Below, one piece after another: positions 1 through 64,000 of a stretch of 64,000 nt of DNA. Positions within the stretch are counted from its first letter, which is position 1. The number at the start of each line of letters is the position of its first letter. The stretch comes from an uncultured Tidjanibacter sp. (GTDB taxonomy: Bacteria; Bacteroidota; Bacteroidia; Bacteroidales; Rikenellaceae), in NCBI GenBank assembly GCA_944326085.1, contig CALVCL010000002.1, forward strand, positions 139,867-203,866, written 5' to 3'. The notes under the pieces are model-generated. The model ran no database searches, was not told the DNA's origin, and was given only the letters and a program-made list of their open reading frames with translations. The position numbers were made by a program, and so were the translations under genes.

Positions 1-30
1 AAAGAAACAAACATCTGAACAGCGACAAAC

Positions 31-59
31 AAAAAGGCCGACTTTAAAAAGTCGGCCTT
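31..59 (-). terminator. Intrinsic terminator downstream of tRNA-Glu
   Basis: Inverted repeat aaggccgacttt/aaagtcggcctt (34-59); the A-run at 31-35 gives a U-tract on the minus strand. Confidence 0.8.
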
Positions 60-61
60 CG

Positions 62-133
62 TACTCCATACCAGAATCGAACTGGTATTTGCAGAATGAG
101 AATCTGCCGTCCTAACCGTTAGACGAATGGAGC
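62..133 (-). tRNA. tRNA-Glu, anticodon CTC
   Basis: Reverse complement folds as a cloverleaf: acceptor GCTCCAT/ATGGAGT, D-arm GTCTAACGGTTAGGAC, anticodon arm GCAGA-TTCTCAT-TCTGC, T-arm ACCAG-TTCGATT-CTGGT; CCA not encoded. Confidence 0.95.
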
Positions 134-173
134 GATTATTTGCATGAGGAATATTTTCTTTTCCAAAGCAGGA

Positions 174-204
174 CAAAAGTAACACAATTCTCCGAGACTG
201 CAAA
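174..204 (-). promoter_or_regulatory. Bacteroidota sigma-A promoter for tRNA-Glu
   Basis: Minus strand TTTG-N19-TACTTTTG matches the -33/-7 consensus. Confidence 0.7.
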
Positions 205-243
205 ACTTTTGGTATTTAAATTACAGCTTTACTACAAGAACGC

Positions 244-282
244 AAAAGAGAGGACGGAACCGTTTCAGTTCCGTCCTCTCTT
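244..282 (-). terminator. Terminator of rplU-rpmA
   Basis: Perfect 15-bp stem aagagaggacggaac/gttccgtcctctctt, with a short U-tract on the minus strand. Confidence 0.8.
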
Positions 283-300
283 ATCTACGGCATCCAGCAA

Positions 301-561
301 CTATTCGTTCACCGGAGTAACGCTTACATATGACCTGCCGTTAGCCTTCTTTGCGAAGGAAACAGTTCCGTCAACGAGGGCAAAAAGAGTGTGATCCTTG
401 CCCATACCTACATTTTCACCGGGGTTGTGTACAGTACCCCTCTGGCGTACTATGATGTTGCCAGCCTTGGCGAACTCGCCACCGAACAACTTCACACCGA
501 GTCGCTTGCTTTCCGACTCACGGCCGTTCTTAGAGCTACCTACTCCTTTCTTGTGTGCCAT
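301..561 (-). CDS. rpmA: 50S ribosomal protein bL27
   Basis: [25 protein letters not shown]-terminus, 86 aa. Confidence 0.98.
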
Positions 562-580
562 CTCCTGCGAAATTTAGATG

Positions 581-895
581 TTAAGCGACTGTAATATCTT
601 CAACGAGGATCTGGGTGAGGAACTGACGGTGACCGTTCTTTACCTTGTACCCTTTCCTGCGTTTCTTCTTGAATACAATAACCTTGTCATCCTTGAGGTG
701 ACGCAGTATCTTCGCATTCACACTGGCGCCTTCTACAACAGGTGCGCCAACCTTTACCTGACCGTCATTGTCTGTCAGCAGGACTTTGTCAAAGCTCACA
801 GAGGAACCTTCATCCCCCTGAAGACGGTTTACATAGAGCTTACGACCTTTCTCAGCCTTAAACTGTTTGCCTGCAATTTCTACTATTACGTACAT
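581..895 (-). CDS. rplU: 50S ribosomal protein bL21
   Basis: MYVIVEIAGKQFK...KKKRRKGYKVKNGHRQ; true start is the ATG at 895, not the ORF-track start at 1009. Confidence 0.97.
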   Translation of the reverse strand: MYVIVEIAGKQFKAEKGRKLYVNRLQGDEGSSVSFDKVLLTDNDGQVKVGAPVVEGASVNAKILRHLKDDKVIVFKKKRRKGYKVKNGHRQFLTQILVEDITVA

Positions 896-928
896 AAGTG
901 TATTTAGAGATTTTTGCAAATCAAGGGA

Positions 929-960
929 CAAAGATAAGAACTTTTGTAACAGCAAACAAA
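929..960 (-). promoter_or_regulatory. Sigma-A promoter of rplU-rpmA
   Basis: Minus strand TTTG-N20-TATCTTTG. Confidence 0.7.
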
Positions 961-1197
961 CATCTTTAGAATTTTCTTCTTTCCGACACATTCGCAAACA
1001 AATTGACATAAAGTTGCAAGGGACAAGTATTTTCCGTTATTTTGTAATATACACTTATCCGTAAATATAGTACCGTAGGACACAACAGAACAACGGTTCA
1101 CACGTTTTAATATAAAACTGACATTTCCCAAAATACCCAATGCAACACCGGATATGCCATACTCCATGAAAAAGAAAAAAACAAACATTCACCTCAT

Positions 1198-2040
1198 ATG
1201 ATAAGCAAGGAACAAAAGGAATATCTGCTTCCGAAAGCCTACAATGCTGCTTTGCGCGCAGGTGCCGCCATTCTTGAAATATACGAAAGCGGTGCTCCGA
1301 TAGACGTCGACATCAAGAACGACCATACTCCGATAACCATGGCCGACCGCAAGGCCCACGCCACAATCAGGGAGTATCTGGGACACACACGCATACCGCT
1401 TTTAAGCGAGGAAGGACGCGAAATGCTCTACACCGAACGCAAGGACTGGGACCTGTTCTGGCTGGTAGACCCTCTGGACGGTACGGTGGAATTCATCAAG
1501 GGCAACGGTGAATTTACCGTCAACATAGCCCTCATGGCCGACTACCGACCAGTATTCGGAATAATATACGTACCCTACAGGAAGCTTATGTATTTCTCCG
1601 ACCCTGACCGCGGAGCATTCCGCGCATGCGACATCAAGGCCGACCCGCAGGCCGAATACGGTTACGAAGCAATATTTGCCGGCACAGAGAAACTGCCGGT
1701 AACGGAACATATCAATTCTCCACTGCACATTGCCGTAAGCCGGTCACACAGTAACGATGAGACAGCACAACTCATTGCGCGTGTTACGGAGGATTACCCC
1801 GATGCCACAATAATGGAACAGGGAAGTTCTTACAAATTGTGCTTAGTCGCAGAAGGAAGCATCGATTACTACCCACGCACATCGGATACATACGAATGGG
1901 ACACTGCAGCCGGAGAGGCCATAATCGAGGCAGCCGGCGGACGCATCTATTCACTCAAGGATGAGTCCCTGCTTCAATACAATAAAGCATCGCTCGTAAA
2001 CCCATACTTCGCATGCCGAAGCAAGTGGTTCCCGAAATAG
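1198..2040 (+). CDS. cysQ: 3'(2'),5'-bisphosphate nucleotidase (inositol monophosphatase family)
   Basis: LLSEEG, WLVDPLDGTVEF, EWDTAAG and YNK motifs. Confidence 0.9.
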   Translation: MISKEQKEYLLPKAYNAALRAGAAILEIYESGAPIDVDIKNDHTPITMADRKAHATIREYLGHTRIPLLSEEGREMLYTERKDWDLFWLVDPLDGTVEFIKGNGEFTVNIALMADYRPVFGIIYVPYRKLMYFSDPDRGAFRACDIKADPQAEYGYEAIFAGTEKLPVTEHINSPLHIAVSRSHSNDETAQLIARVTEDYPDATIMEQGSSYKLCLVAEGSIDYYPRTSDTYEWDTAAGEAIIEAAGGRIYSLKDESLLQYNKASLVNPYFACRSKWFPK

Positions 2041-2055
2041 ACAAACCGATAATTA

Positions 2056-2094
2056 TGACAACGGTCCGTGGAATTGTTCCACGGACCGTTGTCA
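2056..2094. terminator. Bidirectional terminator-like hairpin between convergent genes
   Basis: Perfect 18-bp inverted repeat tgacaacggtccgtggaa-ttg-ttccacggaccgttgtca. Confidence 0.7.
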
Positions 2095-2110
2095 GTTACG
2101 CCCACAACCG

Positions 2111-2371
2111 TCACTTCCTGTGTGCATCCGTAGTGCAGCTGCTGCAGTCACCGCCGCAGACATTGACATCGCACGATGACCCGTACAACTCGTTATCCAG
2201 TTCGCGTGTTTCCTGTATCACGCATTTGATACCGCGTTCACGCATGTTTTCATTCTCGCTAATCTCGGACTTTATATTATGTCCCTTGAAAATGAGCGTC
2301 AGTGACATGGCCACTACAAAAAACGCCACAACGCCTACGGATATAAGTATCACTAACAATGTTGACGACAT
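2111..2371 (-). CDS. Small membrane-anchored protein with Cys-rich C-terminus, function unknown
   Basis: N-terminal hydrophobic helix; C-terminal CDVNVCGGDCSSC; occupies its own slot between a terminator and the divergent trkA promoter. Confidence 0.7.
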   Translation of the reverse strand: MSSTLLVILISVGVVAFFVVAMSLTLIFKGHNIKSEISENENMRERGIKCVIQETRELDNELYGSSCDVNVCGGDCSSCTTDAHRK

Positions 2372-2454
2372 AACGACAGTTTACCGAGCCGCTCCTTAAC
2401 GGCAATGTAATGCAATTAATCGGCCACAATTGGCCGAAACCGCTGTAAAGTTAT

Positions 2455-2462
2455 TAATTTTG
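2455..2462 (+). promoter_or_regulatory. -7 element upstream of trkA
   Basis: TAATTTTG about 30 nt before the ATG. Confidence 0.5.
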
Positions 2463-2491
2463 TATCTAAAATCCGTATAAACTTTTCTCCA

Positions 2492-3829
2492 ATGAAAATA
2501 ATAATCGCAGGTGCCGGTGAAGTGGGAAGCCATCTCGCACGTATGCTGGGAAGCGAAGAGCACAGCATTACAGTGATAGACAGCGACCCCAAACTGCTTG
2601 ATGACATCAACGGGTTAGCAGACATTGTTACCATTGAAGGAGACTGCACGACATTCGCAACCCTAAAGAAGGCATCGGTCCGCAAGGCCGACCTTTTCAT
2701 CGCCGTAAACCACGAAGAAAATATCAACATAATCTCCGCTATACTGGCCAAACAGCTCGGCGCCCGAAAATCAATTGCCCGAATAGACAACAACGAATAT
2801 CTCGAACCGAACAACAAGGAGATGTTCATGAACATGGGTATCGACTATCTTTTCTACCCGGAGAAGGTCGCTGCCCGCGAAGTAATTAATCTGCTCGGTC
2901 ATACCTCGACAACCGAATACGTCGACTTCTCCGGCGGACGACTCACACTTGTTGTTTTCCCCATAGGCCAGTCCTCCGAATTCACTGGCAAGACCGTAGA
3001 GGAAGTTCATGCCATGGGCGGGGGAGTATTCAGGCCGGTGGCAATCAGCCGCGATAACAAGACCATTATTCCACACTCGCATGACATGTTCTACGATGGG
3101 GATACGGTTTATATAATCACCGACAGCAAGGCTGCAAAAACTGTCATGAACTACTCCGGCAACACCAGTGTTCCCATAAAGAACCTGATGATACTAGGCG
3201 GCAGCCGCATCGGAGTGCGCATAGCCATGGAACTGCAGGACGAAATCAACGTAAAACTAATCGAATACGATGCAGACAAGGCATATCGTCTGGCAGAGAT
3301 GCTCGACAAGGCTCTCATCATAAACGAGGACGGGCGCGACATAGACGCCATGACTGACGAGGGTATCACCAACATGGACGCTTTCGTCGCTGTAACGGAA
3401 CGTTCCGAAACCAACATACTCACCGCCATGCTGGCCAAACGCATGGGAGTAAAAAAAGTTATTGCAGAAGTAGAGAATCTTACCTATATAAACCTTGCCG
3501 AAAGCATCGGAATTGACACAATAGTAAACAAAAAGCAGATAACCGCAAGCCGTATATTCCGTTTCACCATGGATACCGATGTACAGGCTATCAAGTGTCT
3601 CACAGGTAGCGAAGCCGAGGTGCTCGAGTTTGTGGTAAAACCCGACTCTCCAATCACCCGCTCATCACTCCGCGATGCCGGTTTCCCAACTGATGCCACC
3701 ATAGGCGGCATAGTGCGCGGCGACAAGGTGTTTATTCCAGATGCCGACTTCCGTGTAAATCCATACGACCGCGCAGTGGTATTCTCGCTTCCGGGTGCCA
3801 TACCAAAAATAGGCAAATACTTCAACTAA
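2492..3829 (+). CDS. trkA: Trk potassium transporter regulatory subunit
   Basis: Two RCK-N/RCK-C repeats; GAGEVG and GGSRIG nucleotide-binding loops; 445 aa. Confidence 0.95.
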   Translation: MKIIIAGAGEVGSHLARMLGSEEHSITVIDSDPKLLDDINGLADIVTIEGDCTTFATLKKASVRKADLFIAVNHEENINIISAILAKQLGARKSIARIDNNEYLEPNNKEMFMNMGIDYLFYPEKVAAREVINLLGHTSTTEYVDFSGGRLTLVVFPIGQSSEFTGKTVEEVHAMGGGVFRPVAISRDNKTIIPHSHDMFYDGDTVYIITDSKAAKTVMNYSGNTSVPIKNLMILGGSRIGVRIAMELQDEINVKLIEYDADKAYRLAEMLDKALIINEDGRDIDAMTDEGITNMDAFVAVTERSETNILTAMLAKRMGVKKVIAEVENLTYINLAESIGIDTIVNKKQITASRIFRFTMDTDVQAIKCLTGSEAEVLEFVVKPDSPITRSSLRDAGFPTDATIGGIVRGDKVFIPDADFRVNPYDRAVVFSLPGAIPKIGKYFN

Positions 3830-3867
3830 AGCCTGTTTACAAGGTACCATGCATAATAAACAAGACA

Positions 3868-5379
3868 ATGGCCGCAATAACACGACTCATAAACCTTTAT
3901 TTTTCCCAAAGGCTTCGCGAAATAGAGCGTTCCCGCAGGCATCCGGCTGAAGTGCAGGATGAACAATTGCACTACCTTCTTGAGAACGGACGCAAAACCG
4001 AATTCGGACGCAATGCCGGCATGGATACAATCACCACCGGCGAACAGTTCGCCAAACACATCCCGATACGCGACTATGAACAGCTTAGTCCGTTCATCGA
4101 CCGCATGCGTCGCGGCGAGGCCAATGTGCTGTGGCCTGAACGCGCCGGCTGGTTCGCCAAGTCGTCGGGCACCACTGGGTCAAAAAGCAAGTTCATTCCT
4201 GTCACCACCGCAGGACTGCACAAGGCACACATGCGCGGCCCGAAGGATATCATGGCCTTCTACTGCCACTTGTTTCCCAATACTCATGTAGTAAACGGCA
4301 AGATGCTGACCCTCGGAGGCTCGAAACGCATCGAACGCGAAGGCGACCGCATGCACTCGGGCGACCTCTCCGCAATCCTTATAGAGAACACTCCAGCCAT
4401 AGGCAACATACTCCGCATTCCTGACAAGAAGACGGCACTCATAGCTGATTTCGACGAGAAGGTGCGCCGCATATGCGAACTGTCCACGCATCAGGACGTA
4501 CGTTCCTTTACGGGCGTTCCGTCGTGGAACCTCGTGATGCTCAACCGCGTGCTCGAATACACAGGCAAGAACAACATTCTGGAGGTGTGGCCAAACATGG
4601 AGCTGTTCGTACACGGCGGCATGGACTTCCGTCCCTATAAGGCACAGTACGAGAAAATCATCCCGTCGGCCACCATGCGTTATATGGAGACATACAATGC
4701 CTCGGAAGGTTTCTTCGCCATAGCCGAAGAGCCGGGCCGCAGCGACATGCTGCTGATGCTAGACTACGGCACATACTACGAGTTTCTACCAACTGACAAA
4801 CTGGACGATCCGTCGGCCGTCGTACCTCTCGAGGGGGTAAGAACAGGTGTCAACTACGCAATGATTATCTCCAACTGCAATGGTCTGTGGCGTTACATGA
4901 TAGGCGACACCGTACAGTTTGTATCCACATCGCCTTACACGATAAAGATAACCGGCCGCACTAAACACTATATCAACGCCTTCGGCGAAGAGATTGTAAT
5001 CGATAATGCCGAGACAGCCATGCATTCGGCCTGTCTTGCCACGGGTGCTGACGTTGCGGAATATACCGCGGCTCCTGTCTATATGGACGGACGCAGCAAA
5101 GGTACCCACGAATGGGTAATAGAGTTCCGTACGGCACCTGCCGACATGGCGGCATTTGCCGCGGCGCTTGACGACGGTCTTAAGGCGGTCAATTCCGACT
5201 ACGAGGCCAAGCGTTTCCGCGACACGACTCTCACCATGCCTCGCATCACAGCCGTTCCGGCCGGCACATTCGAAGGGTGGCTTCGCGCCCACGGCAAGGT
5301 CGGCGGTCAGAACAAGGTTCCACGCCTTTTCAACGACCGCACATACGTTGACCAATTGGCACATCGCCCGCAACACTAA
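3868..5379 (+). CDS. GH3 auxin-responsive-family acyl-adenylate/amido synthetase-like protein
   Basis: SSGTTGSKSKFIP, YNASEG and RYMIGD adenylate-forming motifs; C-terminal GGQNKVPRL. Confidence 0.85.
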   Translation: MAAITRLINLYFSQRLREIERSRRHPAEVQDEQLHYLLENGRKTEFGRNAGMDTITTGEQFAKHIPIRDYEQLSPFIDRMRRGEANVLWPERAGWFAKSSGTTGSKSKFIPVTTAGLHKAHMRGPKDIMAFYCHLFPNTHVVNGKMLTLGGSKRIEREGDRMHSGDLSAILIENTPAIGNILRIPDKKTALIADFDEKVRRICELSTHQDVRSFTGVPSWNLVMLNRVLEYTGKNNILEVWPNMELFVHGGMDFRPYKAQYEKIIPSATMRYMETYNASEGFFAIAEEPGRSDMLLMLDYGTYYEFLPTDKLDDPSAVVPLEGVRTGVNYAMIISNCNGLWRYMIGDTVQFVSTSPYTIKITGRTKHYINAFGEEIVIDNAETAMHSACLATGADVAEYTAAPVYMDGRSKGTHEWVIEFRTAPADMAAFAAALDDGLKAVNSDYEAKRFRDTTLTMPRITAVPAGTFEGWLRAHGKVGGQNKVPRLFNDRTYVDQLAHRPQH

Positions 5380-5390
5380 AAACTCAAACG

Positions 5391-5431
5391 AAATAAAATG
5401 TCCGGATATTCTCTTTCTGGACATTTTATTT
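5391..5431 (+). terminator. Terminator after the GH3 gene
   Basis: aaataaaatgtccgga/tctggacattttattt stem (16 bp, one G-U) followed by T-rich sequence. Confidence 0.6.
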
Positions 5432-5647
5432 TATATATCCAACTTTCCCAATATCGAAAAGGCCACAGACAGGAAACAATTTATTCTCCCTGTTCTTCCG
5501 AAAAATACCGAAATACAAGGTACGGATAAAAGCACATCACCCATCACCTTTCATCTCCAGTTGTTTGCATTATCCATCCAAATACCATCCGCATGCGGGC
5601 GAGTTGCAATATATTTTCCTGATATATGATGCTATTCGGCATAAATG

Positions 5648-5702
5648 CAAATCGAAAACATAGTTTTCGATTTGGCTCTGCACACGGCTTTCACTATATT
5701 TG
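5648..5702 (+). promoter_or_regulatory. Sigma-A promoter of the kinase-rsmF unit, overlapped by a perfect palindrome
   Basis: TTTG (5671-74)-N20-TATATTTG (5695-5702); 12-bp inverted repeat caaatcgaaaac-ata-gttttcgatttg at 5648-5674. Confidence 0.7.
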
Positions 5703-5728
5703 TTAGACGAACAAAAACCACAACAGCC

Positions 5729-6337
5729 ATGTACATAGCCATATCAGGCAACATAGGCAGCGGGAAGACCTCTCTCACGGAACTGCTGACCGAAAGGCTC
5801 GGCGCCACACCTCTTTTCGAGGAAATTGGCAACCCTTACATTGCCGACTTCTACAACGACATGAACCGTTGGTCGTTCAACTTTCAGATATACTTTCTGG
5901 GATGCCGCATGAGGCAGGGACTGCAAATAAAAGAGACATCGGGATACATTGTTCAAGACCGTACGATATACGAAGATGCCTACATATTTGCCGAAAACCT
6001 GCACGAAATGGGACTCATGTCGTCACGCGATTTCGAGACTTATATGAAAATTTTCGACCTGTCTGCCAATCTTGTCCCTACCCCCGACATGCTCATATAC
6101 CTGCGCGCCAGTGTTCCGACCCTCGTTAGCCAGATACTGAAACGCGGCCGCAGCTACGAGATGGGAATAGACCTCGACTACCTCGAAAGGCTCAACAACA
6201 AATACAACAACTGGATAGACAACATCTACAAGGGACGGGTACTGACCATCGACATAGACCATGAAGATTTCATTCTGGCCCCGTCAATAGTCGACGACAT
6301 CGTTGAACACATAAAGGAACTCAATGCCAAACTCTGA
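5729..6337 (+). CDS. Deoxynucleoside kinase (dAK/dGK family)
   Basis: MYIAISGNIGSGKT P-loop, QDRTIYED, RGRSYE lid; start at ATG 5729. Confidence 0.92.
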   Translation: MYIAISGNIGSGKTSLTELLTERLGATPLFEEIGNPYIADFYNDMNRWSFNFQIYFLGCRMRQGLQIKETSGYIVQDRTIYEDAYIFAENLHEMGLMSSRDFETYMKIFDLSANLVPTPDMLIYLRASVPTLVSQILKRGRSYEMGIDLDYLERLNNKYNNWIDNIYKGRVLTIDIDHEDFILAPSIVDDIVEHIKELNAKL

Positions 6338-7697
6338 CACCATGACGGCTCCGCTGCCGGCCGAGTTCGTTGCGCGTGTGCGTACCGAGCTGGGAACCGA
6401 GGCCGACGCACTGTTTGCAGCACTCGAAGGCGAAAGCCCCGTATCCGTACGCTGGAACCCATACAAGACAATCCTTCCGCCGTCTGGCGAGGAGGTTCCG
6501 TGGAACCGCTACGGCCGCTACCTTCCCGAAAGGCCCTACTTCACCGCCGACCCGATGTTCCATGCAGGAACATACTATGTGCAGGAGGCATCCTCCATGT
6601 TTGTCGAGCACCTCTTGCGCTCGGCCATGGAACCCGAAGGTGCACGCATTCTCGACATGTGCGCAGCCCCGGGCGGAAAGTCGACACTCTATGCCACATT
6701 GGCGGGAGCCGAAGGTCTTGTCGTTGCCAATGAGGTAGTACGAAGCCGTGCTGCAACACTCGCCGACAACATCCGCAAATGGGGTATCGGCAACGTTCTG
6801 GTATCGAACAACGACCCGTCACATTTTGCAGGACTTCCCGAATGGTTTGACGTGGTTGCCGTTGATGCTCCATGTTCGGGCGAAGGCATGTTCCGCAAGT
6901 CGGAAGAAGCCCGCAGGGAATGGTCAGAAGCCGCAGTAGAGATGTGTGCTGCACGACAGCGCCGCATTCTCGCCGATGCTTGGAAGGCACTGCGACCGGG
7001 CGGCATAATGATATACAGCACATGCACGTTCAACCGTACAGAGGACGAGGACAATATCGCATGGCTGGCCAGAAATTTCGACTGTGAGGATGCAGGTGTC
7101 GAAGTACCCGAGGAGTGGAACATTGCCATTTCCGAAGCAGAAGGCATACGTTGTTTCCGTTTTTGGCCGCACCGAACCAAAGGCGAAGGTTTTTTTGCAG
7201 CCTCCATACGCAAATGCGGACAGAAAGGCCGTACCGTAAGGCCGAAGGCGCGCCGTACAATTTTCACCGACCTAACGCGCAAGGAAACAGCCGAAGCGGC
7301 ACGCTGGACAGGACAACCAGAGCTGATGCGTTTCGCACGTATAGGAGATACCGTATACGGATACTATTATATAAACTACGCCGACATACGCTGTATTGGC
7401 GAATATCTGAATGTCATATATTCGGGGGTATGCATGGGACAACTGTTCAACGGGAGTCTCAAGCCAGACCACTCGCTGGCAATGTTTCACGATATGTATC
7501 CGTACGCAGCAACAACATCCGCACTACCCATAGAATCAGCAATACGTTATTTGGCTAAAGAAGAACTGACGGCAGACATGTTTGCCGAAGGCATGAACAT
7601 AGTGACATTTCAAGGACATGCACTCGGCTGGGCCAAACGCATAGGCCGCCGTGTCAACAATCTATATCCGAAACAGCTGGCTATAATAAACAAATAA
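6324..7697 (+). CDS. RsmB/NOP2/RsmF-family rRNA m5C methyltransferase
   Basis: YYVQEASSM, LDMCAAPGGKS, DAPCSGEGMF, YSTCTFN; C-terminal PUA-like region; start may be ATG 6342. Confidence 0.9.
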   Translation: MPNSDTMTAPLPAEFVARVRTELGTEADALFAALEGESPVSVRWNPYKTILPPSGEEVPWNRYGRYLPERPYFTADPMFHAGTYYVQEASSMFVEHLLRSAMEPEGARILDMCAAPGGKSTLYATLAGAEGLVVANEVVRSRAATLADNIRKWGIGNVLVSNNDPSHFAGLPEWFDVVAVDAPCSGEGMFRKSEEARREWSEAAVEMCAARQRRILADAWKALRPGGIMIYSTCTFNRTEDEDNIAWLARNFDCEDAGVEVPEEWNIAISEAEGIRCFRFWPHRTKGEGFFAASIRKCGQKGRTVRPKARRTIFTDLTRKETAEAARWTGQPELMRFARIGDTVYGYYYINYADIRCIGEYLNVIYSGVCMGQLFNGSLKPDHSLAMFHDMYPYAATTSALPIESAIRYLAKEELTADMFAEGMNIVTFQGHALGWAKRIGRRVNNLYPKQLAIINK

Positions 7698-7741
7698 CTG
7701 CCGATATTCCTTATACAGTCATTGAGACACTTTCTCTTACA

Positions 7742-8413
7742 TCAATGCTTTAAACGCGCTATAGGAGTCTGACCTCCACGTACCTTGTCACCAAGCTTCA
7801 CAAGCACCTCTGTACCCAATGGCAGAAAAATATCCACTCTGGAACCGAACTTTATAAATCCGAATTTCGTGTTCTGCACTGCCTCACCACCCACTTCGGC
7901 ATAGTTGACTATACGCCGTGCCACAAGACCGGCAATCTGCCGGAACAATATCAATTCGTGGCCTGTATCCACAACTGTGGTGGTACGCTCATTCTCCTCA
8001 GACGATTTCGGATGCCATGCAACGAAAAATCGTCCCATGTGATTGTTACGATACACGATGCGTCCGCCAACCGGATACCAGTTGGCATGTATGTTTGTCA
8101 GCGACATGAACACCGACAACTGTATACACTGCCGCATCAGAAACTCTCCCTCATAAACCTCCTCGACTACAACCACCTTGCCGTCCACACTCGAAAAGAC
8201 GGTATCAGGGTCACACACATAACTGCGACGTGTAGGTTCGCGGAAGAATAATGCCACACACAGCAGCAATGCAGACAAAAGCACTGTCAGTACCCAGAAC
8301 AGCCAAACCGGCATTCCGCCATACATGACAGCACACAACAGTCCTGCAACCACTACGGCAATACCCATAAATGTCAGCAATACTATCGTATATCCTTCTT
8401 TGGCAAGTCTCAT
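7742..8413 (-). CDS. psd: Phosphatidylserine decarboxylase proenzyme
   Basis: FFREP, SVFMSLTNIHANW, QIAGLVARRIV, KFGSRVD autocleavage motif; start likely ATG 8413. Confidence 0.9.
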   Translation of the reverse strand: MRLAKEGYTIVLLTFMGIAVVVAGLLCAVMYGGMPVWLFWVLTVLLSALLLCVALFFREPTRRSYVCDPDTVFSSVDGKVVVVEEVYEGEFLMRQCIQLSVFMSLTNIHANWYPVGGRIVYRNNHMGRFFVAWHPKSSEENERTTTVVDTGHELILFRQIAGLVARRIVNYAEVGGEAVQNTKFGFIKFGSRVDIFLPLGTEVLVKLGDKVRGGQTPIARLKH

Positions 8414-8479
8414 CTCCAAACCAATGGTTAAGCAGCCGATAAAAGCGGACACATGCCTCTCCCGACCGCACTCCTAATT

Positions 8480-9301
8480 CTATCGGGCAAATATAGTAAA
8501 ATACGCGAAAACAAACGGTACAGAAAGTATCAGAGCATCGAAACGATCCATGAACCCACCGTGTCCTGGTATTATCGAACCTGAATCCTTTACTCCTGCC
8601 GACCTTTTAAACATAGACTCCACCAGATCGCCAAGTACGCCACTCACCACTATGACTAACGCAAGTCCACTCCACCACAACAGGTTTTCTCTCCTTATAC
8701 AACCGCACATCACCCCGAATGCCACGGCGAATATCAGTCCGCCGAAAAAGCCTTCCCACGATTTTTTTGGCGATATACGCTCAAACATCTTGTGACGTCC
8801 AAGTATACTGCCAGTCAAATAGGCAAACACGTCATTTACCCACACCGTAAAAATGTAGCAAAGTATCATCCATGCGTCATATGTTCCTCCGTAAAATGCC
8901 ACGAAACTGATGAGCGACATCGGCAGTGCCGCATATATCAGGCCGCCCATGGCAACCGATATGTTTGCAAACGGTTCCGACTGATGTTTGTAAAGTTCGC
9001 AAATGAATATCACGAATACGAGCGGGAAGAACAGCGCGAGCCACTTTATATCGAGCGTTCCACGTGCCACGAGGAAACTCGCCACGACGCCAACGGCACC
9101 GACAATGACAGGATACGTCCTGCCCATGGTATTTCCTTTAAGTGCTGCCATGCGGTAAAACTCCCACATACTGCCTGTACATATTATGAGCATCAATGCC
9201 GCAAACCCGTATTCGGACACAAGTACTGCCCCAACGACAACGAGGAACAACACAGCCCCGCTGAGTGTTCTCACCACCAATTCTCTACCGAACTTAGCCA
9301 T
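8480..9301 (-). CDS. cdsA: Phosphatidate cytidylyltransferase
   Basis: ISPKKSWEG, GDLVESMFKRSAGVKDSGSIIPGHGGFMDRFD. Confidence 0.95.
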   Translation of the reverse strand: MAKFGRELVVRTLSGAVLFLVVVGAVLVSEYGFAALMLIICTGSMWEFYRMAALKGNTMGRTYPVIVGAVGVVASFLVARGTLDIKWLALFFPLVFVIFICELYKHQSEPFANISVAMGGLIYAALPMSLISFVAFYGGTYDAWMILCYIFTVWVNDVFAYLTGSILGRHKMFERISPKKSWEGFFGGLIFAVAFGVMCGCIRRENLLWWSGLALVIVVSGVLGDLVESMFKRSAGVKDSGSIIPGHGGFMDRFDALILSVPFVFAYFTIFAR

Positions 9302-9422
9302 AGCATGTTATATTTTAGCGACATTTCTCTATGGAACACAATATGCAATACAAAAATATACAATAATCCGACATTACACGTCCTGTCGCTCAACATCTCT
9401 TTAGGCACACTTTACATGCCTG

Positions 9423-10310
9423 CTATTGTTCCTTACGATATGCGGCAGGCGACAAACCAGCATGTTTTCTAAAGAACTTGCCGAACGATGACTGATCGCT
9501 GAAATTCAGTCTGTCGGCAATCTGTTGTAGTGTATATTCCGGATTGCGCAACATGATATACGCATGCGACATCAACTCGTTCACTATAACCTTTCCTGCC
9601 GGCTGTCCTATAACACGGTTGGTGATACGTGATAGGTAATGTGATGATATGTTGAGTCTGTCGGCATAAAATGAGACATCGTGCTCCTTTTCTACATACT
9701 GCATCAACAGGTCGAAGAAATCATTGCATATCACCGATGCTCGAGATGCCTGACGCCCCGTAACCGATTTGCCTGCCGCATCAAACATCATCTTCGACAC
9801 CTGCATGTGATAAAGCATGGCTGCATACTTGAATATGCTCCGTTCCAAACCGCTGCTCCCCAGATACGAACTGCGGCGCATGATGTTGAACTGTTCCTCA
9901 AGAATACCGGTTCCATCCTTCCCGAGAGACATAACATGCAAACGGCGCAACGCAAGAATATCTATGAACGGCACTGGTTTCTCACCCTTTTCAGTACTGT
10001 TCATGAACTTCTTGGAATATGCCACTACATGTCCTCTGAAATCTGGACTTACCGACATGTCGTAAACCGTATTGACAGGCTTGATGCACACTATATTGTT
10101 CTTTTCTGGCCGGCATTCATAACGTATGTTGTCCACCACTATTTCCATGCTCCCTTTGCACACAACCATATAGATAATGGCATGCGACAGAGCCGGAAAC
10201 CTGCGATACTGCTTGATGTCGAAATCGTCTGGACCGAACTCGGCAAAAACGACTCCCTGCACCATGCAGCGGTTTGTTATAATTGATGCCAGAATATCTA
10301 TGCTGTCCAT
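9423..10310 (-). CDS. AraC-family transcriptional regulator downstream of the RND operon
   Basis: C-terminal double HTH (YADRLNISSHYLS; IADRLNFSDQSSFGKFFRKHAGLSPAAYR); start uncertain (10310 chosen). Confidence 0.88.
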   Translation of the reverse strand: MDSIDILASIITNRCMVQGVVFAEFGPDDFDIKQYRRFPALSHAIIYMVVCKGSMEIVVDNIRYECRPEKNNIVCIKPVNTVYDMSVSPDFRGHVVAYSKKFMNSTEKGEKPVPFIDILALRRLHVMSLGKDGTGILEEQFNIMRRSSYLGSSGLERSIFKYAAMLYHMQVSKMMFDAAGKSVTGRQASRASVICNDFFDLLMQYVEKEHDVSFYADRLNISSHYLSRITNRVIGQPAGKVIVNELMSHAYIMLRNPEYTLQQIADRLNFSDQSSFGKFFRKHAGLSPAAYRKEQ

Positions 10311-10437
10311 ACGGATGTTCCATTGATAAATGTTGCGAAAATAATAAATGCGGGGCAGACATGCAATGCGACCATTGCATCTGTCCCGCACGTTGACTTT
10401 CAAAGACCCCTTACAGTACAGTGTCTATACAGGCATT

Positions 10438-11826
10438 CTACTCTTCAATTGTCATCTCGGCATCGGTCCCTGCTTCAGCTTCGCTGCCTCCGCCAAGGGC
10501 CTGATAGAGCGTAATCACGCCAGATATCTCCGACAGTCTGTTGGTCACTGCGCCAATCTGTGCATTGAGCAAGGTCTGCTGGGCAGTCAACACTTCGAGA
10601 TATGTGGTGGACCCGTATGTCATCAACAACTGAGTACTGCGCACCGCCTCCTCAAGACGTTCAACCTGACTGGCATAGTTATCGGCCTTCTCACGGGCAC
10701 TGTGCACTGCCACAAATGCATCATTGACCTCTATGCCGGCATCGATTACGGCCTGACGGAATGCCAATGCCGCTGCAGCCTCCTGCGATTTTGCAATATC
10801 GAAATTTGCCTTGAGTGTTCCTCTCTGAAAAATAGGCTGCACCAAAGAACCTACAGCACTGTAAATCATGTTTGTGAGGTTATATGCAGCTCCACCGCTG
10901 ATTGTAATTCTGGGATAAAATGCCGAACGCGCGGCATTGGTAGCATAAAATGCCTCTGCCAACGCCTGTTCTGCCTGCCTTACATCGGGTCTCTTCGAGA
11001 GTACCTTCAACGGCACACCTGTGCTTATAACCTCCGGGCCTGTCCAATCGGCCAGCGTGCCACGTTCTACATGGCTCGAAGGCCATCCAAGCAGGCTGCA
11101 CAACTGGTTTTCGGTCTGACGTATCTGCTGACGTATATCGATAAGGCCGTTACATACATTGTAGTAATTCGCCTCGGTCTGTGCAAGCGATGCGGCATTT
11201 GCACGTCCGGCCTCCATAAGGCTACGAGTTACCTCAACATTCTCACGCCAGCTACGTTCCGTCTCCTGATATATTTCATATTGCGCATCGAGTGCCAGCA
11301 GGGAATAGTACGTCGATGCAACTGCTGCTATGAGCTGTGAACGGACAGCCTGCTCATAAGCTTCCGATTGGAGCAGAGCTGCCTTTTTCCCTCGTTTGGC
11401 ATTCAGTATGTTGCCGAATATATCAATCTCCCAACTTGCATTCACAGGAAGGCTAACATCCCATGCACGCGACACACTGCTGTACGATGCATTCGGAGAG
11501 AAGTCAAATGCCGGAACATAGGACAGTCTTGCGGAACGAAGCGATGCCTGCGCCTGCTCCACCAACAATAATGCAGACTGCATATCGACATTGTTGGTAA
11601 GGGCAGTATCTATGAGTGCACACAGGCATTCGTCCTTGAAGAACTCGCGCCAGCCGGTATCTCCCATCGACACCGTATCCTGCGTAAGGGCATCGCCATA
11701 CGCCTCCTCTATTACATCATGCTGCGGAGTCTGGAATTTGCCGTATATTCCGCAACCACACATTGCAAAGAGCAGAAACCCGGATACGGCTCCAAGTTTG
11801 ACACCTGTTATTATTTTACTGTTCAT
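10438..11826 (-). CDS. Efflux outer-membrane factor (TolC/NodT-type lipoprotein)
   Basis: Lipobox Cys (AMCGC), WEIDIFG, RPDVRQAE, TYLEVLTAQ, LYQALGGG. Confidence 0.92.
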   Translation of the reverse strand: MNSKIITGVKLGAVSGFLLFAMCGCGIYGKFQTPQHDVIEEAYGDALTQDTVSMGDTGWREFFKDECLCALIDTALTNNVDMQSALLLVEQAQASLRSARLSYVPAFDFSPNASYSSVSRAWDVSLPVNASWEIDIFGNILNAKRGKKAALLQSEAYEQAVRSQLIAAVASTYYSLLALDAQYEIYQETERSWRENVEVTRSLMEAGRANAASLAQTEANYYNVCNGLIDIRQQIRQTENQLCSLLGWPSSHVERGTLADWTGPEVISTGVPLKVLSKRPDVRQAEQALAEAFYATNAARSAFYPRITISGGAAYNLTNMIYSAVGSLVQPIFQRGTLKANFDIAKSQEAAAALAFRQAVIDAGIEVNDAFVAVHSAREKADNYASQVERLEEAVRSTQLLMTYGSTTYLEVLTAQQTLLNAQIGAVTNRLSEISGVITLYQALGGGSEAEAGTDAEMTIEE

Positions 11827-14800
11827 CGTTCTCACCCTTCTTTTTTAAATTAATGGTAAATCCGTACTTCTCCTGCAACCTCTGCATGATGATGAACAAT
11901 GGCGGCACGCATACCAGCAATGCTATTGTACCTACAACCATACCGCCCACAACACCGGCGCCAAGAGCCCTGTTACCATTGGCGCCTGCACCACTTGCAT
12001 ACAACAACGGAAGCATACCGAATATCATTGTAAGTACTGTCATAAGTATAGGACGAAGACGTACCTTGGCGGCATCGAACGCAGCCTCCTCAATACTCAT
12101 GCCTGCCTCACGACGCTGTGAAGCGTATTCGGTAACAAGAATGGCCGTCTTGGCGAGCAGACCAATAATCATCACCATACCTGTCTGCAGATAGATATTG
12201 TTTTCCACACCGAACATCTTTGCTGCAAGGAAACATCCCAATATACCGAACGGCACGGAAAGGATGACAGCGAACGGCACGAAGAAGCTTTCGTACAACG
12301 AACACAGAAGCAGGTATATAAAGATAACACATATTACAAGTATAAACACCGTGTTGTTCGATTGACTCTCCTCCCTGGACGAACTACCAAACTCGTAACT
12401 GTATCCTTCCGGAAGAGTATGTTCAGCTACTTCGCGTATGGCATTGATAACGTCACCCGAACTGTAGCCATCGGCTATGGTAACATTGGCATCGATTGAA
12501 TTGAAAAGGTTGAAACGGCTTAGGCTTTCAGGGCCCGTAGTTTTGGTCACTGTCACATACTGACTTACAGGAGCCATCTCATCACCATTACGGAAATATA
12601 TGTTGTTCAATGCGTTCTCGTCAAGACGGTATTCAGGGGCAGCCTGAACTATAACCTTGTATACCTTCGAAAAACGCACTATGTTGGATGCATATACACT
12701 GCCGAAATAGCCTGATATTACATCCAGTATTTCGGCAGGCGACACACCGGCACGCTTACATTTGGCGGCATCAACATCAAGCACATACTGTACATAATCA
12801 ACCTTAAACGCAGTAAATGCCGACATAACTTCAGGTCTCTGATTCAATTCTGCGAAAAAGTTCTGCGAAATATTGTAGAAATCCTTTATATCTCCACCTT
12901 TACGGTCCTGCAAAGACAACTGTACGGCATTACCTGTACCGTAACCGTCAATCATACTCGGCGCCATTACGAACACCTGCGCATCCGTAATGTTTTTCAT
13001 ATCTTCATTGAGACGCGTCATTATTGCCGTTGACGAATGTTCTGCCCCTTCACGTTCGCTCCAGTCCTTGAGCTGTATGATAAACATACCGCTCGACGAA
13101 CCGGCGCCACCGGTCATACTGAAACCTACAACACGCGAAAATGCCTTCACCTCCGGATATTCCATAATAACGTCCTGCACCTTATCCATGATGCTGTTCG
13201 TAAAGCGCGTATTACTACCGGCTGCCGTATTTACCGACATAAAAAGCGTACCAACGTCCTCGCTAGGCACAAGACCTGTCTTTGTGCTGCGTATGAGGAA
13301 TACAATGCCTATCATTGCCACGACCAATGCGGCTGCCACAATCCATTTACGCTTGAACATGAACTTGAGGCCCGACTGATATTTGTTGAGCAGGGCATGG
13401 TATGAAGTGTTGTACACTTTCTTCACTATCGCTGTAAACTTGCCGTCCGGAGTTTGCTTACGCAGGAACAGTGCACACAATGCAGGACTGAGGGTCAATG
13501 CATTAAGCATGGAAATAGCCACAGCCACAGCCATGGTAAGACCGAACTGCTTGTAGAAGATACCGCTCGTACCGCTCACGAACGAAATCGGGATAAACAC
13601 GGCCATGAACACGATAGTCGAGGTAACGACGGCAGCAGTCACCTCATGCATTGCCTTACCGGTAGCCACATACGAATCTGTTTCGCCTTCCTCCATTTTC
13701 GTCTGTACGGCTTCCACGACGACAATTGCGTCATCCACCACAGTACCGATTACGAGAACAAGTGCAAACAGTGTCAAAAGGTTAAGACTGAAACCTAACA
13801 GATATATCACCGCAAATGCACCGACAAGCGAAACAAGAAGCGATATGGTAGGTATCAATGTCAATTTATAGTCATGCAGGAAGAAGAAAACCACAAGAAC
13901 CACAAGTATTATAGCCTCGATAAGGGTCTTCACCACCTCGCCGATAGAGGCAAAAAGGAAGTCGTTGGTATTCTGCAAATACTGATAATCTAGACCTGCA
14001 GGGAACGACTTTGACAGCTCTTCCATCAACTTCTCGATTTCAATGTTGATTTCCGTAGCATTCGACCCAGCCACCTGGTTAATCATCATCATCACACCTG
14101 GGTGACCGTTCAAACCGCCGATATACGCATAACTTTCCTTGCCAAGTTCTATCTCTGCAACATCCTTCAGACGCAATACCTGACCGTCAGATGTCGAGCG
14201 GATTACCATTTCGCCAAACTCTTCCGGAGTCTCATAACGGCCCCTGTAACGCAGTGTATACGTAAACACGTTGTCGGAATTTTCACCAAACGAACCGGTC
14301 GACACCTCTATGTTCTGTTCGTTGAGTACAGCAGTAATATCCGACGGGATCAAACCGTAGTGTGCCATGCTCTGCGGGTCGAGCCAGATACGCATACTGT
14401 ATGCACCGCCAAGACAGTTGACATCGCCCACACCAGGAACACGCTGTATCTGCGGCACAACGTTGATGTTAAGATAGTTGGTGATAAACGTTTCGTCGAA
14501 CGAATCGTCGGGACTGTAAACGCCTATCACGGCAAGTGTACTGACCTGCCTTTTAATAACCGTCACACCTATCTGGGTAACTTCGCTCGGCAACTGACCC
14601 TGCGCACGCGAGACCCTGTTTTGCACGTTCACGGCAGCCTGGTCAGGGTCGGTGCCCTGTTTGAAATAGACACTGATTGAGGCTGAACCAGATGCAGCTG
14701 TAGACTCCATGTATGTCATGTTTTCCACACCGTTGATAGCCTCTTCCAGCGGCACAAGTACAGCCTTCTGCACCGTTTCCGCACTTGCCCCCATATATGT

Positions 14801-14953
14801 GGCCGAGACACGCACCGTAGGAGGCGCAATATCAGGGAACTTCTCAACAGACAGCGAATTTAACGACAACAGTCCTACGAACACTATGGCTATCGATATA
14901 CAGATAGCCAGCACGGGACGCTTTATAAATATATTATCTTTTCTCATCGCCAC
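11816..14953 (-). CDS. RND efflux inner-membrane transporter (HAE1/AcrB-like)
   Basis: 1045 aa; FIKRPV, KFPDIAPP, VVDDAIVVVE proton-relay motif, RLRPILMT. Confidence 0.95.
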   Translation of the reverse strand: MAMRKDNIFIKRPVLAICISIAIVFVGLLSLNSLSVEKFPDIAPPTVRVSATYMGASAETVQKAVLVPLEEAINGVENMTYMESTAASGSASISVYFKQGTDPDQAAVNVQNRVSRAQGQLPSEVTQIGVTVIKRQVSTLAVIGVYSPDDSFDETFITNYLNINVVPQIQRVPGVGDVNCLGGAYSMRIWLDPQSMAHYGLIPSDITAVLNEQNIEVSTGSFGENSDNVFTYTLRYRGRYETPEEFGEMVIRSTSDGQVLRLKDVAEIELGKESYAYIGGLNGHPGVMMMINQVAGSNATEINIEIEKLMEELSKSFPAGLDYQYLQNTNDFLFASIGEVVKTLIEAIILVVLVVFFFLHDYKLTLIPTISLLVSLVGAFAVIYLLGFSLNLLTLFALVLVIGTVVDDAIVVVEAVQTKMEEGETDSYVATGKAMHEVTAAVVTSTIVFMAVFIPISFVSGTSGIFYKQFGLTMAVAVAISMLNALTLSPALCALFLRKQTPDGKFTAIVKKVYNTSYHALLNKYQSGLKFMFKRKWIVAAALVVAMIGIVFLIRSTKTGLVPSEDVGTLFMSVNTAAGSNTRFTNSIMDKVQDVIMEYPEVKAFSRVVGFSMTGGAGSSSGMFIIQLKDWSEREGAEHSSTAIMTRLNEDMKNITDAQVFVMAPSMIDGYGTGNAVQLSLQDRKGGDIKDFYNISQNFFAELNQRPEVMSAFTAFKVDYVQYVLDVDAAKCKRAGVSPAEILDVISGYFGSVYASNIVRFSKVYKVIVQAAPEYRLDENALNNIYFRNGDEMAPVSQYVTVTKTTGPESLSRFNLFNSIDANVTIADGYSSGDVINAIREVAEHTLPEGYSYEFGSSSREESQSNNTVFILVICVIFIYLLLCSLYESFFVPFAVILSVPFGILGCFLAAKMFGVENNIYLQTGMVMIIGLLAKTAILVTEYASQRREAGMSIEEAAFDAAKVRLRPILMTVLTMIFGMLPLLYASGAGANGNRALGAGVVGGMVVGTIALLVCVPPLFIIMQRLQEKYGFTINLKKKGENDEQ

Positions 14954-14958
14954 TTACT

Positions 14959-16080
14959 CTATTTTGAGTTTTCGTCAGAAATCTCCGGCTTCACACGCAT
15001 GCCGTTCCTGAGCAGACCTGCACCGGCAGATATGATTTCGTCACCCGGTTCGAGACCTTCAAGCACAATGTATTCCCTGCCGTCGTTCTTGGGGGCAACA
15101 ACGATTTCGGTAGACTTGGTGACACCGTCAACAACTTTGTAAACGAATGTCTTGTCCTGCAGCTCGAATGTAGCTTCCTGCGGGATAAGGATTATATTCG
15201 TATAATCGTCAGGGAGCAGCACGCTGCCATTGGCACCGCTATGCAGCAGACGGTCGGGGTTGGGGAATTCGGCACGCAGCGAAACGGTACCGGTACTTTC
15301 GTTAATTACACCGCTTATGCTGGCAACCCTGCCGGTATGTTCATATATCGAACCGTCGCTGAGACGCAGTTCAAGGTCGGGCATTTCCTTCATGGCCTTG
15401 TCTATCGTGCCGTACTCACGCGCAAGACTCAACAGTTGGTTCTCATTTATAGAGAAATAAACATACATCTGCGAGTTGTCAGACACAGTGGTAAGCGGCG
15501 ACGACATCGATGCGCTCACCAGCGTACCCTCACGGTAAGGCAACGTACCTACAACACCATCCGAAGGGCTTTTCACCTCGGTGTATGAAAGATTATTGGC
15601 TGCCTCAATCTTCTGTGCCTCGGCCTGTGCAAGGGTGGCCTTTGCCGTATTCAACGCATTGAGCGACGACTGAAGTTCATACTGCGATACGACTCCGTTG
15701 TCGTACAGTTCCTGTATGCTGTCATAATCAAGCTGTGCGGAGGCAACCCCTACCTTAGCAGCCTCGTAATTGGCTTCTGCCGAACGCAATGCCGCAGCAT
15801 AAGGCACCTGATCAATAATGAACAGTACCTGCCCTTTCTTGACAACATCGCCTTCATTTACTTTCAGGTCGGTAATTTTGCCCGACACTTCCGCATAAAT
15901 ATTGATATCCTGGCGGCCCTTAATTGTTGCAGAATAAGCAGTCTGCAAATGTTTTTCTCCGGTCTGAACCACAATTGTCGGATATTGTCCCTCCTTAACC
16001 TCAGGAGTTTTCTCACCACAAGCCGACAACAGTGCAGTTGCAGCAAGTACCAACGAATAATAACTGATTTTAAACGTCAT
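14959..16080 (-). CDS. RND periplasmic adaptor (MFP) lipoprotein
   Basis: Lipobox LLSAC; biotinyl-lipoyl-like GDVVKKGQVLF; coiled coil; TGTVSLRAEFPNP. Confidence 0.93.
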   Translation of the reverse strand: MTFKISYYSLVLAATALLSACGEKTPEVKEGQYPTIVVQTGEKHLQTAYSATIKGRQDINIYAEVSGKITDLKVNEGDVVKKGQVLFIIDQVPYAAALRSAEANYEAAKVGVASAQLDYDSIQELYDNGVVSQYELQSSLNALNTAKATLAQAEAQKIEAANNLSYTEVKSPSDGVVGTLPYREGTLVSASMSSPLTTVSDNSQMYVYFSINENQLLSLAREYGTIDKAMKEMPDLELRLSDGSIYEHTGRVASISGVINESTGTVSLRAEFPNPDRLLHSGANGSVLLPDDYTNIILIPQEATFELQDKTFVYKVVDGVTKSTEIVVAPKNDGREYIVLEGLEPGDEIISAGAGLLRNGMRVKPEISDENSK

Positions 16081-16475
16081 AAAGCCTATCTATTGTTTTA
16101 ATATTTGTCCGGTGCAAAGTAAACGACCAACATATACATATGAATATAACTGCATGCGCACAATTTTGGTTCAAAACGTACCTATACGTACATATTCCAC
16201 ACGAAACGGCCCATAAACTGCAATCCCGTGCAATGGTCTATGTGCAGCTAAACATGCCACAGCCCCTACTTACAGTCCCATTTACTATTAATATATAAAT
16301 AGGTATGAAAAGGCCCAGCAAAGGTATTGATTTATTCCTACACACAAAACCATACGACACGAAAATTTGCCACAGAACCGTTCTGACACTATTTCACAGC
16401 GCCGCAATACCGCTGCGCGCTGTCAGCATAAACGAAAAATTCATCGCTTTATGCATGAGTACCGAAAAGAAAAGT

Positions 16476-16483
16476 TACCTTTG
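16476..16483 (+). promoter_or_regulatory. -7 element upstream of the mce-mmd operon
   Basis: TACCTTTG about 70 nt before the mce ATG. Confidence 0.55.
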
Positions 16484-16553
16484 TAACGGTGTGCATACCC
16501 GACCGGATATACATACGACAACCTGATTTCTTCAAACTCAAAATATTACGGAG

Positions 16554-16967
16554 ATGAATATTTCTCATATCGAACATCTCGGTATCGCCGTACGCAGTCT
16601 CGACGATGCGATACCTTTCTGGGAAAACATTCTGGGTTTCAAGTGCTACAACATCGAAGAGGTAGCCGACCAGAAGGTAAAAACAGCTTTTTTTAAGGTA
16701 GGTCAGACAAAGATAGAACTTCTCGAACCGACCAGCCCTGAAAGCACCATAGCCAAGTTCATCGAGAACAGAGGCGAAGGCGTACACCACGTAGCCTACG
16801 CCGTAGAAAACATTGAGGAAGCGCTTGCCGAAGCAGAAAGCAAAGGCGTACGCCTCATTGACAAAACACCACGCAAAGGTGCCGAAGGACTCACAATCGC
16901 CTTCCTGCATCCTAAGTCGACAGGCGGTGTACTCACCGAACTGTGCGAGGACAAGAACAAGAAATAG
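16554..16967 (+). CDS. mce: Methylmalonyl-CoA epimerase
   Basis: VOC fold: [40 protein letters not shown]. Confidence 0.95.
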
Positions 16968-17086
16968 CATAATACCGGCATCACGGCGGTGTTATGCAAT
17001 GCACCATCATGATGCCGGCACATCATGTGCAGCAATTGCAACAGACACATAAGATAATCAAATCAAAAAACATAGAGAATTAACTT

Positions 17087-18649
17087 ATGAGCGAAAATCA
17101 AAACAAGGTAGCGGAACTGATAAAGTTACGTGAGGAAGCAAGGCTCGGAGGCGGACAGAAAAGGATTGACGCACAACATGCCAAAGGCAAATACACGGCA
17201 CGCGAACGTATCCAGATGCTTCTCGACGAAGGCAGTTTCGAGGAATTCGACATGTTCGTAACACATCGCTGCTACGATTTCGGCATGGAAAAAAGCCACA
17301 CTTACGGTGACGGTGTAGTTACCGGTTACGGTACGATAGACGGACGTCTGGTTTATGTATTCGCACAGGACTTTACCGTTTCGGGCGGTTCGCTTTCCAA
17401 AACAATGTCGGAAAAGATATGCAAGGTGATGGATATGGCCATGAAGGCAGGTGCACCGTGCATAGGTCTCAACGACTCGGGGGGCGCACGTATTCAGGAA
17501 GGCGTAAACGCACTGGCAGGCTATGCCGAGATTTTCCAGCGCAATGTAATGGCATCGGGTGTAATCCCGCAGATATCCGTAATCCTTGGCCCGTGCGCAG
17601 GCGGCGCAGTTTACTCGCCCGCATTGACCGACTTCACCATCATGAAGCGTGATACGAGCTACATGTTCCTCACCGGTCCTGCCGTTGTGAAGACCGTAAC
17701 CGGCGAGAACGTAACTCAGGAACAGCTCGGCGGCGCTTCGGTACACACCACCAAATCGGGTGTTGCCGACTTCGCAACCGACACCGAGGAGGAGACAATG
17801 GAACTCATCCGCAAGCTCATCTCCTACATACCGCAGAACAACATGGAGGATGCCCCGCTCGCCGTATGCACTGACTCCATCAGCCGTCTGGAAGACTCTC
17901 TCAACGAAATCATTCCAGACAGTCCGAACAAGCCGTACGATATGTATGAGGTGATACGTGCCATTGTGGATAACGGCGACTTTCTCGAAGTACACCAGTC
18001 GTTCGCAAAGAACGTCATCACATGCTTCGCACGTTTCAACGGCCAGAGCGTAGGTATCATAGCCAACCAGCCAAAATACATGGCAGGTGTACTCGACATC
18101 AACGCATCACGCAAGGCTGCACGTTTCGTACGTTTCTGCGATGCCTTCAACATCCCGCTCGTTACACTCGTGGACGTTCCAGGCTTCCTTCCCGGTACAG
18201 GCCAGGAATACGGAGGCGTTATCACCCACGGTGCAAAACTGCTCTTTGCATACTGCGAGGCTACCGTACCTAAAGTTACCGTTACCCTGCGCAAATCCTA
18301 CGGTGGCGCGTACATTGTGATGTCCTCCAAGCATATTCGCGGCGACATCAACTATGCATGGCCTACCGCAGAAATCGCCGTTATGGGTGCCAGCGGTGCA
18401 GTAGAGGTTCTCTTCGCCCGTGAAATCGCCAAGATAGAAGACCCTGCAGAAAAGGCCGCATTCATCGCAGCCAAGGAAGCCGAATACAAAGAGAAATTCT
18501 CCAACCCCTACAACGCGGCCAAGTATGGATACATCGATGATGTCATTGAACCGCGCAACACACGTTTCCGCATAATCAGGGCACTCCAGTCGCTTGCTAC
18601 AAAACGACTGACCAATCCAGCCAAGAAACACTCCAACATTCCGTTGTAG
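17087..18649 (+). CDS. mmdA: Methylmalonyl-CoA decarboxylase alpha subunit (carboxyltransferase)
   Basis: [37 protein letters not shown]; operon context. Confidence 0.92.
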
Positions 18650-18653
18650 TTGT

Positions 18654-19679
18654 ATGAGGAAACTATTTTTAATACTAATTACGATCTTGTGCGGACTTTC
18701 TGTGTCCGCACAAGGCGTTCTTAACGTAAGGATAAACGAGGTCCTCGTTAGGAACGACAGCGATATAATAGACGATTACGGACAGCGAGAATCATGGATT
18801 GAGATTTTCAATACAGGCTACGAACGCGTAGACATTGGCGGCTGTTACATCGGCATCAGATATGCCGACCGGTTTGACGGCAATGGCAACAAAGTCATAC
18901 AGAAATATTACATTCCTCGCAACAACCCCAATACGAGCATAGAACCGTTGGGATATCGACTCTTTTTCTGCGAAGGTACAGGTTCCAAGGGAACGTTCTA
19001 CACAAACTTCCGACTTGGGGATGAACCGGTCGATATGATTATTCTTTACAGTGCCAACGGCAAAGATATAATCAGCGTATTCCGATTTCCCGACACATAT
19101 ACCCCCGTACCAGACCAAGCATGGGGTATAATCGGCCATGACGAAATAGAATCCAAAGTATTCCCGAAACTTACGAGGGCGGAAAAGCGCGCATTAACCA
19201 GCTACGACGCCTACCTAGACGCAATCGCGACAGGTCTCAAATACCAACCGCGACCTATGGTGCAGTCAACACCGCTCGCCACGAACGAAATAAACGAGGA
19301 GATTTCGCATGACGAACTGTTCCGTCAGCAAGACCCCAGTGGTATTGTAATGACACTCATCGCCATGGGTGTTGTATTTCTTGCTTTAGTGGCCATTTTC
19401 ATCATCTTCAAGGTATTCGGCATGGTAATGATGAAACGCAGCAACCGCAACTCTATAAATAACGGAGGCGAGGCTGTCGTAGGCAAGCAGGCAAAGAACG
19501 GCGGCTACACAGGCGAAGAGGTGGCTGCAATAGCAATGGCACTGAAAATGTATCAGGAAGACCTCCATGTCAGGGAATCGTCCATAATTACAATCAATAA
19601 CGTCAGCAGAAAGTATTCGCCGTGGAACTCGAAGATACACGGAATTACCGAATTGCCCATGCGAAAAAGCCATAATTAA
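18654..19679 (+). CDS. OadG/MmdD-type membrane subunit fused to an N-terminal lamin-tail-like exported domain
   Basis: Signal peptide; INEVLVRN...WIEIFN...VDIGGCY (LTD-like); TM LIAMGVVFLAL; EEVAAIAMAL...SPWNSKI tail. Confidence 0.82.
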   Translation: MRKLFLILITILCGLSVSAQGVLNVRINEVLVRNDSDIIDDYGQRESWIEIFNTGYERVDIGGCYIGIRYADRFDGNGNKVIQKYYIPRNNPNTSIEPLGYRLFFCEGTGSKGTFYTNFRLGDEPVDMIILYSANGKDIISVFRFPDTYTPVPDQAWGIIGHDEIESKVFPKLTRAEKRALTSYDAYLDAIATGLKYQPRPMVQSTPLATNEINEEISHDELFRQQDPSGIVMTLIAMGVVFLALVAIFIIFKVFGMVMMKRSNRNSINNGGEAVVGKQAKNGGYTGEEVAAIAMALKMYQEDLHVRESSIITINNVSRKYSPWNSKIHGITELPMRKSHN

Positions 19680-19681
19680 CC

Positions 19682-20116
19682 ATGAAAGAATACAGCTTCA
19701 AAATAAACGGCAACACCTACAAAGTGGATGTCCAGAAAGTAGAGGGCAACATGGCTACCGTATCGGTCAATGGCACCAGCTACAATGTCGAAATAGAACA
19801 CGACATCACAGGACCGAAACCAGTAAAGCCCGTACACATATCACCTGCCACCTATCAAGCGACCCCACAGCCAGCACCTGTAAAGATTACCGCAACTGGC
19901 AACGACACGGCTCTCAAAAGCCCGCTTCCGGGGACAGTACTGGAAATCAAGGCAAAAGAGGGTGACACCGTAACAGAAGGCCAAACACTGATGATACTCG
20001 AAGCCATGAAGATGGAAAACAACATCGACGCAAACCGCAGCGGCGTGATAACACGCATCATAAAGAAGCAGGGCGACTCGGTGATGGAAGGAGATGTACT
20101 TTTAACTATCGGATAG
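19682..20116 (+). CDS. mmdC: Biotin carboxyl carrier subunit of the decarboxylase
   Basis: EAMKMEN biotinylation motif, Pro/Ala-rich linker. Confidence 0.92.
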   Translation: MKEYSFKINGNTYKVDVQKVEGNMATVSVNGTSYNVEIEHDITGPKPVKPVHISPATYQATPQPAPVKITATGNDTALKSPLPGTVLEIKAKEGDTVTEGQTLMILEAMKMENNIDANRSGVITRIIKKQGDSVMEGDVLLTIG

Positions 20117-20120
20117 TCTT

Positions 20121-21290
20121 ATGACCATGTTCTTGGAAGGCGGGTTCGGTTCCTTCATAGGACAGAACCTGCAGGAATTCTGGAGCATCACGGGTTTCGC
20201 CAATGCAACTTGGGGACATATCGTGATGATAATCGTAGGGCTTTTCTTCCTATACCTCGGCATAAAGCATAAAATGGAGCCGATGCTGCTCGTACCGATA
20301 GGGTTCGGCATACTCATAGGCAACATTCCGTTCCACGACGGCATGCAGATAGGTATCTATGAAGAAGGCTCGGTACTGAACTATCTCTATTTCGGTGTCA
20401 AGAACGGCATATACCCTCCGTTGATTTTCCTCGGCATAGGTGCCATGACCGACTTCTCTGCACTCATATCAAATCCGAAACTGATGACCATAGGCGCTGC
20501 TGCCCAACTCGGCATATTCGGAGCCTACATCATCTCGCTCGCAACCGGATTTACTGCCGCCGAAGCAGGAGCAATCGGCATCATCGGCGGTGCCGACGGC
20601 CCGACGGCAATATTCCTTTCGAGCCGACTGGCTCCCGATATGATGGGTGCAATAGCCATAGCGGCATATTCATACATGGCTCTTGTACCGGTGCTTCAGC
20701 CGTGGATTATGAAACTTTGTACAACGCCGAAAGAACGCCTCATCAGGATGAAGCCTCCGCGTCCCATATCAAAGTCCGAAAAACTGATGTTCCCGATAAT
20801 AGGGCTTCTGCTCACCTGTTTCCTCGTACCGTCCGGACTGCCGCTGCTCGGCATGCTCTTTCTCGGCAATCTGCTCAAGGAAAGCGGTGTAACAAAACGT
20901 TTGGCCAATACCGCAGGTGGTCCGCTTATCGACATCGTGACCATACTTATCGGCCTGACCGTAGGTGCATCCACGCAGGCAACAACATTTCTAACGGAAA
21001 AGTCTCTTCTCGTATTCGCCATTGGTGCGCTATCGTTCATCATCGCCACTTTCGGCGGTGTATTGTTCGTCAAATTTCTCAACCTATTCCTCAAGGAGGG
21101 CAATAAAATAAACCCTCTCATCGGCAATGCAGGCGTTTCGGCAGTGCCTGATGCCGCCCGCGTATCACAGGAAATAGGTCTCAAATATGACAAGAACAAT
21201 CACCTGCTCATGCATGCCATGGGTCCGAATGTGGCAGGCGTGATAGGCAGTGCCGTTGCTGCAGGCATACTGCTCGGTTTCCTCGGATAA
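20121..21290 (+). CDS. mmdB: Na+-translocating decarboxylase beta subunit
   Basis: IGIIGGADGPTAIF, AYSYMALVP, HAMGPNVAGVIGS. Confidence 0.95.
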   Translation: MTMFLEGGFGSFIGQNLQEFWSITGFANATWGHIVMIIVGLFFLYLGIKHKMEPMLLVPIGFGILIGNIPFHDGMQIGIYEEGSVLNYLYFGVKNGIYPPLIFLGIGAMTDFSALISNPKLMTIGAAAQLGIFGAYIISLATGFTAAEAGAIGIIGGADGPTAIFLSSRLAPDMMGAIAIAAYSYMALVPVLQPWIMKLCTTPKERLIRMKPPRPISKSEKLMFPIIGLLLTCFLVPSGLPLLGMLFLGNLLKESGVTKRLANTAGGPLIDIVTILIGLTVGASTQATTFLTEKSLLVFAIGALSFIIATFGGVLFVKFLNLFLKEGNKINPLIGNAGVSAVPDAARVSQEIGLKYDKNNHLLMHAMGPNVAGVIGSAVAAGILLGFLG

Positions 21291-21311
21291 TATCACCGAC
21301 AATACTCTACG

Positions 21312-21343
21312 AAAGCCGGCACCTATTCCAGTGTCGGCTTTTT
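21312..21343 (+). terminator. Terminator of the mmd operon
   Basis: aaagccggcac/gtgtcggcttt stem followed by a T-run. Confidence 0.75.
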
Positions 21344-21553
21344 ACATAATAACCATATATATTCCAAATGCATACATATTAATGCAAATACACGACATAA
21401 TGTCACCATCCGAACCCATCATCACTCTCATAAAACCCCACACGCAATGCAATATAAAGGCAATGCTGAAGCATTGTCACAAATAATGGTGATTTTTAAC
21501 CGTTATGTAAATAATAATACTTATTTTTACACCGACAAACGGGTAGTGTACCT

Positions 21554-21799
21554 ATGGGGAAACGGCGCATAAGTATCTGTTTAGGCAGTTCCTGCTTCGC
21601 CCGCGGGAACAATGTCAATATGACAGTCATCAAGAAGTTTCTCGAGGACCACGGTTTGGATGCAGATGTAACGTTCACTGGTCAACTTTGCGAAAACATG
21701 TGCAGCAAAGGCCCGATAGTGTGCATTGACGACCATATATACGAAGAGGTCAACCTTTCACTGCTTTACAAGATACTTGAGGAGGAGTTCAAATGCTAA
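21554..21799 (+). CDS. Thioredoxin-like [2Fe-2S] ferredoxin (HfsA/NuoE-like)
   Basis: C-x4-C (CLGSSC) ... C-x3-C (CENMC); overlaps the start of the next gene. Confidence 0.85.
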   Translation: MGKRRISICLGSSCFARGNNVNMTVIKKFLEDHGLDADVTFTGQLCENMCSKGPIVCIDDHIYEEVNLSLLYKILEEEFKC

Positions 21800-23523
21800 G
21801 GCCCGTATATACAGAACCCGAAAACTGCCAGGACTGCTACAAGTGCATAAGGGAGTGTCCCGTCAAGGCTATTAAGGTGGAGGACAACAAGGCTTCCATA
21901 ATAGCCGAGAGATGCGTATACTGCGGCCATTGCACGCAGGTGTGCCCTACTGGTGCCAAAAAAGTACGCGATGGTCTAACCCGCGCAAAACTCGTGTTGG
22001 CAAAATATCCCGGCAAAGTATATCTCTCGCTTGCTCCGTCATATATAAGTGAATTCACCGACTGTGAAACATCTCGCCTCATCGATGCCATAAAAGGGCT
22101 CGGATTTGCAGGTGTATCAGAAACGGCACTCGGCGCAGAACTTGTTACGGCGGCGACCGAACGTTTTCTCGAAACAGTTCCCAAGGGTGTTTACATATCC
22201 TCGGCCTGCCCTGTGGTGGTCGACTACATCCGCAAGTACGCGCCGCAACTCACCGACCACATAACACCGATAGTCTCTCCCATGGTGGCTCATGCCAAGA
22301 TGCTGAAGGAGCTGTACGGTGACGACATAAAGATTATCTTCGCAGGCCCCTGCGTAGGCAAGAAATCGGAAGCCGACTCTTTCGGCGACCTCATAGAGGT
22401 TGCCATAACATTCAAGGACCTGCGCCTGTGGCTCGAACGCGAAGGCATGGAGACTTCCGGCAGCGGCAGCAGCGGTTTCATACCATACCGTTCCGGCATG
22501 GGTTCGGTATATCCGCTTGAGGGCGGCATGCTGGCAGGCTTCAAGAGCCACGGCAGCAAAGCCTCCAGAATGGCTTTTTCCGACCTCACGTCCATTAAGG
22601 GACTTTTGTCAGGTCTCGACACGCAGCAGTACGACGACACGATATTCCTTGAACTGTTGGCCTGCAAGGGCGGATGCATCAACGGTCCCGCCGGTCTGAA
22701 CAACACGTCGCTGGCAATGAAGCACTACACCGTATCGGTGAACTGCGACGACAGCGAACCGGACGACAAGCCGGATTTCAGCGACATTGACCTGTCAATC
22801 AACTTCGTGCCCGACCCGCAGAACAGCAGGACGGAATATCCGGAGTACAAGATAAAGGAAGCTCTCGCAGCGGTGGGCAAGACTTCGGCTGCAGACGAAC
22901 TGAACTGCAGTTCGTGCGGTTACGACACCTGCCGCGACTTTGCGGTGGCACTGCTCGAAGGACGCGCCGAGGACAACATGTGCGCCTCGTACATGCGCCG
23001 TGTCGCACACGACAAGGCCACCGTACTGCTTCAAAAGATACCGGCCGGCGTAGTGCTCGTCAATGACGAGCTCAAGATTGTTGACATGAACCGTGCATTT
23101 GCGGCCAGCATGGGCGAAGACACTCTCGGTGTTTACGACGTCTTCCCGGGAATGGCCGGAGCACCGCTCAAGGCGGTCTGCCCGTTCGAGGGACTGTTCC
23201 GCACGGTGCTTGCCACGGGTGAAGAGATAAAAGAAAGACGCATAAAGGAGAACGGCCGCAGCTGGCTGCTCTCCATATACAACATACAACCGCAGAAACA
23301 GGTTTTCGGGCTGCTTCAGGACCTGCGCGAGATGAACGTGCAGAAGGATTGGATGCTCGAAAAGACACGCGAGGTTATACGCAATCACATGACCACGGTA
23401 CAGAAAGTGGCCGGTCTTCTCGGCGAGAACGCCGCCTACACCGATGCCACGCTGCGCTCAATCATGGAGGCTTACGGCAAGGAGGAGGAAGCCGAAACCG
23501 AGGACGAGTACACAATGAAATAA
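21793..23523 (+). CDS. Group C sensory [FeFe]-hydrogenase with C-terminal FeS and PAS domains (HydS/HfsB-like)
   Basis: 2x[4Fe-4S] N-terminus; H-cluster motifs SSACP, GPCVGKKSE, ELLACKGGC; CSSCGYDTC...C FeS motif; PAS-like LLQKIPAGVVLVN. Confidence 0.88.
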   Translation: MLRPVYTEPENCQDCYKCIRECPVKAIKVEDNKASIIAERCVYCGHCTQVCPTGAKKVRDGLTRAKLVLAKYPGKVYLSLAPSYISEFTDCETSRLIDAIKGLGFAGVSETALGAELVTAATERFLETVPKGVYISSACPVVVDYIRKYAPQLTDHITPIVSPMVAHAKMLKELYGDDIKIIFAGPCVGKKSEADSFGDLIEVAITFKDLRLWLEREGMETSGSGSSGFIPYRSGMGSVYPLEGGMLAGFKSHGSKASRMAFSDLTSIKGLLSGLDTQQYDDTIFLELLACKGGCINGPAGLNNTSLAMKHYTVSVNCDDSEPDDKPDFSDIDLSINFVPDPQNSRTEYPEYKIKEALAAVGKTSAADELNCSSCGYDTCRDFAVALLEGRAEDNMCASYMRRVAHDKATVLLQKIPAGVVLVNDELKIVDMNRAFAASMGEDTLGVYDVFPGMAGAPLKAVCPFEGLFRTVLATGEEIKERRIKENGRSWLLSIYNIQPQKQVFGLLQDLREMNVQKDWMLEKTREVIRNHMTTVQKVAGLLGENAAYTDATLRSIMEAYGKEEEAETEDEYTMK

Positions 23524-23535
23524 CGTCATCAGGCA

Positions 23536-24732
23536 GTGAGGGTAAACGGAGCTTTCATAGAGGTGGACTGCTTCCAGAAGAACAAGGGAGACAATATGGT
23601 CTGCGGCGATACCTTTGTATCGCACAAGTTCAAGGAAGAGGGGCGTGTGATAAGCGTCATGTCCGACGGGCTTGGCAGCGGTATCAAGGCGAGCGTACTT
23701 TCGACCATGACATCGACCATGCTCCTCAACTTCGCTATGATGAACGAGGACATCGTAGCTGCCGCGTCGACGATACTCAAGACCCTGCCGCGCGACGAAG
23801 TGAGGAAGATAAGCTACTCAACCTTCTGCATGTGCGACATAGACTGCTTCGGCAATACCCGCATCGCCGAATACGAAACACCGGCCTACTACCTGTTCCG
23901 CGAAGGCAAATTTGTTGATGTACCGAAAAAACGGATACCTGTCGAACGCGATGACATGCCCAATACGGCATTGTGGCTCTCGGAATTTCCTATGGAAAAG
24001 GAAGACAGGCTTATCTTTTTCAGCGACGGGGTAAGCCAATCAGGCATGGGACGCCGCAACATGCCGTTCGGTTGGGAAAACGGCGCACGTGAATTCATAA
24101 GGGAATGCGTTACACGCAATCCTTCGGTATCGGCAACGGAATTGGCACGTAGGATTGTTACCGAAGCTGAAAAAAACGATGGCTACTGTCTAAAGGATGA
24201 CACGAGCTGCTGCGTGATATACATGCGTAAACCGCGTAATCTGCTGGTATGCACCGGTCCTCCTTTTGATGAGAAAAACGATGCAAACCTCACGAAACTC
24301 GTTATGGAGTTTCCAGGACGCAAGATAATATGCGGAGGTACGACAGCCAACATAGTATCACGCGAAACCGGCAGGAAGATAACCCTCGACATCGATGATA
24401 TGGACATATCAGGCAATGACCTGCCGCCATCGTCACGCATGGAAGGGATTGACCTAATAACGGAAGGAATACTGACATTGAGCAAGGTGGAGCGTATTCT
24501 TTCAGAAGAAGATACCGACAACCACAACCGTCCGGACGGCCCTGCCGAGAAAATAATACGCATGCTGTACGACAGTGACAAGATAACATTTCTTGTCGGC
24601 ACACGCATAAACATAGCGCATCAGGACCCCACCCTGCCGGTGGAACTTGAGATAAGGCGCAACGTTGTGAAAAAGATAAAATATCTGTTGGAGACCAAAT
24701 GGCTCAAAGATGTTGATATTACATATATTTGA
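23536..24732 (+). CDS. SpoIIE/PP2C-type Ser/Thr phosphatase (HfsC-like)
   Basis: VCGD, VMSDGLGSG, FFSDGV and KDDTS metal-binding motifs; GTG start. Confidence 0.88.
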   Translation: MRVNGAFIEVDCFQKNKGDNMVCGDTFVSHKFKEEGRVISVMSDGLGSGIKASVLSTMTSTMLLNFAMMNEDIVAAASTILKTLPRDEVRKISYSTFCMCDIDCFGNTRIAEYETPAYYLFREGKFVDVPKKRIPVERDDMPNTALWLSEFPMEKEDRLIFFSDGVSQSGMGRRNMPFGWENGAREFIRECVTRNPSVSATELARRIVTEAEKNDGYCLKDDTSCCVIYMRKPRNLLVCTGPPFDEKNDANLTKLVMEFPGRKIICGGTTANIVSRETGRKITLDIDDMDISGNDLPPSSRMEGIDLITEGILTLSKVERILSEEDTDNHNRPDGPAEKIIRMLYDSDKITFLVGTRINIAHQDPTLPVELEIRRNVVKKIKYLLETKWLKDVDITYI

Positions 24733-24786
24733 TCTAAAGGGAAAACGACAGAGAGAAACGACTTTAAAAAAGAAACGGCTGAAAAC

Positions 24787-25041
24787 ATGGGTAAAATTGA
24801 ATTAAAAATCTGCATGGGCACAATGTGCTACGTCATGGGTGGCGCCGAACTCCGAGCTGCAGTCGACTCCCTGCCGCGCGAAGAGCGTGAAAGGATAAAC
24901 GTCAGCTACGCCCCCTGTCTGGGAAACTGCAATGACGGTGGGGAACCGCCTTATGTACAAGTCAACGGACGCACAATAGCCCGCGTAAGTTCGTCAAACC
25001 TCATACAAATCTTAAAGGAAGAACTGCACAATGCTTTATGA
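24787..25041 (+). CDS. Second thioredoxin-like [2Fe-2S] ferredoxin
   Basis: CMGTMC ... CLGNC; overlaps the hydrogenase start. Confidence 0.8.
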   Translation: MGKIELKICMGTMCYVMGGAELRAAVDSLPREERERINVSYAPCLGNCNDGGEPPYVQVNGRTIARVSSSNLIQILKEELHNAL

Positions 25042-26455
25042 CAATTATGCGATGCTCACAAAACGTGAGCTTCTGATCCGCCTTGTAAAACTGCTCAAGG
25101 AAAACAATCTCGTAGAAGGGGTAAGGTACGTACCCGCCGAAATGCGCCCGCTCGGTCAAAAGAACGTGAGCTGCTGCGTACACAAGGACAGGTACATTCT
25201 CCGTCACAAAATCATATCCATCCTCGGTTTCGACCTTCCGAGCGATGTTGACGTGGACTTGGTTCCCCTGTCCTACTACGCACAGAAATCGCTCGAAAAC
25301 AAGAACACCAAGGAGAACATCCTTTCGGTGGTGCATGAGGCCTGCAACGCCTGCATGCAGTCGCAGTATTTCATCACCAACATGTGTCGCGGCTGCGAAG
25401 CGCGTCCGTGTATGATGAACTGCCCCAAGGGTGCCATTTCATTCAAGGGAGGCAAAGCCCAGATTTCGCAGGAGGACTGCGTAGCCTGCGGCCTCTGCCA
25501 GCAGGTATGTCCCTACCATGCAATCATATACACCCCCGTACCCTGCGAAGAGGCATGCCCCGTAAAGGCAATCTCCAAGCAGCCCGACGGAAGGGAGTTC
25601 ATCGACAAGGACAAATGTATCTATTGCGGCAAGTGTATGCAGGCATGTCCCTACGGCGCAATCATGGAACGTTCCAAGATTATAGACGTACACAAGTGCA
25701 TATCCTCGCCTGACAAGAAGATTACGGCAATCGTCGCTCCGGCCATCTACGGTCAGTTCGATGCATCGCCCGCACAGATACTCGCCGCCATCAAGAAGAT
25801 AGGCTTCGATGACGTGATAGAGGTAGCTCTCGGTGCCGAGGACACCTCGCGCAACGAGTCCGCCGAACTCGAGGAACGCATGGCGGAAGGCCAGCCCTTC
25901 ATGACCACTTCCTGCTGCCCCGCATATACCGGCTGGGTAGAGAAACACGCCCCGATGCTCAAACCGTTCGTATCGGAAACCCGCAGCCCGATGGTTTATG
26001 CTGCCCGCAGGGTTAAGGCTGCCGACCCCGACATGGAGGTAGTATTCATCGGCCCGTGCCTCGCAAAACGTCACGAAGGCGACTCCGTACCCGAAGTTAA
26101 CTACGTGATGAGCTTCGAGGAACTCGGTGCATTCATGATAGCCTACGGCATTGAGGTCAAGAAAGATGGCGAAGGTGCCGAACTGAACCCCGAAGTAACC
26201 AAATACGGCCGCGGCTATGCAATGGCAGGCGGCGTACGCAACGCTATTGTTGCTGCTGTCGGCGACAAGTACACCACCATCAACATCGAAGGTCTCGACA
26301 AGAAGAACGCTGCCATGCTCAAGGCTATGGCCAAGAAGCCGGTGGCACAGTTCGTCGAGGTAATGGCCTGCGAAGGCGGCTGTGTAAACGGTCCGTGCTC
26401 GCTCGCGCCGCTGACACTCGCAAAACGTCAGATGAAGAAGGCACTCACGGAATAA
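25031..26455 (+). CDS. Monomeric group B [FeFe]-hydrogenase (probably H2-evolving)
   Basis: Multiple [4Fe-4S] motifs; P1 TSCCP, P2 GPCLAKRHE, P3 EVMACEGGC. Confidence 0.88.
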   Translation: MLYDNYAMLTKRELLIRLVKLLKENNLVEGVRYVPAEMRPLGQKNVSCCVHKDRYILRHKIISILGFDLPSDVDVDLVPLSYYAQKSLENKNTKENILSVVHEACNACMQSQYFITNMCRGCEARPCMMNCPKGAISFKGGKAQISQEDCVACGLCQQVCPYHAIIYTPVPCEEACPVKAISKQPDGREFIDKDKCIYCGKCMQACPYGAIMERSKIIDVHKCISSPDKKITAIVAPAIYGQFDASPAQILAAIKKIGFDDVIEVALGAEDTSRNESAELEERMAEGQPFMTTSCCPAYTGWVEKHAPMLKPFVSETRSPMVYAARRVKAADPDMEVVFIGPCLAKRHEGDSVPEVNYVMSFEELGAFMIAYGIEVKKDGEGAELNPEVTKYGRGYAMAGGVRNAIVAAVGDKYTTINIEGLDKKNAAMLKAMAKKPVAQFVEVMACEGGCVNGPCSLAPLTLAKRQMKKALTE

Positions 26456-26478
26456 TACTCCGCGATATGACAATACGT

Positions 26479-26511
26479 AAAAAATGGAACCTGAATAGGT
26501 TCCATTTTTTT
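26479..26511. terminator. Bidirectional terminator after the hydrogenase cluster
   Basis: aaaaaatggaacct-gaat-aggttccatttttt, with A and T tracts on both sides. Confidence 0.85.
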
Positions 26512-26531
26512 ATATATCCGGCTACGGCAAA

Positions 26532-27509
26532 CTAAATTTCCGCACGCATTCGTTCGAAATGTGCGCGTTCGCAACTAAAATCAATATAGGGCAAGTCATT
26601 TTGCAATTCGGCGACAAGTTCCAATGAGCGGTCGCAAAATACCGCCACACCGCTGCCGCCGCGCATTACCCTGTGTTCCATTGCCGCATTCAGACGTCCC
26701 AGCTTTGGCAGCAGCGCCCTCACGGAACCGTCCATCGCAAAATCGCCGAACTTCTCCCAGATGTAGTCCACGGCCTGCTGCGAGGGATGTACCATATCCT
26801 CCGCATAGAAGCGGTAGTCGCGCAAATCGTCGTTAACTATCTCGAACGACGGAAAATACCATACATTCGGGAACTCCTCTGCCAAGCGTGCGACAGCCAC
26901 GCGCAGGACAGCCTTGCTGAGCGAGTTATCCTCGAAGCCGTCACGCACATGACGCACGGGACTTACAGTAAACAACACCTGCCTGCCTGCCAGCACACCT
27001 TGCAGCAACTTACGGTATGCGTCCACTATTTCATCAACGCCGGCCATTTCGCGCCGGAACTCCGATGACGGTTGCTTGTGACAGTTCGCCACCACGCGGC
27101 CGTCTTCCGCAAGGCGATACACCCATGCCGTACCGAATGTCAATATCACGTAATCGGCAGCCGACAATGCCTCATGGCCGCGTTCCAGTTCATGATTAAT
27201 GAACCCAATAGCTTCATCTGCCGACTGGCGCGAAAAAGCGCCGTGATGGTCGTAACTGAACCACAAACCGTCCGCATGACACAAATCCCCTGCACAGTAC
27301 AACCGTTCCGAAGAGACACGTTCCAGCATCGCAGCAATAGATAACGGATTGAAAAGTATTCCGGTAGGATTTGCCACCACCTGAAAACGGTATGCGGCAA
27401 GTCTGTCGTAAATATGTTCCGAGAAACACGACCCGGCCATAAACCCGCGCCGCGAATGCGACACCGTAAAACCGGAGCGTTCCACGGTAAGTTCTGTTCT
27501 GAATTTCAT
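26532..27509 (-). CDS. GSCFA-domain protein (SGNH-hydrolase-like, uncharacterised)
   Basis: AGSCFSEH, NPTGILFNP, TFGTAWVY, TVSPVRH, YFPSFEI, DMVHPS. Confidence 0.85.
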   Translation of the reverse strand: MKFRTELTVERSGFTVSHSRRGFMAGSCFSEHIYDRLAAYRFQVVANPTGILFNPLSIAAMLERVSSERLYCAGDLCHADGLWFSYDHHGAFSRQSADEAIGFINHELERGHEALSAADYVILTFGTAWVYRLAEDGRVVANCHKQPSSEFRREMAGVDEIVDAYRKLLQGVLAGRQVLFTVSPVRHVRDGFEDNSLSKAVLRVAVARLAEEFPNVWYFPSFEIVNDDLRDYRFYAEDMVHPSQQAVDYIWEKFGDFAMDGSVRALLPKLGRLNAAMEHRVMRGGSGVAVFCDRSLELVAELQNDLPYIDFSCERAHFERMRAEI

Positions 27510-27578
27510 AATAGGCTATATTCGAGCAGGCCGCCATGCGACCGACTTGCAAAATTATCTATTTTGGACGTTTATCGT

Positions 27579-27586
27579 TACCTTTG
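27579..27586 (+). promoter_or_regulatory. -7 element upstream of ispE
   Basis: TACCTTTG 25 nt before the ATG at 27612. Confidence 0.55.
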
Positions 27587-27611
27587 CACAAAGCACCAAA
27601 CGACACCAGAG

Positions 27612-28424
27612 ATGATACTGTTTCCGAACTGCAAAATCAACCTTGGCCTCGACGTCACCGCCAAGCGTCCCGACGGTTACCATGACATAGCCACCGTCAT
27701 GTACCCGCTGCACGGACTGTGCGACAGTCTCGAAATAATCCCCTCGGCTGACCCGACAGCCTCTCTGACAATGTCGGGCATCGACGTGGCATGCGCACCT
27801 GCCGACAACATCGTCACCAAGGCATGGCGCATCATGCACGAAGAGTTCGGAACAGGCGGCGCGGCGATACACCTCCACAAAGTCATACCCTCCGGTGCAG
27901 GTCTCGGCGGAGGCTCCGCCGACGGCGCTTTTGCCCTCATGGCCCTCAACGCGCTGTACGGCATCAACCTCGACAGCGAGCGTCTGGAGAGTATGGCACT
28001 CACGCTCGGCAGCGACGTGCCGTTCTTCATACACAACACACCGCAACATTGTTCCGGTCGAGGCGAAATCATGACTTCGTGCAGCGTTGACCTCACGGGC
28101 TATTGGATAGTATTGGTCAAACCGCCCGTTTTCGTATCCACCGCCGAAGCCTATGCAGGTATCAAACCTCATACTCCGACCGTGCCGTTGGCAGAACGCA
28201 TATCACGCCCCATCGAAGAGTGGAAAGACGTTGTAACCAACGCATTCGAAGATACCGTCTTTGCACGTCATCCGCGACTGGCGTCAATAAAGCAGTCTCT
28301 TTACGATGCAGGCGCCCTGTACGCCTCAATGTCAGGTTCAGGGTCGACAGTCTACGGGCTGTTCGCCTCGCAACCATCCTATACCGCCGCTGAAGGCGAC
28401 TGGATGTGGACTGCGCGTCTGTAA
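27612..28424 (+). CDS. ispE: 4-diphosphocytidyl-2-C-methyl-D-erythritol kinase
   Basis: MILFPNCKINLGL, KVIPSGAGLGGGSAD, LGSDVPFF, MSGSGS; true start at 27612. Confidence 0.95.
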   Translation: MILFPNCKINLGLDVTAKRPDGYHDIATVMYPLHGLCDSLEIIPSADPTASLTMSGIDVACAPADNIVTKAWRIMHEEFGTGGAAIHLHKVIPSGAGLGGGSADGAFALMALNALYGINLDSERLESMALTLGSDVPFFIHNTPQHCSGRGEIMTSCSVDLTGYWIVLVKPPVFVSTAEAYAGIKPHTPTVPLAERISRPIEEWKDVVTNAFEDTVFARHPRLASIKQSLYDAGALYASMSGSGSTVYGLFASQPSYTAAEGDWMWTARL

Positions 28425-28430
28425 GGACAG

Positions 28431-28925
28431 TTACTTGCGCGGAGCCAGCAACACAACGGCATTGGCTTCAACGCCCTCCTCGCGACCCACGAAACCGAGC
28501 CTCTCGGTAGTCGTAGCCTTGACCGATACGCGTGTCACATCAACACCGAGCACGCCGGCCAAACGGCTGCGCATCGTATCTATATACGGACGCAGCTTCG
28601 GACGCTGCATTGCTATCGTCACATCTGCATTTACAACCCGAAAGCCCTCGTAGGCAATACGCGACATGCAATCTTCCAGCAACAGCATGCTGTCTATGCC
28701 GCGAAATTCTTCCGCAGTGTCCGGATAGTGCAATCCTATATCGCCCAGTGCAACTGCGCCAAGCAATGCATCGCACAGCGCATGCACGGCTACGTCACCG
28801 TCCGAATGCGACACGCACCCTTTTTCATGCTCTATATCCACACCGCACAGGCGCAGTTTCAATCCCTGTGCCAAGGCATGTACATCGTATCCGTGCCCTA
28901 TCCTCATATCCATCACATCAGCCAT
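28431..28925 (-). CDS. ispF: 2-C-methyl-D-erythritol 2,4-cyclodiphosphate synthase
   Basis: RIGHGYDVH, HSDGDVAVHALCDALLGA, KATTTERLGFVGREEG. Confidence 0.96.
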   Translation of the reverse strand: MADVMDMRIGHGYDVHALAQGLKLRLCGVDIEHEKGCVSHSDGDVAVHALCDALLGAVALGDIGLHYPDTAEEFRGIDSMLLLEDCMSRIAYEGFRVVNADVTIAMQRPKLRPYIDTMRSRLAGVLGVDVTRVSVKATTTERLGFVGREEGVEANAVVLLAPRK

Positions 28926-29072
28926 AATCCAATATCATTTAAGCATACAGACATGCAAGTTAGTCATAAATTCACACATACCGAAACACATTACCCAGCC
29001 TCAAATTACTTTAATAGTACAATGTTGCAAAACTTTCAGGCAATTATGTAATGTTTCAACGCGTTAAATAGC

Positions 29073-29080
29073 TACATTTG
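29073..29080 (+). promoter_or_regulatory. -7 element upstream of pepD
   Basis: TACATTTG. Confidence 0.5.
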
Positions 29081-29141
29081 TATAAAGCAAAAGTATAACT
29101 GCCGGTTTCGGTGTTACGTTCCGGCACAAAAAACAACAGCC

Positions 29142-30596
29142 ATGTCAAAAGAAGTAAGACAACTCGAACCCCATATCCTGTGGGAAATATTCGACGACAT
29201 TACCAAGGTACCGCGTCCGTCGAAGAAAGAGGAGAAAATCATAGCATATCTCGAAGAATTCGCCCAGCAGCACCAGCTCGACTACAAGAAGGACGGTGCA
29301 GGCAACATCGTGATGTACAAGAAGGCGACCCCGTCAATGGAAGGCCGTCCAACTGTGGTGCTCCAGAGTCACATGGATATGGTATGCGAAAAGAACTCGG
29401 GGCTTGAATTCGATTTCATGACCGACCCGATACGCACCTATATCGAGGATGGATGGGTAAAGGCACACGGCACAACCCTCGGTGCCGATGACGGCATAGG
29501 TATGGCGACAGCCCTCGCCATGCTTATCAGCAATGACATAGAACACCCTGCCCTCGAAGCGCTCTTCACAGTTGATGAGGAGACCGGTCTAACCGGTGCC
29601 TTCAATCTCGGCAGCGACATGCTGTCGGGCAAATACCTCATCAATCTCGATTCAGAGGACGACGGCGAAATTTTCATCGGATGTGCAGGCGGCATCGACA
29701 CGATAGCCACATTTGAATATGACGAGGAACCGGCTCCCAAAGGCATGACATGGATGCGTGCCGAGATATCAGGACTCAAGGGCGGACACTCAGGTGACAA
29801 CATCAACGATGGTCTCGGCAACTCCAACAAGCTGCTCAACCGCCTGCTGCTCACCGCATCCGACCGTGTAGACCTGCGTCTCCACAGGTTCGAGGGCGGC
29901 AATCTGCGCAATGCTATTCCACGTGAGGCATATGCCATTTTCGGCATACCGTCCGGACGCATCGAAGAGTTCAACATCATTGCCAAGGAATTCGCACAGG
30001 CCATAGAAACCGAATACAGATATACCGATGCAGGCGTAAAGCTCGATATCACGGAAGTGGAGAAACCCGACACCATAATCGATGAAGCCACGCAGCGCAT
30101 GCTTCTGCTTTCGGTACAGAGTGTGGCCAACGGCGTACTGGCAATGAGCCGTGCAATGCCCGGGCTGGTGGAAACATCCTCCAACCTCGCATCCATAAAA
30201 TTCATCCCCGACCGCCGTATAGTGGTAACGTCATCGCAGCGTTCATCGGTTGAAAGCGCCAAAACAGATGCCGCCGCCACAATCAGTGCCACATTCCGCC
30301 TGGCAGGAGCACAGGTCGAACACAGCGAAGGATATCCTGGTTGGGCTCCCGACCCGTCGAGCCATATTCTCAAGGTTGCCGAGGAAGCCTATGAACGTCT
30401 CTTCGGCGTACAACCGAAGGTAAGAGCCATACACGCTGGCCTCGAATGCGGTCTGTTCCTCAAAAAGTATCCCGACCTACAGATGGTTTCCGTCGGCCCG
30501 ACCCTTCGCGGCGTGCACTCGCCCGATGAACGTCTCGAAATAGAAACCGTCACAAAGTTCTGGGCATTCATAAAGGAAATTCTCAAAACGCTGTGA
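29142..30596 (+). CDS. pepD: Aminoacyl-histidine dipeptidase (M20C)
   Basis: LQSHMDMV, TTLGADDGIG, DEETGL, GGHSG, IHAGLECG, HSPDE. Confidence 0.95.
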   Translation: MSKEVRQLEPHILWEIFDDITKVPRPSKKEEKIIAYLEEFAQQHQLDYKKDGAGNIVMYKKATPSMEGRPTVVLQSHMDMVCEKNSGLEFDFMTDPIRTYIEDGWVKAHGTTLGADDGIGMATALAMLISNDIEHPALEALFTVDEETGLTGAFNLGSDMLSGKYLINLDSEDDGEIFIGCAGGIDTIATFEYDEEPAPKGMTWMRAEISGLKGGHSGDNINDGLGNSNKLLNRLLLTASDRVDLRLHRFEGGNLRNAIPREAYAIFGIPSGRIEEFNIIAKEFAQAIETEYRYTDAGVKLDITEVEKPDTIIDEATQRMLLLSVQSVANGVLAMSRAMPGLVETSSNLASIKFIPDRRIVVTSSQRSSVESAKTDAAATISATFRLAGAQVEHSEGYPGWAPDPSSHILKVAEEAYERLFGVQPKVRAIHAGLECGLFLKKYPDLQMVSVGPTLRGVHSPDERLEIETVTKFWAFIKEILKTL

Positions 30597-30607
30597 CACG
30601 GCAACGA

Positions 30608-30659
30608 CATATAACAAGCAACGCCTGCGACTATCATCGCAGGCGTTGCTTGTTATATG
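30608..30659. terminator. 23-bp perfect inverted repeat between convergent genes
   Basis: catataacaagcaacgcctgcga-ctatca-tcgcaggcgttgcttgttatatg. Confidence 0.7.
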
Positions 30660-30669
30660 GGCGACAACA

Positions 30670-31257
30670 TCACGGAAGCCAGTGTATAAGGTTATCATCG
30701 CGATGTTTTCCAATCCATGCCATCAGTTCTTCATAATCACGCACTCCACCGGACAAGACGGCAGCATAGTACTGCGGTCCGGATATATGCATACCGTCGG
30801 GAGTCTCATACTTCAACCGCAGTATAGTATCGCGCGTCTCGTCTGTCAGGGTCTCCGATATGCGCCGCGCCATATTTTCGGCAAAACCGTCGAATGCCGA
30901 CCCGCGCAAAATATGTATCATGTCAACGGTCCAATCCCTGCCGTCAGTATCCCTGTACGTGAGATGCCATTCGAAACATGCCTCCTCCGTATCGGACAGG
31001 TCGGAAAACTCAACATGCTGCACTCCCTTGTGAGAGGCTATGCCGGCTACCGCAGCGAAACTGTCTCGCACTGACAGTATTTCTGTATAGACATGCAGGT
31101 CTATATCGAGATGCTTCACCAACAATCCGGTCGAAAAGCTGCCAACAAGGTTTATCTCCGCCCCAATCTCTTTCCAATGTTCCACAAGTCCTAAACTCCC
31201 GACAAGTTCCGCGGCCCGTTTCATATTGCGGGCAGCCACATCAACATAGCTTTCCAT
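30670..31257 (-). CDS. Pol-beta superfamily nucleotidyltransferase-like protein, function unknown
   Basis: LVGSFSTGL...DIDLHV (GS plus DxD) and a later VDM acidic strand; start uncertain (31257 chosen). Confidence 0.65.
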   Translation of the reverse strand: MESYVDVAARNMKRAAELVGSLGLVEHWKEIGAEINLVGSFSTGLLVKHLDIDLHVYTEILSVRDSFAAVAGIASHKGVQHVEFSDLSDTEEACFEWHLTYRDTDGRDWTVDMIHILRGSAFDGFAENMARRISETLTDETRDTILRLKYETPDGMHISGPQYYAAVLSGGVRDYEELMAWIGKHRDDNLIHWLP

Positions 31258-31477
31258 AAACTTTACACATAAACCCATAAAATATATGCAAGACCTTACG
31301 GTCTGCAACCATATTATTCCTGCACAAAGGCATGTAAAATAATATCATTTTTAGCCAAAATGCATTCCGAGAACGGCAAAATATCGACAAAAAAAGTTTG
31401 CCGACAAGAAATTTTATTGTAACTTTACATTGTAACAAAAATTCATCATACACTAACAATTTAAAAACCGGTTAACC

Positions 31478-32965
31478 ATGAAAAGATTATTCGTGTTTTT
31501 GGCAGCTGCAGCAGCAAGTCTGTTAACTTGGTCTTGCCAAAAAACAGAAGACTCGACACCGTCGTTGTCCGCGAATCCGAAGAGTCTTACCTTCGATGCC
31601 AACGGAGCAGCTCCCCAAATCGTGACAGTAAATGCCAACAATGTAGAATGGGACTATAACCTCAATGCAGATGCAGCCAAATGGGTGACTGTAACCAAAG
31701 AGGGTGCAAGTCTTGAGGTAAGCGTAACCGACAACCCTTATGCCAAGGAACGCCGCGCATCCATCACCCTTGTTTCCAAGACCACAGGTGTCAAGAATGT
31801 AAGCGTCCCCATCACGCAGAAAGCATCCGACACGCCCGTAGACTTCCAGCTGAACATAGAACCGCGTGTGGTTCAGTTCCCCGCTGAAGGCGACACAAAG
31901 GAGGTAACCATTACCCCTGTAGGTGAAGGCCTTACATACGAAGTAGCCCCTGTGGACAGCGAGTATGCAGATTGGCTCTCCTATACCCAGACCGAAACCG
32001 GCCTGTCGATAACGGTTGAGCCATCTGAAGATACCAACATGCGTACCGGCTCCATCACCATCATTGCAAGCGAACCTTCAATAGGTGTTGACGGAAAGTT
32101 AGCCATTGCGATACAGCAGGATGCTTACGTTGCACCTCCCTCCTTGGCTTATACCATTACGCCCGGCGACGGCCAAGTTGACGGCAACACCATCACGCTG
32201 CCTTTCAACTATCAGGGTATGAACCAGAAGATAGTAGCAATTACCGTAAATGCAGTCAACTGCGAATGGAAAGTTTCGGTAGACAACACGTGGTTGATAG
32301 TTAACCAGGCTCAGATAGAAGGTGAAGAGCTGGTTAACCTCAACCTTTCCAGCGAGACTTTCAACACAACCGGTGAGGACCAGACTGCAACAATTACCAT
32401 AACTACCGATGCAGAAGGTGTAGGTCCGTTCGAAATTACAGTAGTGCGCAAGCCCGGAACCGCAGGACAAAGCACTATCACCGAGAATACCACAATGGGT
32501 ACTATAACCTCCACGAATGTATCTGTAAAGGACAATGAAACATATGCCCGTTGGACACTTGAACTGTTCACCGGCGATGTGAAACCGAACGTCATACTTG
32601 GTTACGACGGCATAGGTGAAAGACTTCACATATTCTTCAACTCCACGCCTGTAACAATCGAAGATGACGGTTCAGCCAAGTTGCCTGCAGGCACATACAC
32701 GGTAACGGCTGAAGCTGCAACAGAACATACTGTAAATACGATAGAACAGGGTGACCCGAACGTATTCAACATTGCCAACTTCCCTGTGGGCACATGGTAC
32801 GTAAAACAGAGTGGTAAAGGCCAGGTAGATTCCAAGGCCCTTATCACCGAAGGTACCATGAAAGTAACCGACAACGGAGACGGCACCTACAAACTGGATG
32901 TCAAATTCAAGTGCGACAGCGGCTATGAGGTAAATGCAACATACAATGGAGCATTGACATTCTAA
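31478..32965 (+). CDS. Surface lipoprotein with about three BACON-like Ig modules and a C-terminal beta domain
   Basis: Lipobox LTWSC followed by QKTED (export-signal-like); repeats with W-[VL] and R-x-[AG]-x-I-T patterns. Confidence 0.78.
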   Translation: MKRLFVFLAAAAASLLTWSCQKTEDSTPSLSANPKSLTFDANGAAPQIVTVNANNVEWDYNLNADAAKWVTVTKEGASLEVSVTDNPYAKERRASITLVSKTTGVKNVSVPITQKASDTPVDFQLNIEPRVVQFPAEGDTKEVTITPVGEGLTYEVAPVDSEYADWLSYTQTETGLSITVEPSEDTNMRTGSITIIASEPSIGVDGKLAIAIQQDAYVAPPSLAYTITPGDGQVDGNTITLPFNYQGMNQKIVAITVNAVNCEWKVSVDNTWLIVNQAQIEGEELVNLNLSSETFNTTGEDQTATITITTDAEGVGPFEITVVRKPGTAGQSTITENTTMGTITSTNVSVKDNETYARWTLELFTGDVKPNVILGYDGIGERLHIFFNSTPVTIEDDGSAKLPAGTYTVTAEAATEHTVNTIEQGDPNVFNIANFPVGTWYVKQSGKGQVDSKALITEGTMKVTDNGDGTYKLDVKFKCDSGYEVNATYNGALTF

Positions 32966-32982
32966 CATTACAGTTTAATTTT

Positions 32983-33017
32983 AAATATGCCGGTGCATCA
33001 GCACCGGCATATTTTTT
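32983..33017 (+). terminator. Terminator after the BACON lipoprotein
   Basis: aaatatgccggtgc-atca-gcaccggcatattt plus a T-run. Confidence 0.85.
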
Positions 33018-33107
33018 ACACATATCATAACTTCACATGATGCCGCCCGAACGAAACTTTTCCATAACTTTGCAATCAATCAGGCAAACACAATGCCAAC
33101 CAATGCA

Positions 33108-33602
33108 ATGGACAGCTTTGCAGCAATAGATTTTGAAACGGCCAATGGTCAACGATCCAGCGTATGCAGTGTTGGATTGGTAACGGTACGCGACGGCGAA
33201 ATATGCGACAAGTTCTACAGCCTGATACGTCCCAGACCAAACTACTATTCGGAATTCTGCACAATAATACACGGTTTAGCATATCACGACACGGTAGATG
33301 CGCCGCAGTTTCCGGAAGTGTGGGAGAAAGCCGCCTTTCTAATAGGCAACCTGCCTCTCGTGGCGCACAACAGTCCTTTCGACGAAGGCTGCCTGCGCGC
33401 CGTATTCAACATCTACGGCATGAAATATCCCGACTATGCATTCCACTGCACACTGAGAGCATCGCGCCGCAGGTTCGGCAAAACTCTGCCAAACCACAAG
33501 CTGAATACCGTAGCGGCAGCATGCGGCTATGATCTTATGGCACATCATCACGCCCTTGCCGATGCTGAAGCCTGCGCCGCAATAGCATTGCAGATATTAT
33601 AG
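33108..33602 (+). CDS. DEDDh 3'-5' exonuclease (DNA Pol III epsilon-like)
   Basis: AIDFETAN, VAHNSPFD, HHALADA. Confidence 0.9.
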   Translation: MDSFAAIDFETANGQRSSVCSVGLVTVRDGEICDKFYSLIRPRPNYYSEFCTIIHGLAYHDTVDAPQFPEVWEKAAFLIGNLPLVAHNSPFDEGCLRAVFNIYGMKYPDYAFHCTLRASRRRFGKTLPNHKLNTVAAACGYDLMAHHHALADAEACAAIALQIL

Positions 33603-33652
33603 CCTGCATGACAGTAGGTATCACACATGTGCTTTTTTCATCAATTTTAGGT

Positions 33653-33684
33653 ATTGCCCATGCCTGTGTCCTGCCATATCTTTG
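33653..33684 (+). promoter_or_regulatory. Sigma-A-like promoter of the hemerythrin-LuxR pair
   Basis: ATTG-N20-TATCTTTG. Confidence 0.55.
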
Positions 33685-33799
33685 CAATCAAATAAAAAAG
33701 ATTTTTAGCCATTTCTTTCAAGACAGGCAAGGTCGACCGGCAAGGTCGGCCTTTGACCATTGGAACTTGAGTATTATCGCCGGTATAAACTGAAACTAC

Positions 33800-34495
33800 A
33801 TGCACAGAATAGGAAAATACACGAAAGACGACCTCATGAGCGAACTGGTAAGCGACAACTACAGGGTATTGCTCGTAATGAGCCGCTTCGGGATAGGTTT
33901 AGGTTTCGGCGACAGCACGATAGACGAGGTATGCCGCAGAAACGGTGTCGATACGGTAACATTCATTACCGTTGCCAACATGCTGCTGCATGACGAAGTT
34001 CCCAACGGCATCTGCGAAAAGATATCAATGCAGTCACTGCTGCAATACCTGCACAACTCACATGACTATTTTCTTGGGTTCCGCCTGCCTGCAATACGCA
34101 ATAAGCTGCTTCGGTCGGTAGGAACAGGTGATGATCTTTCGCGTGCCATAATACACTATTTCGATGAATACATAGCGGGGGTCAACACCCACATGACCTA
34201 CGAAGAAGAGGTTGTATTTCCCTATGTTCACTCGCTCCTCGACGGACATCTCCAGGAGGACTATAACATAGATGTATTCAGCCGCCGCCACGACCAGGTA
34301 GAGACACTGCTCACCGAGTTCAAGAACATCTTTATCAAATACTATCCTTCGGCCAGTACAAACGAAATCAACAGCGTGCTGTTCGACATATTCGACTGCG
34401 AATACGACCTTGCATCGCACAATGCCGTAGAAGACCTGCTGTTCGTACCATCCGTAAGTGCGCTGGAGAAAAAAGTGGAGGAGGCAAACAAATGA
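33800..34495 (+). CDS. Hemerythrin/RIC-like di-iron domain protein with ScdA-N-like N-terminus
   Basis: RFGIGLGFGDSTIDEVC; His/Glu ligand pattern HNSHDYF, HMTYEEEVVFP, HDQVE, HNAVEDLLF. Confidence 0.82.
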   Translation: MHRIGKYTKDDLMSELVSDNYRVLLVMSRFGIGLGFGDSTIDEVCRRNGVDTVTFITVANMLLHDEVPNGICEKISMQSLLQYLHNSHDYFLGFRLPAIRNKLLRSVGTGDDLSRAIIHYFDEYIAGVNTHMTYEEEVVFPYVHSLLDGHLQEDYNIDVFSRRHDQVETLLTEFKNIFIKYYPSASTNEINSVLFDIFDCEYDLASHNAVEDLLFVPSVSALEKKVEEANK

Positions 34496-35109
34496 GTGCC
34501 GCTGTCAAGATAACATTAGCCGAACCGTCGGTAATAATCCGCAGTGGCATTATCGCCGTCCTGAACGGTGCCGAACGCCTAAAGGCAGAAATTTACGAGG
34601 TCGGAGAAATCGACCAGCTCAAATCCGCACTGTCCAGACAGCACCCAGACATACTTCTGGTCAACCCTGCCACGCTTGGACTGTTCTCGCTGCAGCAACT
34701 TAAAAAAGAGACATGCAACACGGAAATGAAATGTGTCGCACTTCAAATTTCCATGACTGACCATGCCGCATTGAGAAACTACGACGAAAGCATATCGGTG
34801 TATGACAGTATCGAAACAGTAATCGAAAAACTCTCCAAACTCATCAACAAGCCCGAACGCGACAACCGTCACGAAACACTATCGGTTCGCGAAAAGGAGG
34901 TCATCGCCTGTGTTGTACAGGGACTGACCAACAAACAGATAGCCGACAGGCTATACATCTCCACCCATACTGTCATCACCCACCGACGCAATATATCGTC
35001 CAAGCTCGGAATCCACAGTCCCGCCGGCCTGACAATATATGCAATAGTTAACAAACTCGTAGAGTTGGATGACATAAAGGACGTTGTCGAAGAACAAATC
35101 CCAGATTAG
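34492..35109 (+). CDS. LuxR-family regulator with an atypical receiver domain (CdhR-like)
   Basis: HTH LSVREKEV...GLTNKQIADRLYISTHTVITHRRNI; Asn in place of the acceptor Asp (DILLVNP); 4-nt overlap with the hemerythrin gene. Confidence 0.85.
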   Translation: MSAAVKITLAEPSVIIRSGIIAVLNGAERLKAEIYEVGEIDQLKSALSRQHPDILLVNPATLGLFSLQQLKKETCNTEMKCVALQISMTDHAALRNYDESISVYDSIETVIEKLSKLINKPERDNRHETLSVREKEVIACVVQGLTNKQIADRLYISTHTVITHRRNISSKLGIHSPAGLTIYAIVNKLVELDDIKDVVEEQIPD

Positions 35110-35137
35110 CAACACCACCGAAAACATACCTAAAACG

Positions 35138-35176
35138 AAATAAGTCTCCCGACCTTTGGACGTAGGAGACTTATTT
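35138..35176. terminator. Bidirectional terminator between the LuxR and ABM genes
   Basis: aaataagtctcc/ggagacttattt stem. Confidence 0.75.
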
Positions 35177-35202
35177 TTCATATACCGACGGACTGTTTTC
35201 TG

Positions 35203-35493
35203 TCAGGCCTTAACGTAACGGTTGACATGTCCCGACTCCACCAGTCCGCTTTTTTTTGCCATCCATTCAGCAAAATGCGATGATGCGTTGTGCAAAGCCA
35301 CCGCATCCGCATCCCTCCACTGCTCTATAAAGCAGAACGCCGACGGGTTGGCCATATCCTCGTACAGGTCATATGAAATATTTCCGCTCTCGGCACGGCT
35401 GCCGGCAATCAACGGCTCCACGGCCGTCAAAAATTCATTCCTCATACCTGGTTTGACCAAGTTTCTCGCAACTATCGTAATCATCAGTTCCAT
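35203..35493 (-). CDS. ABM-family putative quinol monooxygenase
   Basis: SRAESGNISYDL, FIEQW, HNASSHF. Confidence 0.88.
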   Translation of the reverse strand: MELMITIVARNLVKPGMRNEFLTAVEPLIAGSRAESGNISYDLYEDMANPSAFCFIEQWRDADAVALHNASSHFAEWMAKKSGLVESGHVNRYVKA

Positions 35494-35597
35494 AATTTTT
35501 CATCGGCAAAAATACAAATTATAAATACTCGCCATTACAAGCCATTACAATGAAATGTATTACACCATACGATATTGCCATTGCGTGTAATTTTTCG

Positions 35598-35605
35598 TAA
35601 ATTTG
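35598..35605 (+). promoter_or_regulatory. -7 element upstream of ileS
   Basis: TAAATTTG 34 nt before the ATG at 35640. Confidence 0.55.
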
Positions 35606-35639
35606 TAGTTTGAATTCCCAAACAATACAACATACATTT

Positions 35640-38600
35640 ATGAGCAGCAGAAAATTCAATGAATACAAGGGACTAAACCTGGCACTTTTGGGCAAGGAAG
35701 TTCTTGAGGTATGGGACAGGGATGACACGTTCGGCCGCAGCATGACCGAACGCGAAGGTGCCCCCTCGTTCATATTCTATGAGGGACCTCCCTCCGCAAA
35801 CGGCATGCCCGGTATACACCACGTATTGTCGCGCACCATTAAAGACTCCATCTGCCGCTACAAAACCCAGAAAGGGTATCTCGTACGCCGCAAGGCAGGA
35901 TGGGATACTCATGGTCTGCCGGTCGAACTCGGCGTGGAAAAGAAACTGGGTATAACCAAGGAAGATATCGGTCATAAAATTTCCATCGAGGAATACAACC
36001 GCACATGCCGCACGGCAGTCATGGAATTCACAGATGCATGGACCGACCTTACCCGTAAAATGGGCTACTGGGTCGACATCGAACATCCGTACATTACCTA
36101 CGACAACAAATACATCGAAACCCTGTGGTGGATGTTGAAACAACTCTACGACAAGGGACTTCTCTACAAGGGCTACACAATACAGCCTTATTCGCCTGCT
36201 GCAGGCACAGGTCTCAGCAACCACGAGCTCAACCAGCCGGGCTGCTATCGCGATGTCAAGGACACCACATGTACGGCACAGTTCGAAATAGTACGCGATG
36301 AAAAAAGCGAATTTCTCTTCAATAATATTCAGGGAACGCTTTACTTCCTCGCATGGACCACTACTCCGTGGACCCTGCCGTCTAACACAGCACTTGCCGT
36401 AGGCGACAATATAGAATACGTCAAGGTAAAATGCCTCAACCCGTACACCCAGCAGCCGCAGACCGTCATATTGGCCAAGGACCTGCTGCCGTCGTACTTC
36501 ACGGCCAAGATGGAAGGTACATATACGGTATGCGAAAGCATCATGGGTTCCAAACTCGTGGGCATGCACTACCGCCAGCTCATCGACTGGATTAAGCCCA
36601 TGGGCGATGCATTCCGCGTCATATCGGGCGACTATGTCACAACAGTGGACGGCACAGGTATAGTGCACATATCACCAACCTTCGGTGCCGATGACGACCG
36701 TGTTGCAAAACAGGCTGGCATCGTGCCCATGTATGTAATCGACCGTGCCGGCAAAAACCAGCCCATGGTCGACAAACGCGGCCGACTGTTCCGCATCGAG
36801 GACATGGATCCGAAGTTCGTATCCGAGTATGTGAATGCAGATGCCTACCGCAACTGGTCGGGACGTTTCGTAAAGAACGCCTACGACCCTGCGCTCACCG
36901 ACGAGGACACTACACTCGACATCGACATCTCCGTAATGCTAAAGGCTGAGAACAAGGCATTCAAGATAGAGAAGCATGTCCATTCATATCCACACTGCTG
37001 GCGTACCGACAAGCCGGTACTCTACTACCCTCTGGACTCGTGGTTCATTCGCACCACAGCCTTGAAGGACAGGCTTATCGAACTCAACAACACCATAAAC
37101 TGGAAACCGGCTTCAACCGGAGCCGGACGTTTCGGCAAATGGCTCGAAGGTCTGGTTGACTGGAACCTTTCACGCTCGCGTTTCTGGGGCACCCCGCTGC
37201 CTATCTGGGCTACCGAGGACCACTCCGAAATGAAATGCATAGGTTCGGTGGCAGAACTGCGCGACGAAGCAGAAAAGGCTGTAGCGGCAGGCTTTATGAA
37301 ATCCAATCCGCTGGCAGCTTTCCGCGAAGGCGACTTCTCGTCCGAGAACTACAACCTCTTCGACCTACACAGACCATATGTTGATGACATTATTCTCGTA
37401 TCAGACAAGGGACTTCCCATGAAGCGCGAAAGCGACCTCATCGACGTATGGTTCGACAGCGGTGCAATGCCTTATGCACAGGTTCACTACCCGTTCGAGA
37501 TAAACCGCGAGGAGTTCATGAAAAGATTCCCTGCAGACTTCATAGCCGAGGGTGTGGATCAGACACGCGGCTGGTTCTTCACGCTCCACGCACTGGCAAC
37601 AATGCTCTTCGACTCAGTGGCATTCCGCAACATCGTGTCGAACGGTCTTGTGCTCGACAAGAACGGCAACAAGATGAGCAAAAGACTCGGCAATGCCGTA
37701 GACCCGTTCGAGACTATGGACAAATACGGTCCTGACGCACTGCGCTGGTATATGATTTCCAATTCGCAGCCGTGGGACAACCTCAAATTCGACCCTGAAG
37801 GCGTTGACGAAGTACGCCGCAAATTTTTCGGCACGCTTTACAACACTTACGGTTTCTTTGCCCTCTACGCCAACGTCGACGGTTTCACAGGCAAGGAACC
37901 CGAAATACCTGTTGCACAACGTCCCGAGATAGACCGCTGGATAATATCGCTGCTCAACACTCTTATCAAGGAGGTGGGCGAACGCATGGACGATTACGAC
38001 CCCACTCCCGCCGCAAGGCTCATTCAGGATTTCGTAGGCGAGAACCTCTCCAACTGGTACGTGCGCCTCAACCGCAAGCGTTTCTGGGGCGGCGGCATGA
38101 GTGAAGACAAGCTCGCGGCATATCAAACGCTATACACCTGTCTCGAGACTGTATCGCAGCTCATGGCTCCGTTCGCGCCATTCATGGCAGACCGCATATT
38201 CGGCGACCTCAACGCCGTCAGCGAACGTCACTCCGGTTCGGTACACCTTTGCCGCTTCCCCGAAGCTGACACATCGCTCATCAACAAGGAGCTGGAAGAC
38301 ATGATGTCCATTGCCCAGAGGGTATCGTCCATGGTACTTGCCCTCCGCCGCAAGGTGAACATCAAGGTTCGCCAGCCGCTGACCAAGATACTCATCCCCG
38401 TACTTGATGAACGCACCGGACGCCACATCGAGAGTGTCCGCACACTCATTATGAACGAGGTAAACGTCAAGGCTATAGAACTCATAACAGATACGACGGG
38501 CATAATCACGAAGCGCATCAAGCCGAACTTCAAGACCCTCGGCCCGCGCTACGGCAAGCAGATGAAGCAGATTGCCGCACTCGTGGCATCGTTCTCGCAG

Positions 38601-39035
38601 GAGCAGATAGCCGCCATAGAGAGAAGCGACAACTATGTTCTCGACATCGACGGCCAGAAGCTCGACGTTACCCGCGAAGACTTCGAGATAACATCGGAGG
38701 ACATGCCCGGCTGGCTGGTTGCCACGGAAGGCAAGCTCACCGTTGCCCTCGACGTTACCGTCACTGAAGAGTTGCTGCGCGAAGGCATCGCCCGAGAACT
38801 CATCAACCGCATACAGAACATCCGTAAGGACAGCGGTTTCGAGGTGACAGACAAGATACGTGTCGAAATCGGCCGCTGTGAGCTGGTCGAAGGAGCCGTA
38901 ACCGATTTTGCAGGCTATATCTCCTCGCAGACCCTTGCCACCAGTCTAGAACTGGCCGACAAGCCTGCCGGAGATTTCGTACACGATGTCGACATCGACG
39001 AAAAACCCGTTACGATAGCCGTTACGAAAGTCTGA
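35640..39035 (+). CDS. ileS: Isoleucine-tRNA ligase (long type-2 form)
   Basis: GPPSANGMPGIHH (HIGH), GWDTHGLPVE, WTTTPWTLPSN, KMSKR. Confidence 0.97.
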   Translation: MSSRKFNEYKGLNLALLGKEVLEVWDRDDTFGRSMTEREGAPSFIFYEGPPSANGMPGIHHVLSRTIKDSICRYKTQKGYLVRRKAGWDTHGLPVELGVEKKLGITKEDIGHKISIEEYNRTCRTAVMEFTDAWTDLTRKMGYWVDIEHPYITYDNKYIETLWWMLKQLYDKGLLYKGYTIQPYSPAAGTGLSNHELNQPGCYRDVKDTTCTAQFEIVRDEKSEFLFNNIQGTLYFLAWTTTPWTLPSNTALAVGDNIEYVKVKCLNPYTQQPQTVILAKDLLPSYFTAKMEGTYTVCESIMGSKLVGMHYRQLIDWIKPMGDAFRVISGDYVTTVDGTGIVHISPTFGADDDRVAKQAGIVPMYVIDRAGKNQPMVDKRGRLFRIEDMDPKFVSEYVNADAYRNWSGRFVKNAYDPALTDEDTTLDIDISVMLKAENKAFKIEKHVHSYPHCWRTDKPVLYYPLDSWFIRTTALKDRLIELNNTINWKPASTGAGRFGKWLEGLVDWNLSRSRFWGTPLPIWATEDHSEMKCIGSVAELRDEAEKAVAAGFMKSNPLAAFREGDFSSENYNLFDLHRPYVDDIILVSDKGLPMKRESDLIDVWFDSGAMPYAQVHYPFEINREEFMKRFPADFIAEGVDQTRGWFFTLHALATMLFDSVAFRNIVSNGLVLDKNGNKMSKRLGNAVDPFETMDKYGPDALRWYMISNSQPWDNLKFDPEGVDEVRRKFFGTLYNTYGFFALYANVDGFTGKEPEIPVAQRPEIDRWIISLLNTLIKEVGERMDDYDPTPAARLIQDFVGENLSNWYVRLNRKRFWGGGMSEDKLAAYQTLYTCLETVSQLMAPFAPFMADRIFGDLNAVSERHSGSVHLCRFPEADTSLINKELEDMMSIAQRVSSMVLALRRKVNIKVRQPLTKILIPVLDERTGRHIESVRTLIMNEVNVKAIELITDTTGIITKRIKPNFKTLGPRYGKQMKQIAALVASFSQEQIAAIERSDNYVLDIDGQKLDVTREDFEITSEDMPGWLVATEGKLTVALDVTVTEELLREGIARELINRIQNIRKDSGFEVTDKIRVEIGRCELVEGAVTDFAGYISSQTLATSLELADKPAGDFVHDVDIDEKPVTIAVTKV

Positions 39036-39064
39036 AAATCTACAACACAGGCATAACTTTACCG

Positions 39065-39101
39065 ATGCGGTCTGCACGCAACACACTGCGACAGACCGCA
39101 T
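39065..39101 (+). terminator. Hairpin downstream of ileS
   Basis: atgcggtctg/cagaccgcat outer stem with an inner cgca/tgcg stem; weak U-tract. Confidence 0.5.
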
Positions 39102-39157
39102 TGTATTTCCGTAACGAAATACTGACATGTGTAACAACAATTTAAGGTGTCAACTAA

Positions 39158-39189
39158 TTTGCATATATCACACATAATAACTATCTTTA
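39158..39189 (+). promoter_or_regulatory. Sigma-A-like promoter of the dksA-like gene
   Basis: TTTG-N20-TATCTTTA. Confidence 0.5.
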
Positions 39190-39222
39190 AAATATTGATA
39201 TTGAAACTTAAAAATAACGGAT

Positions 39223-39618
39223 ATGGCAGAAGAAGTTGAAAAGACCAGATACTCGGACGAAGAACTCGCCGAATTCAAGGCGATAATACTCGACAAGCTC
39301 GAGAAGGCAAAAGCCGATTACGAATTGCTGCGTTCGTCGATAACCCATACCAGCAGTAACGACACGGAAGACACCTCACCCACGTTCAAGGTATTGGAGG
39401 AAGGTGCATCGACACTGTCGAAAGAGGAGTCTGGACGTCTTGCCCAGCGACAGCTCAAGTTCATCCAGCACCTCGAAGCGGCTCTGGTACGCATCGAGAA
39501 CAAGACATATGGCATCTGCCGCGAAACAGGCAAACTCATCCCAAAAGAAAGGTTGAGAATTGTACCCCATGCGACCCTCAGCATAGAGGCCAAAGAAAAC
39601 ATGAACAAAAACAAATAG
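39223..39618 (+). CDS. TraR/DksA-family transcription factor (Bacteroidota type)
   Basis: Coiled coil with acidic tip NDTED; ALVRIENKTYGICRETGKLIPKERLRIVPHATLS. Confidence 0.88.
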   Translation: MAEEVEKTRYSDEELAEFKAIILDKLEKAKADYELLRSSITHTSSNDTEDTSPTFKVLEEGASTLSKEESGRLAQRQLKFIQHLEAALVRIENKTYGICRETGKLIPKERLRIVPHATLSIEAKENMNKNK

Positions 39619-39653
39619 CGCCTAATCACGCTATACTCTTCTCTAATAAACTA

Positions 39654-39693
39654 ATAAGACAAACGGCAGGGATTACCCTGCCGTTTGTCTTAT
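39654..39693. terminator. Bidirectional terminator between dksA and copA
   Basis: Perfect 18-bp inverted repeat ataagacaaacggcaggg-atta-ccctgccgtttgtcttat. Confidence 0.8.
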
Positions 39694-39707
39694 ATGAATG
39701 TATCGTT

Positions 39708-41902
39708 CTATTTCTTCCATTTAAGACGCAGACTGTTGCTAACCACGCTTACACTGCTCAATGCCATGGCAGCACCGGCTATCATAGGATTTAACAGAAA
39801 ACCGTTCACCGGATAAAGTACCCCTGCTGCTACAGGCACGCTGATGATATTGTAGATAAAAGCCCAGAAAAGGTTCTGGCGTATAGTACGCACAGTCTGT
39901 ACGGATATGCGTATTGCCACCGGTATTTTCCGCAGGTCGGATGATACGATGGTCATATGTGCGGCATCCATTGCAATGTCACTGCCGCGCCCCATGGCTA
40001 TGCCAAGGTCTGCACCGGCCAATGCCGCACTGTCGTTTATTCCGTCGCCTACCATGGCCACGACATGCCCCTCGCTGCGCAGCGATGCCACAAAACGAGC
40101 CTTCTCATCTGGCATCGCCCCTGCACGGTAATGTACAATACCGGCACGCGCGGCTATCTCACGTGCAGTGGCTTCATTGTCACCGGTAAGCATGTAAACT
40201 TCTATACCACAGTCGCGAAGCTGACGAACGGCTTCAACCGAACCTTCCTTTATCTCGTCGGCGACAGCCAGCACACCCAGCACCTGTCGGCTGTCGGCAA
40301 ACCATATTACCGTCTTGGCCTGCGACGCCCATTCATCGGCCTTGGCTGCAAGGTCCGCCGCTACAGACACAGACGCCATCATCGAACGGTTGCCTGCCAT
40401 ATATCTCTCGCCACCTGCCGTACCGCACACTCCAGCACCGGTAATACTTCGGAAATCCGTCACCACTACGCCACTCTGCGCAAAATGCGCCACGACAGCC
40501 TCGGCCAGCGGATGTTCCGACATGGCTTCCAAGGCTGCCAACACGGGAGCGTATTTCCCGCAGTCTTCACACCACGCCTCGTTGGTCACCACCGGATGTC
40601 CCGCCGTAACGGTTCCCGTCTTGTCGAGCACTACCGTATCGACCTTACGCGCCACCTCAAGACTTTCGGCATCCTTAATTAATATGCCATGACCGGCAGC
40701 CTTGCCGATGCCGACAGTAATCGCCGTTGGAGTGGCAAGTCCCAACGCACATGGACAAGCAATAATCAATACCGTCACAAGGGCCAGAATACCGTGCGTC
40801 AGACCGCTCTCGGCATCCAAAACAAGCCACAGCACAAAAGCCAGCAGTGCAACAACCATGATTGTCGGCACGAATACAGCGGCCACTTTATCAACAAGTT
40901 TCTGTACGGGGGCCTTGCTCCCCTGCGCATCCTGCACCATACGGATGATGCGCGCCAACAGCGTGTCAGTACCGACTTTCGCAGTACGGAACGTAAGGCT
41001 GCCTTTCTGGTTGATTGTTCCGGCAAACACCTCCGTACCTTCTTCCTTGAGCACTGCCACTGGCTCGCCGGTCAACATACTCTCATCGACATACGAACTG
41101 CCAGATACAACAGTACCGTCAACCGGTATGCGGTCGCCAGGTTTGACAATCACCGTATCGCCAATCTTCACTTCGGCTATAGCCACCCTGCGCTGCATGC
41201 CGCGGTCATCGACAAGCATCACAGTGTGCGGCTGCAGTCCCATAAGTTTGCGTATTGCCGATGTTGTGCTGCCCTTCGCACGCTCCTCCAACAGCCGTCC
41301 CAGCAATATGAAGGCTATGATTACGCTGGAGGCCTCGAAATAGACATGAGGCTCTATTCCGCGAGAAAGCCATACTGACGGGAAAAGCATGTTGAAAAGA
41401 CTGAAAAGATATGCGATGCCCGTACTCGGCGCAACAAGCGTATCCATCGTCACGGAGCGGTGTCGGAGCTGTTTCCACGCATTAACAAAGAAGCCCCTCC
41501 CGCACCAGAACAATACCGGTGAGGCGAGGAGCCACATAATGTAGTTGGCGTATGGCATGTCCATGAAAAACATGCCTATCACGGCCACTGGAACCGAAAG
41601 GACTATTGCCCAAACGGTATGCCGTTTAAGGTCTGCTACTTTTTTTTTTGAATTTCGTCGAGAGTGTCGGCTGCGGCGGACTGGTCCTCTATCACGAGGT
41701 CATATCCGGCATTGCGCACCACATCGCGGAGTTTTTCAGGCGACATCACGGCAGGGTCATACTCCACCGACAATTCGGCCGATGCAAAATTGACAGCTGC
41801 CGATGCCACTCCGACAGCATTCTTCACTGTAGTCTCCACCCTGTTGGCACAGGCGGCACATCCCATCTGAAGAACCGGGAATACTTTCTTTATGGTTGAC
41901 AT
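39708..41902 (-). CDS. copA: Cu(I)-translocating P1B-1 ATPase, interrupted by a frameshift at an A10 run after the N-terminal HMA domain
   Basis: HMA GCAAC in ORF 41636-41902; TGEP, CPC, DKTGT, SEHP, GDGIND, YN and MALSS in ORF 39708-41588; adding one A joins them as ...EIQKKKVADLKRHTVWAIVLSVPVAVIGM..., about 731 aa. Confidence 0.9.
41609..41649 (-). other. Candidate -1 frameshift/slippage cassette (A10G, UAG, 3' hairpin)
   Basis: Minus strand CAA AAA AAA AAG TAG; 8 nt after the AAG lies CTTAAACGG-CATA-CCGTTTGGG (9-bp stem with two G-U pairs). Confidence 0.5.
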
Positions 41903-41973
41903 TGCGTTGATAATTTTAATTTACATGTATCAGATTTACGGATACAAATATCGTCCGCTCCCACAGAACGGAT

Positions 41974-42002
41974 GTTACACAATTCTCCGAAAGTTTTACA
42001 AT
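41974..42002 (-). promoter_or_regulatory. Candidate AraC-binding direct repeats upstream of copA
   Basis: GTTACACAAT and GTTTTACAAT (plus strand) 19 bp apart, upstream of a non-canonical -7 element (GATATTTG, 41945-52, minus strand). Confidence 0.3.
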
Positions 42003-42032
42003 ATTATCCTGCCAGAATGCGGACAGCGGAAA

Positions 42033-42602
42033 CTAAACCTCGTCGAGAGGACGCCGCCCCATGCTTCCCGAGCGTTTGAATTCGCTGGGCGACACTCCGG
42101 TTACCTTCTTGAACTGTGAGCTGAGATGAGCCACGCTCGAATAGTTCATCACCTCCGCGATTTCGCTCAACGACATTTCGTCATACTCAAGCAACTCCTT
42201 GACACGCTCTATTTTCTGTGCTATGAAATACTTCTCCAATGTCACACCCTCCGACTCGGAAAACAACGCACTTATATACCCATAATCATGATTAAGACGA
42301 CTGGCAATATAATCCGAAAGGTTTGTCCTAAGGTCACCGTTGTCTCTGTGGACAAGTTCTATCACAAGAGTCTTCACCTGTTCCACAAGACGCTCGCGGC
42401 GTCCATCTATCAGTTCGAAGCCCAATTCATGCAACCTCACGGCAAGACCGTCGCGTTCGCCAACCGACAGCGGACGCGACAACACGGCTGAACCGAGCGT
42501 CACCTCCAACGGTTCGAAACCCATCTCCTGCAACAGGCCGCGCACAACCATGACACATCTGTTGCAAACCATATTTTTGATATGTATTTCTGTTCCGTCC
42601 AT
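42033..42602 (-). CDS. AraC-family regulator with an N-terminal HMA-like CxxC sensor
   Basis: IHIKNMVCNRC N-terminus; C-terminal HTH (LSEIAEVMNYSSVAHLSSQFKKVTG); immediately upstream of copA. Confidence 0.88.
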   Translation of the reverse strand: MDGTEIHIKNMVCNRCVMVVRGLLQEMGFEPLEVTLGSAVLSRPLSVGERDGLAVRLHELGFELIDGRRERLVEQVKTLVIELVHRDNGDLRTNLSDYIASRLNHDYGYISALFSESEGVTLEKYFIAQKIERVKELLEYDEMSLSEIAEVMNYSSVAHLSSQFKKVTGVSPSEFKRSGSMGRRPLDEV

Positions 42603-42725
42603 ACCTGTTACCGGCACACGCACCACAATGCAAATATAAACATTCGTCCGGCAAATCACATATCCGAATATGGCGAACCGGCAAATTACCGCTATCTTTA
42701 CGTTTTAAACCGTCCTGCTAATTTT

Positions 42726-44060
42726 ATGGAACAGACAGAATATTCACGCAAGAAAATCTGGCGGATCACATATCCTGTACTGATAAGCCTCCTCACCGAG
42801 CACCTTATCGGCATGACCGATACCGCATTCATGGGACACGTGGGCGAAACCGAACTCGGTGCATCGGCCATAGCCGGAGTGTACTATCTGGTGTTGTATA
42901 TGATAGGCTTCGGCTTCAGCATAGGTGCTGAGATACTTATGGGGCGACGCAACGGCGAACGTCAATACCGCTCGATAGGCAACATATTTTTCCAAGGCAC
43001 GGCAATGGTGCTCATGATTGCCGCCGCCGTGACACTACTGTCATACACCGCATCGCCATACCTTCTGCGTCGCATCATAGCATCCGACAGCATCTACGAG
43101 GCTACCATGTCGTACATCGACCTACGAATATGGGGTATGTTCTTCTCACTGACGGCTTGCATGTTCCGCGCATTCTACATGGCCACGACACGCACTTCGA
43201 TACTTACCATCAACGGCATAATCATGGTTATTTCGAACGTGCTGCTCAATTACATATTCGTATTCGGCAAACTGGGTTTGCCCGCTATGGGTATAGCCGG
43301 AGCCGCTATCGGTTCGACGATATCTGAATTCATCTCTGCCGCGTTCTTCGTAATCTACACCCGCACCCGCACTGACTACCGACGATACGGGATGTTCCGC
43401 TTCACTCGCCTGTCTGGATACATACAGCGACAAATACTGTCACTGTCAGGCTGGACCACACTACAGTATTTCATCTCCACGGCAACATGGCTCTTTTTCT
43501 TTCTCGCCATCGAGCACCTCGGAGAACGCCAGCTGGCAATCTCGAACATCGTACGCAACGTGTCATCATTCTTCTACATGTTCGTATCGGCTTTCGCCTC
43601 AACATGCACTGCAATAGTCAGCAATCTCATGGGACGAGGCAAAACAAACGAAGTAATGCCCGTATGCTCCCGCATAATGAAAATGTGCGCACTGACAATA
43701 CTGCCACTCTTCATTATCGTCATGCTCATTCCGCATCTGGTGATGTATATCTTCACCGAAAGCACCGACCTTATAACTGCAGCGATACCATCCATGCGCG
43801 TCATGCTGCTGATTTATGCGGTCAACGTCCCCGCCTACGTATTTTTTCTCGCAGTATCAGGCACAGGCAATACACGTACGGCATTCTTCATCGAACTGGC
43901 TGCGACCATATTATATGTAATGTACATCAACATTACGGCCGTATGGCTGAAAACCGACATCGCAATATGCTGGATAAGCGATGCCGTCTATGCTATCGCA
44001 CTGCTTGTATTCTCAGTATGGTATCTAAACAAAGCCAACTGGCAGCACAACAGAATCTGA
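42726..44060 (+). CDS. MATE-family efflux transporter
   Basis: LIGMTDTAFMGHVG, about 12 TM helices with an internal duplication; start at ATG 42726. Confidence 0.92.
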   Translation: MEQTEYSRKKIWRITYPVLISLLTEHLIGMTDTAFMGHVGETELGASAIAGVYYLVLYMIGFGFSIGAEILMGRRNGERQYRSIGNIFFQGTAMVLMIAAAVTLLSYTASPYLLRRIIASDSIYEATMSYIDLRIWGMFFSLTACMFRAFYMATTRTSILTINGIIMVISNVLLNYIFVFGKLGLPAMGIAGAAIGSTISEFISAAFFVIYTRTRTDYRRYGMFRFTRLSGYIQRQILSLSGWTTLQYFISTATWLFFFLAIEHLGERQLAISNIVRNVSSFFYMFVSAFASTCTAIVSNLMGRGKTNEVMPVCSRIMKMCALTILPLFIIVMLIPHLVMYIFTESTDLITAAIPSMRVMLLIYAVNVPAYVFFLAVSGTGNTRTAFFIELAATILYVMYINITAVWLKTDIAICWISDAVYAIALLVFSVWYLNKANWQHNRI

Positions 44061-44073
44061 CCCATACAACGAA

Positions 44074-44112
44074 AACCGCCGCAGACCCGTTATCACGACA
44101 TCTGCGGCGGTT
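44074..44112. terminator. Hairpin between the convergent MATE and OsmC genes
   Basis: aaccgccgcaga/tctgcggcggtt followed by gttttct. Confidence 0.75.
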
Positions 44113-44137
44113 GTTTTCTGTTCCTATCCTAAACGGA

Positions 44138-44551
44138 CTATTTGATGCAGCCGTAGTGGTAATTAACCACTTGCTTCAAATCGGGATGCAGAGATTTCCC
44201 GACAGGGCATGTCTCTGCAGCTCTTTCAAGGATCTTCCTATCCTTCTCGCTATACTCGCAGGGAAAATAGAAGTCGAGCCTTATCTCGGCGATACGCCTC
44301 GGGTCTGCCGCCATTACTTTTTGTATTTCAATGCGCGTTCCCTTTAATTCTATCTCCAAACGACGTGCAGCGATAGCCATGAGCGTCATCATGCAGCTGC
44401 CGAGTGCCGCAGCCACCATGTCGGTAGGAGATATGTATTCACCTTTACCGTTATTGTCGGTAGGAGCGTCGGTAATCACCTTGTTACCGGACTGAACATG
44501 CGTAATCTCCGTACGGAGATCGCCAAGATAAATCGTTTCTATAGTAGCCAT
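44138..44551 (-). CDS. OsmC/Ohr-family protein
   Basis: TDAPTDNNGKG...SPTDMVAAALGSC ... AETCPV (two Cys). Confidence 0.9.
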   Translation of the reverse strand: MATIETIYLGDLRTEITHVQSGNKVITDAPTDNNGKGEYISPTDMVAAALGSCMMTLMAIAARRLEIELKGTRIEIQKVMAADPRRIAEIRLDFYFPCEYSEKDRKILERAAETCPVGKSLHPDLKQVVNYHYGCIK

Positions 44552-44708
44552 ATCACTGGTATGTGTTAAAAATTGAACAATTATATTTTTTTACAAATAT
44601 AGCATCAGTCTCTATAAATCCATCATAAACAAGATCTATCTTTTTCTATATAGACATAGACTGTACTTATAACAATACCGTCACGACATATACAAAATTG
44701 CTGCCGAA

Positions 44709-44740
44709 ATTGAAAAACTCAACACAAACACATATATTTG
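44709..44740 (+). promoter_or_regulatory. Sigma-A-like promoter of the S46 peptidase
   Basis: ATTG-N20-TATATTTG. Confidence 0.55.
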
Positions 44741-44808
44741 TGACCGTTTATGCACCACAAACTAAAACTACATACGTCTATTACCATTTACAAATACAAA
44801 CAAAACAA

Positions 44809-46932
44809 ATGAAAAAATTCCTTTTATCAGTACTTTGCGCACTGACATTCGGCCTGACGGCCTCCGCGGACGAGGGTATGTGGTTGCTGCCCTACCTCCA
44901 GAAGACCAACATCGCCGACATGAAGGCTGCCGGCCTCAAGCTCGATGCAATAGACATCTACAATCCCGACGGTCCGTCGCTCAAGGATGCCATCATCGTA
45001 TTCGGCGCAGGCTGCACCGGTGAAATCGTATCGCCGGAAGGCCTTATCTTCACCAACCACCACTGCGGTTACAGCAGCATCCAGCAGCTCAGCAGCACCG
45101 AAAACGACTACCTCAAGGACGGTTTCTGGGCAATGAGCCGCGAAGAGGAAATCCCCGTTCCGGGACTCACCGTACAGTTCGTACGCAGCATACAGGACGT
45201 TACTCCCGAGTTGACCAAGGGCCTCGAAAAGGCTGACTACGACAAATATGTAAAGACCGTAGCAAAGCGTATCGAGAAGCTCAAAAAGAGCATGGAGAAG
45301 AAGAACCCCGGCAAGAAAATCCTCATCAAGGACTTCTTCGGCGGTAACCAGTATCTTCTCTTCGTAATGGAGGTTTACACCGACGTTCGTTTCGTAGGTG
45401 CTCCCCCCAGCTCGATAGGTAAGTTCGGTGGTGACACTGACAACTGGATGTGGCCCCGTCACACCGGTGACTTCTCCATTTTCCGTGTATATGCAGCACC
45501 AGACGGCGTAACTCCGGCAGACTACTCGCCCGAGAACGTGCCCTATCAGGCTCCCGTATACCTCACCGTATCGGCAAAGGGTTACAAGGAAGGTGACTAC
45601 ACCATGATTATGGGCTTCCCAGGTTCGACCAACCGTTACATGACAACATATGAAATCGATGAAATGCTCGATGTAACCAACCCCAACCGCATACTTATCC
45701 GCGGCGAACGTCAGGACATCCTTTCCGAGGACATGGCTGCAAGCGACAAGGTACGCATCCAGTATTCCGACAAGTATGCCGTATCTTCCAACTACTGGAA
45801 GAATGCCATCGGTATGAGCAAGGCTGTACGCAAGCTCGGCGTACGCGACCAGCGCAGCGAGCAGGAAGCCGCCTTTACAAAATGGGCAGAAGCTGACCCT
45901 GCAAGGGCAGAATATCTGCGCGCACTTCCGCTCATAGCACAGTCGAAAGAGATTTCCGTACCGATTGCCAGCGACATACAGGTACTCGCCGAAGCTGTTC
46001 TCATGAGCATCGATGTGGCTACCATAGCCGTAACACTCAACGGCATGCTTCCCGAACTTTCCGAACTATCTGCCGATGAAGCCAAGGCAGCAATTGCAGC
46101 AGTATACAAAGACTACAACGAGGCTACAGACATAAAAGTCACCAAGCGCATGATAGAACTCCTCATGGAAATGGTTTCGCCGGCCAACATGCCCGAATTC
46201 ATTACCGCAGACGTTGAAGGCCGCTTCAACGGCAACGTAGAGGAGTACATCAAGTGGCTCTACGAGACCTCCGTATATGCAAACGAGGAGAAGTTCGAGA
46301 AGGCATTCGCAGCAGGCAACGTACCGGCCGATGACCCCGCACTCGCTATCTTCAACACTACCTACGCAAAATACAAGGCTCTCTACGCATCGAAGGCAGA
46401 GGCTGACCAGATGTTCAACGAAGGCCACAAGCTCTACATCAAGGGTCTCCTTGAAATGGATGCCGACGGCAAGCACTATCCGGACGCAAACTTCACCATC
46501 CGTCTCACCTACGGTAACGTGAAGCCCTACTCGCCCGCCGATGCAGTAAACTACAACTACTACACCACCACCGACGGTATCCTCGAGAAGGAGAACCCGG
46601 AAGACAGCGAATTCGTTGTTCCGGCCCGTCTCCACGACCTCTGCGTTGCTGAAGACTTCGGTCCGTACGCTGAGGACGGCGAAATGAGGGTTTGCTTCAT
46701 CTCGACCAACGACATCACCGGCGGTAACTCCGGCAGCCCTGTACTGAACGCAGAAGGCCAGCTCATCGGTCTTGCATTCGACGGCAACTGGGATGCCATG
46801 AGCGGTGACGTTCTCTTCGAAAAGAACATGCAGCGTTGCATAGACCTCGACGTACGCTACGTTCTCTTCATCATCGACAAGTTTGCCGGTGCCGGCCACC
46901 TTCTCGATGAAATGAACATCGTTTGGGAATAA
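44809..46932 (+). CDS. dpp7: S46 dipeptidyl peptidase, DPP7-type
   Basis: Signal peptide, DEGMWL, TNHHC, WPRHTGDF, TGGNSGSPV, AFDGNW (Gly at S1 as in DPP7, not Arg as in DPP11). Confidence 0.9.
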   Translation: MKKFLLSVLCALTFGLTASADEGMWLLPYLQKTNIADMKAAGLKLDAIDIYNPDGPSLKDAIIVFGAGCTGEIVSPEGLIFTNHHCGYSSIQQLSSTENDYLKDGFWAMSREEEIPVPGLTVQFVRSIQDVTPELTKGLEKADYDKYVKTVAKRIEKLKKSMEKKNPGKKILIKDFFGGNQYLLFVMEVYTDVRFVGAPPSSIGKFGGDTDNWMWPRHTGDFSIFRVYAAPDGVTPADYSPENVPYQAPVYLTVSAKGYKEGDYTMIMGFPGSTNRYMTTYEIDEMLDVTNPNRILIRGERQDILSEDMAASDKVRIQYSDKYAVSSNYWKNAIGMSKAVRKLGVRDQRSEQEAAFTKWAEADPARAEYLRALPLIAQSKEISVPIASDIQVLAEAVLMSIDVATIAVTLNGMLPELSELSADEAKAAIAAVYKDYNEATDIKVTKRMIELLMEMVSPANMPEFITADVEGRFNGNVEEYIKWLYETSVYANEEKFEKAFAAGNVPADDPALAIFNTTYAKYKALYASKAEADQMFNEGHKLYIKGLLEMDADGKHYPDANFTIRLTYGNVKPYSPADAVNYNYYTTTDGILEKENPEDSEFVVPARLHDLCVAEDFGPYAEDGEMRVCFISTNDITGGNSGSPVLNAEGQLIGLAFDGNWDAMSGDVLFEKNMQRCIDLDVRYVLFIIDKFAGAGHLLDEMNIVWE

Positions 46933-46966
46933 TCACAACGACATACCCCGCTCTGCGGGACATACG

Positions 46967-46995
46967 GAAAGGGACCTTCGGTGAAGGTCCCTTTC
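46967..46995 (+). terminator. Terminator after dpp7
   Basis: gaaagggaccttc-ggt-gaaggtccctttc. Confidence 0.75.
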
Positions 46996-47135
46996 TGCAT
47001 TTACGCCCCTGCAGGCCGCCACCGACATACGCCGCGCAGGGCTGTCGAAAAAATTCTGCCGCCACGGGCTTGCTCCCCGACAGTTTCCGACACAAAATAG
47101 CTAACTTAGCGAGCGGAAAAAGCAATCATCCGGAC

Positions 47136-48806
47136 ATGCTCGAAAAACTGTCGATAGAGAACTATGCTCTGATAGAGCACCTTGAACTGGAACTGTCGCC
47201 GTCGCTCAATATCATCACCGGCGAAACAGGTGCCGGCAAATCCATCCTGCTCGGCGCACTGGGACTGATACTCGGCAACCGCAGCGACACAGGCGTGCTG
47301 AAAGACACCTCGCGCAACTGTGTCACGGAAGGCACCTTCGACATAGAAGGCTACGGCCTCGAGCCATTCTTCGACGAACACGACATCGACTTCGAACGTC
47401 ACTCAGTCATCCGCCGCATCATCACTCCGGCAGGCAAAAGCCGCGCCTACATCAACGACATACCCGTACAGCTTGCCACCCTCAAGGAGTTGTCGTCACG
47501 TCTCATCGACGTGCACTCCCAGAACCAGAGCGCGCTGGTCGGCGATGAGGAGTTCCGCATAAGGGTAATCGACAGCCTTGCGGGCAACGCCTCCCTGCTC
47601 GGCGAATACGCCGCCGCATACCGCACGCTGCGAGACAGGGAGTCGGAACTGTCGCGTCTGCGCGCCGACATGGAACGCAACCGCCGCGACGAAGAGTATC
47701 TCCACTACCAGTGGCAGCAGCTGTCGTCACTCGGACTGCGCAAGGGCGAGGTACAGGAACTCGAAGCGGAACAGAAGGAGCTCGCCAATGCCGGTGCCAT
47801 AATGGAGGCGCTCGGCAAGGCCGACGGCCTTATGGATGCCGACGAGTCGGGAGTATTGCCGTGGCTGCGTTCGGCAGGCGAAAGTCTGCAGCACATCTCC
47901 TCCGTTCTCGACGGGGCCGGTGAACTTGCCGACCGCATGCAGTCTGCCTACATAGAACTGAAAGACATAGCGGCCGAAATATCCGAAATGGCAGGCCGCA
48001 TAGAGGATAACCCCACGCGTCTCGAAGCTGTCGACAACAGACTTGGGGCAATATACGCACTTATGCAGCGTCATGGAACGGAGGATGCTGACGCACTGCT
48101 CGACATAGAGGCCGACCTGCGCACAAGGCTCGAAGCCATAACATCAGCCGATGACGACATTGCCGCACTCGAGAAGGAAATCATCACACTGCGCGAGAAG
48201 GCCGAAGCCGTTGCCGCAAGGCTGACGGAAAGCCGTACCAAGGCGGCCGCCACCTTCGACAGTGAAGTATGCGGTGTATTGTCGCGTCTCGGCATGGCGG
48301 CAGCACGTTTCGTTACGGAAATCACCCCTGCGGGAACACTCACCCCGCTCGGCGCCGACTCGATAAAGTTCCTGTTCGATGCCAACCGCGACGGCAGGCT
48401 TCAACCCATCGAGCGTGTGGCATCCGGCGGTGAAACATCACGTGTGATGCTGGCACTCAAGGCGGCCGTTGCACGCAGCACAAAACTGCCGACCATAATT
48501 TTCGATGAAATAGACACCGGCGTATCGGGACGCATTGCCGATGCGATGGGTGAAATCATATCGGAGCTGTCGGGCTTCATGCAGGTCATCAACATCACCC
48601 ACCTGCCGCAGGTAGCCTCCAAGGGCGACACCCATTTCCTTGTCTACAAGGAGGGCAACGGCGACGGCGCATACACCACACGCATCCGACGTCTCGACCG
48701 CCAGCAGCGCATCGAGGAGATAGCCAAGATGCTCAGCGGCAGCCATGTAACCGATGCCGCCACAGCACAAGCATGCACCCTACTGGGTTATACCAACCGG
48801 CAGTAA
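47136..48806 (+). CDS. recN: DNA repair protein RecN
   Basis: ITGETGAGKS Walker A, ASGGETSRVMLALK, IIFDEIDTGVSG, ITHLPQVA; true start at 47136. Confidence 0.96.
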   Translation: MLEKLSIENYALIEHLELELSPSLNIITGETGAGKSILLGALGLILGNRSDTGVLKDTSRNCVTEGTFDIEGYGLEPFFDEHDIDFERHSVIRRIITPAGKSRAYINDIPVQLATLKELSSRLIDVHSQNQSALVGDEEFRIRVIDSLAGNASLLGEYAAAYRTLRDRESELSRLRADMERNRRDEEYLHYQWQQLSSLGLRKGEVQELEAEQKELANAGAIMEALGKADGLMDADESGVLPWLRSAGESLQHISSVLDGAGELADRMQSAYIELKDIAAEISEMAGRIEDNPTRLEAVDNRLGAIYALMQRHGTEDADALLDIEADLRTRLEAITSADDDIAALEKEIITLREKAEAVAARLTESRTKAAATFDSEVCGVLSRLGMAAARFVTEITPAGTLTPLGADSIKFLFDANRDGRLQPIERVASGGETSRVMLALKAAVARSTKLPTIIFDEIDTGVSGRIADAMGEIISELSGFMQVINITHLPQVASKGDTHFLVYKEGNGDGAYTTRIRRLDRQQRIEEIAKMLSGSHVTDAATAQACTLLGYTNRQ

Positions 48807-48954
48807 CCACATGACCGGCTTGTTTTATTGAACAAAAATGCGTATATTACACAAAAGTTAGACATCCGTACATTAACGACACCTATACGTCGCGACCTAA
48901 GCGGACACTATATATGGTAGAAAGTTTAAAAGTATAACATTCAAACCTTTCGTT

Positions 48955-49836
48955 ATGGATTACTCGGTATTACTTGACAAGTATGCTCCGGTGGCTTCTG
49001 ACAGTATCGTTGACGCCGTCGTAGCCAAGGCGAAAGCCGAAATGGACAGGAACCGCAACGAGGAGGTTTACAAGTTCTGTTTCAGTGCCCTCGACCTAAC
49101 CACCCTTTCGGGCAGCGATTCCGTGCGCAGCGTAGCCGAATTCGTCAAAAAGGCAGTAGATGTACCCGCCAAATATCCTGGCATGCCCAACGTGGCGACA
49201 ATATGTGTCTATCCGTCATTCGTAGACATCGTAGGGCTTGGTGTGGCAGGTACAAACATAGGCGTAACAAGCGTGGCAGGCGGCTTCCCAGCAGCACAGA
49301 CCTTCCTCGAAGTCAAAATGCTGGAAGTGGCGATGGCCATAGAAAACGGTGCTGACGAAATTGACGTGGTAATGAATGCCGGCGAAATGGTCGAAGGCGA
49401 ATTCGACCGTCTTGCAAACGATCTCGAACTCCTCTGCAAGGAGGCCGGGCAGGAGGTTACCTTCAAGGTAATCATCGAATCAGGCATGCTCGAGAAAGCA
49501 GAAGATGTTTACCGCGCTTCACTGCTGGCAATATTCTCCGGAGCCGACTTCGTGAAAACATCGACCGGCAAATCGCAATACGGAGCAACCCCGCGTTCGG
49601 CAATGGTTATCTGCAACGCCATCAAGGACTACTATCTGCAGACAGGCATAAATGTCGGCATAAAACTGGCAGGAGGCATCCGTACCGTCGACGACGCGGT
49701 ACTTTACTATACAATAGTCGAAAATATGCTCGGCAAGGAGTGGCTAACCCCATCGCTCTTCCGCATCGGAGCAAGCGCCCCTCTGGCCAATGCCCTCATA
49801 ACAGCTGCCACGGGAGACACCAAACCCTACTTCTGA
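48955..49836 (+). CDS. deoC: Deoxyribose-phosphate aldolase
   Basis: LDLTTL, GADEIDVV, KVIIESG, DFVKTSTGK, GIKLAGGIR, FRIGAS. Confidence 0.95.
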   Translation: MDYSVLLDKYAPVASDSIVDAVVAKAKAEMDRNRNEEVYKFCFSALDLTTLSGSDSVRSVAEFVKKAVDVPAKYPGMPNVATICVYPSFVDIVGLGVAGTNIGVTSVAGGFPAAQTFLEVKMLEVAMAIENGADEIDVVMNAGEMVEGEFDRLANDLELLCKEAGQEVTFKVIIESGMLEKAEDVYRASLLAIFSGADFVKTSTGKSQYGATPRSAMVICNAIKDYYLQTGINVGIKLAGGIRTVDDAVLYYTIVENMLGKEWLTPSLFRIGASAPLANALITAATGDTKPYF

Positions 49837-49997
49837 TACAAACAAAGGCACGGTTTTTTACCCCTGCATGCCGCAACCATGCAGGGGCTTTGAGCATCTG
49901 TCACGACAAAAGCAGACACGAAAAACGCGGGAACTGTGCACAACTGCGGCAACATACCGACATACTGCGATTTATGACAGTGAAATTACCCGTTTTG

Positions 49998-50029
49998 TTT
50001 GTTATTTAAAAAACAATCCGATACCTTTG
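49998..50029 (+). promoter_or_regulatory. Sigma-A promoter of frdCAB
   Basis: TTTG-N20-TACCTTTG. Confidence 0.72.
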
Positions 50030-50115
50030 TTGTCGGTAACTATTTGTAGGTATTTCAACACCTGCCGCACACCATTAACAGTGACCAATATAAACAATAA
50101 ACAATACTCGTTTTT

Positions 50116-50793
50116 ATGGCCAATATTTTTACTTCATCTATCGGCAAGAAGCTGATTATGAGTATCACAGGAGCATTTCTCATATTGTTCCTGACTTTCC
50201 ACATGATTATGAACGGGGCACTGGTTTTCTCTGATGAGGCTTACGACGCAATCGTACGTTTCCTCGGTGCCAACTGGTATGCACTCGTAGGTACCGTCAT
50301 CCTTGCAGCAGGCGTCGTATTCCACTTCGTCTATGCAATCATCCTCACCCTCGGCAACCACAAGGCGCGTGGCAACATCCGTTACGCAGAAACCAAACGC
50401 GAACGCGGCGTTGAGTGGTCCTCGAAAAACATGTTCGTGCTCGGCCTTGTTGTAATACTTGGTCTTCTGCTCCACCTCTTCAACTTCTGGTACAACATGC
50501 AGTGGACTGAAATCATTGGCGCACACACCAACAGCCTCGGCATGAGCCCGACTGACGGTGCAGACCTCGTAAGGTATGTGTTCTCACACCCGGGTTATGT
50601 TATCGCCTACATCATTTGGCTCGTAGGTCTATGGTTCCACCTTACCCACGGCATGTGGAGCATGATGCAGACCGTAGGCTGGAACAGCAAGGTATGGATG
50701 AAACGTCTGAAATGTATTTCCTACATACTTTCGACCATCATCGTGGGTGCGTTCATGCTCATCCTCATCATTCTCTATGTACAGAGCCTGTAA
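50116..50793 (+). CDS. frdC: Fumarate reductase/succinate dehydrogenase cytochrome b subunit
   Basis: SIGKKLIMSITG; four His ligands in TM helices (FHM, FHF, LHL, FHLTHG). Confidence 0.92.
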   Translation: MANIFTSSIGKKLIMSITGAFLILFLTFHMIMNGALVFSDEAYDAIVRFLGANWYALVGTVILAAGVVFHFVYAIILTLGNHKARGNIRYAETKRERGVEWSSKNMFVLGLVVILGLLLHLFNFWYNMQWTEIIGAHTNSLGMSPTDGADLVRYVFSHPGYVIAYIIWLVGLWFHLTHGMWSMMQTVGWNSKVWMKRLKCISYILSTIIVGAFMLILIILYVQSL

Positions 50794-50825
50794 TTTAATA
50801 ACCGCTGAACAATAAAACACAAGAT

Positions 50826-52769
50826 ATGGCAAAGATAGATTCCCGCATACCGCAAGGCCCCATTCAGGAGAAATGGAGCAAGCACAAAGCTGAAATCAAG
50901 GTTGTTAGCCCTGCCAACAAGCGCAAACTAGACATTATCGTCGTAGGTACCGGTCTCGGCGGCGCATCCGCAGCTGCCACGCTCGGTGAACTCGGGTACA
51001 ACGTAAAGATATTCTGCATCTCCGACTCCCCCCGCCGTGCACACTCCATCGCGGCTCAAGGCGGTATCAATGCAGCAAAGAACTACCAGAACGACAACGA
51101 CTCCGTATTCAGGTTGTTTTACGATACAATCAAGGGCGGCGACTACCGTGCACGTGAAGCAAACGTTTACCGTCTTGCCGAAGTATCGAACAACATCATC
51201 GACCAGTGCGTAGCTCAGGGTGTACCTTTCGCCCGCGACTACGGCGGCTTGCTCGACAACCGTTCGTTCGGCGGTGCACAGGTATCGCGTACCTTCTATG
51301 CCCGCGGCCAGACGGGACAGCAGCTCCTCCTCGGTGCTTACGCTTCCCTCAACCGCCAGATTGCAAAGGGTACCGTAAAGAGCTATCCTCGTCACGAAAT
51401 GCTTGACCTCGTTCTTATCGACGGCAAGGCTCGCGGTATTATCACCCGTAACCTCGTAACCGGCGAAATCGAACGCTTCGGTGCTCATGCAGTGGTTATA
51501 GCTACCGGTGGATACGGTAACGTATTCTTCCTCTCGACCAATGCAATGAACTCCAACGGTTCGGCTGCATGGCAGTGCTACAAAAAGGGTGCAATGTTCG
51601 CAAACCCCTGCTTCACTCAGATACACCCTACCTGTATCCCTGTTCACGGCGAACAGCAGAGCAAGCTGACCCTCATGTCTGAATCGCTCCGCAACGACGG
51701 CCGTATATGGGTTCCCAAGAAAATGGAAGATGTCGAGAAGCTAAGGGCAAAGAAAATCAAGGCTTCGCAGATACCCGAAGAAGACAGGGACTACTATCTC
51801 GAAAGGCGTTACCCTGCATTCGGTAACCTCGTTCCCCGTGACGTTGCTTCGCGCGCCGGTAAGGAACGTTGCGATGCAGGCTACGGCGTAAACGATACCG
51901 GTCGTGCCGTATTCCTCGACTTCAAAACTGCAATTGCACGTCTCGGCAAGGATGTAATCAAGGCACGTTACGGCAACCTGTTCCAGATGTACGAGAAAAT
52001 CACCGACGTGAACCCGTACGACGAGCCTATGATGATATATCCCGCAGTACACTACACCATGGGTGGTATCTGGGTTGACTACAACCTTATGACCACTATC
52101 CCAGGTCTGTACGCTATCGGTGAGGCCAACTTCTCCGACCACGGTGCAAACCGCCTCGGTGCATCTGCCCTCATGCAGGGTCTGGCCGATGGCTACTTCG
52201 TACTTCCGTACACCATCGGCGACTACCTCTCGCACGAGATACAGTCACCGAAGGTCGACACCAATGCTCCCGAATTCGAGGCTGCTGAAAAGAGCGTAAG
52301 GGAAAGGATTGCAAAACTCTTCTCCATCAACGGTAAGCAGACTGTGGACGAAATCCACAAGAAACTCGGCCACATCATGTGGGAGAATGTAGGCATGGCC
52401 CGTACGAAGGAATCGCTCGAAAAAGCTATCGTTGAAATCAAAAAGATACGTCAGGAATTCTGGAGCGATGTCAAGGTTCCGGGCAAGAACGAAGAATTCA
52501 ACCAGGAACTCGAAAAGGCTCTCCGCGTAGCCGACTTCCTCGAAGAAGGCGAACTCATGGCCAAGGACGCTCTTCAGCGTAACGAGTCTTGCGGCGGTCA
52601 CTTCCGTGAAGAATACCAGACACCTGACGGCGAGGCACTACGCGATGACGAAAACTTCGCATTCGTTGCAATATGGGAATACAAGGGCGAGAACGAAGAA
52701 CCCGTAATGCACAAGGAACCTCTCACATTCGAGGCCATAAAGGTCGCACAGCGTAACTACAAGGACTAA
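50826..52769 (+). CDS. frdA: Fumarate reductase/succinate dehydrogenase flavoprotein
   Basis: [48 protein letters not shown]. Confidence 0.96.
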
Positions 52770-52788
52770 CCGGAAAAAACAAAGGACG

Positions 52789-53532
52789 ATGAATTTCAAA
52801 CTTAAAATATGGCGCCAGGCTAATGCCAAGGCACAAGGCAGGTTCGAAACATACGAGGTGAAGGACATTTCGGCCGACACTTCGTTCCTCGAAATGCTCG
52901 ATATTCTTAACAACAACCTCATCCACGAAGGCAAGGAACCCGTAGCTTTCGACCATGACTGCCGTGAAGGTATCTGCGGTATGTGCTCGCTTCACATCAA
53001 CGGTGAGGCTCATGGTCCGGACACCGAAATCACTACTTGCCAGCTCCACATGCGCAAGTTCCACGACGGTGACACCATCACCATCGAACCCTGGCGTTCG
53101 GCTGCGTTCCCGGTAATCAAGGACCTTGTTGTTGACCGTCACGCATTCGACAAAATCATGCAGGCAGGTGGTTTCATCTCGGTTAACACCGGCGGTGTGC
53201 CCGATGCAAACACCACTCCCATTCCCCGTGCAGATGCAGAGGAAAGTATGGACGCTGCAGCATGTATCGGTTGCGGTGCATGTGTAGCAACCTGCAAGAA
53301 CGGTTCTGCAATGCTGTTCGTTGCAGCACGTGTATCGTCGCTGGCGAAACTGCCGCAGGGTAAGGTTGAAACCCTCAGCCGTGCAAAGGCCATGATTGCA
53401 AAGATGGACGAACTCGGCTTCGGCGGATGTACCAACACCCGTGCGTGCGAGGCAGAGTGCCCGAAGGGCGTATCGATTTCGCACATCGCACGTCTGAACC
53501 GCAAGTTCCTCACTGCAAAGTTCAAAGACTAA
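52789..53532 (+). CDS. frdB: Fumarate reductase/succinate dehydrogenase Fe-S subunit
   Basis: [32 protein letters not shown]. Confidence 0.96.
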
Positions 53533-53552
53533 GCATAAAACAACCATATATG

Positions 53553-53587
53553 CAAAATGGGACGTCCCGACGGGACGTCCCATTTTG
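53553..53587. terminator. Bidirectional terminator between frdB and the nuclease gene
   Basis: Perfect 16-bp inverted repeat caaaatgggacgtccc-gac-gggacgtcccattttg. Confidence 0.8.
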
Positions 53588-53600
53588 TTACCCAAACGCA

Positions 53601-54608
53601 CTACTCTCCAAACCAGAAATCAACGGAATAGGTACTCTCCGCAATATTCTCCACGCTGTCAGACAACGTACAAAAGAAATCATATTCGGTTATGGTTTCG
53701 ATACTGTCCACCGTTACGGCATAATCGCGGAATGTACCGTCAACTTCCGCTGTATTGGGAAAAAGGAAAGCCACCGCATCCACATATCCGTCGTATTGTG
53801 CGAGCACGGCTTTGTAGAAATATTCGGGAACTCCTACCCCGCCTGTTATGGTATCCACTCCGGGATACAGCACCCCACCGGCCACGACATAAACAGTACC
53901 GAATTGTGAAGCCCAATACCTCACCTGTTCCTCAAGCGATTTCCATACCCCCCTGTTAAGTGCTGGTGTCTGCGGTGAAATGTTAGACATGTAGAACGTT
54001 CCCTTATTTTCCTCAATGCTTCCTCGACGGTCAGCCGACGGACACAAATGCCCTCGGTCATAACCACTATTTGTATAATCCGATGTCACAGCATAAGAAT
54101 AGCCACGTTTTTTAACCTCTGGATCTATCACAAAGCCGCTGCTGCGCGAGACATTTACAGTAGCGACATCTTCTGCTGTAAGTACATAGGCGACCCATTC
54201 GGCCTGCTTGTACAGCGTATCATAAAGAAGCGTATAACGCCCCTCTTCATTCACTATCACAAAATCTGCATCATCTTTGTCTATACGAGGCAACTCCAAA
54301 CCCGACGGCTCCTCACTCAGCACAGTTTCCACATAGATTTCATTCTTACGTCCAATTACAGACTCCAACTCTTCCGACGCATCAGAAATTCTATTACCTG
54401 ATTCACCATGGGACAATGCAGTGACAATATCGTCTTTTACGGCCGTTATTTTAGCCTTTCCTCGTGCAATCAATTCCTGATTATCTATTCTGCAACAATG
54501 TTCATAATACAAGACACATGCAACAACCAAGCACACAAACAACATCATGCCTGCTATCCTGCCTCGTCTCAAACGTCTGCGTTCACATTTGCCACCACTC
54601 TTACCCAT
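53601..54608 (-). CDS. DNA/RNA non-specific (beta-beta-alpha-Me) endonuclease with an N-terminal membrane anchor
   Basis: YDRGHLCPSAD, FYMSNISPQ...LNRGVWKSLE, VGVPEYFYK; basic segment plus TM helix at the N-terminus. Confidence 0.9.
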   Translation of the reverse strand: MGKSGGKCERRRLRRGRIAGMMLFVCLVVACVLYYEHCCRIDNQELIARGKAKITAVKDDIVTALSHGESGNRISDASEELESVIGRKNEIYVETVLSEEPSGLELPRIDKDDADFVIVNEEGRYTLLYDTLYKQAEWVAYVLTAEDVATVNVSRSSGFVIDPEVKKRGYSYAVTSDYTNSGYDRGHLCPSADRRGSIEENKGTFYMSNISPQTPALNRGVWKSLEEQVRYWASQFGTVYVVAGGVLYPGVDTITGGVGVPEYFYKAVLAQYDGYVDAVAFLFPNTAEVDGTFRDYAVTVDSIETITEYDFFCTLSDSVENIAESTYSVDFWFGE

Positions 54609-54851
54609 AAAAAATTCACATCTTCAGCGTATCATTTACATATAGGCAATAACATCAAAAACCAACAAATATCAGATTCTGCATATCTCATACACATGAT
54701 ATGGTTTCTCCATAACCTTGTATATACATCGAACGGAAGCAATTCTCTGCGTCTTTACAGCACTCTATGAAATCCTCTATATCCAGGACCAACTTTGACC
54801 TTATATTTCAAAGGTAACATTTACACGGGACTTCAATAACGGCACCCTCAT

Positions 54852-54885
54852 AAAAAACGGGCTACCCTAGTCGAGCAACCCGTTT
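54852..54885 (-). terminator. Terminator of the AspT-family transporter
   Basis: Minus strand AAACGGGTTGC/GTAGCCCGTTT stem plus a U-run. Confidence 0.65.
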
Positions 54886-54903
54886 CTATGAATACGAAAA
54901 CTT

Positions 54904-56568
54904 TTATAGCGAAATCAGTATCAACATTTCCGCTGTCAATATTCTGAGGAACATGGTAAGCGGATAAACAGTCGTATAACCTATTGACGGCAATTCGTTA
55001 GGTGACGAACTGGTAGCAAATGCCAATGCGGGCGGGTCAGTAGTACCTCCGGCTATCATACCCATAAGAGTAAAATAATCCACCTTACCCCATTTAAGTG
55101 CAATGCTGCCCACTATGAGCAAAGGAACTACAGTTATAATAAAACCGTATCCAATCCATTTCCAACCACCGTCTACGATTGTTTCCACAAAACCCTGGCC
55201 GGCTCCAAGCCCGACTGCTGCCAGGAACAATGATATACCCAACTCTCTCAACATTAGATTTGCACTTACAGTGGTATAGGTTATCATGTGGAACTGCGGG
55301 CCGAAACGGCCTATAAGTATTGCCACGATAAGGGTACCACCTGCCAATCCAAGTTTAACAGGCTGAGGAATGTTGCCGAAATAGAAAGGTATGCTACCAA
55401 GCAGTACACCAAGCAAGATACCGATAAATATAGGTATGATATTCGGATGGCGAAGCCTCTTAAGCTGATCACCTATCATATTTGCCACATCCTTCAACGC
55501 GGATTCTTCTCCGACCACTGTCAATCGGTCACCAATCTGCAACTGCAGGTTAGCTGTAGCAGCTATATCAATACCGGCACGATTGACACGTATAACATTG
55601 ACGCCGAAATTATTCCTCAATTTAAGGTCGCCAAGGTAACGGCCGTTAATCTGCGGTTTTGTGACAACAATACGCCTGGAAACATATTTCTGATTTGCTT
55701 CACGCCACAGTTCATCGGCTATTTCAATCTGTTCACCGAAGAACGATGCAACCTGCTTCATATCTTTTGCAGATACCACAATATAAAGGTTGTCTCCAAC
55801 CCTTATCTCTGACTGTCCATGCGCCAGTTCAACATTGTTGTTATGCATAATACGCGATATGAGGAACTTATTGCTACACATATCGCGAAGTTCAACAACC
55901 TTTTTACCGTCAAGCGCAGGATTTGATACCCTCACAGATATTACGCTTGACGCTGACGGATCGTCTTTACGGGCATTCTCGATACGGGTATTCTCCTTAT
56001 CAATATTGATGCGGAATATGACACGCAACAAAATCATGGAAAGAATAATACCTATAACGCCGAGCGGATATGCCACAGCATATCCCATAGCCAACGACGG
56101 ATCCGCATGGCCTGTTGCATCAGCCAATGCTTCCTGTGCCGCACCAAGACCTGGCGTGTTGGTAACAGCACCGCAAAGGATACCTGTCATTGTGTTTAGA
56201 CTCACTCCTGTAACCTTACTCAACAATACGGTAAGGCCCACTGCTATGGCTACACTCAATGTCGCAAAACCGTTCAATTTAAGACCACCCTTTCGCAACG
56301 ATGCAAAGAAGCTCGGTCCCACCTGCATACCTACAGCGAAGACAAAAACTATAAGGCCGAAATCCTTTACAAAAGACAAGACAGCTGGATCCATAATCAG
56401 GCCAAAATGACTTGCAGCAATACCGACAAAAAGTATCCATGTCGTACCCAACGACACGCCTGCAATCTTGACTTTGGCCAGTACTGTTCCCACAGCAATA
56501 ACGAATGCCAGCAGCAAAATAGAATGAGCTATCCCCGGTTCGAAAATTAGCTCCCTTAACCACTCCAT
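54904..56568 (-). CDS. AspT/YidE/YbjL-family antiporter with two TrkA-C domains
   Basis: GMQVGPSFF, GAVTNTPGLGAA, GYAVAYPLGV, AGGTTDPPALAF duplicated membrane halves. Confidence 0.9.
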   Translation of the reverse strand: MEWLRELIFEPGIAHSILLLAFVIAVGTVLAKVKIAGVSLGTTWILFVGIAASHFGLIMDPAVLSFVKDFGLIVFVFAVGMQVGPSFFASLRKGGLKLNGFATLSVAIAVGLTVLLSKVTGVSLNTMTGILCGAVTNTPGLGAAQEALADATGHADPSLAMGYAVAYPLGVIGIILSMILLRVIFRINIDKENTRIENARKDDPSASSVISVRVSNPALDGKKVVELRDMCSNKFLISRIMHNNNVELAHGQSEIRVGDNLYIVVSAKDMKQVASFFGEQIEIADELWREANQKYVSRRIVVTKPQINGRYLGDLKLRNNFGVNVIRVNRAGIDIAATANLQLQIGDRLTVVGEESALKDVANMIGDQLKRLRHPNIIPIFIGILLGVLLGSIPFYFGNIPQPVKLGLAGGTLIVAILIGRFGPQFHMITYTTVSANLMLRELGISLFLAAVGLGAGQGFVETIVDGGWKWIGYGFIITVVPLLIVGSIALKWGKVDYFTLMGMIAGGTTDPPALAFATSSSPNELPSIGYTTVYPLTMFLRILTAEMLILISL

Positions 56569-56893
56569 AAGTTAAACTTCCCTTTTTTCTAATCTATTTA
56601 TTAATTAATCTTTTTGTGAAAATTTTTGTAAAGATACCCCTTGTATCTCAAAAGAGCAAAATTTTCATACCTCTTTTATTAGAAATCGTCATTATAAATA
56701 GTTTGACATCGCAAACGCTGCAACATATACCCGACCTATTCATTGGTTGGTCTCCTACACCTGATGGCTGTTACTGTTTTCGAACAATTAATGCCGCTGC
56801 AATTCTTTATGTTGCAGCAGGCTTCTGCCATATACAATAGAGGCGACCTAGTTTACGGTCGCCATCCATCAATAATTCATAGTCTGTGCCTTT

Positions 56894-57745
56894 TCAACGC
56901 GACATTCGGGTTTCGAAAGCCTCAATAGTATTGGTCATAAGCATGGTTATTGTCATTGGTCCCACGCCTCCAGGCACTTTGGTTATCATTCCGGCAATAG
57001 ATTCACATGCGTTGAAATCCACATCGCCGCACAACTTTCCGGTATCCGGGTCACGGTTCACACCCACGTCTATTACTACTGCTCCGGGCTTTATCATGTC
57101 GGCCTTGACAAACTTCGGCCTGCCTATAGCAACCACCAGAATATCGGCCTCTTTGGTCACCGATGCCAGGTCTTTCGTACGACTGTGCGCTATCGTTACC
57201 GTTGCATTCTCGTCAAGCAACAACTTGGCGACAGGCAGACCGACAATGTTGCTTCGTCCGATAACTACTGCACGCTTGCCTGCTATCTCCACATTCGCGG
57301 TTTTGAGCATTTTGATGATACCCTTCGGGGTACACGGCAGCAGACAAGGCTGCTTCAGCCACAACGACGCCACATTGAGCGGATGGAAACCGTCCACATC
57401 CTTGCTGCGGTCTATGGCTGCAATGACCTTGTCGGCATCCATATGTTTCGGCAGCGGAAGCTGTACGAGTATTCCGTCCACCGTGTCGTCGGCATTCAGT
57501 TCGGCAATGAGCGAGAGCAACTCCTCTTCGGTCATCGACTCCGGCTTACGTATAGTGGTGTTCCTTACACCTATCTCTTCCGATGCCTTGGCCTTGCCTG
57601 TCACATAGGAAACGCTTCCTGGATCATCACCCACCAGCACGACCACCAAATGCGGAACCCTGCCATACTTGGCTTCCAGTTCCTTAACCTTTACGGCCAT
57701 CTCCCGCTTCAAATCCGTTGCAATTTCTTTACCGCTTATTATCAT
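56894..57745 (-). CDS. folD: Methylene-THF dehydrogenase/cyclohydrolase
   Basis: [36 protein letters not shown]. Confidence 0.96.
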
Positions 57746-57834
57746 ATTCGCATCTCTTTTATTGTCAGCTCCAATCGCAGTTTGCCACTCTCTTTTGTTA
57801 CATCTACATTGCAGAACAAGTTCACGCTCACACT

Positions 57835-59094
57835 CTACCTGCCGAACACAGCCTTGCCAATGTCACTGCGGTGGAAGAGATTGTCGCATTCCACCCTGCC
57901 AACAGCCTCTATGGCTCTGTCACGGGCTTCAGCCAGCGTATCGCCACGTCCCACAACCATGAGCACTCGGCCTCCGGCAGTCACCAATTGCCCATCCTTC
58001 ATGGCAGTCCCCATATGATAAATCGTCACATCAGCATTCTCGGCCTTGTCGAGACCGCCGATGCGGTGACCTTTCTCACACGAACCTGGATATCCTTTCG
58101 ATGCGAGCACTACACCAAGTGCAGAACGTTCGTCCCACTGAGCCTCTGTCATCGGCTTACCTTCTGCTACACCGGCAAATATATCATATATGTCGCTTTT
58201 AAGACGCGGCAGTACAACCTCCGTCTCAGGATCGCCGAAACGCGCGTTGAACTCTATAACCTTTATACCGTCACGGGTCTTCATCAAACCGCCGTATAAT
58301 ACGCCGGTGAACGGAACGCCTTCCTCAACCATTGCGGCAGCCGTACGCTCCATTATGTTCTCTAGTGCAAACCTGCGCTCCTCTTCACTTATGAAAGGCA
58401 CCGGCGAATAAGCTCCCATACCTCCCGTGTTGGGGCCCTTGTCACCGTCGAAGGCACGCTTGTGATCCTGCGCCAACGGCATAGGCAGCACATTAATGCC
58501 CGACACGAAACACATGAATGAGAATTCAGGACCTTCAAGATAGTCCTCCACCACAACACGTCCATGACCGAACTTATCATCAAGAAGCATATCGCGCAAT
58601 GCAGCATCTGCTTCCTCCATTGTAGCGGCTACCACCACTCCCTTACCTGCTGCCAGACCATCGTATTTGAGAACTGCCGGCATGGGACGTGATGCAACGT
58701 AACGCACTGCTTCCTCGTAGTTGTCGAACGAGCGGTAACCGGCCGTCGGAATACCATGCTTTACCATAATTTCCTTGGCAAACTCCTTGCTCGTCTCGAT
58801 ACGTGCAGCTGCGGCCGTCGGGCCGAATATACGGAGTCCGTGACCGCGGAACAAATCCACGATACCGGCCTGCAATGCCGCTTCAGGACCGACCACGGTC
58901 AGGTCTATGGCGTTTGCACGTGCAAAATCGAGCAATCCGTTTACATCGGTATCCTTCAGTGGCACCAGTTCGGCTAGACGCGCGATACCGGCATTGCCGG
59001 GGGCGCAATATATCTTGTCAACCTTGGGCGAACGGTGGAGTGCATCCACTATTGCATGGCAGCGTCCGCCGCCTCCTATAACGAGAACTTTCAT
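57835..59094 (-). CDS. purD: Phosphoribosylamine-glycine ligase
   Basis: [42 protein letters not shown]. Confidence 0.96.
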
Positions 59095-59157
59095 CCGTCA
59101 AATGTTTTTACAATCCATACACCGCGACATGCTTCGTCACGGCCTGGCTACACGGCA

Positions 59158-60687
59158 TCAGTGTTTGAAATGCCTTTCACCGGTGAATGCCATTGCCACA
59201 CCGAGTTCGTCGGCCTTGACTATGGAGTCGTTGTCGTGTATACTGCCGCCAGGCTGTACGATAGCCTTAACACCGTATCCGGCTGCAAGGGTTACCGTAT
59301 CGTCAAAGGGCAGGAAGCCGTCCGATGCAAGAACAAGGTCTTCTGTCAGACCTTTGGCCTTAGCTTCGCGGAGTGCTATCTCGGCCGAACCCACACGGTT
59401 CATCTGGCCTGCCCCAACACCCACCGTACAACCGTTCTTGACAACTACTATCGCATTGGATTTCACATGTTTCACAATCCTCCAGCCAAAACTCATGTCG
59501 GCAAGTTCCGATGCTGTTGGGCGCTTCTTGGTGACAGTCATATCCTCGGTAACGGTCTTGGTATCCGTATCGAGATCCTGTACGAGAAGCCCTCCGTTGA
59601 CGCTCACGAGCTGACGTTCGCATACTCCGCCGCGGTCCATGTTAACCTCAAGCAGTCGCAGGTTCTTCTTTGTTGTAAGTATTTCGAGAGCCTTCTTCGA
59701 AAACGAGGGAGCAATGATTATCTCGAGAAATATGGGTTTCATGGCAGCAGCCGTAGCACCGTCGAGTTCACGGTTCACAGCTACGATACCACCATAGATG
59801 CTCACTTTGTCGGCCTCGTAAGCCTTGGTCCATGCATCGTTAATATCCTTGCCGACAGCAGCGCCGCATGGGTTCATGTGCTTGAGTCCCACACAGAAAG
59901 GTTCATCGAATTCACGCACGATGTTGAGAGCTGCATTGGCGTCTTGTATATTGTTGTACGACAACTCCTTGCCATTGAGTTGTCGTGCGAATGCCAGCGA
60001 GAACGGCACAGGGTTGGAACCACGGTAGAACTTCGCTTTCTGATGAGGGTTCTCGCCGTAACGAAGTTCCTGAGCTATTTCAAATTCGAGGAACAGTTTT
60101 TCGGCCAGACCAGCCTTGTCGCGCAAATATGTAGCGATGCATGAGTCATACTCGGCAGTATGGGTAAATGCCTTTGCCGAGAGCTCAAGACGTGTTTCGG
60201 GCTTGGTATTTCCCGTTGCACGTATCTCGTCGAGCACGCGGCCGTAATCCATCGGGTCGCATACCACCGTCACGTCGCGGAAATTCTTTGCGGCACTGCG
60301 GAGCATCGACGGACCCCCTATATCTATATTCTCAACGGCCTCCTCCATCGATACGCCTTCGCGTGCTATGGTCTGGCGGAACGGATAAAGGTTCACGCAT
60401 ACCATGTCAATGAACTCGATGCCGTTTTCACGAAGCGCCTCGATATGGCTCGGCATGTCACGCCTTGCAAGGAGACCTCCGTGTACCTTGGGATGAAGGG
60501 TCTTGACACGGCCGTCGCATATTTCCGGGAAACCGGTGACGTCGCTTATATTGGTAACATCTATTCCACTGTCGCGCAGGAGCTTCATCGTACCGCCGGT
60601 GGCGATGACCTCCCAACCGAGTTGTTTTAATGCGCCCGCAAACTCGACCACACCGGTCTTGTCGCTGACACTGATAAGTGCTCTCAT
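59158..60687 (-). CDS. purH: Bifunctional AICAR formyltransferase/IMP cyclohydrolase
   Basis: RALISVSDK, GRVKTLHP, IDIGGPSM, RYGENPHQ, KHMNPCG, ASDGF, GERHFKH. Confidence 0.97.
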   Translation of the reverse strand: MRALISVSDKTGVVEFAGALKQLGWEVIATGGTMKLLRDSGIDVTNISDVTGFPEICDGRVKTLHPKVHGGLLARRDMPSHIEALRENGIEFIDMVCVNLYPFRQTIAREGVSMEEAVENIDIGGPSMLRSAAKNFRDVTVVCDPMDYGRVLDEIRATGNTKPETRLELSAKAFTHTAEYDSCIATYLRDKAGLAEKLFLEFEIAQELRYGENPHQKAKFYRGSNPVPFSLAFARQLNGKELSYNNIQDANAALNIVREFDEPFCVGLKHMNPCGAAVGKDINDAWTKAYEADKVSIYGGIVAVNRELDGATAAAMKPIFLEIIIAPSFSKKALEILTTKKNLRLLEVNMDRGGVCERQLVSVNGGLLVQDLDTDTKTVTEDMTVTKKRPTASELADMSFGWRIVKHVKSNAIVVVKNGCTVGVGAGQMNRVGSAEIALREAKAKGLTEDLVLASDGFLPFDDTVTLAAGYGVKAIVQPGGSIHDNDSIVKADELGVAMAFTGERHFKH

Positions 60688-60752
60688 ATTCTATTGTTTA
60701 ATATTGTCTGTTTTGTTCCAGTCCTCACGGGATTATAACACACCGCGAACGG

Positions 60753-61337
60753 CTACCTCGCCGCCTGCATGCTGTCGAATACCATACGTATGGCATCGAC
60801 ATACAACGGATGCTCCACGGCATGTATCTTCGTCTCCAGTTCGTCAATGTCCCTGCCGTAATACTCGAATGCCCTCTGGGCAATGATACGGCCGCCGTCG
60901 AGCTCGCTATTCACATAATGTACCGTTACACCGTAAACCTTCACACCGTATTCAAAGGCGTCGCGTATACCGTGCGCGCCCTTGAAGGCAGGCAGCAGTG
61001 CCGGATGAATATTTATTATCCTGTTCGGAAATGCGGTAAGCATCACGTCCGTGAGTATTCTCATGTAACCCGCAAGGCACACAAGTTCCACCCCGTGTTC
61101 GCGGAGACGCTTCACGGCCTCTGCCTCGAACGCCTCTTTCGAGCCGAAATCCTTGGGACGTGCCACGAAGATATCCACCCCGAAGCGTGCAGCCCTGTCG
61201 CAGACATGCGCACCGGGCTTATCGCACACAAGCAACACCACCTCGGCATCGAGACGTCCGTCGGCACATGCCTGTGCAATGGCTTCGAAGTTACTGCCGT
61301 TGCCGCTGGCGAAAACCGCGATTTTATGCCTTGCCAT
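60753..61337 (-). CDS. purN: Phosphoribosylglycinamide formyltransferase
   Basis: ASGNGSNF, LAGYMRIL, NIHPALLP, VHYVNSELDGG. Confidence 0.96.
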   Translation of the reverse strand: MARHKIAVFASGNGSNFEAIAQACADGRLDAEVVLLVCDKPGAHVCDRAARFGVDIFVARPKDFGSKEAFEAEAVKRLREHGVELVCLAGYMRILTDVMLTAFPNRIINIHPALLPAFKGAHGIRDAFEYGVKVYGVTVHYVNSELDGGRIIAQRAFEYYGRDIDELETKIHAVEHPLYVDAIRMVFDSMQAAR

Positions 61338-61343
61338 GACGCG

Positions 61344-62369
61344 TTACTTTATAACGACACCTTCCTTGTCGGTAACACGACCTATTACGGAAGCGCGTTC
61401 ACCGTGCTTGGTGAGTATTTCGATTGCCTTGTCGACGTCGGCTTCGGGGAGTGCTATCACCATGCCGATACCCATGTTGAAGATGTTGAACATCTCCCTG
61501 TGGTTTATCTTGCCGTACTTCTCGAGGAAACGGAATACGGGGAGTATCTCCCACGAACCTTCCTTGACCTCTATGCCCTGACCTTCCTTCAGGATACGGG
61601 GAATGTTTTCGTCGAAACCGCCACCGGTGATATGGCTGATACCGTGAACGTCGCAGTGTGCGATTACGTCAAGTACCTGTTTTACATATATCTTGGTCGG
61701 GGTAATCAGCACCTCGCCGAGGGTACGTTCACCGAGTTCGGGATAGTTCTTGCCGAGTTCCAGACCGTTGTCCGACACAATCTTGCGCACGAGACTGAAG
61801 CCGTTCGAGTGAACGCCGCTCGATGCTATGCCGACGAGCACATCGCCAACCGACACCTTGGAGCAGTCGATGAGACGTGACTTCTCAACCACACCGCATG
61901 TAAAGCCTGCGATATCATAATCGTTCTTTGCATACATACCGGGCATTTCGGCCGTCTCGCCACCTACAAGTGCACAGCCTGCTTGACGGCATCCGTCTGC
62001 AACACCTGCCACAATAGCCTCCACCTTAACAGGGTCGTTCACACCGAGTGCTATGTAGTCGAGAAAGAATATTGGTTCTGCACCCTGTGCGAGAACGTCG
62101 TTCACACACATTGCCACAGCATCAATGCCTATCGTATCATGCTTGTCCAACTCGATGGCTATCTTCAACTTGGTGCCCACGCCGTCGGTACCGCTCACGA
62201 GCACCGGTTCTGCAACACCGAGCTTGGAAAGGTCGAACATGCCACCGAATGCGCCTATGTTACCCATGACACCCGTACGCGCCGTGGATGCAACGTGTTT
62301 TTTTATACGCCTTACGCCCTCATATCCTGCTTCGAGGTTCACGCCGGCCTCTTCATAGCTCTTTGCCAT
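61344..62369 (-). CDS. purM: AIR synthetase (short, 341-aa type)
   Basis: [50 protein letters not shown]. Confidence 0.96.
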
Positions 62370-62396
62370 AACTGTATATCTATTTTCCGTATGTAT

Positions 62397-63809
62397 TTAA
62401 CATTTCTTATCCTTGTTAACATCGTATATCGACTGGTAGAGTGCCGTAGGATAGTGGCCCGTAAAACATGCCACACACATCTCCTTGCGGCAGCCGGCAG
62501 CCTTGTAAAGTGCCTCGGAAGACAGCCACTCCAAAGAGTCAGCACCTATAATTTTACGCACGGCATCGAGGTTCTTCTCACGTGCGCAGATAAGTTCATC
62601 GTATGTCGACATATCCACTCCATAGAAGCATGGATTGGTTATCGCAGGGCTGGCAATACGCATATGTATCTCCTTGGCCCCCGACTGACGAAGCATCTTT
62701 ACGATACGCCTCGATGTAGTACCGCGTACTATCGAGTCGTCAACCACCACAAGGCGTTTGCCCTCCACAATACTGTGTACAGGCGACAGTTTCATTAACA
62801 CGCCCTTCTCCCTCAACTCCTGCGAAGGCTGGATGAAGGTACGTCCCACGTATTTGTTCTTGATAAGTCCCATTTCATACGGTATGCCGCTCGCCTCGCT
62901 GTAACCTATGGCAGCGCTGAGGCTCGAATCGGGCACACCGACAACGATGTCGGCCTCCACCGGAGACTCCTCGTAAAGCATACGGCCCGTCTCCTTGCGG
63001 AACGAGTGTACGTTGATGCCCTCGATGTCGCTGTCCGGACGAGCGAAGTAAACATACTCCATTGCACACATGTTGTAGTGTTTGAACTTGGAGTAGTCCA
63101 CGCTCTGCAGACCGTTCACGTCTATTATAACCACCTCGCCAGGAGCTACATCGCGAACGAATTCGGCACCCACCACCTCGAAGGCGCACGTCTCGCTACT
63201 GACAACATATCCATTGCCGAGACGGCCTATCGACAGTGGCCTGAGACCATGCTTATCGCGGCAGGCATATATTTTGCTCGCCGTCGCTATAAGGAGTGCG
63301 AATGCACCCTCCACCATGTTGAGCGCTTCGAGTATCGGGAATATACGGTCGCGGCTGTCGGTCTCCTTCTTTATCAGATGTGCGAAGATTTCGCTGTCCG
63401 ATGTAGAGTGGAACAGGCTTCCCCGCTCCTCAAGAAACGTACGAAGCTGAACGCTGTTGACAAGGTTACCGTTGTGCGCCAACGCGAAATCGCCGGTGCT
63501 GTGCATGAACATGAACGGTTGCACGTTGTCAATACCGCCGCCTCCAGTTGTCGAATAGCGCACATGACCTATCGCCATGTTACCCGTCAACGTACGCAGA
63601 TTGTCCTCATTGAACACCTCCGTCACGAGGCCTTCGCCCTTCACGCGGTGGAACACGCGGTTGTCGACGCTCACGATACCACAACCTTCCTGACCACGGT
63701 GCTGAAGTGAATGGAGTCCGTAATAGGTAAGCGCTGCCGCATTTTCAACGCCAAAGACGCCGAAGACACCACACTCTTCATGGATTTGCCTGTCCTGATA
63801 AATAGCCAT
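62397..63809 (-). CDS. purF: Amidophosphoribosyltransferase, propeptide/[4Fe-4S] (Bacillus-like) type
   Basis: HEE-CGVFG propeptide junction, LQHRGQE, VDDSIVRGTT; Cys ligands CAME, CFYG, CVAC. Confidence 0.96.
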   Translation of the reverse strand: MAIYQDRQIHEECGVFGVFGVENAAALTYYGLHSLQHRGQEGCGIVSVDNRVFHRVKGEGLVTEVFNEDNLRTLTGNMAIGHVRYSTTGGGGIDNVQPFMFMHSTGDFALAHNGNLVNSVQLRTFLEERGSLFHSTSDSEIFAHLIKKETDSRDRIFPILEALNMVEGAFALLIATASKIYACRDKHGLRPLSIGRLGNGYVVSSETCAFEVVGAEFVRDVAPGEVVIIDVNGLQSVDYSKFKHYNMCAMEYVYFARPDSDIEGINVHSFRKETGRMLYEESPVEADIVVGVPDSSLSAAIGYSEASGIPYEMGLIKNKYVGRTFIQPSQELREKGVLMKLSPVHSIVEGKRLVVVDDSIVRGTTSRRIVKMLRQSGAKEIHMRIASPAITNPCFYGVDMSTYDELICAREKNLDAVRKIIGADSLEWLSSEALYKAAGCRKEMCVACFTGHYPTALYQSIYDVNKDKKC

Positions 63810-63816
63810 TTTATAT

Positions 63817-63822
63817 CCCTCC
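63817..63822 (-). promoter_or_regulatory. Shine-Dalgarno sequence before purF
   Basis: Minus strand GGAGGG-ATATAAA-ATG. Confidence 0.6.
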
Positions 63823-64000
63823 GAATTGTATCCGTTACAAACTCAAATTGGAAACCGTTGTTGCCTCGCACAAACTACTGACAATAAATACATTCCAATG
63901 GTTACTCAACCGCCATCCGGATTATCAGTGCCTCTCCGTGCAAGACCCCTCAAAAATATGAAATAACCGGCACATACGCAAGGGAAAACCAGCGCACATA

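Follow-up and report, generated by a model that had tools for sequence, protein, structure and literature searches.

A predicted H2-sensing operon with a group B [FeFe]-hydrogenase in a Tidjanibacter genome (Bacteroidales)

Background

The hfs locus of Thermoanaerobacterium was reportedly taken at first for the principal H2-evolving enzyme. By published description, hfsABCD of Thermoanaerobacterium saccharolyticum and T. thermosaccharolyticum comprises a small gene, a PAS-bearing [FeFe]-hydrogenase, a serine phosphatase and a ferredoxin-linked hydrogenase (PMC5707799, PMC11837493); no known protein is said to align with HfsA (PMC11837493). Deletions of hfsA or hfsB gave regulatory phenotypes unlike those of hfsC or hfsD deletions, and hydrogenase activity went down when the whole of hfsABCD was deleted and up when hfsB alone was removed (PMC5707799). 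A second system is the hydS-hydA2 cluster on plasmid pRUMAL01 of Ruminococcus albus 7 (Zheng et al. 2014, as relayed in PMC5707799 and PMC10838669); R. albus hydA2 transcripts drop 90-fold once a partner organism removes H2 (PMC10838669).

The characterised HydS enzymes, TmHydS of Thermotoga maritima and TamHydS, are low-activity enzymes that have been proposed to be sensors (PMC11376134, PMC10055695), and their interaction partners and signalling route are stated to be unknown by those who study them (PMC13104023, PMC11376134). Group B [FeFe]-hydrogenases, for which a function has been reported in Bacteroides, are reported to drive most human gut H2 production, and sensory hydrogenases are listed as uncharacterised in the same study (PMC12578642). 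Here, a five-gene cassette from an uncultured Tidjanibacter sp. is compared with these systems; the window referred to below is the whole 64,000-nucleotide stretch of DNA that was analysed.

Results

Gene order and boundaries of the cassette

Open reading frames and domain matches agree with the order of five genes given by a first-pass annotation of the window (Table 1). The same annotation had placed the DNA in the Bacteroidales, and the nearest named relatives proved to be Tidjanibacter and Rikenellaceae metagenome-assembled genomes. By their coordinates, the first two genes overlap by 7 nt and the last two by 11 nt, with gaps of 12 nt between the HydS and phosphatase genes and 54 nt between the phosphatase gene and that of [2Fe-2S] protein 2. 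No transcription factor gene was found within the five-gene cassette, which is flanked in the window by a methylmalonyl-CoA decarboxylase operon and a GSCFA gene. Its GC content of 0.51-0.55 is slightly above that of neighbouring stretches.

When the window and five relatives were aligned, conservation within the 263-bp intergenic region 5' of the cassette was confined to a promoter-like block. The block includes TAnTTTTA, at 21522-21529 and 25 nt 5' of the first ATG, which is similar to the Bacteroidetes -7 box TAnnTTTG. The single terminator proposed earlier was recovered as a hairpin of -16.6 kcal/mol (z = -5.4; no shuffled sequence was as good) followed by a T-run; without the flanking A-U pairs its stem is 8 bp. 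It is called bidirectional because it is located between the convergent group B hydrogenase and GSCFA genes.

Table 1 Features of the cassette, in window coordinates
Feature	Position	Strand	Product	Basis or detail
Five-gene cassette	21554-26455	+		Closely spaced co-directional ORFs
Promoter-like block	21465-21535	+		5' of first gene; alignment with five relatives
Thioredoxin-like [2Fe-2S] protein 1	21554-21799	+	81 aa	Cys9, 14, 46, 50
HydS-type group C [FeFe]-hydrogenase, putative sensor	21793-23523	+	576 aa	M2f architecture
PP2C/SpoIIE phosphatase	23536-24732	+	398 aa	Start codon GTG
PP2C/SpoIIE domain of phosphatase	23536-24228	+		PF07228
C-terminal alpha/beta domain of phosphatase	24229-24732	+	Residues 232-398	No Pfam family
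Thioredoxin-like [2Fe-2S] protein 2	24787-25041	+	84 aa	Cys8, 13, 44, 48
Group B [FeFe]-hydrogenase	25031-26455	+	474 aa	TIGR04105
Bidirectional intrinsic terminator	26479-26509	.		A-run, 13-14 bp stem, T-run

The HydS-type protein is a putative sensory hydrogenase

Pfam profiles matched two Fer4 domains (residues 5-59), Fe_hyd_lg_C (136 bits, residues 75-299) and PF04060 (36.4 bits against a cut-off of 23, residues 370-397). The resulting order is 2x[4Fe-4S], H-domain (residues 75-304), four-cysteine C-terminal cluster, PAS-like region (about residues 405-510) and a conserved helical segment (about 515-560). The H-cluster motifs read SSACP, GPCVGKKSE and ELLACKGGCINGP, and alignment with group A3 HydA of the same genome indicated that all four H-cluster cysteines are kept, in SSACP, GPC and ACKGGC. 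The proton-relay cysteine is replaced by alanine in SSACP, and the positions equivalent to CpI C299, M353 and M497 are all altered, to Ala, Gly and Leu. Alanine at the C299 position occurs in about 43% of sensory [FeFe]-hydrogenase sequences; TmHydS also has alanine, A131, for the proton-relay cysteine, and the M497 equivalent, leucine here (ELLAC), is S267 in TmHydS, of which an S267M variant has been made (PMC10055695). In the C-terminal cluster, C372, C375, C380 and C397 were invariant among 26 homologues.

The first-pass annotation had described a PAS-bearing sensor hydrogenase. The [FeFe]-hydrogenase part of that description stands, and the PAS part was weakly verified: PAS_4 (E = 0.0025) and PAS_8 (E = 0.0048) matched below Pfam thresholds, PAS_8 matched 7 of the 26 homologues, and a profile search from the region reached the Aer2 PAS domain as a weak match at E = 0.01. 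TmHydS, of group C and type M2f, has the same order of N-terminal [4Fe-4S] clusters, H-domain, four-cysteine cluster and PAS region (PMC10055695, PMC13104023), whereas the corresponding PAS-like region of the Tidjanibacter protein is weakly detectable by sequence. R. albus HydS is likewise built of two Fer4 domains, an H-domain, a PF04060 cluster and a PAS region. As read from its sequence, the protein is a group C, M2f-type, putative sensory [FeFe]-hydrogenase with a weak PAS assignment.

The group B hydrogenase and the small [2Fe-2S] proteins

The last gene product matched TIGR04105 (FeFe_hydrog_B1) over residues 7-459 with 495.4 bits, against a curated cut-off of 450. Aligned with the same group A3 HydA, its motifs are TSCCP, GPCLAKRHE and EVMACEGGCVNGP; the four ligand cysteines and the proton-relay cysteine are retained, and a ferredoxin-dependent, H2-evolving enzyme is predicted.

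Both small proteins contain four cysteines and matched PF01257 (2Fe-2S_thioredx; 34 bits for protein 1 and 37 bits for protein 2, cut-off 24.8). The gene for protein 1 adjoins the HydS gene on its 5' side in all ten close loci and most of the distant ones, and that for protein 2 lies immediately 5' of the group B gene in 10/10 close loci. This second gene, 5' of the catalytic hydrogenase, is the one by which the five-gene cassette exceeds the four-gene hfs locus.

The phosphatase carries an orphan C-terminal domain

PF07228 (SpoIIE) matched the N-terminal domain of the phosphatase with 54 bits. An AF2 model of this PP2C domain (pLDDT 93.5) gave Foldseek matches to 3pu9, SpoIIE (5mqh) and RsbX (3w40) at E values of 1e-15 to 1e-12, and the metal-binding residues Asp25, 44, 164, 221 and 222 were at least 92% conserved among 80 homologues. 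The PP2C fold and metal-binding aspartates are thus shared with the partner-switching phosphatases RsbU, RsbX and SpoIIE, the best structural matches being SpoIIE, RsbX and an RsbU-RsbW protein; the difference lies in the regulatory domain, which is C-terminal here and has a fold with no known match.

No Pfam family matched this domain of about 165 aa, and a search of PDB structures gave nothing better than E = 0.006 and TM 0.43, the weak matches (TM at most 0.43) being generic three-layer alpha/beta proteins. Its AF2 model has a pLDDT of 93.2. Conserved positions include GPP241-243, CGG266-268, TEG309-311, D348, G355 and K391, with invariant lysine and glycine, conserved Asp/Glu/Thr and a glycine-rich loop. 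Homologues as distant as about 31% identity still have the domain joined to PP2C, and the short matches are mostly partial genes. On the model, it is a conserved alpha/beta fold outside Pfam families and with no significant PDB match, which is added here to the description of such phosphatases.

Homology to the R. albus cluster

The first-pass annotation had likened the locus to hfs and HydS-type, phosphatase-linked loci; domain order bears this out, as does the presence in R. albus of a homologue for each of the five. The R. albus genes are co-directional and tightly spaced in the order fdx-fdx-HydS-SpoIIE-HydA2. Identity is 32-34% over nearly the full length for HydS, the phosphatase and HydA2 (34% over the full length for the group B enzyme and HydA2), and 25-33% for the two ferredoxins. 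The SpoIIE protein of R. albus, of like length at 389 aa, aligns to residues 16-397 of the phosphatase, with 99% of the query covered, and thus includes the C-terminal domain. HydS is followed directly by SpoIIE/PP2C and then by a catalytic, non-bifurcating hydrogenase in the cassette, in R. albus and in all ten relatives. In contrast, both ferredoxin genes are 5' of hydS in R. albus, whereas the cassette has one before hydS and one before the group B gene, and the Rex, adhE and APH/RIO-like phosphotransferase genes directly upstream in R. albus are missing from the Tidjanibacter locus.

What else the genome encodes

The genome is 1.69 Mb and about 99.95% complete. It encodes intact maturases HydF, HydG and HydE (C1:107617-111387), bifurcating HydABC on the same contig, C1, and a Rex homologue on contig C3. 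The first-pass annotation had noted that the locus encodes no kinase, anti-sigma factor or phosphatase target, and as far as these are recognisable the same holds for the whole genome. Genome-wide, Pkinase, HATPase_c_2, HPr kinase, PDRP and APH profiles gave no match above cut-off, and no stand-alone STAS protein was found, the single STAS match being part of a 597-aa ORF. Nor is there a homologue of the APH/RIO-like phosphotransferase of R. albus. By these profile searches, then, a genome with a single PP2C protein has neither a stand-alone STAS protein nor the five kinase families, an observation added here. A canonical STAS/anti-sigma partner-switching target set was ruled out because the genome contains no STAS substrate or RsbW/SpoIIAB-type kinase.

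Distribution and module types in Bacteroidales

The cassette is less unusual than the first-pass annotation implied: a full-length phosphatase homologue was present in 161/401 sampled Bacteroidales genomes (about 40%) and in 104/236 genera. The five-gene order was identical in ten of ten related loci, with varying flanks. Identity of the Bacteroidales copies drops stepwise, from 77-85% in the genus to about 63-65% in two other families and about 45-54% elsewhere in the order. As judged by these comparisons, the cassette is an ordinary copy of a widespread Bacteroidales operon, with nothing new in kind.

Among 20 further loci, the core trio ([2Fe-2S] protein, HydS, PP2C) was near-constant and was accompanied by a group B gene in nine. 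Nine other loci are marked by a divergent HydS paralogue, and five of these have a HydABC-type gene within about 3 kb. We add that Bacteroidales have two module types, one beside a group B hydrogenase and one often near HydABC. In all eight two-copy genomes, one copy belongs to each type; this pattern suggests that each sensor serves its own neighbouring hydrogenase.

Discussion

We favour, at a probability of roughly 0.7, one predicted operon with its own promoter and terminator, in which an H2-sensing trio is joined to a group B H2-evolving hydrogenase most likely under its control. This reading is supported by gene content and order, the H-cluster ligands, the PP2C site, the presence of hydE, hydF and hydG, conservation, and homology to R. 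albus. HydS would bind or slowly turn over H2 at its H-cluster and exchange electrons with the adjacent [2Fe-2S] protein. Its state would reach the phosphatase by way of the C-terminal cluster, the PAS-like region and the helical segment; the orphan C-terminal domain of the phosphatase is a likely docking or regulatory module. Phosphatase activity would in turn determine how strongly the group B hydrogenase of the same operon is expressed or how active it is, and the cell could balance ferredoxin-driven H2 release against HydABC and the succinate/propionate route. An H2-feedback circuit can reasonably be inferred from the published R. albus and Thermoanaerobacterium work. Counting against this reading, the PAS assignment is weak, the cassette holds no transcription factor gene, the C-terminal cluster of TamHydS gave no H2 response (PMC13104023), and the dephosphorylation target is hard to place because the checked Ser/Thr kinase families and stand-alone STAS proteins are missing.

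The five proteins might instead form one heteromeric catalytic complex, with HydS as a slow second subunit sensing the ferredoxin/redox pool and the phosphatase as a post-translational regulator. Overlapping and tight gene spacing, which suggests stoichiometric co-production, a dedicated [2Fe-2S] protein gene before each hydrogenase gene, the full set of H-cluster ligands in HydS and the lowered activity on hfsABCD deletion (PMC5707799) all point that way. We nevertheless consider such a complex improbable: the trio also occurs without a group B gene, sometimes near HydABC (loci L013, L015, L016, L018, L020 and others), deletion of hfsB alone raised hydrogenase activity (PMC5707799), and the activity of characterised HydS enzymes is very low (PMC11376134). 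Recent horizontal gain from Clostridia, in place of a native Bacteroidales trait, is very improbable. In its favour, the homologous clusters studied most closely belong to Firmicutes and, in R. albus and Monoglobus, are carried on plasmids; cassette flanks vary among relatives and GC is slightly raised. Yet the cassette is common in Bacteroidales, which makes the recent transfer raised by the first-pass annotation unlikely, and the stepwise fall of identity with relatedness, the coexistence of two paralogous module types in the order and the mere 25-34% identity of the R. albus proteins speak against it too. An ancient transfer from Clostridia may have occurred.

A further alternative, which we regard as unlikely, places the phosphatase outside any kinase/phosphatase cycle in a self-contained module. 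The C-terminal domain would be a new phosphotransfer domain or one binding nucleotides or phospho-ligands, or PP2C would act on something non-canonical, such as a small molecule, a partner that phosphorylates itself or a phospho-His/Asp protein. In a 99.95%-complete genome, a single PP2C, a single STAS domain and five kinase families below cut-off are consistent with this, as are the missing phosphotransferase homologue and a C-terminal domain that is confidently folded, has conserved residues and is unlike solved structures. However, missing known families are negative evidence and an unrecognised kinase may lie elsewhere, a catalytic function is not readable from such weak fold matches, and a kinase-like gene adjoins the cluster in Firmicute relatives.

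For the favoured H2-sensing operon, interest lies in a sensor-phosphatase unit that many Bacteroidales couple to a group B enzyme, and that is kept by a reduced 1.69-Mb genome without the usual kinase and partner-switching components. This narrows the possible places of the output to proteins of the operon itself, the phosphatase's orphan C-terminal domain or a kinase that escaped recognition, and small genomes from which these components are missing offer a clean background for a target search.

It is conceivable, though doubtful, that a PP2C lacking a canonical kinase, STAS or anti-sigma partner acts on the hydrogenase or [2Fe-2S] partner of its own operon, its C-terminal domain being a new signalling domain; in the same tentative proposal, that domain would dock HydS, or bind or transfer a phosphoryl or nucleotide ligand. 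If true, direct action of this kind would amount to a self-contained post-translational H2 feedback switch. Local action fits the separation of the two module types between group B and HydABC neighbourhoods.

Organisation of the cassette and its transcription signals

The five-gene cluster described in the first-pass annotation was recovered as open reading frames with the corresponding domain matches. Reading frames overlap at two junctions, between genes 1 and 2 (7 nt) and between genes 4 and 5 (11 nt); gaps of 12 and 54 nt follow genes 2 and 3. The 3' neighbour is a convergent GSCFA gene, and between it and gene 5 lies a hairpin with an A-run on one side and a T-run on the other (folding energy -16.6 kcal/mol, z = -5.4), which agrees with the single terminator noted earlier. 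This terminator was found by reading and folding the sequence; a consensus terminator scan did not detect it. Alignment of the 263-bp region 5' of gene 1 with five to six relatives showed conservation in one block only, which ends in TAnTTTTA, 25 nt ahead of the ATG. We take this element to be similar to the Bacteroidetes -7 box. Given the layout of the genes, the conserved upstream block and the terminator, the five genes have the appearance of a single transcription unit. A perfect 16-bp palindrome, CAATGCTGAAGCATTG, 78 nt 5' of gene 1, was dropped as a candidate operator because it is not conserved in five relatives, and no clear Rex-type box was seen by eye in the region upstream of gene 1.

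Features of the cassette and associated loci (window positions unless a contig is named)
Feature	Position	Strand	Remarks
Methylmalonyl-CoA decarboxylase operon	17087-21290		four genes
Palindrome CAATGCTGAAGCATTG	21461-21476		rejected as operator
Conserved upstream block	~21465-21535		ends in TAnTTTTA
Gene 1, [2Fe-2S] protein 1	21554-21799	+	81 aa
Gene 2, HydS	21793-23523	+	576 aa
HydS segment, residues ~515-560	23335-23475	+	contains TVQKVAGLLGENAAYTDATLR
Gene 3, phosphatase	23536-24732	+	398 aa, GTG start
Gene 4, [2Fe-2S] protein 2	24787-25041	+	84 aa
Gene 5, group B hydrogenase	25031-26455	+	474 aa
Terminator hairpin	26479-26509		A-run and T-run at its sides
Group A3 HydABC-type set	C1:242666-251281		third hydrogenase, on another contig of the genome

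The operon 5' of the cassette, which is followed by a hairpin and T-run, encodes a Na+-pumping methylmalonyl-CoA decarboxylase (mmdA, a 341-aa protein, biotin carrier and beta subunit). The 341-aa protein carries an OAD_gamma domain at residues 230-301 and a sub-threshold match to a lamin-tail domain at residues 23-142, and is longer than a gamma subunit would usually be. This flank is not kept beside the cassettes of relatives.

Hydrogenases and [2Fe-2S] proteins

Both small proteins match PF01257, the thioredoxin-like [2Fe-2S] family, with four cysteines each. The product of gene 5 scored 495 bits against TIGR04105 (curated cut-off 450) and is classified on this profile as a group B [FeFe]-hydrogenase. 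HydS comprises two [4Fe-4S] motifs, the H-domain, a PF04060 four-cysteine motif and approximately 170 further residues, a domain order that is that of the group C 'M2f' architecture (PMC13104023). The H-cluster motifs were compared by alignment, using the genome's own group A3 HydA as reference. HydS retains the four cluster ligands and has an alanine instead of the proton-relay cysteine, the same pattern as in Thermotoga HydS (PMC10055695).

H-cluster motifs in the aligned hydrogenases
Motif	Group A3 HydA	576-aa HydS	Group B enzyme
L1	TSCCP	SSACP	TSCCP
L2	MPCVAKKSE	GPCVGKKSE	GPCLAKRHE
L3	EVMACPGGC	ELLACKGGC	EVMACEGGC

Searches for a PAS domain in HydS gave sub-threshold matches only. These were PAS_4 at E = 0.0025 when the isolated C-terminal region was compared with Pfam, PAS_8 in 7 of 26 homologues, and the Aer2 PAS domain at E = 0.01 in a profile search of PDB sequences. 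By eye, and alongside these weak matches, IPAGVVLVNDELKIVDMNRAFAASMG resembles the N-terminal strand pair of a PAS domain. Downstream of this pattern, a strongly conserved helical segment, TVQKVAGLLGENAAYTDATLR, of about 45 residues lies ahead of the acidic tail. It ranks with the best-conserved regions of the protein, includes invariant or near-invariant threonines, and is a candidate output or docking helix.

Maturation of the H-cluster is provided for by HydF, HydG and HydE, all intact and encoded on contig C1. An in-frame TGA found in a weak match beside hydG falls outside the 349-aa HydE reading frame, which is intact. The same contig carries the genome's third hydrogenase, a set made up of a thioredoxin-like protein, a NuoF-like protein, HydA and a NuoE-like protein; no sensor module adjoins this set, and two NfnAB-like genes follow it.

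The phosphatase and its C-terminal domain

Residues 35-228 of the phosphatase match SpoIIE/PP2C. The AlphaFold model is confident (pLDDT 93.5), and the full-length model returned only PP2C matches in Foldseek, the best being bacterial PP2C phosphatases including SpoIIE and RsbX. The metal-binding residues D25, D44, D164, D221 and D222 are each at least 92% conserved among 80 homologues of 29-67% identity. Together, the fold and the conserved aspartates argue for an active phosphatase rather than a degenerate one.

Residues 232-398 form a separate alpha/beta domain, also modelled with confidence (pLDDT 93.2), for which no Pfam match was found. When this orphan domain was searched in isolation against the PDB, Foldseek returned nothing better than E = 0.006 and TM 0.43, with no STAS, GHKL kinase or receiver domain among the top matches listed. 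Within it, P243, G267, G355 and K391 are invariant, and TEG309-311 and D348 are conserved. Homologues down to approximately 31% identity share the two-domain architecture, and 332 cluster representatives match the phosphatase at E <= 1e-30. Searches for a stand-alone form yielded only 311 short matches, mostly on short contigs or labelled 'partial', none with a Pfam domain; there is no evidence of an independent life for the domain.

Distribution and module types in Bacteroidales

Among named relatives, the nearest are MAGs of Tidjanibacter and of other Rikenellaceae. All ten relative loci fetched have the five genes in identical order, with varying flanks. In an even sampling of the Bacteroidales, a full-length phosphatase homologue was present in 161 of 401 genomes and 104 of 236 genera, with identities falling from 77-85% within the genus to approximately 63-65% in two further families and mostly 45-54% in the rest of the order. 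This distribution counts against a recent transfer of the cluster from Clostridia, an origin for which the first-pass annotation had proposed a check by distribution and phylogeny and which is unlikely. Phylum-wide, only 8 of 301 genomes have a full-length homologue, as expected if the module belongs to anaerobic fermenters. In Bacteroides thetaiotaomicron, included as a control, [FeFe]-hydrogenase genes are present and no SpoIIE-family protein was found.

A survey of 20 further loci from 12 genomes revealed two module types. Type I, the cassette described here, is complete in nine loci and lacks the group B gene in a tenth. Type II, in nine loci (L013, L016, L018, L020, L022, L024, L025, L027 and L030), consists of a [2Fe-2S] gene, a HydS paralogue (28-33% identical, approximately 620 aa) and a phosphatase; in five of the nine, a group A3 hydrogenase gene of the HydABC type is found within approximately 3 kb, three times on the opposite strand. 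In each of the eight genomes that carry the phosphatase twice, one copy belongs to a type I and the other to a type II module. The Tidjanibacter genome encodes HydABC on C1, yet its sole sensor module is of type I. In other Bacteroidales the flanks of the cassette sometimes include Rex, an iron-containing alcohol dehydrogenase or a sigma-54-type activator (L019, L021, L026, L028, L012-L014 and L017); in the Tidjanibacter genome these proteins or distant relatives are encoded on other contigs, and none adjoins the cassette.

Two of the loci hold incomplete modules. L015 (genome G193) has a [2Fe-2S] gene, a type-I-like HydS and a phosphatase with no group B gene within approximately 7 kb, and in L029 (genome G026) no HydS was detected next to the phosphatase homologue.

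Comparison with studied systems

The first-pass interpretation is supported, its proposed likeness to hfs and phosphatase-linked sensor operons being borne out by homologues in Ruminococcus albus 7. Plasmid pRUMAL01 encodes, in order, Rex, adhE, an APH/RIO-like phosphotransferase, two [2Fe-2S] ferredoxins, HydS, a SpoIIE phosphatase and HydA2. The last three are 32%, 32% and 34% identical to the window proteins over nearly their full length, and the ferredoxins 25-33% identical to the [2Fe-2S] proteins. The Rex-adhE linkage is echoed by the Rex and alcohol dehydrogenase flanks in some other Bacteroidales. In R. albus, hydA2 transcripts fall 90-fold when a partner organism consumes H2 (PMC10838669). 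In Thermoanaerobacterium, loss of hfsA or hfsB increases both the ethanol yield and the expression of adhE, an effect not seen when hfsC or hfsD is deleted (PMC5707799), and hydS also lies beside a PP2C phosphatase gene in a survey of Kiritimatiellia (bioRxiv 10.64898/2026.10.06.756941). The pairing of HydS with a phosphatase and the link to a catalytic hydrogenase have therefore already been described, and the locus is an unexceptional example of a known, widespread operon type. The signalling mechanism of HydS is openly called unknown in the literature (PMC11376134, PMC13104023). The value of this locus lies in its reduced genome, a clean background for tracing the missing signalling partner.

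Candidate partners and proposed signal output

Kinases and partners were sought in the whole genome (1.69 Mb, 14 contigs, scored 99.95% complete). The only SpoIIE-family protein is the cassette phosphatase, and the only STAS domain lies within a 597-aa ORF that is probably a transporter. Genome-wide, no match was obtained for Pkinase, PDRP kinase-pyrophosphorylase, HPr kinase or an APH-fold kinase, none over the cut-off for HATPase_c_2, and no homologue of the R. albus phosphotransferase was found. The lack of an encoded kinase or target, first remarked for the neighbourhood, thus extends to profile matches across the genome. On this negative evidence, with neither a stand-alone STAS protein nor a kinase match, a canonical partner-switching circuit is excluded. 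Three places remain where the output could lie, namely in the proteins of the operon itself, in the orphan domain or with a kinase that these searches do not recognise.

The composition and conservation of the operon, its intact cofactor ligands, the phosphatase active site and the maturases are directly observed. In the most likely mechanism, proposed by analogy, the C-terminal region of HydS would signal the presence of H2, or the redox state of the H2/ferredoxin pair, to the phosphatase, which would in turn tune how strongly the adjacent group B hydrogenase is expressed or how active it is. The cell could thereby redirect electrons among H2 release driven by ferredoxin, the bifurcating HydABC and the route to propionate. 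Alternatively, the cassette may encode a single heteromeric enzyme complex, or a self-contained switch built on the orphan domain, itself one of the three places left for the output. With respect to signalling from HydS through the phosphatase, the finding that different module types go with different hydrogenases supports local, module-specific control.

Follow-up and report, generated by a model that had tools for sequence, protein, structure and literature searches.

Programmed recoding of a metallochaperone together with its partner pump from a single gene has a textbook example in copA of Escherichia coli. There, as reported by Meydan et al. (2017) and Drees et al. (2017) and described in PMC5009743 and PMC7558416, programmed -1 ribosomal frameshifting yields the chaperone CopA(Z), and the signal described in PMC7558416 comprises a slippery sequence, a pseudoknot in the mRNA and the nascent chain. 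In two-ORF ("reversed") dnaX genes, the long tau subunit requires recoding on a poly-A run (Antonov et al. 2013, PMC3711429), and such genes with an A10 run have been ascribed to transcriptional realignment (PMC3711429). Transcriptional slippage on A9 is described for dnaX of the Thermus thermophilus type (Larsen et al. 2000, as given in PMC3711429). Interrupted genes can also be rescued by transcriptional frameshifting, as in tssM of Citrobacter rodentium (PMC4256274) and at the poly-A tracts of endosymbionts.

A copA gene of an uncultured Tidjanibacter sp., located in a window of 64,000 nucleotides (the whole stretch of DNA analysed), appears to give the same pair of products as E. coli copA, with the opposite default and a different and much simpler signal, in organisms whose phylum relies little on Shine-Dalgarno-based translational coupling. 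The two genes belong to the same family and have the recoding site after the N-terminal HMA domain, with an in-phase heptamer after the first HMA, and in both cases one gene would give a soluble HMA chaperone-like protein and a membrane pump; the Tidjanibacter heptamer, A_AAA_AAG, differs from the E. coli sequence. In E. coli, however, the zero frame encodes the pump and the shift produces a 70-aa chaperone, whereas the zero frame of the Tidjanibacter gene encodes the chaperone-like protein and the pump needs the shift. In place of a pseudoknot, Tidjanibacter copA has an A9-A11 run and an adjacent stop with no conserved structure and, unlike in E. coli, transcriptional slippage is a serious candidate for the frame change.

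As in two-ORF dnaX, plain decoding would give the short product, with the long product made only after a one-base change on a conserved run (A10, or A7-A9, in dnaX), and the split is deeply conserved in both, although gene and function differ. The slippery element, a run of at least nine A, resembles that of Thermus dnaX. As for tssM and the endosymbiont genes, polymerase errors at poly-A would allow an interrupted ORF to yield full-length protein; in contrast to those strain-level or decay-associated cases, the copA interruption is ancient and selected, and its short product is plausibly functional. In the literature we found no prior description of copA recoding with the inverted default, only the E. 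coli-type case (coverage of subscription journals may differ), and the Tidjanibacter case does not appear in the text or the supplements searched of PMC3711429.

Anatomy of the split copA locus

All coordinates are positions in the window, and the split copA is encoded on the minus strand. The features are as follows.

41636..41902, minus strand: ORF1, a CopZ-like HMA protein of 88 aa with the metal site MGCAAC and the C terminus ...DEIQKKK, followed by TAG
41640..41649, minus strand: A10 run, seen as T10 on the plus strand; putative slip site
41639..41645, minus strand: slippery heptamer A_AAA_AAG of the -1 type, in phase with ORF1, read directly from the sequence
41636..41638, minus strand: TAG stop codon of ORF1, directly 3' of the heptamer in the "shifty stop" position
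39708..41648, minus strand: ORF2, encoding a Cu(I) P1B-type ATPase body, 646 codons, KKKVADLKRHTVW...LRLKWKK*, in the -1 frame relative to ORF1
41574..41639, minus strand: ORF2-frame segment from the A-run to the first ATG, about 22 codons, VADLKRHTVWAIVLSVPVAVIG, covering the linker and the first half of helix MA
41609..41630, minus strand: hairpin CUUAAACGG-CAUA-CCGUUUGGG proposed in the first-pass annotation, judged to lie outside the conserved signal
42033..42659, minus strand: AraC/HTH_18-family regulator upstream of copA, with an N-terminal CxxC segment (NMVCNRC)

The first-pass annotation had described a zero frame that encodes an 88-aa HMA domain, ends CAA AAA AAA AAG TAG and has A_AAA_AAG as its last two codons. 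Sequence and translation confirmed this 3' end; the heptamer lies in phase at 41645..41639, with the G after the A10 run at position 41639, and ORF1 matches PF00403 at 54.7 bits (cut-off, 24.8). A -1 shift or one extra A had been predicted to give a seamless ATPase of ~731 aa. In line with this, an open -1 frame runs from 41651 as far as its stop at 39708 and continues ORF1 without a gap, the A-run being the only overlap of the two frames; read as AAA AAA AAA GTA GCA..., it gives KKKVADLKRHTVW..., and ORF1 joined to ORF2 amounts to 731 aa. Genome-wide, runs of ten A or T occur twice, at the copA site and at the tau/gamma site of dnaX. A further gene had been said to contain an A8 run and to be in frame, but the window's only other run of eight or more (T8, 35250-35257) is intergenic.

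The joined protein exceeds the cut-offs of both TIGR01511 (596.5 bits; cut-off, 397) and TIGR01525 (603 bits; cut-off, 346), and its best solved relatives are CopA of Legionella (3RFU; E value, 1e-171) and CopA of A. fulgidus (3J09). It aligns without a gap to continuous homologs, to 3RFU and to 3J09, and the 3RFU alignment spans the junction. P1B-1 ATPases carry a characteristic set of motifs: TGE, CPC in TM4, DKTGT, HP, GDGxND, N-x6-YN-x4-P in TM5 and M-xx-SS in TM6. The P1B-1 signature motifs are all present in the translation of ORF2 (MLTGEP, IIACPCALGLATP, LDKTGTVT, SEHPLA, MVGDGINDSAAL, NLFWAFIYNIISVP and AMALSSVSVV), which also matches PF00122 and PF00702. The HMA domain and the ATPase body lie in different frames, rather than in the single continuous ORF of a CopA with an in-frame HMA.

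ORF1 has the form of a CopZ-type protein, a short HMA protein that stands alone and carries an MxCxxC site (MGCAAC). It scores below the cut-offs of the curated CopZ models NF033795 (46.8 versus 91 bits), NF033794 (44.3 versus 95 bits) and TIGR00003 (35.3 versus 62 bits), and the word chaperone refers here to its presumed function. ORF1 is the metal-binding domain of CopA released as a separate product, CopZ-like by function and outside the CopZ model families. A separate copZ had been reported missing from the locus, and this extends to the genome as a whole: besides ORF1, no further HMA domain was found in the 1.69 Mb. ORF1 is likewise the sole HMA domain in all seven split species (7/7), whereas in the majority of the remaining Tidjanibacter species a distinct small HMA gene is present.

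Conservation of the junction and selection on the two ORFs

Alignment of orthologs, which the first-pass annotation had proposed as a check for a conserved break and heptamer, revealed that at least 10 lineages overall keep the out-of-frame junction together with its slippery run and adjacent stop. The split, consisting of A9-A11, a G and an adjacent stop, is present in 7/7 species of one copA clade of gut Tidjanibacter, a genus whose type species, Tidjanibacter massiliensis, is in culture (PMC5328704). At least three more lineages share this split, as do independent assemblies of metagenomes. All seven species of the clade (7/7) have an identical core, C-A10-G-TA(A/G), with diverged flanks and a nucleotide identity of 63-85%. 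An A10 run is also found at the split in metagenome assemblies L132, L133 and L135, in L214-L218 (L214-217 and L218) and in a G006-like genome. L213 represents a strain of the window's species in which a C>A substitution gives an A11 run, yet it remains out of frame, and L212 has A9 and a TGA stop in the same -1 relation. In all lineages, the A9 and A11 variants included, A_AAA_AAG is kept and the ORF1 stop is adjacent to it, although the identity of the stop varies (TAA, 7; TAG, 2; TGA, 1).

Codon choice at the junction is likewise uniform. The ORF2 codon that overlaps the stop is GTA in 9/9 lineages, compared with 16% of Val codons in these genes, and CAA is present at the site in 9/9 lineages, compared with a usage of 12% elsewhere in the same genes. 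Synonymous sites are saturated among the seven species (dS, 0.45-2.7). Only two A/T10 runs in the genome, together with a 14-nt core identical in seven species at this level of divergence, place the conservation far beyond chance.

The split genes form one clade (support, 100/99) and, judged by these sequences, the split has a single origin. Loci of the same subfamily are continuous in 77/80 cases from genomes and 77/80 from metagenomes (154/160 sampled), which makes ~150 other Bacteroidota homologs with an uninterrupted gene. Close relatives in a collection of 5.8 billion proteins are all ORF2-only calls, which form eight clusters with 53 members at 97-99% and at least seven clusters at ~78%; gene callers list the locus as an 88-aa HMA gene and an ATPase of 609-635 aa. 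Some continuous homologs have an in-frame A7-A9 run at the linker, and an E. coli-like logic was considered for these and rejected, the cases being few and the distance to the post-slip stop inconsistent.

Both ORFs are under purifying selection, with dN/dS values of 0.05-0.35 for ORF1 (seven species) and 0.07-0.20 for ORF2, the latter at saturated dS and with the frame intact over 646 codons. At least nine A are present at the frame junction in all lineages, the pattern of poly-A realignment between two selected ORFs. An assembly indel or a recent inactivating slip had initially been viewed as a serious alternative. Homopolymers are error-prone, and one genome alone could not dismiss an error; however, the same junction recurs in many independent assemblies and species, and ORF2 evolves under constraint throughout. 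The probability that the split is due to misassembly of a homopolymer or to recent decay into a pseudogene is thus close to nil, and this concern was rejected.

The locus might instead consist of two ordinary genes, copZ and an N-terminally shortened copA translated on its own, without any change of frame, from an internal start (GTG or ATG), as could happen through re-initiation past the ORF1 stop. This is how gene callers annotate it, and some CopA proteins function without a metal-binding domain. Against two genes, the frames overlap through the A-run alone, and in the split species no ORF2-frame start was found before codons +14 to +25, which correspond to the middle of helix MA, nor any conserved start upstream. 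The earliest ORF2-frame starts in the window's copA are GTG at +20 and +22 and ATG at +25, all within the hydrophobic stretch TVWAIVLSVPVAVIGMFF, in agreement with the original remark that the downstream ORF alone would begin inside the first TM helix. In addition, the ~21-22 codons that separate the A-run from the first ATG share homology with the linker and MA in continuous CopA and in 3RFU, and, read in the ORF2 frame, they show purifying selection (dN/dS, 0.175; variable sites at first, second and third codon positions in 10, 10 and 20 of 22 codons). The positions of the start codons and the selection on the intervening codons led us to reject an independent ORF2 start, and we regard a pair of ordinary genes as highly improbable.

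Candidate routes of the proposed frame change

Collectively, these findings make it probable that copA is subject to programmed recoding, with a CopZ-like protein made by default and full CopA made after slippage of RNA polymerase by one added A, a -1 shift of the ribosome, or both. A default chaperone and a pump obtained via recoding, the inverse of E. coli, was the central proposal of the first-pass annotation, and at the level of sequence it is supported by the conserved out-of-frame junction, selection on both ORFs, the single origin, and the lack of an alternative ORF2 start or another HMA gene. What we infer from these comparisons is that the slip occurs, with what efficiency and by which mechanism, and that the short product would serve as a chaperone.

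Under this mechanism, standard decoding would stop right after the A-run and give an 88-aa soluble CopZ-like HMA protein, containing the only HMA domain of the cell. A one-base frame change on A9-A11 in a fraction of expression events would give the 731-aa CopA pump, which would carry the HMA of ORF1 as its N-terminal metal-binding domain. The most likely route would be a stutter of RNA polymerase on the T-run template, with one A added to yield an A11 mRNA. The ribosome may add to this, or even take the larger share, by slipping -1 on A_AAA_AAG while the stop codon occupies the A site; either route would lead to the same protein (...QKKK-VADLK...). Both products would come from one promoter, which is probably controlled by the upstream AraC-type regulator, and the chaperone:pump ratio would be set by the slip frequency, with the chaperone in excess.

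Slippage of RNA polymerase on runs of 9-10 A is described in PMC3711429 and PMC1088944, and poly-A reporters in E. coli changed frame at 63% for A11, 40% for A9 and 10% for A7 (PMC3711429). In Tidjanibacter, conservation extends to the A that lies outside the last heptamer, and the run is thereby held at nine or more. To our knowledge, every bacterial RNA polymerase tested slips on 9-10 A, and some A11 mRNA would therefore be hard to avoid.

It is possible, though we consider it doubtful, that the frame change behind the two products is purely or mainly ribosomal, by -1 slippage on A_AAA_AAG or A_AAA_AAA stimulated by the stop, with negligible transcriptional slippage. The in-phase heptamer is kept in every lineage, including those with A9 or A11, and the strictly conserved position of the G and of the adjacent stop, whose identity varies, indicates a ribosomal component, since pure transcriptional slippage, governed by run length only, needs neither. 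Arguing in the other direction, the genome encodes tRNA-Lys(CUU) as well as tRNA-Lys(UUU). From work in E. coli, tRNA-Lys(CUU) should weaken tandem slippage on A_AAA_AAG. The conserved A outside the last heptamer also speaks against a purely ribosomal shift, though it creates a second heptamer. The conservation of CAA was examined as a discriminator between transcriptional and ribosomal slippage; the constraint is real, but it does not discriminate, because CAA also builds the second in-phase heptamer A_AAA_AAA.

The weak hairpin 8 nt downstream, present in the window's subclade, would favor a ribosomal shift, and the first-pass annotation had assigned it the role of a stimulator. Its arms exist as described (41630..41622 and 41617..41609; 9 bp including two G-U pairs; -8.8 kcal/mol in isolation), yet the stimulator role was not borne out. 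The pairing is absent from the MFE fold of the 66-nt context; the two closest lineages keep 8/9 and 7/9 pairs, and 6/9 lineages have lost the hairpin (5-7/9 pairs, about -1 kcal/mol). No covariation was detected at the hairpin (alifold covariation term, +0.94), context folds gave z scores from -1.9 to +0.7, and third codon positions downstream vary freely (20/22), contrary to the synonymous-site conservation that a suggested check would look for. By covariation, context folds and third-position variation, no conserved structure was found 3' of the junction, which weighs against the ribosomal route. No Rfam family was found at the junction, the sole match (E value, 0.24) being a spurious miRNA hit on the terminator hairpin at 39654-39693.

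Phase-variable copper export had also been put forward, in which the run would be a contingency tract switched by replication slippage between ON (A11 or A8) and OFF (A10), with the short product a by-product. A10 tracts are mutable, and two rare contigs restore the frame: in L249 (SRR31242784), from a G006-like strain, the run is A11 and the gene is continuous, and L250 (ERZ16268195) regains the frame via +C in a nearby upstream C5 run. These contigs leave room for DNA-level switching or locked-on alleles. Nearly all consensus sequences are nevertheless OFF, this frame being found in seven species genomes, eight or more independent metagenome/Logan assemblies and 15 or more protein clusters (>100 members). 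In the tree, both in-frame sequences sit at tips beside split genes, on branches of length 0.002-0.004. Where lineages differ in run length, the change came about by substitution, and A9, A10 and A11 all keep the -1 relation; the indel differences and the ON and OFF alleles of a contingency locus were not observed except in L249 and L250. Moreover, the adjacent stop and GTA are under selection, which an ON/OFF tract does not need, and the product is a housekeeping pump of the cytoplasmic membrane and no surface antigen. Phase variation at the DNA level is accordingly disfavored, and we judge it improbable.

If programmed recoding of copA is true, the coupling of chaperone and pump by recoding has evolved more than once, and the gene is a natural case of an important membrane transporter whose synthesis depends on a slip. 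It would also correct the annotation of the locus, for which public calls list an 88-aa HMA gene and an N-terminally truncated ATPase. More speculatively, and with the odds against it, the A-run and shifty stop might act as a tunable and evolvable valve on copper export, in which slip frequency would set pump abundance once transcription has been initiated. Nucleotide pools, RNA-polymerase elongation factors or release factors could serve as inputs to such a valve, and one-step locked-on alleles (A10->A11, or +C in C5, the changes seen in L249 and L250) could be favored transiently by selection, for example in copper-supplemented livestock guts.

Neighboring genes and the A-run of dnaX

The AraC-type gene upstream of copA matches PF12833 (53.4 bits) and PF00165, and this neighbor is shared with L213, L214-217, L218, L249 and L250. 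It is likely the regulator of the copA locus, and it may sense copper. A DksA/TraR-like gene downstream of copA was considered as a conserved partner that modulates polymerase slippage and was rejected, because it is absent from this position in the six other split species and in L250.

In the window's own genome, dnaX has an A10 run that, in the +1A frame, is followed at once by a stop. Its long form is in frame and a slip would give the short form, the opposite of copA. The A9-A11 run of dnaX is conserved in 25/25 Tidjanibacter genomes and in 4/5 other Bacteroidales families, which suggests that the lineage already tolerates or exploits such runs.

The split copA reading frames

In the window, copA is divided between two overlapping frames on the minus strand, with the following features.

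41902 to 41636, minus strand: ORF1, 88 aa, a complete HMA domain (PF00403, 54.7 bits) with MGCAAC
41649 to 41640, minus strand: run of ten A's (A10), read directly from the sequence
Open to 39708, minus strand, -1 frame: ORF2, the Cu(I) P-type ATPase body, AAA AAA AAA GTA GCA GAC..., 646 codons

Direct reading of the sequence places CAA AAA AAA AAG TAG at the 3' end of ORF1, and the last seven bases before the immediately adjoining stop are A_AAA_AAG in the ORF1 phase. One extra A, or a -1 shift, joins the frames into a 731-aa protein. The HMA-only zero frame, in-phase heptamer, and joined ATPase of about 731 aa described in the first-pass annotation are thus all seen in the sequence. The joined protein scores 596.5 bits (cut-off, 397) against TIGR01511, a curated copper P-type ATPase model, and carries the motifs TGE, CPC, DKTGT, HP, GDGIND, N-x6-YN-x4-P, and M-xx-SS. 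Its residues 80 to 728 align with residues 69 to 732 of the Legionella CopA structure (3RFU), unbroken across the junction; the A run therefore lies at the HMA-helix MA boundary. Only one HMA domain, that of ORF1, is present in the whole 1.69-Mb genome.

ORF2 was also considered as an independent gene. In the split genes, the ORF2 frame has no ATG, GTG, or TTG from the upstream stop until codons +14 to +25, and the only conserved start is an ATG at +25, in the middle of a hydrophobic helix (...TVWAIVLSVPVAVIGMFF). The codons from the run to this ATG have a dN/dS of 0.175, with variable sites by codon position of 10/10/20 of 22. Because these codons evolve as ORF2-frame coding sequence, the stretch is translated and can be reached only via a frame change from ORF1. 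The missing early start and the coding-type evolution upstream of the +25 ATG rule out an independent ORF2 gene.

Conservation and origin of the split

Among 47 Tidjanibacter species genomes (family Rikenellaceae), copA was found in 11, seven of which form one group with 76 to 82% amino acid identity. All seven are split at the identical point and carry C-A10-G-TA(A/G) between diverged flanks; pairwise dS is saturated (0.45 to 2.7), and dN/dS is 0.05 to 0.35 for ORF1 and 0.07 to 0.20 for ORF2. A10 was found again in three metagenome contigs matching three of the split species, in four Logan contigs from a further species, and in one contig of another species, and a search with ORF1 returned twelve stand-alone products (eleven protein clusters) ending in ...KKK at a common position. 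The split in 7/7 species, the independent contigs, the saturated dS, and the dN/dS of 0.05 to 0.35 argue against an assembly indel or recent inactivation, which the first-pass annotation had kept as a serious alternative; on this comparative evidence, the split is neither error nor decay.

In a strain sharing 99% identity with the window, the site is ATT-A11-G-TAG, in which a C>A substitution leaves the frame still out. A more distant lineage reads CTA AAA AAA AAG TGA, where the run is A9 and the stop differs but the -1 relation is unchanged. Since the A9, A10, and A11 variants all keep the -1 relation and the stop, the conserved element is the whole unit (at least nine A's, then G, then a zero-frame stop, and a -1 frame for the ATPase) and not one run length. 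All three stop codons occur at the ORF1 end among split lineages. CAA makes up 12% of Gln codons in split genes (0/15 in the window's gene) versus 9/9 at the slip site, and GTA 16% of Val codons versus 9/9; this codon usage indicates selection at the site.

In a maximum-likelihood tree, all split copA genes fell in one clade (100/99 support), indicating a single origin. In named genomes, 77 of 80 homologous loci have a continuous copA with the HMA domain in frame, as do 77 of 80 in metagenomes; these homologs, from Bacteroides, Phocaeicola, Alistipes, Sphingobacterium, and others, have at most 74% identity and align without gaps to the joined Tidjanibacter protein. They share a linker, H-E-K-K-[Y/F]-x-x-L-K, which some encode with GAA AAA AAA TAC/TTC/ATC, so an in-frame A8 to A9 run pre-existed here. 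Separately, a copA homolog on metagenome contig OGMI01000791.1 (72% identity to the query; no long A run) has a stop in the ATPase frame just 38 codons before the match begins. Three near-identical loci (L136, L138, and L139) are open at this position, and the stop may be a nonsense variant, a frameshift variant, or an error.

In a large protein collection, close relatives were all ORF2-only calls (8 clusters with 53 members at 97 to 99%, plus 7 or more clusters at about 78%), with the exception of two frame-restored contigs.

L249, 1501 to 3705: A11 instead of A10, reading in frame; single Logan contig of SRR31242784, from a strain like the Tidjanibacter genome G006
L250, 1501 to 3702: A10 intact, C6 instead of C5 24 nt upstream; 280-kb ENA scaffold, from a strain like the Tidjanibacter genome G041

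In L250, the extra C puts the two ORFs back in frame, with a changed linker (TPRGPRRTAKKKV). Both contigs are tree tips beside split genes, inside the split clade, with branch lengths of 0.002 to 0.004, and each may represent either a homopolymer error or a genuine locked-on allele that is short-lived. Frame restorations that are few and recent, set against an ancient out-of-frame background, match the expectation for selection on the split state; a contingency locus would show the reverse.

Route of the proposed frame change

We consider it quite probable that copA is subject to programmed recoding. RNA polymerase slippage on the A run and a ribosomal shift give the identical protein. In published cassettes, the frame changed in 63% (A11), 40% (A9), and 10% (A7), and two-ORF dnaX genes with A10 have been attributed to transcriptional realignment (PMC3711429). 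The copA run is kept at nine or more A's, and only two A/T10 runs occur in the genome, that of copA and that of the dnaX tau/gamma site. The genome also encodes tRNA-Lys(CUU), which by E. coli precedent weakens tandem slippage on A_AAA_AAG. These features suggest that transcriptional slippage is the likelier main route. There is a real chance that both routes contribute: the G and the adjoining stop are invariant, polymerase slippage has no need of either, and a slippery site with a directly adjoining stop is the classical "shifty stop" layout.

The dnaX run lies outside the window.

Contig C5, 87939 to 87948 (locus L219 of the window's own genome, G000): A10 run, GGT CAA AAA AAA AAT AGT (...LCGMGQKKNSLE)

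Here, adding an A produces ...GQKKK-TAG, and losing one brings a stop two codons later. A9 to A11 is present at this point in 25/25 Tidjanibacter genomes and in four of five other Bacteroidales families sampled, with variable length and 3' context; the site is of the already known Thermus tau/gamma slippage type. The only other homopolymer of at least 8 in the window, T8 at 35250 to 35257, is intergenic: the ORF on one side ends at 35109, and ileS on the other begins at 35610. The first-pass annotation had implied that such a run was within an in-frame gene.

A 3' hairpin had been proposed as part of the signal. In the window it has -8.8 kcal/mol; 8/9 and 7/9 of its pairs survive in the two closest lineages, but only 5 to 7 of 9 (about -1 kcal/mol) in the remaining six. 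These lost pairs, a positive covariation term in the alignment fold at the junction, context folds no better than shuffles, and variable third codon positions downstream of the run (20/22) all argue against it, and an Rfam search at the junction found no family.

In E. coli, the pump is the default product of copA, and a -1 shift, helped by a pseudoknot and by the nascent chain, yields the chaperone (PMC5009743, PMC7558416). Our literature search found this arrangement alone described for copA recoding, and no copper ATPase cluster appears in the text or available supplements of a 2013 survey of conserved frame transitions (PMC3711429). The Tidjanibacter gene would share recoding in copA with E. 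coli and shares the poly-A two-ORF layout with dnaX-type genes, and is classed with both as a variant.

Function and neighboring genes

ORF1 is the only HMA domain in 7/7 split species. Most other Tidjanibacter species are without this copA but have a different small stand-alone HMA ORF (open frames of about 110 to 165 aa). This distribution fits a putative double role of ORF1, as the N-terminal domain of the pump and as the soluble carrier of Cu(I) in the cell. ORF1 scores under the curated CopZ cut-offs and is therefore CopZ-like in role, outside those families.

Downstream, a strong inverted repeat (AAGACAAACGGCAGGG-ATTA-CCCTGCCGTTTGTCTT, 39657 to 39692) between the convergent copA and DksA/TraR-type zinc-finger genes (the latter at 39223 to 39618) is probably a bidirectional terminator; it gave a spurious Rfam miRNA match (E 0.24). 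The DksA-like neighbor was not conserved in other split species. On the other side of copA lies a regulator gene.

42033 to 42659, minus strand: AraC/HTH_18 regulator, the immediate upstream neighbor of copA and codirectional with it

This neighbor is conserved upstream of copA in every related locus with enough flank. A PF00403 profile search gave no match to it, and its N-terminal segment (IHIKNMVCNRCVMVVRGLL) resembles a CxxC metal site; it may be a copper-sensing activator of the copA locus.
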